A stretch of DNA of 62,269 bases, filler included, from Collodictyon triciliatum (taxonomy: Eukaryota), in NCBI GenBank assembly GCA_043381765.1. It is 14 parts of 14 records of this genome, joined end to end, with 100 filler letters (N's around TTAATTAATTAA, not from the genome) between each part and the next. Parts side by side here need not be neighbours in the genome. Positions count along the whole stretch, not along the records: positions 27,690 to 32,197 come from JBHJMP010006009.1; 13 more parts are not named here. The stretch is one strand, 5' to 3'. The position numbers and the translations under genes were made by a program. The notes below the pieces were generated by a model. The model was not told the origin of the DNA. It worked only from the letters and a program-made list of their open reading frames with translations, and made no database searches. How positions within the stretch are numbered: position 1 is the stretch's first letter; every line of letters begins with the position of its first letter. Positions 1 through 62,269 of this stretch are shown in pieces.

Positions 1-106
1 TTTGTCTGTTTGTCTGTTTGTCTGTTTGTCTGTTTGTCTGTTTGTCTGTTTGTCTGTTTGTCTGTTTGTCTGTTTGTCTGTTTGTCTGTTTGTCTGTTTG
101 TTTGTT
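1..106. repeat. (TGTTTGTC)n microsatellite, probably intronic
   Basis: Perfect 8-bp tandem array seen directly. Confidence 0.95.
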
Positions 107-399
107 TCCATATTTGAGGTAAAGGGAGAGAAGCACATATTACATAGACAAGGGTTTCACCTACTTGGCAGGAATATACGCCAGGGTTGCACCCAAAAAG
201 AAAAAGAAGAGAAAAAGAAGAGAAAAAGAAGAGAAAAAGAAGAGAAAAAGAAAGGGAAAAAGAAAGGGAAAAAGAAAGGGAAAAAGAAAGGGAAAAAGAA
301 AGGGAAAAGAAGAGAAAAAGGAAGCGAAAAAGAAAGCGAAAAAGAAAGGGAAGAGAAAAAGAAAGGTACAATATTCACAAGACAATATAAGCATCGAAC

Positions 400-537
400 C
401 TTCTCCAGCACATATGGGATGTGGACGTGAGTGTCGACGAAAGGAACTGCAGAAATGGCTGCCTTTGTGTTGTGCGACATTCTCTGGACTTGGCAGTGCA
501 ATGGACTCCAAAGCCTTTGATACAGAGCACGGATCAT
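400..537 (-). CDS. First exon of a TatD-family (amidohydrolase-fold) DNase-like gene; 3' part missing
   Basis: ATG at 537 gives MIRALYQRLWSPLHCQVQRMSHNTKAAISAVPFVDTHVHIPYVLEK, then a GT donor at 399. FVDTHVH matches the N-terminal DxHxH metal motif of TatD/amidohydrolases. Confidence 0.6.
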
Positions 538-1090
538 GATTTGTTGCTTTGGAGAAGCGTTGATGGTGGGGAGTTGCCTTGCAACTGTGCTCCGTGGCTT
601 CGACTTTCTGGCCTGACCAACCGAGGCAATACGCAACTGCACAATTGACCCCGTGCTATTATGTTCAATGGGCGTGGAGAAATACAGCACGCTGAATTGT
701 TGGCCTTGCAGGAATCGTGGTTCTGTGGGCATTGTATATTACTTCCGTGGTCGAGATTGCTTTGCTGCCTCTCAGAACAAGACAAGAACATAAATTCCAG
801 TATTGGTATGATATTAAATTATTAGATTGAATTATGGTACAAATTTGGAATGAGCCACATAATAGCTTTTGATCAAATCTGAGACAGACCAAAATCACAA
901 TCAGAAGTTGGCTGCGATACTATAAAAACACACCCACAAAGCGAAGGCAACACATCGATATAGAAGGAAACAGTCCATAAGGTTATATGGTGGTTTGGTG
1001 GGCGTACGTATCCTGTTTCCTTACTCAATAAATGCTGATCGAACGGTACAGACAAGGCTTCAACGCGCTGGGCAGCCTGGGAAAGGGCTC

Positions 1091-2206
1091 ATGACGATCA
1101 TTTTTGAAGACAAGTTTGAGGTCACCGAGGTGGACGAGCTAAGGAAATACTTCAACAGAGGTTTCTTTCATACATGAATATACCAGAATTTATCCCCCTT
1201 ATTATTTTTATTATTTTTATTATTTTTTTTTATCATTTTTATTATATTTATCGCTCACCCGGTGCTACAAATTTACATCGACGGCACCTTCCCTTTCTCA
1301 AAGACAAGATAGTAACAAAAAAAAAAAAACAAAAAACAAAAACAAAACGAAACACAAAACAAATCCAACTGAGAGCTCTTAATTCTCTAGTTGCTCGTGT
1401 CGACGCTAAGAGTGACAGCTTTGAAATGAAGATGCAGCTGGACATTAACACCGAACTGGTATTATCTATAATCCCTGACTCCCTGTAATTCGGGACATTT
1501 TGCCATATTTCCTTGAGCATTATGTTACAATGTACTACCTTTCTGACCCTTGGAATCATCCATGCAGTTCCAATTGGCTACAAATGACCAGTTCATCATG
1601 GCTTTAACAAAGTAGTACATTTCACTTTGTCTGACCCCATTTTTTTTGACTCGTATTAAAATCACAGGTAGACATTTCTAATAATTTCGATTGCTTTCAC
1701 TACAGGACGTTGAGCCCAGATGGAGAATCTGCTCGTGACGAGAGTGAGTTTGATCAATCCGGTGCTCCCTCTTATTTGGACGACACGTACAACTGGGAGT
1801 ATGTTATGTATGGAAAGGTCTATCACTTTGTTGAAGCCAAGCACGAGACGTATCCTGAATCAATCTCAATCTCTTACATATACTTGCACGCAATTATGAG
1901 CTGATTACTTTACTTTGACGTTTTATCGGAGACATTTGGGTGTTTATTTCTTCCCATTCGCAATTTATTTATATATGCACATATTTTATATAATTTTTGC
2001 ACGCTTGAATTCTCATCTCCTGTGTTATCATATCAAGAGACCTTTTCCTTGACGAAATTGTCATACATTATCTGTCCTAATTTCAAACCAGTTCCATGTA
2101 CGTATCATTCGGGGGTTTGCTCATGAAGCTCACTGGACTTCCGCAGATGTTTCAGAACATGGAAATCGATACGAAGCTATACATCCTACTTCGAAAGCTC
2201 AAATAG
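1091..2206 (+). CDS. RPB8: DNA-directed RNA polymerases I/II/III shared subunit RPABC3 (RPB8), complete, 5 exons
   Basis: Exons 1091-1160, 1391-1458, 1568-1611, 1706-1849 and 2092-2206 with GT-AG introns splice in frame to MTIIFEDKFEV...LDINTELFQLATNDQFIMALTKTL...EYVMYGKVY...YVSFGGLLMKLTG...LYILLRKLK*. EYVMYGKVY and YVSFGGLLM are RPB8 hallmarks. Confidence 0.96.
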
Positions 2207-2544
2207 CGCCCTTCCATCTCAAAATCAGTTTATCTAGTGTCTTCTACCTTTTCTCTCTGTCTTCTCTCATAACAACGACCCTGAAGAAAGAACTAAAAAA
2301 GATATTTCAAAATGTATAGAGGAGAAGCCTATTAAACATTCTTATTTGCCAAAAAAATAATTATTTTTTTTTGCAAAGAAACAGAAAGAAAAATCATCTT
2401 TTCAGAAAATGGGTCTTATTTGCAACAAGAAAACTGACTCCCAAAACTGGGACTGCACTTTTTAGCAGCAACGGAGAGTGAATGAAGAGCGAGTACGGGG
2501 AGTTGTGCACCTGCGTAAGACGCAGACACAATATGAAGCTTGTG

Positions 2545-4519
2545 GAAAGCTTCGCAAGTTGCGGCCACGTATAATGAAGGCTGAGAAACGATGAGAAATC
2601 CTCCCGGGCTATGCATAAGTCTAGGAAAACCCGTACAAGGAAGCCGCCTGCAAGTCTCTCTGAGCGAACAGTATTTTTGCACGATGTCGAGCAAGTCGTT
2701 TACAACAAGAACAAGACCCGCAGGCTAACAGATGCGCTCGCCTCCTTCTTGAAAGCGAACAAACTTTGGGAAGAGTCCATCCAACTGCGATTACCGGACG
2801 GCAAAGGCCTTTGCCTGATCGCCTTCCGCACTGCAGAAAACACCCGAAAGCTTCTGGAGCTGAAGCAGGTAAGTTTGATCGATATTACGATCAGCTTCAG
2901 CAGAAGTAAACCAACAGAGGCCTCGGTGATGCTCTACCAACTACCACTGGACGTGTGACCGCAACTCCTTCGTGAGGAGCTGAAGCCGCTCAGACCGACC
3001 CACGTGGAGATCAAAAAGGACAAAGGCTTCTTCACAGACACGGCCGTGGTGAAGCTTCTTTGTCACAAGAACCAGCTCCCTGCAAAGCTTACGGTCATGG
3101 GTAAAAAGTGTCCAAAGCGCATCCCCAAAGAGCGTCCGCCAGCCGCGAACAACGAACGACAAGTAAAAGCCCCACAAAAGAATACACCCGCCAACCAGAC
3201 AAGCAGCAACGGGGTCAAGGAAGCCAAGGACAGGCAACAACAGAGCCCGCAAGACTCACAGCAGACACGCGCATACAGCGACAGCGACGATGACATGGAA
3301 GGAAATCTCGGTTCCTCTTCAGAATCCTCGCACTCGGGCCCTCCACCGCCAAATACTGGACAAGCCCGCACATCGCAAGACCCAAGAGCAGCGCATCTCC
3401 AAACCCCGAAAGAAATCCCCCCTTAAACTACCCATTCAGACTGACGTGAATATGGTTAACATAGAAGGCCCCAAGGCAGTTTTCGTTACTTATCCGAAAG
3501 GATACTCCAAAGCGAAGGCAACACAAGAACCAGCGCCCACCAAAGATAGTCCGTTTATTATTCCCCAGCCCGTCGCACCGAGAACCAAGGAGCAAGAGCA
3601 AACAGCACAAGTCGAATCCAAGCTTGTAACTTTTTTTTTCCAAAGACAGTCCGAGCAAGCAAGAGCGAATGTTTCTAAAACCACAAACGCGTATCCATAC
3701 TCCGGTTAAGCAAAGTCCACTGCCGGCTACACATGCCTCTGAAACCAGGGGACGGTCAAGCGCCACTTCCGATAATACCATACAAACAACGATGTATCGC
3801 TTTTTGTCTGAGTCGCCCAGCAAGAAACGCAAGGAAAGTGACCCGCTGTCCCCTCAAATGACTCATCCAGTGGAATGAAATAGGATGTAAACCTTGTCTG
3901 GGATAGACGGTTGAATGGACTCGTCGGAATCGATTTGAGAAGTGACTGCCATGTGCGTACTTTCATCGACCCGACAACTTTATTCGCTTCTTCTGCCAGT
4001 CTCGAATACAACCAGAAACCGCGTTGGAGCTGATTCACCTCGGGTAGAATAGTCTGCGTGTGAGAACGCTTTCTTTTCCTTTCTATCTTGTTTTTTCTCT
4101 TTCTTTTTCTTTCAAAACACAAAAATCCAACCACACAATCCGGGGTTTTCCACTGTCTCATAAACAGCTCATTTTTGTCCTAGAGCCAAAGGCGGTCTCC
4201 TCGGCTTTGTTTTCTTCGAACTCATCATAAGCATAGAAACGAATGAAGAAGGATACTCCAGAGCCCTTATCACACAGCTTGGCACACCACACCATTCGCT
4301 CTCCACAACTTGTCATCCGAAAGTCACAGACATCAATAAATGCGCCCACACTCGAAAGTGGAGACAAATAACACAATAACCAGGCAGAAACATACAAAAC
4401 CAAAAAGCAAAGAGCGGATCTTACTGAGTCGTTTTCACGCCAGCGCGAACCACAACAAAAACCAACCAAAGCGCCACAACCCAAACACACAGGCCCATGT
4501 CGCAGCCCAAGGACGACGA
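2545..4519 (+). mobile_element. Decayed dispersed repeat carrying an L1/Tx1-like ORF1 (frameshifted) plus conserved downstream region
   Basis: ORF pieces 2611-2958, 3004-3426, 3290-3709 and 3669-3878 join across frameshifts. VMLYQLPLDV and DTAVVKLLCHKNQLPAKLTVMGKKC resemble the RRM-type ORF1 of L1/Tx1 elements. Closely similar copies lie at 32812-34045 (+) and 36906-37350 (-). The repeat nature is seen directly; the ORF1 identity is inference. Confidence 0.7.
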
Positions 4520-4619
4520 NNNNNNNNNNNNNNNNNNNNNNNNNNNNNNNNNNNNNNNNNNNNTTAATTAATTAANNNNNNNNNNNNNNNNNNNNNNNNN
4601 NNNNNNNNNNNNNNNNNNN
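4520..4619. other. Artificial contig linker (N44-TTAATTAATTAA-N44), first of 13
   Basis: The same 100-bp linker with a six-frame-stop core occurs at 4520-4619, 9137-9236, 13755-13854, 18368-18467, 22980-23079, 27590-27689, 32198-32297, 36806-36905, 41415-41514, 46021-46120, 50634-50733, 55240-55339 and 59846-59945. The intervening contigs are all 4506-4518 bp, consistent with size-sorted concatenation. Confidence 0.98.
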
Positions 4620-4720
4620 GATTTCAGGCTTCCCTGTATGTTCCATTACAAGTTGTAGGTTATTAGTCGTGCGCTATTTACAATAGATAGAACTTACATG
4701 GGCGATTTCGTTTGAAAGGC

Positions 4721-4817
<97 letters not shown>

Positions 4818-5359
4818 GAACACAAAAAGGTTCATCTGACAAACCTCAAATGTCAACTTTTCTGGCTCAACGGAGGTAGATTTATCAAACCACCATTCCC
4901 AAGGGCAGTCAAGTATCCCGCCATTAAAGTCAATATGAATCGCTTGCGATACTGTTTGTGACGATTCCACAAATGAGCTACTTCGTGAGCTCTGCTGAGA
5001 TACTTCTGCAGAATATGATAACCCGTCTTGGGTAGAACAAACAGACGACCCATCAACCTTAGCACATTAAACCGGATTAAATTTGATTAAAGTAAATTCA
5101 AGAGACTTTCATTGGTATAATAAAATACTAAAGGTTGATGAGCAAATAAGCTCTGCAGTTCATATATTTTATATTTAAAAATATTTAAAAAGTGAAGAAC
5201 CAGACAGGGAAAAAAAATTCAAGTGAGACGAATACATTCAATGATGTTGAGCGAGACCGTTCCTCCGGACTTTGTATACTCGAAGCCTTCGCTGCCTCAG
5301 CAAATTCAAGAAATGATGGTATATTCCCTGTAATCCAGCGATGGATCGTTAATATTAAT

Positions 5360-5423
<64 letters not shown>

Positions 5424-6781
5424 TATGATCTCTTGAAAAACTATGGTTTTCTTTTTACGGTAATGTTCTTCAATACAAAAGAAAAATGATAATAGTTGAA
5501 AGAAATATCTATTACAGACCCGATTTTCTTGATACTCCTATATTCATGGAGGACAGCTGGATGTACAATTCCACAACAGATATGCTTTCCCTGATCGGCA
5601 TCATCTCTGGTTGAGTCGTCTATAAACAAGAAAACTAATCTTTGAGAAATCTTGTCTTTATAAAGATATGGATGAGAATAAATGCGATGGCGTGTTAAAC
5701 ACATATACAATTTAAAGGAGAGATATTCTTTGTACCGAGTGTATGAGAAAGGAATATGGTTATATATAAATATATAAAGGAATTTGAGTTGTTGAGTCAC
5801 CTCTAAATAATCATCTCCAAAGTGAGCCCATGTTTTCCGCTTCGGATTAACCATATCTTTTGGAGAGGATATGTGGGCGCGGGATTCAGTGGGAACCAGC
5901 CAAGAGGAGTCACGCCTTACTGGAGATTCATAGGATATACTCCTCTGAGAGCGTTGCTCATTAGCGCGAGGTTCAGCAAAAGCTGTGTTTCTTCTCTGAA
6001 ATGATTGTAATGGATGTATATTTGTGTTCGTGTTCAACTGCGATTTTTTTGGAGATGTAGGCTGATGTTGGTGATATGGTGGATGAGAAGGCACGGGCCC
6101 GTGCAATATCGATTGAGGCGGAGGCATCAGGAGGCTGCGTGCGTCGGTATCAAAGGGTGGTATTCCGTGATTTGGGTGTGGTTTAAGAGGCTGGTGCTGA
6201 TGTTGATTGATTTGTGAATGGAAACGGCCATCGGGCTCGAGTGGAGATGTTTGTGGGGTGAAGTGGGACGAGTGATGAAGAACATTGAATTCGGTCTGCT
6301 GCGGTGACTGAGGCTGAGAGCGCGAGTGTTGTGACAAAGGTATTTGCGACTGAAAGAACGAGTCTGTTTCAAGCGGTGAGTGCGGCTGCGAATGAGACTT
6401 TGGATAAAGCAATGAGGATGATGGGTAACGATTGCGTGAGTGCATGTAAGACTGCGATTGTGGTTGTGATTGTGAATATGAATGTGATGGGGACAGTAAT
6501 GGCGATTGAGACGACGGAGAGCGGGGAGACTGAGACTTTGGTGATAAGTGTGGAGGAGTTGACGATGTCACAATCACTGGGCTCAGAGAAGACTGCGGCT
6601 GCGCCCCGCTCTGGCCAGACGTTTGGGCCAAGCGCCGAAGCAGCCAAGACGGCGTTGATGAAATCGGCGGCGATGATGACAGGGGCGGCGCTTGTGACCC
6701 TCTGAATGACTGATCTGGGTTGTGACTTTGTGAGCCTCCTCCTCCACTCGCGGGCGGCTTCTCGTCTGGGCGCTCCATCAA
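4620..6781 (-). CDS. 5' part of a multi-exon gene with a long S/P/Q/H-rich disordered N-terminus; function unknown, truncated by contig end
   Basis: A long first exon runs from the start near 6781 to ...FGDDYLE|GT (about 5801). In-frame GT-AG exons follow near 5520-5620 (TTQPEMMPIRES...), 5232-5326, 4845-5057 (...DCPWEWWFDKST...) and 4620-4673. (AAT)n tracts lie within the introns. Confidence 0.7.
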
Positions 6782-8894
6782 GTTGCTAAGCTCGATCTAT
6801 CGACAGGTGAAAGAAAGAACCGGAACACCAGATAAAACAGAGTTAATATATTGAAGAGAGAAAACATGCGCTCAGATCGTTGGTGAAAAGATCGCGCCAG
6901 TCCCCACTGCGTTCCTTGGAGATAAGAGGATGGTAAAGCACAGAGCTCTCTTATTATTTTGCTTGAGGCTAGCGGGGTGCCGCTTTGTCTGGAAGGGCTC
7001 TTGACTTGTGTTTATGATTTGTTCGTGTTGCCTTCTCTTTTTTCTTCTTTTTTGTCTACCTTCTTTCTATTTGCTTGACTTCGGTCATATTTTGTGAGAG
7101 CTATCACTTGGAAAAGGGAGAAAAAAGGGAGAAAAAAGGGAGAAAAAAGGGAGAAAAAAGGGAGAAAAAAGGGAGAAAAAGAGGGGCTGTGAAGCAGGCT
7201 CAAGCGGCCTCGGTCGGGATGAGTAGAGCGGTGGAAAAAAAACAATAATAAATGGATGGGTGACAGGATGAGACATATAGTTTTTTTTTCGCACTCAGCA
7301 AGAAAGCACCATAGAGACAAAAGCTGGTTGTGACAGGATATTTCTCTTTGGCACACACGAAAATAATGGATTTGTGGAATCGAACAGAGGGGACAGCTGC
7401 GATGGGAGCAGGGAAGGAAGAGTAATTCAGTTGAGGTTGGTTGGCGGTTGGGTTGTATGAAGGATAAGGAAAGACAAAAGTTGCGTTGAAAAAGAAAAAA
7501 TTATACAGAGTCCCTTGTCCTATCTATTTTTCCTTCCCTTTCTTTGTTCTTTTTCTTTTTCTTTTTCTTTTTCTTTTTCTTTTTCTTTTCTTTTATTATA
7601 TATTCTTTATATTTTTCCTTCATTATGACTATTATTTTATCCAACAGTTTTGTCTTCAGTGTCTAGGTGGTGTGGTTGCCGTGGCCGCCATCGATGTTTT
7701 GGCCGTGTAATTTTAAAGATGAATGGAGATGAATCGAATAGAGGAAAAAAAGATGAATGTAGATATTCGGTGCGGTTGCAAGGCCTTGTGTTTGACAGGT
7801 TAGAGAGACACAAAGGAACGCGACATATATTTATGCAGGTGTTTTGTGCGTGTGGGCGTATAATGTGCATAATGCGTATAATGCGTTTCAGATAGGGTCA
7901 TCCGACTTTGGTTTGTTTGATATTGCCGAAGCCATTTTGTAATTCATCTGGGGCAGGAGGAAGAGAAGAGAGAAGGAGAGAGGGAGAGAGACGAGGCTTG
8001 TTTGAATGAGGCAGACACACCACAACGAACCAGCTTTTAGTGTTGATTTGGTTTCCAAGTGAGCAAACTTTTGTTCTTTATATACTACGACGTCGCGAAT
8101 GTCACCACAGGTGTCGATTTTCCGAATCCAGTCGTGTTTGATTAAGACACTCGCCCTTATTGGCTTGGTCGATGAAAATCATTTTATCATAGGCCGATGG
8201 ATGTTATTAATTTTTTTCCGGTGGAAAAGAAAAAGCCACATCGCCCGAGGTTTCTAATGATAGAACATGCTTGCTTTTCTGAACCTCAATAAAGGTCTCG
8301 GGTTTCATCAATGCGATTTTATGCCACACCGCAGGAGTTGCGTGTTTGGGCTGGTCTTGATTTGCCTTTGTGCGTATGAAAGAGGAAAGAGGAACCTACA
8401 TGTTGCTATCTCTTGATTAGGTTAAAGATTTGTACTTCCGTGATTCATTACATAACATATAAAATTCCACATAACTTTTGCTGTAATGTGAATTCGAATA
8501 GCGTTCCGGTCAAATAAGATGTCTTCTATTCGTTGGATTTGTGGTCGACCACACAAAAAACGCACATTACGTTTGTATATATTGATTTATATATATGGAC
8601 AATATTTGGGCAAAATTAGTTTATGTGAAAGTTTATGTATATCTATGAATATATATTGTAATTTCCAATTTTTAAAAATATTTGTGGAAATAATTATTTG
8701 AATTTTAAGTCACCGCAATAGTGTTCAGAGTCTTTTGGCAATGAGATCAACACTAATCCCCACGCTTCTTGTGCAATCATTCCCGTCTCTTTCGCTCTTA
8801 CCAATCCTGCAAGACTTTTTCTTTTCCCGATATGATCATCATTCATTCATTTAACTCTTTTGCCACTGCAACTTCAACAGCAGAGAGGTCACTC

Positions 8895-8987
8895 ATGGTG
8901 AGCCAATTATTGGTTGTCTTGACACTCTTTGGGTTGCTTTCCAGCTGCATCGGCAACATCCCAGACGAGCCGAAGTACCGTGTTTAT
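8895..8987 (+). CDS. First exon of a putative secreted protein (signal peptide); rest lost at contig end
   Basis: MVSQLLVVLTLFGLLSSCIGNIPDEPKYRVY followed by a consensus GTAAGT donor. Confidence 0.45.
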
Positions 8988-9946
8988 GTAAGTAACTTAA
9001 AACCATGACAAGTGATGAAGAGCCGAAAAAGAAAAAAATAAAAGAAAGAAATAAAAGAAAGAAATAAAAGAAAGAAATAAAAGAAAGAAATAAAAGAAAG
9101 AAATAAAAGAAAGAAATAAAAGAAAGAAATAAAAGANNNNNNNNNNNNNNNNNNNNNNNNNNNNNNNNNNNNNNNNNNNNTTAATTAATTAANNNNNNNN
9201 NNNNNNNNNNNNNNNNNNNNNNNNNNNNNNNNNNNNCCATTTTGAGTGCTTGGAAGACAGAGTGAGGCGAAGGAAGAATGAGAGATTTGTGAATAATACA
9301 ATACCCAGCCAGTAGAAGAAAGCAACGTGAAAAAGCTCACGACACATATTGGGATGATGCCACCCTTTGACGACTACAGGCTTAAGTTTGTGAGCGAGTG
9401 GAAGGAGATATCAGGATTGAGCTGATTCTAGGGGCATGTCCAAGTGAAGTGGAAGGTAAGAAGAGATGCAAGAATGAAGACGTGATTGACAGAAGCACCG
9501 AATTGGACGGATGTCTTATTGAAGGGTGTGCGAAAAGACAAATATCGCAGGAGTAAAAAGCGGATTGTTTGATGAGGTTTAAAAATGGATGTGTTTCTAT
9601 ATAAATGGCTATTGCAGCGTAAGAGGGGGAGAAAGAGGAAATGTGTGCAAGAGGATGACAAAGGCGATTGATAGAACGAAGGGGCGAAAAAAAAAAACAA
9701 GGTCGATGAAAGGGAGATTGGGTGTGAAAGGGAAAAAATCAACTCCCTGCGGCATTGCATCATCGAGCTTAGCATGCCTATTTGAAAAAGAAGTCTTAGC
9801 TATTTGATCGGTTTAAACAATTTTCGATGTTTCTTGCTCGAAGTTATGCGGATATATAGACCGGCGCAGTGCATACAGTGCACACTCAGTGGGTGCATTC
9901 TCTCATATGTCTTCATACGCTTTTGGTATCATCTCCCTGATATTTC

Positions 9947-10012
<66 letters not shown>

Positions 10013-10032
10013 GTTTTTTTTTTTTTCTCCTT

Positions 10033-10070
<38 letters not shown>

Positions 10071-10744
10071 TTTTTCTTGTTCTTATACTTTTTTCGCTTT
10101 CATCACAAACACATAACTCATATGCATCATAACATAATGACACCCTCATAGACATTTGGTTCGATGTGAAAGCTGAGGCTGAGTTTGCGGGTATATTCGA
10201 GGCTCTCATACATCGAAATGCAATATATCAACAGACAAATACAAAGAGCCTATACCTATGTTTGGTGGCTGATAATCTCTCACTTCTCAAGTATACCTCC
10301 TCCTTCCGTTTCCTTTCGTGTTGCATGCTTTCTTATACCCTTTCCTAGCATTGACAATCTTTCATGCATATATTCCACAACATCCTTGCATTCATTCGTA
10401 GCCGTGATGTTTGGATTGGGATTCATTTTGCTCTGGGTGTTGGCAATATTAGCAAATAGATTATGGGAACAATATTCTTGCTTTCATACATCCATACATC
10501 CATCCATAATATACTAGCACCCTTCGTTCTTTTGCGTATGCTCTTTATTCTATTATTAGTAGAATTGTTCATCACCCACCAGTCCTCTGGCACGCATACT
10601 TGTCCTGAGTAGGACGTCTGTTTACCTCGTTTTCAGCCTCATGTGATTGATTCGACCTGATTATGATATCTTTTTATCACTCGTGCTACGTTATGCATCC
10701 CATCGTATTTTCAAATTTTCCACATTGTAAGACCTGAAAAAGCG

Positions 10745-12045
10745 GGCATGGGGAGAGCAAACGCGAGTATGAGAAGACACTACCGTGGAGAGGCTAGGAC
10801 TGGAAAGAAATCAGTGATAGCGAGTTGGTCAGGTGGGCGTCCCAACTGGTTGATTGGCTGTGTGGGTAGCAGGGGTTGGATATGCTGTGGGAGATATCGC
10901 ACGACACATTCCCGCATCTCTCTTCGCTTGCGGTCAGAGTAGCAAAGAATGGGAGTGTGTTTCAAAAGGCTGTTCAGGAAGCTGTATTGCACGAGGCTCT
11001 CAAGCCTGGATACATTGATTTCTCGTTCGGGCGAATCATTAGAGCGAGACAATGCACGCACACTCCATAAGGACAACAGCATATGTCCCCTTGTGACTGT
11101 CCAGAGTATTCTAGAGTCGTGGGTCATTTGGTATTGTGCGCCAAACAGGATGTTGGACGCGCTGAGTCGATTGGGAGCATAATCAAGCTCAGAGAGCATC
11201 TTGTGGGTAGGCTCTGTCACTTTTTGAGCAAGAGAACACTTAATAAATGTGTGTTCGATATTCATCTCCACTATGGCACATGGTGCATCCTGGAGAGGTC
11301 GTTGCTGCATGGACTACGCGCGCACCTATCCACAGCTCTCTGTTGGAGATATTGAGAAGTAGGGTGCGGTGTTTCGGGAGTAGCTGAGGTATACGGGCTT
11401 GCTTCCAGCTTTTGACTATCGGCGGGTCTATAATGCCTATGGTTTCGGCCCAACGACTCATTTTCTCTAATTTGTAGGATTTGACGGCGATATATTGTAT
11501 CGAAAGAATTTTGATGGCTAGCGAACCAAAGCCAACANNNNNNNNNNNNNNNNNNNNNNNNNNNNNNNNNNNNNNNNNNNNNNNNNNNNNNNNNNNNNNN
11601 NNNNNNNNNNNNNNNNNNNNNNNNNNNNNNNNNNNNNNNNNNNNNNNNNNNNNNNNNNNNNNNNNNNNNNNNNNNNNNNNNNNNNNNNNNNNNNNNNNNN
11701 NNNNNNNNNNNNNNNNNNNNNNNNNNNNNNNNNNNNNNNNNNNNNNNNNNNNNNNNNNNNNNNNNNNNNNNNNNNNNNNNNNNNNNNNNNNNNNNNNNNN
11801 NNNNNNNNNNNNNNNNNNNNNNNNNNNNNNNNNNNNNNNNNNNNNNNNNNNNNNNNNNNNNNNNNNNNNNNNNNNNNNNNNNNNNNNNNNNNNNNNNNNN
11901 NNNNNNNNNNNNNNNNNNNNNNNNNNNNNNNNNNNNNNNNNNNNNNNNGTATACAGAATCTGCCAACACGAGAGCGAAGGCTCGGGTGTGTTTTCGTGAG
12001 CTTTTCGAGGTGCTGTATCACACGACAGCTTTCCGGCCCAGAAAA
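10745..12045 (-). mobile_element. L1/Tx1-like non-LTR retrotransposon, ORF2 3' portion (family A), gapped and frameshifted
   Basis: Encodes ...CTMCHSGD...HTFIKC (C-x2-C-x8-H-x4-C, zf-RVT-like) and ends ...QLAITDFFPVLASPR*. Highly similar to 23080-23540, 26385-26620 and 40195-40915. Sequence beyond the gap (11949-12045) is assigned by inference. Confidence 0.85.
11538..11948. other. Scaffold gap (N run) inside a retroelement copy
   Basis: 411 Ns without the linker core. A second such gap at 32953-33499 also lies inside a retroelement copy. Confidence 0.95.
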
Positions 12046-23540: not shown

Positions 23541-24849
23541 TCTTGATTTCATCATCATTACCAATCAGCATCACACAAAAAGGGAACTCATATACCCCTC
23601 TTCTGATTGTAATCCACTGATATGTCTATAATATACGTCTTAGCGATAAATTTATGTAATTGTGAAAAATTGCACGATGTGATATTGTTTTATAATTAAT
23701 TATTCATATTTTCCACATTTAAATTTTTCATCTGGAGCGTTAATCAGATCTCGTTAAAACCAACGAACCAACAATCTGATAAACCCGAATCCTGCCTTCA
23801 TACACAACGGTAACAACACATATGCGCTATCGGAAAAACTCGTCTGCCTGGGTGTTTAACAGTTGGAAAGAGCAGAAGAACAAAGTAGAATAAAAAAGGG
23901 GTACATGTAATTAGAACAATCCTATTATATGCCAGGAGTTTCTCGACTTTAAAAAAGCATTGTTTTCTAGTTATTCGTGCAGTATCCTTCTTGCTGGGGT
24001 TCCTACTCCACACTCGGATTAATGCAATATCATATATCCCTTCATGGTTGTTTATTTTTAATTCTGAGTTGATCAAAGTTGGAGCCATGTTTTTATTTTA
24101 GCTCAAACGCAGCTCAAAGTCATTTTTTTAAACAAAGAGAATACTCTATCCTGAGCCAAAGGCGATCTCTCTAATTCGCTGGGTCTGCGCTGTTGATTGA
24201 TGCCGTCATGTGTGCGTACAAGAAAGTTTGCCTTTTACTATATTCGACTGAATCTTCAAGAGATTCGACTTTACAAAAGTGGACAAGGTGTGAATGGCTG
24301 AGAACAGACATGAATCGAAGAGATAATCGAGGAAATCATTTATTTATTTATTTATTTATTTTATTCTTCCTTTCAATTTTGTGCAAGATGGTGTAGATGT
24401 TGATAATCGAGGAAATCATATTATGGAAAAGAAGAAAGAGGCGGTGAGTTAGGCGGGCGAGCTGTACACATGAGAACAGCAGGAATTTTTACTTCTGCAC
24501 ATACTCCCATGTAAACATCTATTTAATGCTTTGTCGTACTTTGTCGAAGCTCGGTGCTCATAATGAATTAACTTTTTAAAGGTGCTTGCTCTTTTGCGTA
24601 GCTGAATAATTTTTTTATATTTTTCCTTTCGGTTTATACAAAGTGGTGGTTGTATAGTTCTGAAAGAGTCCATAATCGATTATTAAACACGACTTTGCTC
24701 ATTGTTGAAAAGAGGCTCATTCTCTTGAACCCGTTTCATATTGGTTTGTTACAGCAACAATACTAACTCACTTTTCTATAAAAATGTGCCAGAGGGAGGT
24801 TTTTGGTACTGATTCGTCGGACTTTATTTGCTCGAGCAATAATAGGGAC

Positions 24850-25095
24850 TTGAGTAGAAGTATTCGGTTATCAGGAAATTGTATCCTGTTGGTTGGCTGT
24901 AGTCTGGGTCTTATGCTTGCATCAATGAGGTAAGGCGAGGTTTAGTCTCTTTTCAGCTTCATTCCACATGTCTTTTCTCATAGGATGTTTATGATGAAGA
25001 ACGTGGATGTGGCGAAGGAGGCCTTGATGAAAGAGAATTGTATGATGTCATCTAGTCTATATCGGCTATGGGTGGGTGAGTGTTAAATCTTGAAA
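24850..25095 (-). mobile_element. Decayed L1-like ORF2 3' fragment (family B)
   Basis: Nucleotide similarity to 25558-25870 and 38512-38845, e.g. the shared gtagtctgggtcttatgc...ccacatgtc...gatgaagaacgtg...ggcgaagga. Confidence 0.7.
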
Positions 25096-25557
25096 TTCTT
25101 CAATTCTATACTTATAAATATTGAATAGGGTGTTACTGAAGTAGACACTTGCAATTAATCATAGGGTGAATAATAATTATTATTATTTTCAGCATCCGCC
25201 GTGCACTTTGGTAGTCACGAGTGTAACAAGATACAATTAGCCCTCGCTTACAGACATCATGCAACATGGTATGATATTACTGGGTGAATATCGCAGTATC
25301 TTAGATTTCATTTCAATTGACGCGATCTGTAATGATTTTGTATATTTTTTAAGCTGAACATTTTGTAAAAATGTTTTGGATTGTGTGATGAAATGTAATT
25401 TTTTTTTTGGTATGTAGTAAATTGCCGTGCTGTATTTGATTGAATTTTTTCTACTGCATTAGAATTTTTATCTATATCTGATGGCAATTTGCCTTTTAAA
25501 TGTATTTTTATTCTCCCTATCAGTTTGTACAAAATAGCAAAGGCTTTGGCTTTGGTT

Positions 25558-25870
25558 CACTAGCCATCATGGCATGGACGCTACTTGTTGACCAGATGAC
25601 GGACAAGTAGTCACGTATTAAGAATTGCACCTGCAGCATGGCTCGTAGTCTGGGTCTTATGCATGAATTAGAGAGGCGAGGCGAACTTTCATGACTTTCT
25701 CAACCTCTTTCCGCATGTCCTTTCTCACAGGGTCTGAGTGATGAAGAATGTGCAGAAGGCGAAGGAAGCAATTGAGGAAAGAGATGATAATATGGTATCT
25801 AGCCTTATTGTCAGGAATGGGTGGTGGATTGTTGAATCTTGCTTCGTGTAAGTATATCGCGTGTTATCCA
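25558..25870 (-). mobile_element. Decayed L1-like ORF2 3' fragment (family B)
   Basis: Aligns by eye to 38512-38830. The minus strand reads ...QFLIRDYL... Confidence 0.7.
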
Positions 25871-26384
25871 CATATTCGTTAGAAAATTACCTCTGTTACA
25901 TTTTCATATTTTTATCTTTGGTTTGATGTAAGATGTAGTATGATGTCTTAGAAGACCAGCATATTTACCATTTTGTTGGAAGAAAAAATGTAGGCTATAT
26001 GAGCGTAAGAGTGAGAGGATATGTCATACCAAATGAACCCGACTTCTAATCGTCAGTATCTGCATGGAGCGAGGGAGACACTCGTGAGACTTGATACGGG
26101 TACTCCATACTAATGGAGACCGTTTGAGATGACCTTATCCGCGCTGTGCTGCATATGTATTTTTATTTTCTTTTTAAAATAATTTAATCGAATTGAGGTC
26201 AAGAGAGTTTCAGACATCAAGGGAACGTGAGAGAACTCGTCCACTAAGATTATTGCTCTTTTCTGGGATTTTACATGTTAGATATTAGCGTATAGTTTTT
26301 TTTTTTTTGGATTCATCTATTATATGCGATGTAATTTATACTGATGCAGCGCTAATTTTGCCCTTTTTTTTTATGATTTAATTT

Positions 26385-26620
26385 TCCATTATTTGATTCA
26401 AAGTGCACCAAGGTTATGCCATACAAGGGGCGAGATAGGTGTGCATGGTAGAGAGCAAACACGAGGAGAGGACGCTATTGTGGAGAAGCAAGCACCAGAT
26501 AGAAATCAGTGATAACGAGTTGGTCAGGTGGGTGTCCCAACTGGTTGATTAGCTGCGTGGGTAGCAGGGGTTGAACATGTTGCGGAAAGTATCTCGCGAC
26601 ACATACCCACTTTGCTCTTG
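26385..26620 (-). mobile_element. 5'-truncated 3' end of family A L1-like element
   Basis: Matches 40195-40430, including the ORF2 end (QLVITDFY LVLASPQ*) and the 3' UTR up to ...ctttgaatc-aata. Confidence 0.8.
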
Positions 26621-27689
26621 TATGTTAATTTTTAAACTTCTGTCATCATAAAGTGTCTTTATTTAAAGATGTTGAAATTGAAATTAAAAAACCTTTCTAT
26701 CAGAATGATTCATGTCGATGCAACCCGTGCTTGAGGATGGATGTAATTTAAAAAAATATCAGTCGGTAAGACATATCAATTTTTATTATTTCCAAAGAAT
26801 ATTATCGAATATTTTTATGAAAAGATGCAAAAAAAACAAATAGAAAAAACGAAGAAAAAAAAAGGATTATGATTTATATTTTTTATCTTGTAATGCTGAA
26901 TAAAATGGGATATCAAAATCATGATGATTAAAAAAAACCTGTAATCTATTTTTATCTACTGCCCTGTACTTTCATCAATTTTCCCTTCCATATCAATATT
27001 TCTTCGACGCTTATGGAAGTGATGGAATCAAGTTGTTATGTCCTTCAAAATCAAAATTTTGAATTTTCAAAAATCGAGAAGGGGCATGTTTCTGTTGCAA
27101 AGGATGTTGCAGCCCAAGATTCAAGCATATATGAGGTTCTATCGTCTTTGGTCGGCTGCTGAGTGACTTCGTGCGTGTCTGTTAATGGATTTGATGATTA
27201 TCACAATCACTCCAACCCCTGCCGAGACGACCGACGAATGAACTACAATGTAATGCGCAAGCAACCTGCGGACGGGGCACAAACCCTCTGTAAGCCTTTA
27301 AATTATCATGATTAACATCTGTGTGTATTGACCCAGATTCTCGCGCTTCATAAATCCCCCGACAAAGTCAACTAGTCAAATAGAACATCCTCTCACCATC
27401 CATCCATTCATGCAGGCTATCCTTGCCGGGTTAAGAAGGGTAGGCGGGCGTTGAGCGCGGCGTTGTGGAGTTCATTGGATGGCTCCGGCGCTCCACGCAG
27501 CGCGTATCTTTCTTGTCATGGGATGGCTGAGGTTTGTAGCACTCCACAGTTGGAACCCGTCCTCGCTGAGAACTGAACCACTAAAGGGANNNNNNNNNNN
27601 NNNNNNNNNNNNNNNNNNNNNNNNNNNNNNNNNTTAATTAATTAANNNNNNNNNNNNNNNNNNNNNNNNNNNNNNNNNNNNNNNNNNNN

Positions 27690-30600
27690 GAGATGCCTCG
27701 ATTCAGTTGAGAAAAATACAGATAATTTCCTGCGTATTGCTACCATTCATGAAGAGATGGGAATCATCTACCAGCAACAGGATAAGTAAGGCTCGTCTGC
27801 AATTATAAATTAAATTATGAATAATGTTTCAAAAAAGGAATTATTCTGATTTGCTTATTAAACAGAATCGATGAAGCTCTTGATGAATATAAGAAATCAC
27901 TGGAGTTGAGAATCAAACAGCTGGGCGAGAACGACTTGCAAGTGGCCCAATCACATGACCGCTTCGGAGACATCTATGTGAAGCAGTCAAAGTAATATTT
28001 AATCATCTATAGACGTTAATATTCTACCCTTTTATTTTGTAAAAATATATTTATGTTGATCAATTTTTTATGATAGGAATGAGCAAGCTCTAGATGAATA
28101 CAAAAAGGCCATGGAAATTCGCCAAAAGAAAGTCGGAAACGAGCATCCTCTTGTCGCAACATCGTACCAGAACTATGGCCATGTCTCTCTGGCTGGGAAA
28201 AAGTAACACATATTCATTCGATTAAAGACAGTTTTAAATCAATTATGGTAATTTTGAGAAATATTAATTATGATTGAATAATTAAGGTATGAAGAATCTG
28301 TTAAAAACTACGAAAAGGCGAAATCAATTCTTGAAAAATTGCTGGGAGCTAAGCATGCATCTGTTGCCTCGACAATCCAGTTTATAGCGAATGTTCATCT
28401 TGCCAGTGGAAAGTTGGAATTTCTAAATTTTTAGATTTTTGAATACAATAATTTTTACTTTCTTTCGAGTTTTGCAAAATGGGTGTGGCTTCATATCTTT
28501 TATTTGCATGGATGCTATTTAGGGTGAAGATTTTTCATAATATAATTGTAGCTATTAAATAATCAATTACTATCTTCTTTTATAGGAAAACTGAGGCCAT
28601 ATCCTCATTAAAGCAATCGCTGTATATTTTCATGTCTGCTCTTGGTGAAAATCATCCGAATGTTATGGCCTGCTATGAAATGATTGGAGACATCAGCCAC
28701 GATTTGAAGGAGTATCTATTTATCAATTATTTTTGTATTTTTAATTAAAAAGAAAAGATTAATTTATTTACCCATATTATTATCATAGCTTTAAGGGTGC
28801 TTTGGAGGCCTATAAAGAGACGCTGGATATTCGCATGAGAACACTGGGCGGAAAGCATGCTGATTATGCGACTTCCCTGGAGAATGTTGGCAGAACAAAC
28901 TTTGAACTTAAAAGGTTTATTTTTTATTTATTAAAAATCGAATATTTTGATTAATAATTTAAAAAATCCATTGAATAATATCTCATATGCTTTATTTAGA
29001 TTTGATCAAGTCGTTGAATACTTCCAGAAGGCAGCTGCTATCAGAAAGGAGACAAAGACTATCATGTCACTGAAAGAAACTCATCAAATTGACAACATTA
29101 TCCGACTCATGAAGGACAAGAAGGAGCATGAAGCCACTATTCAGCTCTACGAGACGCTTATTCATTTATTCAGCAAGCTTTATTCCATGGATTATCTTGG
29201 GATATGGAGCAGCTGCGAAGAAATCGATAAAATTTACAAGGAACTAAAACAGCATAACGAAGCAGTGGAATTCTGGGCTGGGATGAGAGACAGATTCTCT
29301 GATAAAGTTGGGTGGATTCACGCCAGAACATTAAATTCATGCGAATACTTGTCCCTCCATTCAAAAGATATCGGAATCAACAGAGAGCCTGTCGATTTTA
29401 CCAGAGTCAAGGAATTCATCAGTGAAACTATTGATGATGCAAAACTGGATGAAGAATGGAATCGTGAGCAAGTCATTGTATCATTATTCAGAATTGTCTA
29501 CATGTCAAAGACTGATGAAACCAAATCAAAGGTTGCATCTGATGCCATCACACTTTTGAATTTCATGAATGTTTCGTTCGGTGGAATGGATTTATCAAAC
29601 ATCAAAATTCCGCATGCAAATCTCAGTAACTCAATCCTTGATGGTGCAAACTTCACTGGTGCCAACTTGGATGGTATTGATTTGACGAATTCGATGCTTG
29701 GTGATTGTGATTTTGATAATACGAATCTGAAGGATGCGAAGCTTAATATTCCTCACGAAAGCATAAAAGGACATATAGATTGGGTCAACAGTCTTTGTAG
29801 TATCCATGGACTGAATGGTGAAAACTGGCTGGCCTCTGGAAGTCAAGATAAAACAATACTTATTTGGGATGTAGCCACAGGACATCAAATCAAAAAATTA
29901 GAAGGTAATACAGAAGGTGTCAATTGTGTTTGCAATATTCAAGGACCGAATGGTGAAAAGTGGCTGGCTTCCGGAAGTCGTGATAAAACAATACGTATTT
30001 GGGATATAGCCACAGGAAATCAAATCAAAGTAATAGAAGGGCACTTAAGTGATGTAATGAGTGTTTGCAGTATTCAAGGACTGAATGGTGAAAATTGGAT
30101 GGCTTCTGGAAGTGATGATAAAACAATACGCATTTGGGATATTGCCACAGGAAATCAAATCAAAAGATTAGAAGGTCATGCAGACGGTGTCACGATTATT
30201 TGTAGAATTCAAGAACCGAATGGTGAAAATTGGTTGGCCTCTGGAAGTTGGGATAATACAATACGTATTTGGGATGTAGCCACAGGAAACCAATTCAAAA
30301 CATTAAAAGGACATACATGGACTATTTATAGTATTTGCACTATTCAAGGACCGAATGGTGAATATTGGTTGGCTTCCGGAAGTCGTGATAAAACAATACG
30401 TATTTGGGATGTAACCACAGGAAACCAAATCAAAGTATTAGAAGGGCACTTGAGTGGTGTGAGGAGTGTTTGCAGTATTCAAGGACCGAATGGTGAGAAT
30501 TGGTTGGCATCTGGAAGTCGTGATAACACAATTCGAATTTGGGATGTAGCCACAGGAAACCAAATCAAAATATTAGAAGAGCATACAAGGAGTGTCAGGA

Positions 30601-31859
30601 GTTTATGTAGTATTCAAGGACAGAATGGCGCAAAATGGTTGGTTTCTGGAAGTGAGGATAATACAATGCGTATTTGGAACGTAGCTACAGGAAGCCAAAT
30701 CAAAACATTAGAAGGACATACAGGGTATGTCAATCGTCATTGCAGTATTCAAGGACCGAATGGTGAATATTGGCTGGCTTCTGGAAGTGCTGATGAAACA
30801 ATACGTATTTGGGATGTAGGCACAGGAAACCAAACACACAGCCTGCAAAAATCAGAAGTGACCTACACCCAAGGAAAATACCTCGTCAAGAAAGAAAAGC
30901 CAGACGAAGTCATCGCAGTATTCAATAGAACAAGTGATGCGATGAACATGATTGACACCAACAGAGTCCAAGATGCAAATATAGTCCAGATTATGGGCCC
31001 AAGAAAGATGCAAGGTGGAAACATCCAAGTCAGAAATGTCACAGGATTGAATCAATTCAACAAATCCCTTCTACTTTCTATTGGTGCTGCTTCCTTTGAT
31101 GCGGACTTTGTTGCCTATTGCGACCAGGGTAAGTTTACTAAGTTCCAGGCTCAAATGATGGCTGAGTGCTATGAGAATGGATGGGGTGTTGGGAAGGACA
31201 CCGAGAAGGCTTACTTCTGGAGAGTTATCGCTCCTTTGAAATTATCATTAAACTTTGGTGGATTGAAGAATTTAGCACAACAAGGCTCAAAGGATGCATT
31301 CAATGTTTTGGAAGAAATAGCTGGAATGAAGGAAAAAGATTGGAGAGAAAAACACAAGTATCCACAGGCTGCTTCCATTGTTGCTGAGTGCTATGAGAAT
31401 GGATGGGGTGTTGAGAAGGACTCTGAGAAAGAAATCGAATGGTGTGGAAAAGCTGAAAACTTTAATAAACTGAAGGAACTAGCGCAACAAAGCTCAAAAG
31501 AGGCCTTCATTTTTTTGAAAGAAATGGCTGAAATGGAGAAATATGGTGTACAAAAATACCCACAAGTTGTTTCTATTGTTGCTGAATGCTATGAAAATGG
31601 ATGGGGTGTTAATAAGGACATGGAAAAAGCAGCTGAATGGTTTGGAAAAGCTGAAGACGTTGAAAGATTGAAACAATTTGCACAACAAGGCTCAAAGGAG
31701 GCATTCATCGTTTTGAAACAAATGGCTGAAATGGGTGATGATTGGGTATATACATATCCACAGGCTGTTTCTATTGTGGCCGAATGCTATGTGAATGGAT
31801 GGGGTGTTGAGAAGGACACCGAGAAAGCAGCTGAGTGGAGACAGAAAACATCAGCTTAA
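27690..31859 (+). CDS. Multidomain repeat protein: KLC-type TPR array + helical linker + pentapeptide repeats + 8 WD40 + SEL1-like repeats (5' end missing)
   Basis: Exons <27690-27785, 27866-27991, 28077-28202, 28287-28412, 28586-28711, 28789-28914 and 29000-31859, all GT-AG and in frame. TPRs have the LG.nHp.vA.s consensus. The pentapeptide region reads MDLSNIKIPHANLSNSILDGANFTGANLDGIDL. The WD40 unit is GH...V.S.C.IQGPNGE.WLASGS.D.TIRIWD. AECYENGWGV.KD.EKA occurs four times. Confidence 0.92.
29769..30845 (+). repeat. Coding tandem repeat, 8 x 135 bp (45-aa WD40 units)
   Basis: Near-identical nucleotide blocks such as tggtgaaaattggttggcttctggaagt...aaaacaatacgtatttgggatgtagccacagga recur every 135 bp. 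Confidence 0.95.
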
Positions 31860-32811
31860 CAAGGTAAGTAATATCCATAAATGAATAATAATAATAATAA
31901 TAATAAGTGTAATATATGCATTCTTTAATCATATTCATTCTAGAACTAGAGGTTCTTAGGGCTTTTTCAAGCAGACCTTCATTTCTTTCCTAGAAGGATG
32001 CTGCATGAAAAAAGAATAAAATCATTGAGAACGATAGAAAAAACAGATTGATGTCTATTAAATCCTTCTCTCTTTTCTCTCTTTTCTCTTATTTTTTCTC
32101 TTATTTTTTCTCTTATTTTTTCTCTTATTTTTTCTCTTATTTTTTCTCTTATTTTTTCTCTTATTTTTTCTCTTATTTTTTCTCTTATTTTTTCTCTNNN
32201 NNNNNNNNNNNNNNNNNNNNNNNNNNNNNNNNNNNNNNNNNTTAATTAATTAANNNNNNNNNNNNNNNNNNNNNNNNNNNNNNNNNNNNNNNNNNNNTCA
32301 GAATGATAATTCCAGTAATGGATATATTCTTTGATTAATTGTTTGTATTTCTGGAAAATAATATATTTCTCGCCTCATTTAGTCAGATTTTGATAAATAT
32401 TAATTTTGAACTGTTTTTTGCATTAATATGCATTTGTGATTCAACATAATACGCATATTATTGTTTATTTTCACTGTAATTCAATTTAATTTATTAGTTA
32501 CGCAACATAAAGTGAATGTTTTCATTTCTTCTCACTTTGGCATTTTGTGTGATTGAATGAAGAATCCGGAAGATATCACTGCGCCAAACTACGTTTTGAT
32601 TGCATCGCTGCAGTATTGTTGTGAGTGCACGTAACCATATAATCACTGTTCTAAAATAAGAGTCACAGAGACCACCTATGCATATCGTCGTTCGAAAAAA
32701 AATAAAAGGTTTGAAAACAAGAGAATAAGCATTCCAATGGCAAACATCTAAATACGACGAAATGATATTCCGTTCCAGAAAGAAAGAAAAAAGCGTCCAT
32801 CACATAAAATA

Positions 32812-34045
32812 ATGAGATAAAGGACAAAGGCTTCTTCGCAGACACGGCCGTGGTGAAGCTTCTTTGTCACAAGAACCAGCTCCCTGCAAAGTTTACAGTC
32901 ATGGGAAAAAAGTGTCCAAAGCACATCCTCAAAGAGCGTCCGCCAGCCGCGANNNNNNNNNNNNNNNNNNNNNNNNNNNNNNNNNNNNNNNNNNNNNNNN
33001 NNNNNNNNNNNNNNNNNNNNNNNNNNNNNNNNNNNNNNNNNNNNNNNNNNNNNNNNNNNNNNNNNNNNNNNNNNNNNNNNNNNNNNNNNNNNNNNNNNNN
33101 NNNNNNNNNNNNNNNNNNNNNNNNNNNNNNNNNNNNNNNNNNNNNNNNNNNNNNNNNNNNNNNNNNNNNNNNNNNNNNNNNNNNNNNNNNNNNNNNNNNN
33201 NNNNNNNNNNNNNNNNNNNNNNNNNNNNNNNNNNNNNNNNNNNNNNNNNNNNNNNNNNNNNNNNNNNNNNNNNNNNNNNNNNNNNNNNNNNNNNNNNNNN
33301 NNNNNNNNNNNNNNNNNNNNNNNNNNNNNNNNNNNNNNNNNNNNNNNNNNNNNNNNNNNNNNNNNNNNNNNNNNNNNNNNNNNNNNNNNNNNNNNNNNNN
33401 NNNNNNNNNNNNNNNNNNNNNNNNNNNNNNNNNNNNNNNNNNNNNNNNNNNNNNNNNNNNNNNNNNNNNNNNNNNNNNNNNNNNNNNNNNNNNNNNNNNC
33501 TCCGGTTAAGCAAAGTCCACTGCCGGCTACGCATGGTCCCGATGCCAGGGGACGGTCAAGCGCCACTTCCGATAATTCCAGACAAACAACGATGTATCGC
33601 TTTTTGTCTGAGTCGCCCAGCAAGAAACGCAAGGAAAGTGACCCGTTGTCCCCTCAAAAGACTCATCCTGTGGAATGAAATAGGATGTAAACCTTGTCTG
33701 AGATAGATGGTTGAAAGGATTCGTCGGAATCGATTTGAGAAGTAACTGCCATGTGCGTACTTTCATCGACCCGACAACTTTATCCGCTCTTCTGTCAGTC
33801 TCGAACACATCCAGAAATCGCGTTGTGGCTGAATCATTTGGGATAGAACAGTCTGCATGTGAGAACACTCTCTCACTTTTCTATATTGTTTTTTCTTTTT
33901 CTTATTCTTTTCCTTTTTTTCCTTCCACCCAAAACACAAAAACTCCAACCACACAATCCGGGGGTTTCCACTGTCTCGTCCACAGTTCATTTCTTGTCCT
34001 AGAGGCGAAGGTGGTCTCTTCGGCTTTGTTTTTTTTGCAATAAAG
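32812..34045 (+). mobile_element. Second copy of the ORF1-bearing repeat (gapped)
   Basis: Matches 3007-3147 before the gap and 3700-4215 after it. Confidence 0.85.
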
Positions 34046-34545
34046 TAATCATAAGACACATGTACACGTAAGGTGTAGATGGGTGTTGTCTATACATATA
34101 CAAACCTCTCTTGAAGATCAGAAGTAACCCCCCAAACACCCGTTTTGTTTTGGTGGGTGAGGAATTCTAGAATATTGCTGCTATATTTTCCAACCCTAAT
34201 CTATTAGCATGAGTGCTGATTTCGATTTTTAACTATTATTATTTGTTTATTTTATTTTATTTTTTCTTCATTAATTTGGGAAGTAATATCTTCGTTAACT
34301 CCTCTCACATTCTTAACGGCAGTGTCGCGTTCTTCTGGGATTAACCGGTGATAAAAGCATGTTGGTCATATACTTCATGCGAATAGCTCGAATGATGATA
34401 ATGAAGCAACGAGTAGGGATATCGTATGAGGAAGGGAAGATATTATTGATTGGATTTCCATTTTTCTTTTTTCCTTTTTTTTTTTTTTTCACAGAACCCT
34501 AGCCAAACTGTTTAGACGGGGCTTTGTTTAGATTCAGATTTCTCT

Positions 34546-46679: not shown

Positions 46680-49600
46680 ATATGAGGACTATTATTGGAA
46701 TCGCCTCAGAGGCAAATTCAAAATGTACTCAGGGCTCAGTAAGTCGTCCGTGAACTATGCTGTTTGATACATCGGCATATAATTAAAATAAAAGTCTATT
46801 TGTAACTTTATACCACACGATCTGATTTTCTTCTCTTCCAGTGATTGTTCTCTTTGCGATTTACATCGCTGTGTTAATTCCATTAACGGAAGAGAATGAG
46901 AATAAAAACGAGGTCCTCATCTTCCAGCTGGTTCTGGTTTTCTTTCCCATGCTCGTGATGCTGATATTCGGAAACAACCACTACCTGCCCCATTCTCTCG
47001 CACTTGTTCTTAACTGTGCGGTGTTTGTCCTTTCCACTGTCGGTGCTATCCTGAGCGTTGGGCTCCTCTACTACTCTCACTTGCACCATCCCATCGTCTA
47101 TGCTGGTCTTTTTTTCGTAATCGGATGCGTGATGCCGAATTTCTAGTGAGTCTCTCTAAACCATTCAATTATTTACTCAAAGGATTTTTTATCAGATTTT
47201 TGTAAATTGCTGACAACTAAATAAACTACATCGAACCTTTTTTACGATATATTTGCAGCATTCCTTTCATTCATAGCATGGTGGTCGACTTTATCATTCT
47301 GGTCCTTTACTTTATTGCGTTGGGTTTATCCAAAGATGGATTCTCTCACGAACTGGCTCCTTTTGCTATGATCATGTTCACCGGAGCAATTGTCCTCAAC
47401 GCTTGGATCTCCAGAGATGTATTTGGACTTACCTTCACATATACACATATGCTGTAATTATATTTTGTACTTTGCGTGATAATTCTCTGTTATTCCTTCA
47501 TTTATGATGAATCAATTAATAGAGCGAAATTCAAATGAGACTGGAATTCCTGTATGCATACAAAGTTGAAGTTGAAAACAAAAGGCTCAAAGAAAAGGTT
47601 CGTCATTTATGTCCCAGTGTATTAATTGCATGATGGACAGACCTTGGACCAGACGTTTATATTTTGAAGTTCCACGCATAAGCAGGCGCACATCAAAGCA
47701 CTTAAAAATGATATGTCAACACCAGGTTTGGACTTTGGAGAACCCCAATGGTGAGAAGGCAACTGTTGGCAATGTTAATGTTGACTTGGAGTCGCCAATT
47801 GAGAAGGCGATATCAGTTCTCAACGATCTAATCAAGAGATCATGTTTGTACTCTTTACAGACAGTTGCTTACAAATCCAGTATGTTTCCTATTGTTTTCT
47901 TTCTTCTTTTTTAAATATAAAAAAATACCTTTTCCAGCCGATGAGGATGCTCGCAACCTCAAAGAAGTTCTGGAGGTAATTTCGCAGCACCAAGACATGC
48001 TTAAACCATCCATCGAAAAGCAAATTGAAGAAGGAGGAAAAGGTTAATAAAAAAATGCTTTCTACGAGAATATATAGCAATTTTTCCAAAAAATTATTGT
48101 TATTGTTATTGTTATTGTTATTGTTATTGTTATTGTTATTGTTATTGTTATTGTTATTGTTATTGTTATTAATTCATGATTACCCCCTTTGAGAAAGTTG
48201 TATGAGGTGCGCCTATGTTTACTTTTTTCTTTCTTTTTTTTCAGAGGTCGACAAAGAGATTCAGGACTGGCTCTTTTATGAACTTGCTCAGAAGGAAAAC
48301 AAGAAAACCATGGCACATAGCGACTCGTGGACTCTTAGCAAAAAGCAGGAAGTCGAGTATGATATTTATATTTGCCATCCAATTTATCCAATGAAAGGAT
48401 TATTTTTTTTTTTTTTGAGGTTTTAGTCTGTAATGCAAGATTACTATGTGCAGCGGCGCTCGTCGAGCATCAGCCCTTTCCATTTTGCCCAACATGTCCA
48501 AAGAGTATGCGAGACAGCTAGCTAAGATAAACAACTATTGAAATAGTATTTTAGATTTATTGTATTTAACCACCTGCATAATTCATCCTATAGGGAAGAA
48601 GATCGCCTCATGGCTATCCTGGGAAAAAGCCCTTGGAATTGGGATATGTTTGAACTGAAAGAAACCACGCGCGGTATTTTATATTTTATAGTATTTAGCT
48701 CAGACTTTCTTTCATTTTGGTTCTTCATATTTGAACAGAATTCGATAGATATTTGACCATTAACATTAACGAATATTTAATGTTACCACTCTTGTATTAG
48801 ATCGACCACTTTACTTTGTTACGCTGTACCTTTTTAAAAAGTACGACTTCCTCACAAAGTTTAAGATTGACGAGGCCAAGCTCCAAAACTTTATTAGCGA
48901 TGTTGAAGAAGGATATGAAAGGAAGAACGAATATCACAACAACATGCATGCTGCTGATGTACTTACTCATTATGTCATTATATTTTTTGTATTTTTGGAA
49001 TAAAAGAAGAAAAAGTATTTTCTTAAAATTCAGAAGGAGGTCCTCAACATACCTTAGTGTACTGGGTGTTATTTAAATTCGTTATGATATAAACCCTAGG
49101 TACTTTTGAGTGTTCATCATTTGATGACTACAGGGAAGCTATCAAGGTTAGAAAAAAACTGGTGCCGATTGTTTAGACATTATTATGTATGATAAGTACC
49201 ATGAATACTTTGAGCGTCTCCACTAATTTGGTATGTCAACCCTTCACTGATCGATGATGACAAAACTCTATTTAAAAATTGTAGACACGTATCTGACCTC
49301 GAGTTGTTTGCTGCACTATTGGCTGCCTGCGTCCATGATTATAAACACCCTGGATTTAATAACGCCTTTCAGGTGAGTCGATGTATTCAATATTTTCTCC
49401 CGCATTGTTCATGTTTATCTATTTGAACGCTGTCACAGTTAAGTATAAATAAAGCATTTGCGGAGGCAATGATGAACGAATATTTGGATATAACTATTTC
49501 TTTTTTTATTCAGATTAATACACTCTCCAGCAAAGCGCTTATTTACAACGACAAATCTGTACGTAGTGTCTAGCTTTAGATATTTTTAGTTAGAATACCA

Positions 49601-50371
49601 AACATTCCCAAAACAACATGCAAAATGATGCAGCAACTCTAAAACTAATGGTTGGTTAATTGGATTCCATCTTCGGACAGGTACTTGAAAACTATCATAT
49701 CTCGGCGTCCTGGATGCTGATGAAAAAGCCAAAAAATAATATTCTTGAGGGGCTTGATGAAACTCAGTATGATTTCCGAGTTTTGATATACTTTTTTCAC
49801 GAATTTTACTGTTGTTTTTTGTTTGCATCTGTAATTATTGAGGACAGAGTGTTCTACTTAAGAGTTCCATCCCCTCCCAGCTCAAATTGTTGCTGAACAT
49901 ATTGCCTTTTGAAAAATATAAATAGACGCAAGACTGTTCGTAAGGTTTTGATTGACATGATTTTGGCCACGGATATGGCGGTGGTGAGACATGAATTAGC
50001 TATATACACCGGGAAAAATATAAATGTATTATATAATATATGAATCTAGCTGAAAGTATTTCATTGCAGCACTTTGAGACAGTGGGTGATTTGAAGTCCA
50101 AGCTAATTGCGAGCAAGAATGGTTCATTACATTTTAACGAACACATATATCAATATATTTGTGTATTCATCCTATTTTTTTTTAAAAAAAAAAAACTCAT
50201 GAGTGAATCGTCTGTTATGACTTCAAAGAATATATATATGTAGTTATCATTTCATTTTCCTTCTTTTTTTTTTTATCTTACCGTGTCAAATGGGATGATT
50301 GTTAGAGCTAAACCTCGAGGATGCGCGCACCAAAGATTTGATGCTGAAAGTTGCCCTGAAAGTGGCAGACA
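46680..50371 (+). CDS. Class I cyclic nucleotide phosphodiesterase with N-terminal multi-pass TM region (partial)
   Basis: Hydrophobic exons at 46842-47146 and 47260-47420. Catalytic motifs across many small exons: YHNNMHAADV, AACVHDYKHPGFNNAF, YNDKS-VLENYH, ILATDM and LKVAD. Confidence 0.9.
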
Positions 50372-51998
50372 GTAAAGACTAATCCATTATAATGTTAAGT
50401 AATGCAATAGCCGAATTAAACTTTTTTTCTCTTTTCTTTTTCTCTTTTCTCTTTTCTCTTTTCTCTTTTCTCTTTTCTCTTTTCTCTTTTCTCTTTTCTC
50501 TTTTCTCTTTTCTCTTTTCTCTTTTCTCTTTTCTCTTTTCTCTTTTCTCTTTTCTCTTTTCTCTTTTCTCTTTTCTTTTTCTCTTTTCTTTTTCTCTTTT
50601 CTTTTTTCTCTTTTCTCTTTTCTTTTTTCTCTTNNNNNNNNNNNNNNNNNNNNNNNNNNNNNNNNNNNNNNNNNNNNTTAATTAATTAANNNNNNNNNNN
50701 NNNNNNNNNNNNNNNNNNNNNNNNNNNNNNNNNCAATAGAAATACAATAGAAATACAATAGAAATACAATAGAAATACAATAGAAATACAATAGAAATAC
50801 AATAGAAATACAATAGAAATACAATAGAAATACAATAGAAATACAATAGAAACAAAAAAGGAGTGCTTATTGAAGCAATCATAAATGAATAGTGAGTGAC
50901 AAGTATGCTCATAATTATTCATGTAAATGCACAATGACTCGAAGCTTCGTCGAGGGTACAATCATATGAGCATCATTACACTCATAGCTTGTGAATCGGG
51001 CGGGCTCTCTGCTGAATACGCATCCATGCATAAACGGGCGACGCACAAAGAGCTACAGAAAGAGATTCAGCCAGACAAGATCCTAATTCTGAAATATAGT
51101 AACTTGAATAACTAAACCAACATTTAATTGAGAGCAAAAATAACACTAAACAAAGAATGATAGTATATAAAAAAACAAAAACAAAACGAGATGCCGGTCG
51201 GCCAAAGTTCTTTTAAAAATGACTGCTGAAAGAAAATGAACCAATCAAACAGTTCCGTCGTTCTTTTGAAGTTGTTTCCAATTTTTTTTTTATGATATGT
51301 GTTCTTTTCTCCTGTGGATACGATATATTCACGAGAAAAGTCTCGCGACGCTGTTCAGGGAGCGAGAATGAAATCAATTTCTGTTCTATTAAAAAAAAAG
51401 TGAAAAGACGGATCAGATCGGGCGTAACGATTGCCATTAACAAAACGTTGATTTGATACCTTATTTAGTATGAATTCTACGAAAGATCACTTTCATCAGT
51501 TTCATTTCCCCATACCTGGCAATTTGCTTGTTTCTAATCGCTGTCGATGTAAATAGTTTTTGTTTTTAAAATAAAACAGCGGTTGCTAAAATGGATTTTT
51601 TTTATTCGGTATTATATCCCTAAATGTGGTGTCTTTTCTTTGTTCATTATTTTCATTTTTTATAGAGTAAAAATTCTTTGATTTGGCATAAGGACAACGC
51701 GATTCGACGCAGCATTTTTGTTGCAAATGTATGATCAGTATTTGACCTCCACTAAGTACAAATCCTTGTTTGTATGAACGTAAATAATATGTACCAAAAA
51801 TCTAAATAATTTTATTTCGCAATCTAATATTTTTTTCCTCAATAGTTGAAAACAGTCAGACTACAGAAGTTACGCAGGAAGCATCGTAAATGAATAGTTA
51901 TAATACTCAATTTGATAAAACTTATCAGGAGAAAAAAAAAAGTCACACAAACATGAATTCAGTAAATAAACAAAGCAAAAATATCCAAAAGATAGCCA

Positions 51999-54900
51999 TC
52001 AAGTATCAAAGTCTTCGAATTCGTCGTCGTCGTCCTCTTCATCGTATCCGACTCCATCGTGGATGTGTGATTCTCTGTGTTCGTCATCGTATCCATATCC
52101 CGGCACAACAAACTTATCCAATGGATAATTCAAAGAAGCAACCTCCTTCCACTTCCAAATGTGTGAATACTTTGACATAGAAAATACGTGTTCAAAACGA
52201 CTGTCTTTGTGACACGAGTCCTTCACACAGGACTCCGACCCAACCACCAAAGAGTTGTACGAATCGTGCCATCGCAACTGCGTCCCGAATCCCATTCCAG
52301 AGAATGCTTCTGATGGGTGAATGCGACCTATCCGGAGGAAACTTTGGTTTGGACTCAGTGAAAATATGTGCACAGAACCAGAAGCATGTTTCGAAAGCGG
52401 GTCAGACGGGTCACCAATAAAGAGAATATCTCCAAAAACCGACAAGGAATGGCCAAAGTGCAATGAGTGGCTTGAGCATATCTTTTGGACTAAAACCCAT
52501 CCGCGGTCCATATGGAATACGTATATCGCATGCAGGTGCGGGTCGAATGGCTGGTTCCCCACAATGACCCAGTCCGAATTTATGGCGAGTGAATGGCCAA
52601 ACCGGTCTCCGTCTCGAAGATCAGCAGCAATCAGCCGAACTGGATTGCGCGCCCAATCGCCCGTGGATTTCCGACGGAACAGAAATATAGCGCCTGTGTG
52701 CTTGGACAAGGTTTTTGAATGATGGTTGGGTGCCCCAATAACAGCATATATCTCAAAGAATCCTATAGAGTATCCAAACTCTTCATCAGACTGATAGGTA
52801 CGCGAGCGGAGGGTTTCGGGCATACTAAGACAAGTGCGGTCTGAAGTAGAGCGGCTGCTGGATGGCAGTCTGGACGAAGGTGTGAACGATTTTGTGGGGG
52901 ATGGCGTCACTGGTTTAAGGAAAGCCGTGAGTTCTGTATGAAGACAGTCATATACAAACACAAAACTGCCTTCAGAATCATTTGAGTCTGCATTACTTGA
53001 AGAGGCAAAAAGGATGTTGTCTTTGATAAAAAGCCGATTTCCAAACTGTATGTTGCGCTTTGTACTGGGATGTGTAATAATCTTCACAGGATGAATGGGC
53101 ATTTCTGTAGGATGAAAAGGGAGATGTGATGTAAGTGATGCAATCGTGTATACTTCAATCGATCTGTTTTTGCATCCATCGTACGTGACGTTGTTACACT
53201 GGATGCGAGAAAGAATCAAAAAATCTTTAGAGAAGACAAGGGCTCCAACTCCATTATATCCTTGCGCGAAAAACGGATATTTGTGAGATGACGTAAAGAG
53301 AGTAGCAGACTTTGCCTCTTCTTCGCCTGTATTTTTTTTTAAAATAAAATATAAAATTCAGGTTTACGATTCAAATAGAGTACGCTTCATGAATACTATG
53401 GAATACATGGATGAGTTTATTATATATATATATAAAAGGGAGCCTGTGAAACATCATACGAATTTCTAGCATCGGTTTGGGGTAATTGCTTTTTGGGAGC
53501 CCTGCATAAAACATGTTTTCGCTATTCAGAGGCACAAGAGATGATTGTGTCATCGCCAGAGTAAATAAATTATGCCCAAATACTTGAATACGAGACCCAA
53601 ACAGCAACGCATTCTTTCGCATGTTCGACAGCGCACTTGATGAAGGGACAATTCTCTGGACCGGAACCCATCTTCCTGCCTTGAGGGAGCCAATTGAGCG
53701 ATGCCAATCGTACTCGTCTTCAAGTTCTTTATTCTCATATCGAACTCTTCCCTCATCTTTATTTGGTAATGGATACCAGTGATATATGAGAATGTAGTCT
53801 GTAGTACATGTAATGAGAACCTCTCTTTCCCAGAGGGCATTTGTAAAGATTAAATTCTTGCTCAGCCCGGTGTTTCTTTTTGGGTCATTCTTGCGTGCTT
53901 TGATGGCTTTGTACTTATCTACCTCATCCAAGGAATCAAAATCGTTCATAGAGTCCTGGATAGATAGTATCCCTGATTGGATTGCATTTTGCGAGTCTCC
54001 TGGGATGCTATAAATAACCAGATACTTGGCCATGACAGATACAAATCCCCATGGACTGAAGGATAATCCCATCACTTCCGATTCTATCGGGAATATTTTC
54101 ACGAGATTCAGGGTGTGGTATACGTAAATATGACCAGTGGATCCGATTGATATCAAGTCTGCATGGACTGCCAGCGCTATTCCGAATCTTTGGTCTTGGG
54201 CATTTATCGGGTGATATTCGCCTGCAAATAATGGGTCCGGCTTGCCGTATTGAAAGGTATGTTCTGCGGCGAGGCGATAGCGATAAACAGCACCAACACC
54301 TAGTGAGAAGAATGGCGCCGAAATCCATACATTCTGATGAAATCTGTCGATAACAACAACATGACCAAAAGATGCATTGTGAAGTTTAGACTCGTCTTCA
54401 CTTCGTTGGGGTTGCTTGTATGTAGCCCCGTTTTCCTCTGGACCAGCGTTCGGTGTTGGGTTACGTTCGTTATCAAAATCAACGTTATGGTCAATATGTA
54501 ATGATTGTTCACCGTCAGGCCACGGCGGCTCAAGGATAGCCTGCTCCTCCCAAAGTCCCTCACTCTTTTCTGCATACACAAACACAGCTCCGCTGCTGAT
54601 GAGAACGGGCGTGTATACTTGACGCGAGTAGATAAACCGAGGCGCACTTATGTAAAGAGCATCGTCCGAAAATGCCAGGTAAGCACCGAATCCGCTTTTC
54701 TCATGGTCGTCAGTGAGTGAAAGCATCGTTGGAGTATCGCGCCTGCAAAAGAAATCCGGGCTGAAAACTCCTGTCTTTCTCGGGCTGCTGTTAGAGTCGG
54801 GCTTCGGGGTGAGGCTGAATACAAGAACGTGGTTGCTTGAGGCTTGTTGACTGGCATGGATTTTGCCTGGAGAAACGGCGATGTGGGTGGGACTGATGGC

Positions 54901-55083
54901 GATGGCTCGCAAAGGCGAGTCTGTGCTGCATGTGATGTTGTATGTCTCGGCGAACTGCAGCGTGTTTCGGTCGCTCGTGCGTGGCGCGGCAAAGGTCAAG
55001 GGAGTTTTGTTATGGTGGTGGAGAATGTAAAAAAGAGGAAAGAGCGCCCGCAAAAGAAGAAAGAGGCCGCAGCGATCTCTCAT
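51999..55083 (-). CDS. Secreted FG-GAP (integrin-alpha-type beta-propeller) repeat protein, 2 exons, about 909 aa
   Basis: The two listed ORFs join through a GT-AG intron (exon 55083-53460, exon 53104-51999; phase 1, ...LEIQMPIH...). Hydrophobic N-terminus. Repeated FG.sla...l.igap...GAV motifs (FGAYLA..ISAP..SGAV, FGYSIG..IGAP..TGAI, FGHSLS..IGDP..SGSV). Acidic tail. Confidence 0.8.
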
Positions 55084-55147
55084 CTGCCGCCGCGTCCTGA
55101 CGCTGGTCTTTCTGGTGCTTGGCGTAGGAGTAGGAGAATCCCTGCGT

Positions 55148-55239
<92 letters not shown>

Positions 55240-55521
55240 NNNNNNNNNNNNNNNNNNNNNNNNNNNNNNNNNNNNNNNNNNNNTTAATTAATTAANNNNN
55301 NNNNNNNNNNNNNNNNNNNNNNNNNNNNNNNNNNNNNNNTGTTTTTTATGTTTTTTATGTTTTTTATGTTTTTTATGTTTTTTATGTTTTTTATGTTTTT
55401 TATGTTTTTTATGTTTTTTATGTTTTTTATGTTTTTTGTGTTTTATATTTTATATTTTATATTTTATATTTTATATTTTATATTTTATATTTTATATTTT
55501 ATATTATGATTCATTTTACCA

Positions 55522-56403
55522 GATTCCTACTTGGTCTTGGACCGAGACCAGGACGGAATGCTCAGCAAGGTAGAATTTCTGGACTACCCAGGATGCCAAT
55601 TTACTGACGTCTTTGTCGATCGACTCTATGAGGAATTACAAACGTACGATAATAATATGGTATGGGGCATTTGTATTTAGATTATATTTTTGCATCATCA
55701 AACATAGCTATGTTTCAGAAACCCTAAATAATAATAATCTCTACGGATGTTTATATAGGACTTCAAGACATATTTGGACTTTTCGATTGCCATCCAAAAC
55801 AAAAAATCGAAAGAATCGATCCAATACTTTTTCAAGATTCTGGACATCAGGAAAAACGGATACTTGAGCGTATACGAAATTAACTATTTTTACCGGGTAT
55901 GCAATCTGTCGTTAATTTTATCTTCTGTTGTTCATGCCCCAACCTATTCCACCAATTATGTATATAGAACGATTTGTGTTATCTATGTCTAACTTGATTC
56001 CCTCCAACAGGAAGTGAGAAAAGGATTGTCAGCGTATGATGGCGATATGCCGACGGTAGAGGATGTCAAGGTGAATGCAAAACTTAATCAACCGATGATA
56101 ATACACATGCAAAAAAAGAAAAAAACTCGGCATCAACTGCAACACCTGGTTCTCATTTTATAGCCCCCAGTCTTATTGCATGTATTCACTTCATTCCCAC
56201 GACCGCCATAGGACGAAATATTTGATTTAATCACACCTGAGCACCCCCACCACATCACTCTGAAAGATTTAGCCTCGAGCGGCTGCGGGGAGCTTATTGT
56301 CACGATGCTAATCGACGTGCGTGGCTTTTTCTACTACGACAACCGGGAGCGATTTATGCAAGAGCCTCAAGAGGAGTACACAGACGAACTTACCGACGAG
56401 TAA
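55522..56403 (+). CDS. PPP2R3C: PP2A regulatory subunit B''-gamma (PPP2R3C/TON2-like), 3' exons
   Basis: EF-hand-like YLVLDRDQDGMLSKVE...FVDRLYEE, DFKTYLDF...SIQYFFKILDIRKNGYL, VEDVK-DEIFDLI.P, ITLKDL..SGCG...MLIDVRGFFYYDNRE. Confidence 0.9.
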
Positions 56404-56895
56404 ACAAGCCAACGCAAAGCCCTTAAGCAAAATATTGGTGCAACTGCCGAACGAGGACGATGTGAATTATCATAAATCTCACTGACTCTTTGAAAAAACT
56501 AGAATCGTGATACCAAATGCAACATGTCTGAGAGCTCATACAAGACATTTGTTCCTTTGTTCCTTCCATGCATCATTACTTATCCTTTCTTTTGTTTTTA
56601 TTCTCTGCGGCTGCTGCTGTGACTAAAAAATTAAGATTATAGTAATTGAGACGACTTTGTCCTTTTATTTTTATTTTTGTCCTTTTTTGTCCTTATTTTC
56701 TCATTTCCTCATTTTTTTTTCTTTTGTTGGAGTGCCCTATCGGATTGTGAATTTATTCAACATCATTTTCTGTTTTTGCTTCCCAAGTTACAAAAATAGG
56801 TATTCCTTTTTGCTCAGAGGTATTCACATATACTGTCGGGTATGTGGTTTATTCGGGCGTAATGGGTCGTTGGTCTTGCACTTGAATGCTTTTCG

Positions 56896-59845
56896 CTACT
56901 GTCTAGTATCACTCTGCTGCGTTTGCTCAGCCTCCTTCGGTCGGATTTCCTTTGCAAGGTCCGTCCAAAGCCTCGATAGCTACAAATGGATAAAGTGTGT
57001 CCCAAATAAAAAAAAACATTTATGTAATTAAAGCTCTTGAAAGCAGCTGTAGTTCAGGTATTCTGATGATTTATTTTCCTTCTTTTTCTCTATTTAATCC
57101 TTTTTTTAAAAAAAATAATGTATATATCTAATATTTAATACATGTTTTCTTGGAAAGGTTTCATATTGTCTCTAATTAATGCTAATCAGATATTTCGAGT
57201 AATAGAGTGTGGATATTTACCTGAGACTCGTATTCAATCTGCATCTCTATGTATTTGATAAGACATTCTTTCATCTCGGCCGTTCTCTCACTTTCGAAGC
57301 GACGCAGCTCACCTCGGATTCTAATTCAGTAATTGCTTCTTTTTTTTTTGTTTCATATTGTTTTCATAATTCTTTGATTTATGAAAACGGAGTGTTCTTG
57401 ATCAAATCGATATATATGAGTTAGCAGATGGACAAGTGGTGATAGGAGAGTATATCAGCGAAACAGGATTTACTGACGTTGCACTTGCTTTACTGAAGTC
57501 TGCCTGTACCGACTCGCTCTTTGCTGTGGCCTGTGTACCAACGGAAAAAAGTTCTGGTTACACAAACATAGAAATCAATAACAAATATGCTATGATTTCA
57601 TTTAGTGGATAATCGTTTGTTTCTGTTTTTTTCTTCTCGTTGTTGTTGGAAAGTGGCAGGTTTCTTATTCTGGCAACTACATCTGCAAGCTCCTTCTCAG
57701 CAGCAGGTAATTTGCTATCCTTCTTTGGGGCGCTTTTCATCTTGTCAACTTTATCTTGCTTTTCTATGGTATTTTTATCATTTTTTAGGTATTTATAAGA
57801 TCAACATACCTATTAATAAAATGAAAAAAATGTTAGTCTGCATCAACATGAACAAATATTCAAAGTAAATATGCGCTCCATTCGACCTTGCATGCTTTTG
57901 TTGGCAGACTCCAACTGAGACAACAGGGTTTGGCGATTCGTCAATGTTGTCTAAAATCATAATTATATTTAATGCGCGAGCGAACTAATGTATTAGAGGG
58001 AGAAAAAAAACTGCTATGATTATTCAAGTTGCAGGTAAACTTCATTTATTTCATTTTTCCTCTTGGATGCCTTTCGTTCACACATCTATTTTTTCATGTC
58101 TATTCCGAATAAATAGAAGTGGAATGGGAATAACCTTTCCTGATGACGCTAGCTTGGAATAGTAGCTTGCTGGTTCTTCCATATATTGATGCTCTGACTT
58201 GGCCTGAGTAAATTTAGAAAATAAAATGAATAAAGTATTCGTATTTATGTCAACTATATTCTCAGACAACCAAATGAATTGCACATCAATCCCATACGAC
58301 TTCTATGAAATGAAAATTTTATCTTAGCGGGTAAGAAACACGTGATTGCTATACATATCATTAATACTTGCTCCACGATGACTGCACTAGATTTCTCTGC
58401 CACAGCAGCAAACTGAGACATAACCAAAGAAAGAGGAGAGTCCACTTCAGCGCTGGAAAGCATCCGAGAACCGTGTCCCAAATCAGTGAGGGCAGTTGCT
58501 AACTCTACAGTTAATGCAGGCAATCAGTTCTCTACTTTAATTGTTTCGTTTTCTGTAATTATGTGTCTGTAAGTGAACTAAACCATAATCGAAGAAAGAG
58601 GGAACCCTGATATCATTTCAAATGCATGTTGTACTGCAATAAGAGACTTCAAAGTAATAATACATTAAGGAATAAAAAAAAAGGCGTCTAAATCGTCCTT
58701 CAGAATTTGATAAGATATAGTACCTTTCTGCCTTTCCCCAAGTTTTTCGCTACTTTTAGCAATTGATTCGAGACTTTTATTCATCTTCGTCAAACTTTGC
58801 TTTTGCTCCTCAAAATACTAAATGTGACAGATTGATTATCGATGATATCTCTCCAGATGAGAGAGAATAAGCCTTGCTTCAACGAGCAATGTTAATATGG
58901 TGAGCTAGAAACTGTAAGGATAAATGTACGGGTTCGGGCTCTTTCGGAGCTCCCATGACTGAATCAACTAAAGAAATGAACCCAGATGTCCAAGCTCGGC
59001 CCAATTTCGAAGACAAAATATTAGTTTGAGATTTTGTAGTATTCCATCCCTATAACAGTGATATTTTTTTTAATCTGATCAGAATTCTTCTTGAGGAAAA
59101 TTCAAATTTATATTAAGTAGAGAACCTTATATATATAATTATTCTATCCAGATTCATTTTATGACTTATGGATTCTTACGAATAGGAAATATTAGACAAT
59201 CTGACAGATTTGATAGGGCATTCCAAATAAATATACAAATGGACAACTAGCATTAATATATCGTAAATCGAGAGAATCAAATAACCTCTTCGCTGGCTGT
59301 CAAAAACATCAATAAATCGGGGCTGTTGGTAATGCCAGGATGTGTAGTTATTTTCTAATTAACTTAGCTTATCAGCAAGAAGATTGCATTCGCAGTTGTG
59401 TGATAACAAAAGAAAACATTTAAATTTTTCTTTGGATGCAGTTAAAATCACGATATTGAATTAGGAAATCATAGATTCGTACCTTCAAAAAATATTCTAG
59501 CTCTTTTCTTCTAGTTTCGATGAATTCTTTTGAAAATTTCCCTAAGTCGGTTTGAAACGATAACAGCTATTAATCAGTAGAAATTGTAACATCGCAGTTA
59601 TTAGATACATTCGTTGAAATTACTTCGATGGTGTTTTTAAGCCACCAAAAAAAAACTGGAATAATATGTATTGTAATTTTCGATTCAATCTTATAACAGC
59701 AAAGCCATTCTTTATCGAAGGAAAAAAATGTTATATTTTCTGTCTGATTCCTCAGGACAACCTGTGCTTGTAACATGCTTCTCTGGGAGTGGTGGAATAA
59801 TCAAGTAAGGATACCCCGTGCTAAGCTTCTCGTGGACCCATTCGA
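56896..59845 (-). CDS. PX-BAR sorting nexin (SNX1/2/Vps5-like), 5' end missing
   Basis: PX motifs WVHEKLSTGYPYLIIPPLPEKH and FIETRRKELEYFL...HP...S.DL.MFL. BAR helices include ELRRFESERTAEMKECLIKYIEMQIEYESQ-LSRLW. Many small GT-AG exons; stop at 56896-56898. Confidence 0.88.
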
Positions 59846-60141
59846 NNNNNNNNNNNNNNNNNNNNNNNNNNNNNNNNNNNNNNNNNNNNTTAATTAATTA
59901 ANNNNNNNNNNNNNNNNNNNNNNNNNNNNNNNNNNNNNNNNNNNNTTTTTTTTATTTTTCCCCCTTATTTTTTTTTAATTTTTCTTTTTTTTTTTTCCCT
60001 TTTCCCTTTTCCCTTTTTTTTTTTTTTTTTTTTTTTTTTGAGCACACATAGACATCCCAAGTTAAAATAGTCGATACGAGATGGTAGGCCACCGAAAAAT
60101 TTATAAAGCTGAGTCTGCATGGCGTCTTTGATTTAGCCTCT

Positions 60142-62143
60142 TCAATTTATCGAGCACGCAGCATGATTTGCGGCTCTCTGATTGATTCTTGAATCTTCAT
60201 CTGGTCTTGGCAAAGTAAAACCATCGCCTTGGTCATGCTGTTCATCGCATAAATCGCTGGTATCACCCACCGAATATTCAAATGATGGGATAAAGTAGAT
60301 CTACATGTAAATTGGGTTGATTAAATAACGAGCAGGATGCAAATACAATATGTTTCCTTATTTATTATTAATCCCACATTGTTGTTGCTGACATCCAATA
60401 TTTCGAGTCGATGGAGTTGATTAACGAACACAGGCAAACATGTCAGCTAGTATTTTTCGTTTGTATCTTCAATTTAGAATAATGTTTATTTCAATGAGGC
60501 TTAAAATAAGAAAGTGCGAATATGTGCAAACAGAGGTTTTTATCACACATTCAAATATCAGATTATGCTAAATGTGTTCATTAAGCATATTTTATTGATA
60601 ATTAAAAAGAAAAAATTATCATTCAATTCATCTTCATTTAGTCAAAATCGAAAAAATAATAAAAAAGCAAAAAATAAAAAAATAAGGTGAGGTGTTCCAT
60701 GTTCATGAGTTGGCTATCTTGTATGAATATATTTTCCCCTTGCATTATACCTTGTTGCGACTTAGAGAAAGGTGAGTGAGACTTGTCAGGAGAGAAATTC
60801 TTTCTGGCAATGCTGTCAACCCCATTCTATAAAGACTCAGTGATTGCAGCCCCATTTGATATTTGTTGGGTGCCCAAGTCGGCTCTATGATGTCCTCAAT
60901 CTAATGAAAAGTGATGACGGATTGTTACAGATTTCGTTTGTCCCCTTTATTATAAAAAATACAAGTTCCTACAAAGTCATATAGTTGCAGCTTTTTGAGG
61001 GATTCAGCGACGGTCATACAACCCGGACGCGATTCTGATTGATTCTCCCAGCACGGTAGATTTGTGATTCCACGAGGCGCTGTTCTGATATCAGGATTTG
61101 AGTTATCCACGTCGACAACAAAATTATGTAGCTTTGTAAGATGCACTAATTGCGGAGGAAGCTGCTCGATCTATTTCAACAAGACAATAAAAAAAAAACT
61201 TTCTTCACAAACAACAATATCTCGTTTATGAAATTTATGATATGTTCTGTTTTGTTCAAAGTGGACGCACCGGGTTGCCATGAATCCAAAACTTAGTCAA
61301 GCAGACCAAGAGAGATATCTGAGGAGGTAGATGAGAAATGAAGTTGTCGGATATATCAACCTCTTCAAGAGATTTGAGGCGAGATACATCTGAAGACAAG
61401 AGCATTAATTGGTTGGATGACATCTTCAATCTTTTGAGGCTTTCGAGATGAAAAATGTCAGGAGGAAGCACAGATATTTGATGTCCAGCAATGAAGTCCT
61501 CAAGACGTGTCAATCCCGATACTTGGGACGGGATATTGGAGAGTTTGCAATTGTAGAGGTTCAAATGAACAAGAGCGCCAAGCAACGAGAGTGCTGGGCT
61601 CAGGGATGATATTTTATTGTGCGATGCGTTCAGTAGACTCAGACTTGTTATTTCAAATATTGCTTCCGGTATGGATGATGCTCTGGCATAAGAAATATCG
61701 AGATGCTCAAGAGCCATCAAATTCGAGAAGCTGGCAGAAAGTGAACGAAACGGATTGTAAGACAGGTTGAGCACTTTGAGTCTTGGCAGAGTAATGATCG
61801 AAGCTGGAACATGAACAAAGATGTTATTTGAGATATCGATGCTTGTCAAGTTCGTCAACTGTGAAACTTCAGCTTGGAGTGATATTAGTTTGTTTTTGTG
61901 AACATCGAGTTCCTCAAGTCGGATTAGCTTCGATATCTCTGAGGATAGCGAGGATAAACAGTTGTTGAAGAGAGAGACAGATATGAGCTGGTCCAACTCA
62001 TACACACCCGTCGGAATCCAGGATAGGTTCCTTGAGTCTAGGCCGAGAAATGTGCATCGCTCCAGCGCCTTGAAAATGCCTCGCGGCTCGTAGAATGGCT
62101 GCAGCCTCTTCAGCTCCCGGAGACTCGCCTCGCGGTTCAGCAT
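60142..62143 (-). CDS. Leucine-rich repeat protein (multi-exon, ends uncertain)
   Basis: About 11 typical 23-aa LRRs (LxxLxLxxNxLxxLPxxI) in 61271-62143. Further LRR exons lie near 60975-61170, 60750-60900 and 60378-60446. Confidence 0.88.
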
Positions 62144-62269
62144 CTAGATCTGGGGAGAGTGGGTTGATTGTGAAAGAAAAAAAGAAAAAAAGAAAAAAAG
62201 AAAAAAAGAAAAAAAGAAAAAAAGAAAAAAAGAAAAAAAGAAAAAAAAGAAAAAAGAAAAAAAAAAAAA

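Follow-up and report, generated by a model that had tools for sequence, protein, structure and literature searches.

The closest described counterparts of the gene studied here come from brown algae. In Ectocarpus, the passages of Zambounis et al. (2012, PMC3341825) on the NB-ARC-TPR genes describe a TPR domain built of frame-neutral exons of 126 nt (42 aa), inactivated TPR exons lying in introns, and paralogue arrays that cannot be aligned. A related layout is found in brown-algal ROCO genes, for which the sections of Teng et al. (2024, PMC11378527) on their exons report 72-bp phase-2 LRR exons and documented alternative splicing. A further point of comparison is the pairing of DUF4062 with NACHT, which the pertinent part of a recent preprint (10.64898/2026.05.01.722283) notes for human NWD1, NWD2, TEP1, and NPHP3, TEP1 being active as an NADase. 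Our literature search on TPR exons found nothing beyond the Ectocarpus NB-ARC-TPR paper, and a search on NACHT in Diphylleia rotans found none.

Here, we analyzed a gene with one TPR unit per exon from Collodictyon triciliatum (GCA_043381765.1). The window, i.e., the whole stretch of 62,269 nucleotides that was analyzed, is a chain of ~4.5-kb contigs with spacers of the form N44-TTAATTAATTAA-N44 between them. The original prediction had proposed that five equal TPR exons form a combinatorial module for ligand binding. We argue that they are probably an old and fixed array instead.

Results

Exon-intron structure of the cassette

The five exons proposed in the original prediction were confirmed at exactly 126 nt each (5/5), with AG before and GT after every one of them and a single open frame out of the three forward frames. 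The parts of the cassette are as follows.

27691..27785, forward strand: partial exon with TPR unit 0; open frame, phase-2 end, GT donor at 27786, junction codon AAA; joint 27785>27866 in runs X6 and X7
27866..27991, forward strand: TPR unit 1, 126-nt phase 2-2 exon; TPR_12 E 2.2e-5; RNA joints on both sides
28077..28202, forward strand: TPR unit 2, 126-nt phase 2-2 exon; TPR_12 E 1.2e-6; AF2 hairpin; RNA joints on both sides
28287..28412, forward strand: TPR unit 3, 126-nt phase 2-2 exon; TPR_12 E 1.2e-5; RNA joints on both sides
28586..28711, forward strand: TPR unit 4, 126-nt phase 2-2 exon; TPR_12 E 3.1e-4; RNA joints on both sides
28789..28914, forward strand: TPR unit 5, 126-nt phase 2-2 exon; TPR_12 E 8.6e-7; RNA joints on both sides
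27786..28999, forward strand: span of six AT-rich GT..AG introns (27786-27865, 27992-28076, 28203-28286, 28413-28585, 28712-28788, 28915-28999); splicing model and RNA joints

When spliced, the frame (27691-27785, the five exons, and the last exon) comprises 3585 nt, corresponding to 1194 codons and one terminal stop. All six introns are of the GT..AG type and fall after the second codon base, so that the phase 2 claimed for the whole cassette, flanking exons included, holds throughout. The codons at the junctions encode, in order, K, K, K, K, D, and R; four of the six are AAA or AAG, and exon ends are A-rich. Introns measure 80, 85, 84, 173, 77, and 85 nt and have a GC content of 0.14-0.25, compared to 0.39-0.45 in the exons. 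The arithmetic behind the earlier statement that losing or repeating any one of the five exons would preserve the frame is likewise correct. Two details needed revision. The large exon starts at 29000 rather than 29001, and the preceding partial exon, while keeping phase 2, is partial only because the contig ends at 27690, which leaves the gene incomplete at its 5′ side. This exon (unit 0) aligns with the unit preceding unit 1 in two D. rotans homologues, P0073 and P0100. No other piece of the window contained sequence of this gene family. Seven long ORFs in other pieces had Pfam matches limited to FG-GAP_2 and LRR families, and there were 0 Rfam matches in the whole window.

TPR identity and predicted fold

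TPR_12 was the top Pfam family for all five exon translations (E 3e-4 to 9e-7). The scores of single exons (21.3-29.5 bits) all lay under the cut-off of 30.1 bits, as expected for a 41-residue piece compared with a 77-position model. TPR_10 also matched three of the five exons, and exon 2 gave a weak match to the TPR_NPHP3 model (E 7e-4). On the collinear homologues P0073 and P0100, TPR_12 reached 136.5 and 136.2 bits, respectively. The AF2 model of exon 2 consists of a helix (2-19), a turn, and a second helix (24-40), with a pLDDT of 85.2. As modeled, one exon encodes one helix-turn-helix hairpin of a KLC-type TPR. Each hairpin would combine helix B of one TPR with helix A of the next, and every intron would be placed in the turn between hairpins.

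RNA evidence

Splicing was assessed with assembled contigs of other public runs, which represent other organisms or paralogues and in which rare isoforms are lost. Exact joints were present for five of the six predicted introns in both X6 and X7 and for three in X12, while X1 covered 19 of 30 bins with zero joints (0/6); each intron was supported by a joint in at least one run. The five-exon cassette is real and routinely spliced.

Six of the best 15 of 75 joints corresponded to the predicted introns. Whole-exon skips or joints between non-adjacent exons, the isoforms that the original prediction had suggested looking for in RNA, did not occur among these best 15 joints of the RNA-derived contigs. 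All units were also present in the D. rotans transcripts P0073, P0223, and P0100, which are transcriptome proteins reflecting major isoforms only. The joint 28192>28312 (CT..AC), seen in two contigs of X6 and one of X7, is read here, though without certainty, as coming from a spliced paralogue whose sequence departs from that of the gene near the junction. Contigs matching the gene at 85-99% numbered 509 in X6 and 478 in X7, and a large paralogue family probably exists. In a search of public sequencing runs, no run contained at least half of the words, the best share being 0.09.

Divergence of the TPR units

Amino acid identity among the five exons ranged from 0.17 to 0.37, and identity at third positions was 0.30 against 0.26 expected from composition. 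Synonymous divergence (dS) was uncomputable (saturated) in six of the ten exon pairs, and the remaining four had values of 1.67 or more; dN/dS was computed and was uninformative because of this saturation. The tandem-repeat search (TRF) left the TPR cassette undetected, whereas it did detect the WD40 and Sel1-like arrays further downstream. Introns showed no similarity to each other at E <0.03 and shared only short AT-rich words. A tblastn search with the spliced protein yielded no HSP within any intron, and the long intron 4, read in three frames, contained no TPR-like sequence. To judge from sequence divergence, the five TPR exons separated anciently.

Homologues and collinearity

The nearest proteins were D. 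rotans transcripts (39-46% identical). At ~40% identity, residues 1-440 of the spliced product aligned with residues 1132-1571 of P0073 and 246-670 of P0100 with no net gap, and a MAFFT alignment of all three had zero gaps in the TPR part. Unit i was best matched by unit i in eight of eight cases for P0073 and in seven of eight, plus one tie, for P0100; unit 5 was the most conserved (identity 0.57 and 0.55, respectively). This comparison covers two close homologues, both transcriptome proteins showing major isoforms only, and the alignment indicates that array length and order are fixed between them and the gene. P0074, a third and more distant homologue, differs after unit 4 by a large insertion or a duplicated segment, which shows that the repeat arm is not immutable at a larger scale.

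The full-length homologue P0073 provides the context for the gene. Its CH domain (E 6e-11) is followed by DUF4062 (E 8e-11, 42.5 bits against a cut-off of 24.7), a NACHT-like NTPase, and then the same repeat arm. Residues 618-845 matched NACHT, nSTAND1, and NPHP3_N, with NACHT at 25.3 bits, just below its cut-off of 26.7 bits; NB-ARC was absent among the six Pfam families listed at E ≤0.01. The receptor context suggested originally fits this arrangement.

A word-index protein search with P0073 1120-1580 gave 17 matches, of which P0073 itself was the sole family member and the rest generic TPR proteins. Metagenome contigs were scanned once with a single protein and once with a three-sequence alignment, which gave 49 and 227 pattern matches, respectively, 0 of them confirmed by tblastn. 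In the ESM Atlas, the best value for residues 1-200 was 0.79, under the lead level, and only bacterial TPR-plus-pentapeptide clusters were returned.

Downstream repeats in the terminal exon

The terminal exon is a single exon of 2.86 kb containing three TPR-like units, pentapeptide repeats, eight WD40 blades, and Sel1-like repeats.

29000..29377, forward strand: TPR-like units 6-8, three 42-residue helix pairs without introns, in the same register; AF2 helices 2-18/24-39, 43-60/66-81, 85-103/108-123, mean pLDDT 85.5
29378..29579, forward strand: linker of three helices ahead of the beta-helix; AF2 model; kept in P0073, P0100, and P0074
29580..29750, forward strand: pentapeptide-repeat segment; PF00805 matches; one AF2 strand per five residues from residue 197
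29751..30830, forward strand: eight WD40 units, each exactly 135 nt (45 aa) long; WD40 E 9e-71; TRF period 135, 7.9 copies, 79% matches
31152..31859, forward strand: four Sel1-like units at a spacing of 74, 66, and 66 residues, with the stop at 31857-31859; Sel1 E 2.8e-19; TRF period 198, 2.9 copies

A word-index search with the first 260 residues of this exon returned 71 matches, all of them PF00805 and all on the pentapeptide part, with no member of the gene family among them. Between WD40 units, identity was 0.79 at the nucleotide and 0.66 at the amino acid level, with a dS of 0.39 and a third-position identity of 0.75 compared to 0.31 expected. Variation was confined to few columns (4, 9-11, 13-15, and 32 of the 45-residue unit), with up to six residues at the variable columns. 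The intron-less WD40 array is the recently amplified and still varied part of the gene.

Discussion

We propose, with a probability of roughly 0.7, that the cassette is an old and fixed relic of tandem exon duplication that serves as a rigid scaffold rather than as a shuffling device. It would have arisen in the distant past, when one exon was duplicated in tandem together with its intron, and would have been inherited as a fixed array ever since; its frame symmetry would then be a by-product of duplication history and not a device in present use. A conserved sequence of its own at every position, together with the same length and order in homologues, makes a rigid solenoid the most likely form of the cassette. 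Such a solenoid would bridge the distance between a STAND NTPase and distal repeats of the pentapeptide, WD40, and Sel1-like types, which in turn would sense a ligand or restrain the NTPase. As the 5′ part of the gene lies off the contig and outside the window, we infer its NTPase from the relatives with DUF4062 and a NACHT-like domain.

That the exons are instead units of a combinatorial ligand-binding module, diversified by alternative splicing or exon shuffling as originally predicted, is unlikely. The idea draws on the equal length and symmetry of all five exons and on their nature as self-contained hairpins, since dropping one would rejoin helices in register. Exons of 126 nt have moreover been tied to shuffling in the Ectocarpus passages (PMC3341825) and, in the title of Teng 2023, to alternative splicing; the relatives are NLR-like, and related transcripts are plentiful in X6 and X7. 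However, saturated synonymous sites, mutually unlike introns, the lack of pseudo-exons, and the collinearity of units speak against diversification of this kind. The units are positionally orthologous in two homologues of identical array length, the best 15 of the 75 joints lack an exon-skipping event, and the two metagenome-contig scans yielded no related genomic locus. Still less probable is a variant in which a freshwater protist akin to collodictyonids expresses a large family of NACHT receptors with DUF4062 (a TIR-like NADase), to which the cassette belongs. The hairpin-per-exon TPR modules of this family would be mixed through low-level exon skipping or swaps among paralogues, and a hypervariable WD40 array would accompany them. 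If true, the exon-modular design that has been proposed for brown-algal receptors would have been invented independently in a third supergroup of eukaryotes.

Two other histories concern the origin of the layout. The 126-nt hairpin exon could be ancestral, stemming from a KLC/NPHP3-type TPR gene, in which case brown-algal NB-ARC-TPR genes, and perhaps animal genes as well, would have inherited it too. We regard this as improbable, even though the exons here are very old, their length is identical to that in Ectocarpus (126 nt / 42 aa; PMC3341825), and exon 2 weakly resembles the NPHP3 TPR model. One intron per 42-residue repeat necessarily results in 126 nt, so equal length is no proof; the Ectocarpus passages (PMC3341825) give neither intron phase nor intron position within the repeat; and the NTPases differ, being NB-ARC in Ectocarpus and NACHT-like in the relatives of this gene. 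Least probable of all, in our view, is independent intron gain, in which parallel insertions into a recurring sequence would have struck the same place in pre-existing repeats. The junctions do lie in a recurring lysine-rich turn, with AAA or AAG in most junction codons, the introns are mutually dissimilar, and units 6-8 have none. Yet six hits at one codon position and one phase are less parsimonious than one copied intron, and dissimilar introns are expected after long divergence anyway. The intron-less 3′ part could equally well be explained by 3′-biased intron loss, which is an established phenomenon.

The fixed-scaffold reading has two implications. A symmetric repeat-per-exon layout alone is no sign of ongoing shuffling. 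In addition, a multi-repeat receptor-like family, probably of the DUF4062-NACHT kind, is placed in a little-studied protist lineage, which may be of interest for tracing how NLR-like immunity spread among eukaryotes.

Comparison with known systems

Akin to the DUF4062-NACHT proteins NPHP3, NWD1, NWD2, and TEP1, as far as the preprint passages describe them, the relative P0073 combines DUF4062 with a NACHT-like NTPase behind it, and its TPR and WD40 repeats come after both. The NPHP3_N and TPR_NPHP3 models are weakly matched, and the gene in the window has the C-terminal TPR/WD40 arm. It differs from these proteins in that TPR and WD40 occur together, with pentapeptide and Sel1-like repeats in addition, and in the N-terminal CH domain of P0073. 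The WD40 part, but not the TPR cassette, resembles the arrays of WRAP and fungal NLR-type proteins in that its tandem units are of equal length and highly identical in nucleotide sequence, with few variable columns. The array here belongs to a eukaryote and lies behind TPR and pentapeptide repeats.

With the ROCO LRR genes, as presented in the sections cited above, the gene shares one repeat per exon, phase-2 introns throughout, and frame neutrality. It is distinguished by a TPR instead of an LRR, by its predicted NTPase where the ROCO signaling domain is a GTPase, and by the lack of alternative splicing among the best 15 of 75 joints.

The likeness to brown-algal NB-ARC-TPR genes drawn in the original prediction is accurate: according to the passages of PMC3341825, STAND-type candidate receptors of Ectocarpus likewise have one TPR unit per frame-neutral exon of 126 nt / 42 aa. 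In contrast to what those passages report, pseudo-exons are absent from the introns here, and the units of the array keep the order that they have in its homologues. Moreover, the NTPase of the relatives is NACHT-like with DUF4062 and not NB-ARC, the arm extends into pentapeptide, WD40, and Sel1-like repeats, and the nearest proteins come from D. rotans and not from a brown alga. The brown-algal design of 126-nt TPR exons would here be an old fixed scaffold, with the intron-less WD40 array as the variable part.

Exon structure and splicing of the TPR cassette

The five consecutive TPR exons (27866-27991, 28077-28202, 28287-28412, 28586-28711 and 28789-28914) are each exactly 126 nt long, preceded by AG and followed by GT, and have only one open forward frame apiece. 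Splicing them to the partial exon 27691-27785 on one side and the terminal exon 29000-31859 on the other yields an open frame of 3585 nt, comprising 1194 codons and one stop at the end. The six introns (80, 85, 84, 173, 77 and 85 nt) each split a codon after its second base, and their GC content is 0.14-0.25 compared to 0.39-0.45 in the exons. The exon lengths, AG/GT borders, single open frame and splice product confirm the five equal phase-2 exons of the original prediction.

Splicing was checked by aligning contigs of public sequencing runs to the stretch at a likeness of at least 85%. Joints exactly at the predicted GT..AG introns were observed for five of six introns in runs X6 and X7 and for three of six in the metatranscriptome X12, and every intron was supported in at least one run; contigs of run X1 gave no joint at the six predicted introns. 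We took X6 and X7 as RNA because they contain spliced forms, their RNA status being otherwise a guess. Unspliced pieces were present too, e.g., a 157-base exact match in X1 spanning the border of exon 3 and intron 4.

Pfam assigned all five exon translations best to TPR_12 (E 2.2e-5, 1.2e-6, 1.2e-5, 3.1e-4 and 8.6e-7 for exons 1-5), with every exon taken singly scoring below the 30.1-bit cut-off. TPR_10 matched three of the five, and the 31-residue partial exon (27691-27785) had no Pfam match. An AlphaFold2 model of exon 2, for which the five exons served as alignment, comprised a helix at residues 2-19, a four-residue turn and a helix at 24-40 (pLDDT 85.2). Each exon thus encodes one full helical hairpin, with the introns lying in the inter-hairpin turns. 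As exon residues 2-40 fall on Pfam model positions 20-58 of 77, we infer that in canonical TPR numbering an exon would combine helix B of a repeat with helix A of its successor.

The remainder of the gene and its contig

The 42-residue period continues into the 2860-nt terminal exon as three intron-less helix pairs (AlphaFold2 helices 2-18/24-39, 43-60/66-81 and 85-103/108-123; mean pLDDT 85.5). Three more helices follow, and then a pentapeptide-repeat beta-helix with a strand every five residues in the model; PF00805 was carried by 71 of 71 protein matches to the first part of this exon. Downstream are eight WD40 units, each exactly 45 residues long (WD40 E 9e-71), and four Sel1-like units (Sel1 E 2.8e-19). 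The latter form a 198-nt tandem array (31261-31838, 2.9 copies, 76% matches), which is likewise fairly recent relative to the TPR exons.

Fourteen small contigs of ~4.5 kb make up the window, their lengths falling from 4519 to 4506 bases apart from a last, cut piece; between them lie spacers of the form N44-TTAATTAATTAA-N44, at 4520-4619, 9137-9236 and on to 59846-59945. Since the piece carrying the cassette (27690-32197) is an entire small contig, the gene is truncated on the left at 27690, and the pieces next to it in the window do not flank it in the genome. GC content varies between 0.25 and 0.58 among 2-kb bins of the window, which indicates that adjoining pieces are not genomic neighbours and may stem from more than one organism. 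A perfect 12-nt microsatellite (9.7 copies, 32082-32197) reaches the contig end ~220 bases past the stop codon and probably explains the assembly break at 32197. In tblastn searches of the window, none of 11 HSPs of the spliced protein, and none of 27 of its three homologues, lay beyond the cassette's piece. Four further long ORFs of other pieces had no Pfam match. The repeat arrays were as follows.

29751-30830: WD40 array, eight units of 135 nt, within one exon
51999-53354 (-): FG-GAP_2 repeats in a long ORF on another piece, Pfam E 1.5e-16
61256-62140 (-): LRR_4/LRR_8 repeats in a long ORF on another piece, Pfam E 2e-23

Relatives in Diphylleia rotans

HMMER, run in full against 1.84 billion representatives, returned 313,751 matches, mostly WD40 proteins. 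The top matches were P0073 (2619 aa, 1602 bits, 46% identity) and P0074, with P0100 lower in the ranking; all three belong to the Diphylleia rotans transcriptome in EukProt. Among 224 proteins compared, the TPR-plus-helical part was matched solely by P0073, its near-identical isoform P0223, P0100 and P0074; beyond these, matches were limited to the exon of the query itself and 37 residues of pentapeptide repeat.

Within its first 1110 residues, P0073 has a CH domain (E 5.9e-11), DUF4062 (E 7.6e-11, above cut-off) and a P-loop NTPase to which the models NACHT (25.3 bits against a cut-off of 26.7), nSTAND1 and NPHP3_N matched. According to a 2026 preprint (10.64898/2026.05.01.722283), DUF4062 is a TIR-like NADase domain that adjoins NACHT in human NWD1, NWD2, TEP1 and NPHP3, with activity reported for TEP1. 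By homology, as the gene's own 5' part is missing from the contig, the window gene is probably the repeat arm of a DUF4062-NACHT-type STAND protein.

Age and order of the TPR units

Pairwise identity among the five exons is 17-37% for residues and 33-53% for bases, and their third codon positions agree at 0.30 versus 0.26 expected from composition. Nei-Gojobori dS was not computable in six of ten pairs and was 1.67-2.40 in the other four. Tandem Repeats Finder detected the WD40 and Sel1-like arrays and missed the TPR cassette. The introns resembled one another only in short AT-rich words (best E 0.03), and tblastn of the spliced protein revealed no pseudo-exons in any of the six, nor did the three frames of the long intron 4 show any. 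Spliced residues 1-440 align to P0073 1132-1571 and P0100 246-670 with zero net gap, and a MAFFT alignment of the three had no gaps in the TPR part. With the sequences divided at the exon borders into units of 42 residues, the same-position unit was the best match in 8/8 cases for the window gene against P0073 and for P0073 against P0100, and in 7/8 for the window gene against P0100 (unit 4 tied at 0.31). Array length and order have thus been kept since divergence to ~40% identity. In P0074, a more distant relative, unit 4 is followed by a large insertion that looks like a duplicated larger segment and not a 42-residue unit. It aligned in 10 matched stretches, with WD40 blocks at ~600-970, 1400-1580 and 1840-2280. 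The entire module from helical linker to WD40 thus seems to occur several times in P0074; modules and not single TPR units would have been duplicated.

The cassette had been proposed to be a combinatorial ligand-binding module diversified by exon shuffling or alternative splicing. Shuffling is not supported, given the saturated exon divergence, the lack of pseudo-exons and the positional order kept in P0073 and P0100. Regarding splicing, six of the 15 best-supported of 75 joints were predicted introns, and none of the 15 joined a donor to a non-adjacent acceptor; as contigs drop rare variants, exon skipping may still occur at a low level. The joint 28192>28312 (two contigs in X6, one in X7) has CT..AC ends and omits 119 bases between points slightly within exons 2 and 3, and 28914>29013 has 13 other letters in between; both fit spliced paralogues diverging near a junction. 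A further joint, 28663>29559, has just 26 letters on one side. The 10 residues that distinguish the isoforms P0073 and P0223 all lie outside the TPR part. With a probability of about 0.7, the cassette is an old, fixed, constitutively spliced relic: ancient tandem exon duplication would have produced the array, which would now form the proximal solenoid in a receptor arm made of several repeat types.

The WD40 array as the recently amplified part

The WD40 units share 0.79 of nucleotides and 0.66 of amino acids, with third-position identity of 0.75 versus 0.31 expected, dS of 0.39, median dN/dS of 0.68 and up to six residue types at a few columns; Tandem Repeats Finder also reported a 405-nt higher-order period. 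This is the signature of recent amplification with change concentrated at few positions. WD40 arms of fungal and bacterial NLR-like proteins are likewise described as recently amplified and varying at few positions, and the window array resembles them in both respects. It is possibly a diversifying propeller inside one exon; if the gene has any diversifying recognition surface, the intron-less WD40 units would provide it, rather than the TPR cassette.

Comparison with known systems

Zambounis et al. (PMC3341825) report that 13 of 24 Ectocarpus NB-ARC genes build their TPR domain from 126-nt exons of 42 aa, 124 of them in all; the introns of these genes contain inactivated exons, and their paralogue arrays are unalignable. 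The window gene shares the 126-nt TPR exons. In contrast, its introns hold no inactivated TPR exons and its array is collinear with P0073 and P0100. Brown-algal ROCO genes have alternatively spliced 72-bp phase-2 LRR exons, as stated by Teng et al. 2024 (PMC11378527), who cite a 2023 paper on NB-ARC-TPR alternative splicing. The original interpretation is only partly supported: the layout is like the brown-algal one, whereas of the dynamic features for which the brown-algal genes stand out, inactivated exons and altered arrays were looked for in the window gene and not found, and no whole-exon skip was among the 15 best-supported joints. One TPR per exon is itself an already known kind of layout. 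New here are the lineage, the nearest proteins being those of Diphylleia rotans, and the type of NTPase, which is probably NACHT-like and accompanied by DUF4062.

Follow-up and report, generated by a model that had tools for sequence, protein, structure and literature searches.

A pentapeptide-WD40 cassette in Collodictyon triciliatum: the likely sensor end of a putative NLR-type receptor, with WD40 and SEL1 repeat DNA common to two gene families

Introduction

STAND proteins that combine a TeTIR/NIR domain (DUF4062) with a NACHT domain include TEP1, NWD1, NWD2, TTC41, and NPHP3 (10.64898/2026.09.21.753143; 10.64898/2026.05.01.722283; 10.64898/2026.09.04.749371). The NADase activity of human TEP1 requires motifs containing F902, R914, R942, C959, R976, and E1008 (10.64898/2026.09.21.753143), while several TeTIR domains, among them those of NWD2 and NPHP3 and prokaryotic ones, were weak or inactive in vitro. 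TeTIR NADases were first characterized in 2026 and their activator is not known. A second group, the HNWD/NWD receptors of Podospora, comprises HET-D and HET-E as well as HET-R (PMC1805685, PMC12222747, PMC13449251). The loops under selection in HET-E are the d-a loop and the b-c turn (PMC1805685), and blade diversification of the HET-E type has been documented mainly in filamentous fungi. A third group consists of the ARM-NACHT-pentapeptide-WD40 proteins of Mortierellaceae and Mycoavidus (PMC11291939).

Here we describe a gene from the protist Collodictyon triciliatum that carries a pentapeptide-WD40-cap cassette. It lies on contig JBHJMP010006009.1, one of 14 genomic parts joined into the 62,269-nucleotide stretch that was analyzed (the window). 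The gene piece is the 3' end of a spliced gene whose 5' end is missing at the contig edge. We consider it probable that the gene encodes an NLR-type sensor whose propeller would bind a foreign ligand and whose NACHT domain would switch on a predicted NAD-cleaving head.

Gene structure and annotation

The exon structure, deduced from GT..AG joints and reading frame, consists of a series of TPR exons followed by an intronless last exon encoding, in order, a helical segment, pentapeptide repeats, eight WD40 units, a cap, and SEL1-like repeats (Table 1). The original prediction had placed the module at 29500..31090. These bounds were too narrow and missed both the TPR exons (27690-28914) and the SEL1-like repeats (31089-31856). 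Its pentapeptide motif ahead of the array was found at 29532-29627 and its cap motif behind the array ends at 31088, and the residue series that it quoted (GH-xxxxxx and SGS-x-D-x) are present exactly in the eight 135-bp units.

Table 1. Features of the cassette gene, in window positions.
Feature	Position	Strand	Evidence
TPR exon, truncated by contig edge	27690..27785	+	GT..AG joint 27785>27866, RNA contigs of relatives
126-bp TPR exon 1	27866..27991	+	Pfam TPR_12 E 2e-5; joints 27785>27866, 27991>28077
126-bp TPR exon 2	28077..28202	+	TPR_12 E 1e-6
126-bp TPR exon 3	28287..28412	+	TPR_12 E 1e-5; joint 28412>28586
126-bp TPR exon 4	28586..28711	+	TPR_12 E 3e-4; joint 28711>28789
126-bp TPR exon 5	28789..28914	+	TPR_12 E 9e-7; GT..AG joint into last exon, RNA runs X1 and X3
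Last-exon start, degenerate TPR-like helical stretch	29000..29381	+	Translation; TPR likeness by eye
Helical segment, start of class II likeness	29382..29573	+	phmmer; helices in structure model
Pentapeptide repeats, predicted beta-helix	29574..29750	+	Pfam Pentapeptide E 1.3e-10
WD40 array of eight 45-residue units, predicted to form an eight-bladed propeller	29769..30848	+	Fast-changing positions 4, 5, 7, 26
Linker	30840..31013	+	pLDDT <50 over most of residues 490-549
Class-specific cap	31014..31088	+	pLDDT 83-88, behind disordered linker; class-specific sequence
SEL1-like repeats, one short and three 198-bp units, variable loops	31089..31859	+	Pfam Sel1, 4 stretches, E 1.4e-21

The RNA runs represent relatives and not the gene's own copy (word share 0.06-0.07). 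RNA contigs of these relatives splice the predicted introns, including the one between TPR exon 5 and the last exon. The introns around TPR exon 1 are phase-2, and the intron after TPR exon 2 is a prediction from GT/AG and frame that is absent among the 15 RNA joints listed. Tandem repeat analysis (TRF) gave a period of 198 in the SEL1 region, which closes with a stop codon at 31857-31859. In the structure model, the pentapeptide segment has a beta-bridge every five residues (pLDDT 78-93 by block), and the cap likely closes this predicted helix. Single-sequence fold prediction did not resolve the flank and cap, atlas matches for the gene scored 0.80, below 0.9, and serve as a lead only, and a wide fold search with the cassette model returned only propellers among the matches listed. 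A search of the cassette against the sequence database gave 17 matches, only weak bacterial pentapeptide ones. Actin did not place the lineage, with animal and amoebozoan actins scoring equally.

Complete paralogs and their predicted NADase head

The gene belongs to a family (class I) with at least 70 copies in the genome. Complete paralogs (such as the one on contig C1690) carry CH, DUF4062/TeTIR, NACHT, and TPR regions ahead of the cassette, and each of four paralog gene models has 30-31 exons. Five to six TPR exons lie upstream in all 20 extended paralogs, and the number is five in nearly all paralogs. Pfam CH, DUF4062, and NACHT/NPHP3_N were matched weakly, exon by exon, with NACHT/NPHP3_N below the cut-off; DUF4062 scored above the cut-off at 41 places in the genome and lies directly upstream of NACHT in the paralogs. 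The 38 class I rows listed were those in which a Walker A motif or the first TeTIR strand could be located; all 38 had Walker A, and most had Walker B and GxP. The reading as a NACHT-less TPR-WD40 protein was set aside, as the paralogs carry a NACHT domain with an Ala-led Walker A.

By our own count, comparing paralog models with published numbering (10.64898/2026.09.21.753143), the residues F/S/R/R, RWG, Cys, and Arg are spaced as in TEP1. Exact spacing matches F902, R914, R942, C959, and R976. An SVT(E/D)YE-type glutamate motif, found in 31 of the 38 class I rows, may be the counterpart of E1008; this match is tentative, as the glutamate lies 58 residues past the Arg in the paralogs versus 32 in TEP1, across a 26-residue insert. 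All 29 upstream exons tested are under purifying selection (pN/pS 0.12-0.49; 0.17-0.27 for the TPR exons).

The gene's own copy would have the same CH-TeTIR-NACHT 5' half as its paralogs. This half was not found in the assembly, where the best overlapping contig belongs to a 91% paralog, and the copy might then lack NACHT and TeTIR and act by itself, as a TPR-WD40-SEL1 decoy or partner sensor. We regard this as highly improbable, given that the contig begins in the middle of a TPR exon and covers no start codon or promoter region, that upstream DNA is conserved to -6.4 kb among the extended paralogs reaching that far, and that the 91% paralog overlapping the contig start has both TeTIR and NACHT motifs. 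A complete receptor thus stays the preferred reading for this copy. On the model of TEP1, APAF-1, and HET-E, such a receptor would bind a ligand, oligomerize, and deplete NAD+.

Three gene classes and a likely chimeric origin

Three classes of related genes are present in the same genome: class I, the family of the cassette gene; class II, intronless genes of the Mortierella-type NACHT-pentapeptide-WD40 plan; and class III, TeTIR-NACHT-TPR genes that lack the cassette. The class I NACHT is of the TEP1/NPHP3 type, groups with class III (support 99), and has a single 30-residue P-loop match to the class II NACHT (E 0.016). In a tree of 91 columns, class I is monophyletic (90/76) and nested within class II; monophyly of class II was not rejected by the AU test (p 0.059). 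Because the genome also holds class II and class III genes, class I probably originated as an ancient chimera between them. A single early event would have joined the sensor half of a class II gene to a TeTIR-NACHT-TPR (class III) gene. The likely fusion junction lies near 29382; phmmer matches to intronless class II genes begin at query positions 25-38. A database search for the class III NACHT in long fused forms (>1,694 aa) found none, which is weak evidence, and the cassette was found in 0 of the best 150 database relatives of this NACHT.

Variable positions and selection

Positions 4, 5, 7, and 26 of the WD40 unit change fast and are predicted binding-face positions, as the model places them in two loops of the eight-bladed propeller, the d-a loop and the b-c turn, in agreement with the expectation that variable sites lie on a propeller face. 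At these four codons pN is 0.57-0.66, above the framework pS of 0.29, and amino acids differ in 0.89 of unit pairs versus 0.23-0.45 in six neutral simulations. Across 392 units there are 383 distinct five-residue combinations. The claim of hypervariability at fixed positions thus held above chance for 4, 5, 7, and 26, but not for position 28 (K/N/E after D), which, as several other positions, is approximately neutral. The proposed site-specific selection on aligned units appears as pN above framework pS, while a site-wise test on the eight units of the cassette gene alone gave zero significant sites. The codon-model likelihood test is not recombination-proof because two of six null simulations scored LRT 36.9 and 13.7, and likelihood-ratio values alone were discounted after these simulations. 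All-column trees gave omega 2.6-3.3; the values of 9-11 obtained from trees built without the variable codons were rejected as inflated.

A non-immune scaffold, in which blades turn over neutrally and loop codons are unconstrained or hypermutable, would fit the false positives of the codon-model test under simulated recombination as well as the neutral look of position 28 and several others. It is nonetheless very unlikely: positions 4, 5, 7, and 26 change about two times as much as neutral simulation gives, their pN exceeds the framework pS, these sites are the ones selected in HET-E, and at least 70 copies retain conserved NACHT and TeTIR motifs. We therefore keep to the receptor reading, under which the variable propeller face would bind a foreign ligand; the nonself or pathogen sensing that had been proposed would be its putative role. 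The cassette probably serves as the sensing end of an NAD-cleaving, immune-type receptor drawing on a common repeat pool. In this protist, a predicted NADase head would be coupled to a sensor whose distinct binding faces number in the hundreds, and the family offers chimeras for asking what activates a TeTIR-STAND protein.

Repeat turnover and exchange between classes

The eight units share a mean pairwise DNA identity of 78.9% (71.9-87.4%) over 135 bp, so the original description of them as nearly identical in DNA was overstated; with the six variable codons left out, identity is 84.9%. Over 100 aa, internal identity reaches at most 77%, below the HiC cut-off of 85% (PMC4986451), and Psim for the array is 0.79, above the cut-off of 0.70 (PMC13449251). 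Homogenization is evident family-wide and less so within the cassette gene: for seven of the eight units none of the three nearest units is in the gene itself, and the nearest unit of the eighth is elsewhere too. Of 392 units, 356 are closest to a unit of a different gene, and middle units show no positional orthology (0.21 versus 0.19 expected). Array length ranges from 3 to 17 units with a mode of 7 (38 complete arrays), and no identical units occur among 531. There are also natural members that lack WD40 units (C874, C1013).

WD40 and first-SEL1 DNA form a pool common to the two cassette-bearing families, classes I and II, whose flanks and caps have diverged; this is new. Net synonymous divergence between the classes is 0.237 in the flank, 0.010 in WD40, 0.115 in the linker, 0.257 in the cap, and 0.024 in the first SEL1 repeat. 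The commonest codon differs between classes in 0 of 35 WD40 framework columns versus 17 of 48 same-residue flank columns, and 29% of class I unit 24-mers are found in class II units (0.06% for flanks). Older class I units lie at a distance of 0.54 from young ones, and WD40 sites are therefore able to diverge. Since WD40 and SEL1 show almost no net divergence while flank and cap do, the data point to repeat exchange across distant NACHT lineages. Mixing is incomplete, as cross-class pairs of at least 95% identity are rarer (0.8%) than those within class I (2.0%). Ectopic gene conversion and unequal crossing-over would move blades within and between classes I and II, and the pentapeptide and cap would stay class-specific because they likely pack together. 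The cap end LFLQEGA occurs in all nine young capped class II genes and one unclassified gene but in no class I cap.

The same receptor could have obtained its common WD40/SEL1 DNA from a few past whole-array transfers into the ancestor of young class I. Diversity is indeed lower among young class I units (0.196), which fall inside the class II range, than among class II units (0.375), cross-class pairs at or above 97% are about four times rarer than within class I, and no identical units are found across genes. The alternation of diverged flank, common WD40, diverged cap, and common SEL1, however, requires at least two separate tracts. Moreover, 39 cross-class pairs reach at least 97% framework identity (highest 98%), closer than young class I flanks among themselves (nucleotide difference 0.098), and 104 of 139 class II units have a class I unit as their best other-gene match, approximately the class I share of candidates. 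We judge a few old transfers unlikely.

Apparent mixing could also be an assembly or amplification artifact, as the genome is a fragmented short-read assembly in 14,576 contigs and HNWD arrays are known to be misassembled from short reads (PMC12222747). This is very unlikely: no unit among the 531 is used twice, cap type tracks the N-terminal class, a rule that cross-class mis-joins would break, and mis-joins themselves require shared long words beforehand. Continuing exchange remains the preferred explanation. More tentatively, and with somewhat less than an even chance in our estimation, a single genome-wide library of blades and SEL1 repeats may be continually reshuffled by gene conversion between TeTIR-headed and ARM-like-headed families, so that a selected specificity could move between immune outputs and a combinatorial repertoire could exist without multicellularity. 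If exchange between distant NLR lineages holds in long-read data, concerted evolution would extend beyond the single family to families that differ in their effectors.

Comparison with known systems

Class I has in common with the TeTIR/NIR-NACHT STAND proteins a DUF4062 domain directly before NACHT, with the RWG loop, Cys, Arg, and a possibly equivalent glutamate motif (in the paralogs), and C-terminal repeats, with WD40 and TPR both present. Published members end in WD40 or TPR, whereas class I stacks TPR, pentapeptide, WD40, and SEL1 repeats and, unlike them, is led by a CH domain, has at least 70 copies, and diversifies its blades.

With the Podospora receptors, class I has in common the NACHT-WD40 plan, repeat-number variation, d-a loop and b-c turn positions under selection, and repeats shared between genes. 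The proposed likeness to HET-D/HET-E is borne out in the selected loops, which match those of HET-E, but not in the head: the class I gene models show no HET domain and begin with CH-DUF4062. Repeats that are >80% to 100% identical in HNWD genes (PMC12222747) are 79% identical in the array of the cassette gene. Further differences are the TEP1-type NACHT, the 45-residue unit, and a position 28 that is not selected in class I. Exchange between classes I and II spans NACHT lineages with a P-loop match only, whereas published exchange stays inside the NWD family or involves two NB-ARC-TPR genes.

The Mortierellaceae/Mycoavidus proteins contain the same pentapeptide-WD40-cap cassette as class I, and the cassette profile was matched by all 120 database matches listed. 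As predicted, the cassette is of the Mortierella type; the gene itself is not a Mortierella-type NACHT-WD gene, since it lacks the NACHT and ARM parts of those proteins, TPR exons precede its cassette, and its paralogs have a TEP1/NPHP3-type NACHT. An ARM-like domain and a Mortierella-type NACHT before the cassette are found instead in class II genes elsewhere in the genome, which are 23-36% identical to the Mortierellaceae/Mycoavidus proteins over NACHT and cassette. SEL1 repeats behind the cap, present in both class I and class II, set the genes of this genome apart from those proteins. Brown algal NB-ARC-TPR genes, according to PMC13449251, have one repeat per exon, as do the class I TPR regions with their 126-bp exons. 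Class I differs in having a fixed TPR exon number under purifying selection, with its diversity in the intronless WD40 array.

Among the papers listed by a literature search of mainly open-access text, none treated this architecture or an exchange of blades across lineages. On sequence grounds, the gene appears to be a variant of the known NLR-type receptors, with all of its parts known singly and a putative receptor function.

The array and its gene

The WD40 array of contig G000:C6009 is a real feature. Although the residues quoted in the original prediction for its eight 135-bp units are present exactly as given, "nearly identical" overstated their likeness, as pairwise identity is 78.9% (71.9-87.4%). 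The units are 84.9% identical once six variable codons are removed, and the best internal identity over 100 aa is 77% (Psim 0.79). Set beside ordinary WD40 repeats, for which PMC1805685 gives 10-20% protein identity, they are far more conserved, yet not near-identical.

The array sits in a 974-codon open frame with a pentapeptide stretch (E 1.3e-10), eight WD40 units and four Sel1 stretches. Upstream of this last exon lie five 126-bp exons, each with a TPR_12 match, and a sixth truncated by the contig edge. At least five of the six predicted GT..AG introns, with the intron preceding the last exon among them, are skipped in RNA contigs of relatives (likeness at least 82%), taken from two runs guessed to be RNA and one metatranscriptome. 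The loop within each SEL1-like unit of this gene and its paralogues is 11-26 residues long, with 42 different sequences among 43; similar loops are found in classes I and II, and they are a possible second variable surface.

Because the window (1-62269; eukaryotic assembly of 75 Mb, 14,576 contigs) joins 14 unrelated short contigs, 13 of about 4.5 kb, by spacers (N44-TTAATTAATTAA-N44), adjoining contigs are not true neighbours and gene neighbourhood across spacers is meaningless. Actin did not place the lineage, since it scored alike against animal and amoebozoan actins. A frame resembling the leucine-rich one of the window lies beside a class III gene at locus L101.

Coordinates of the array, of other frames in the window and of unusual family members
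Feature	Location	Strand	Description
Array contig G000:C6009	window 27690-32197
Eight WD40 units	window 29769-30848
SEL1-like units	window 31261-31838
Leucine-rich repeat frame	window 61256-62143	-	single 295-codon open frame (Pfam LRR_4/LRR_8)
Probable FG-GAP (integrin-alpha-like) propeller gene	window 51999-55287	-	two consecutive frames; second FG-GAP_2, E 1.5e-16
Frame with TPR-like helices	window 18900-20100	+	GC 73% vs 38% around
L055+L056	G000:C2561:1270-10790		two tandem ARM-NACHT-pentapeptide-WD40 modules sharing a single open frame (3,173 codons or more)
C874 member	L061:5067-5933		pentapeptide + cap, no recognisable WD40 array between
C1013 member	L130:4210-5016		pentapeptide + cap, no recognisable WD40 array between

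Classes and origin of the family

The genome holds at least 150 matches to the cassette (pentapeptide, WD40 array and cap), 78 of these at 70% identity or more, counts that may include alleles. In the 106 cassettes examined, TPR/NACHT exons precede 71 (class I), and a further 22 share an intronless open frame with a NACHT (class II); 13 are unclassed. Four class I gene models with 30-31 exons encode CH, DUF4062, NACHT, TPR, cassette and SEL1 in that order, with at least nine GT..AG joints of the 5' half backed by RNA contigs of relatives. The class II order is ARM-like, NACHT, cassette and SEL1, and proteins of Mortierellaceae and Mycoavidus match this class best (133 matches); the Mortierellaceae group has been tied to transfer from Mycoavidus (PMC11291939). 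A 30-residue P-loop match is the only likeness between class I and class II NACHTs. Class III loci (TeTIR-NACHT-TPR), chosen as NACHT-exon matches outside the cassette list plus one DUF4062 match, had no cassette in any of 20 cases, several stopping after the TPRs and some being cut by contig ends. Of the 150 best database matches to a class III NACHT, none carries the cassette.

A quick NACHT tree (71 rows) united classes I and III in one clade (support 99). In a cassette tree of 91 columns (rows subsampled from 157, 20 database rows as outgroup), the 16 class II rows surrounded a single nested clade (90/76) of 25 class I rows; class II was monophyletic in 0% of 200 bootstrap trees, but the AU test did not reject class II as one clade (p 0.059). 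Class I is likely to descend from a single old joining of a class II sensor half and a class III gene, the sequences favouring addition of the former onto the latter.

Several members depart from these orders. L106 (G000:C1605) has a class I-type 5' half (~80% identical) and runs from TPR directly to SEL1 without the pentapeptide-WD40 cassette, probably through loss, because its NACHT falls within young class I. Judged by the natural WD40-less members C874 and C1013, the propeller may be an insertion into a pentapeptide-cap unit. In class I genes L033 (C997), L045-L046, L048 and L050, ~600 additional bases separate the TPR exons from the cassette; in C997 these bases are a duplicated TPR-helical exon. 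The class III TPR arrays of L094 and L095 (C2347, C1976) consist of near-identical exon-intron units, some introns being readable in frame. Several members, among them G000:C997, C1690 and C1156, finish in an acidic low-complexity tail of Asp/Glu/Gly/Tyr repeats.

Predicted effector head

DUF4062 is described as the TeTIR/NIR NADase domain in 10.64898/2026.05.01.722283, 10.64898/2026.09.04.749371 and 10.64898/2026.09.21.753143. Residues in our gene models were counted against the numbers for TEP1, the human TeTIR-NACHT NADase, in 10.64898/2026.09.21.753143. The class I models have, at TEP1 spacing, the F, S, R, R series, then the arginine of RWG (+28), a cysteine (+17) and the arginine after it (+17). 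The glutamate motif, which may correspond to TEP1 E1008, follows 58 residues further on vs 32 in TEP1; of 38 class I rows, 31 contain it. The TeTIR head of class I is a predicted NADase; not all TeTIR domains proved active in vitro.

Predicted propeller and selection on its loops

A structure model from a 56-row alignment (pLDDT 84.6, pTM 0.75) matched Rsa4 with Z 44.7 and rmsd 2.1 over 335 aligned residues, and the top match of a single-sequence model was a designed eight-bladed propeller (TM 0.89 on target). Strands are predicted at unit positions 6-13, 19-25, 30-34 and 40-44 of the repeat; therefore positions 3-5 would lie in the d-a loop, 7 would open strand a and 26-28 would form the b-c turn. 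By this topology the variable positions would cluster on one propeller face.

In 392 units drawn from 50 young class I genes, entropy at positions 4, 5, 7 and 26 is 3.3-3.8 bits and pN there is 0.57-0.66, vs framework pS 0.29 and pN 0.09; within the window's own units, pN at these positions is 0.64 vs framework pS 0.31. The sharp variation originally predicted at fixed positions thus exceeds neutrality at these four but is near neutral at position 28. A grid codon model on all-column trees gave omega 2.6 (LRT 9.8; sites 4, 5 and 26) for the eight units and omega 2.6-3.3 (LRT 55 and 73) for two 60-unit samples. High LRTs (36.9, 13.7) also came from two of the six null simulations with recombination, so the test is not recombination-proof and we prefer the direct contrast: amino-acid difference is 0.89 at the fast positions vs 0.23-0.45 at simulated neutral sites of similar synonymous depth. 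Purifying selection acts on each of the 29 upstream exons tested, the TPR exons among them (pN/pS 0.12-0.49).

Repeat turnover and probable exchange between classes

Repeat number varies across paralogues, as a comparison of 38 complete arrays showed (3-17 units, mode 7; degenerate units may be missed). Unit identity within genes (82.3%) is only just above that between genes (81.0%). The nearest unit lies in another gene for 356 of 392 units, and middle units have no positional orthology (0.21 vs 0.19 expected), although a within-gene excess, small as it is, reaches significance (+1.5 points, 0 of 500 permutations).

Net synonymous divergence between young class I and 13 young class II genes (139 units) is 0.010 in the WD40 units and 0.024 in the first SEL1 segment, with 0.237 in the pentapeptide flank, 0.115 in the linker and 0.257 in the cap. 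Fourfold-site values are 0.34 in WD40 vs 0.57 in the flank (saturation near 0.72), and 29% of 24-mers are common to both classes in units vs 0.06% in flanks. WD40 sites are free to change, since older class I units have drifted further from young class I units than class II units have (0.54 vs 0.30). Mis-assembly could produce such sharing, but cap type tracks N-terminal class and all 531 units differ from one another, which argues against it. A few past transfers may, less probably than continuing exchange, account for the sharing, because close unit pairs are rarer across classes than within them.

Comparison with known systems

The class I receptor is most likely an APAF-1/HET-E-like switch in which, by analogy, binding of a foreign ligand at the propeller would lead to oligomerisation of the NACHT and then to NAD+ depletion by the TeTIR head. 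The predicted likeness to Podospora HET-D/HET-E would hold for this mode of working, but the family is not an HNWD, since it is without the HET domain. In HET-E, the selected pairs sit in the d-a loop and b-c turn, each flanking a conserved residue (PMC1805685), and positions 3-5 and 26-28 of the modelled window gene would occupy the same loops. Published work on Podospora describes paralogues that exchange repeats (PMC1805685 and PMC13449251), and HIC NLRs occur widely. The literature searched yielded no paper describing this architecture or such exchange across NACHT lineages; the locus adds measured selection and a cross-family blade pool. Among known systems, the receptors can be placed in the TeTIR-NACHT family, where their four-repeat tail is unusual.
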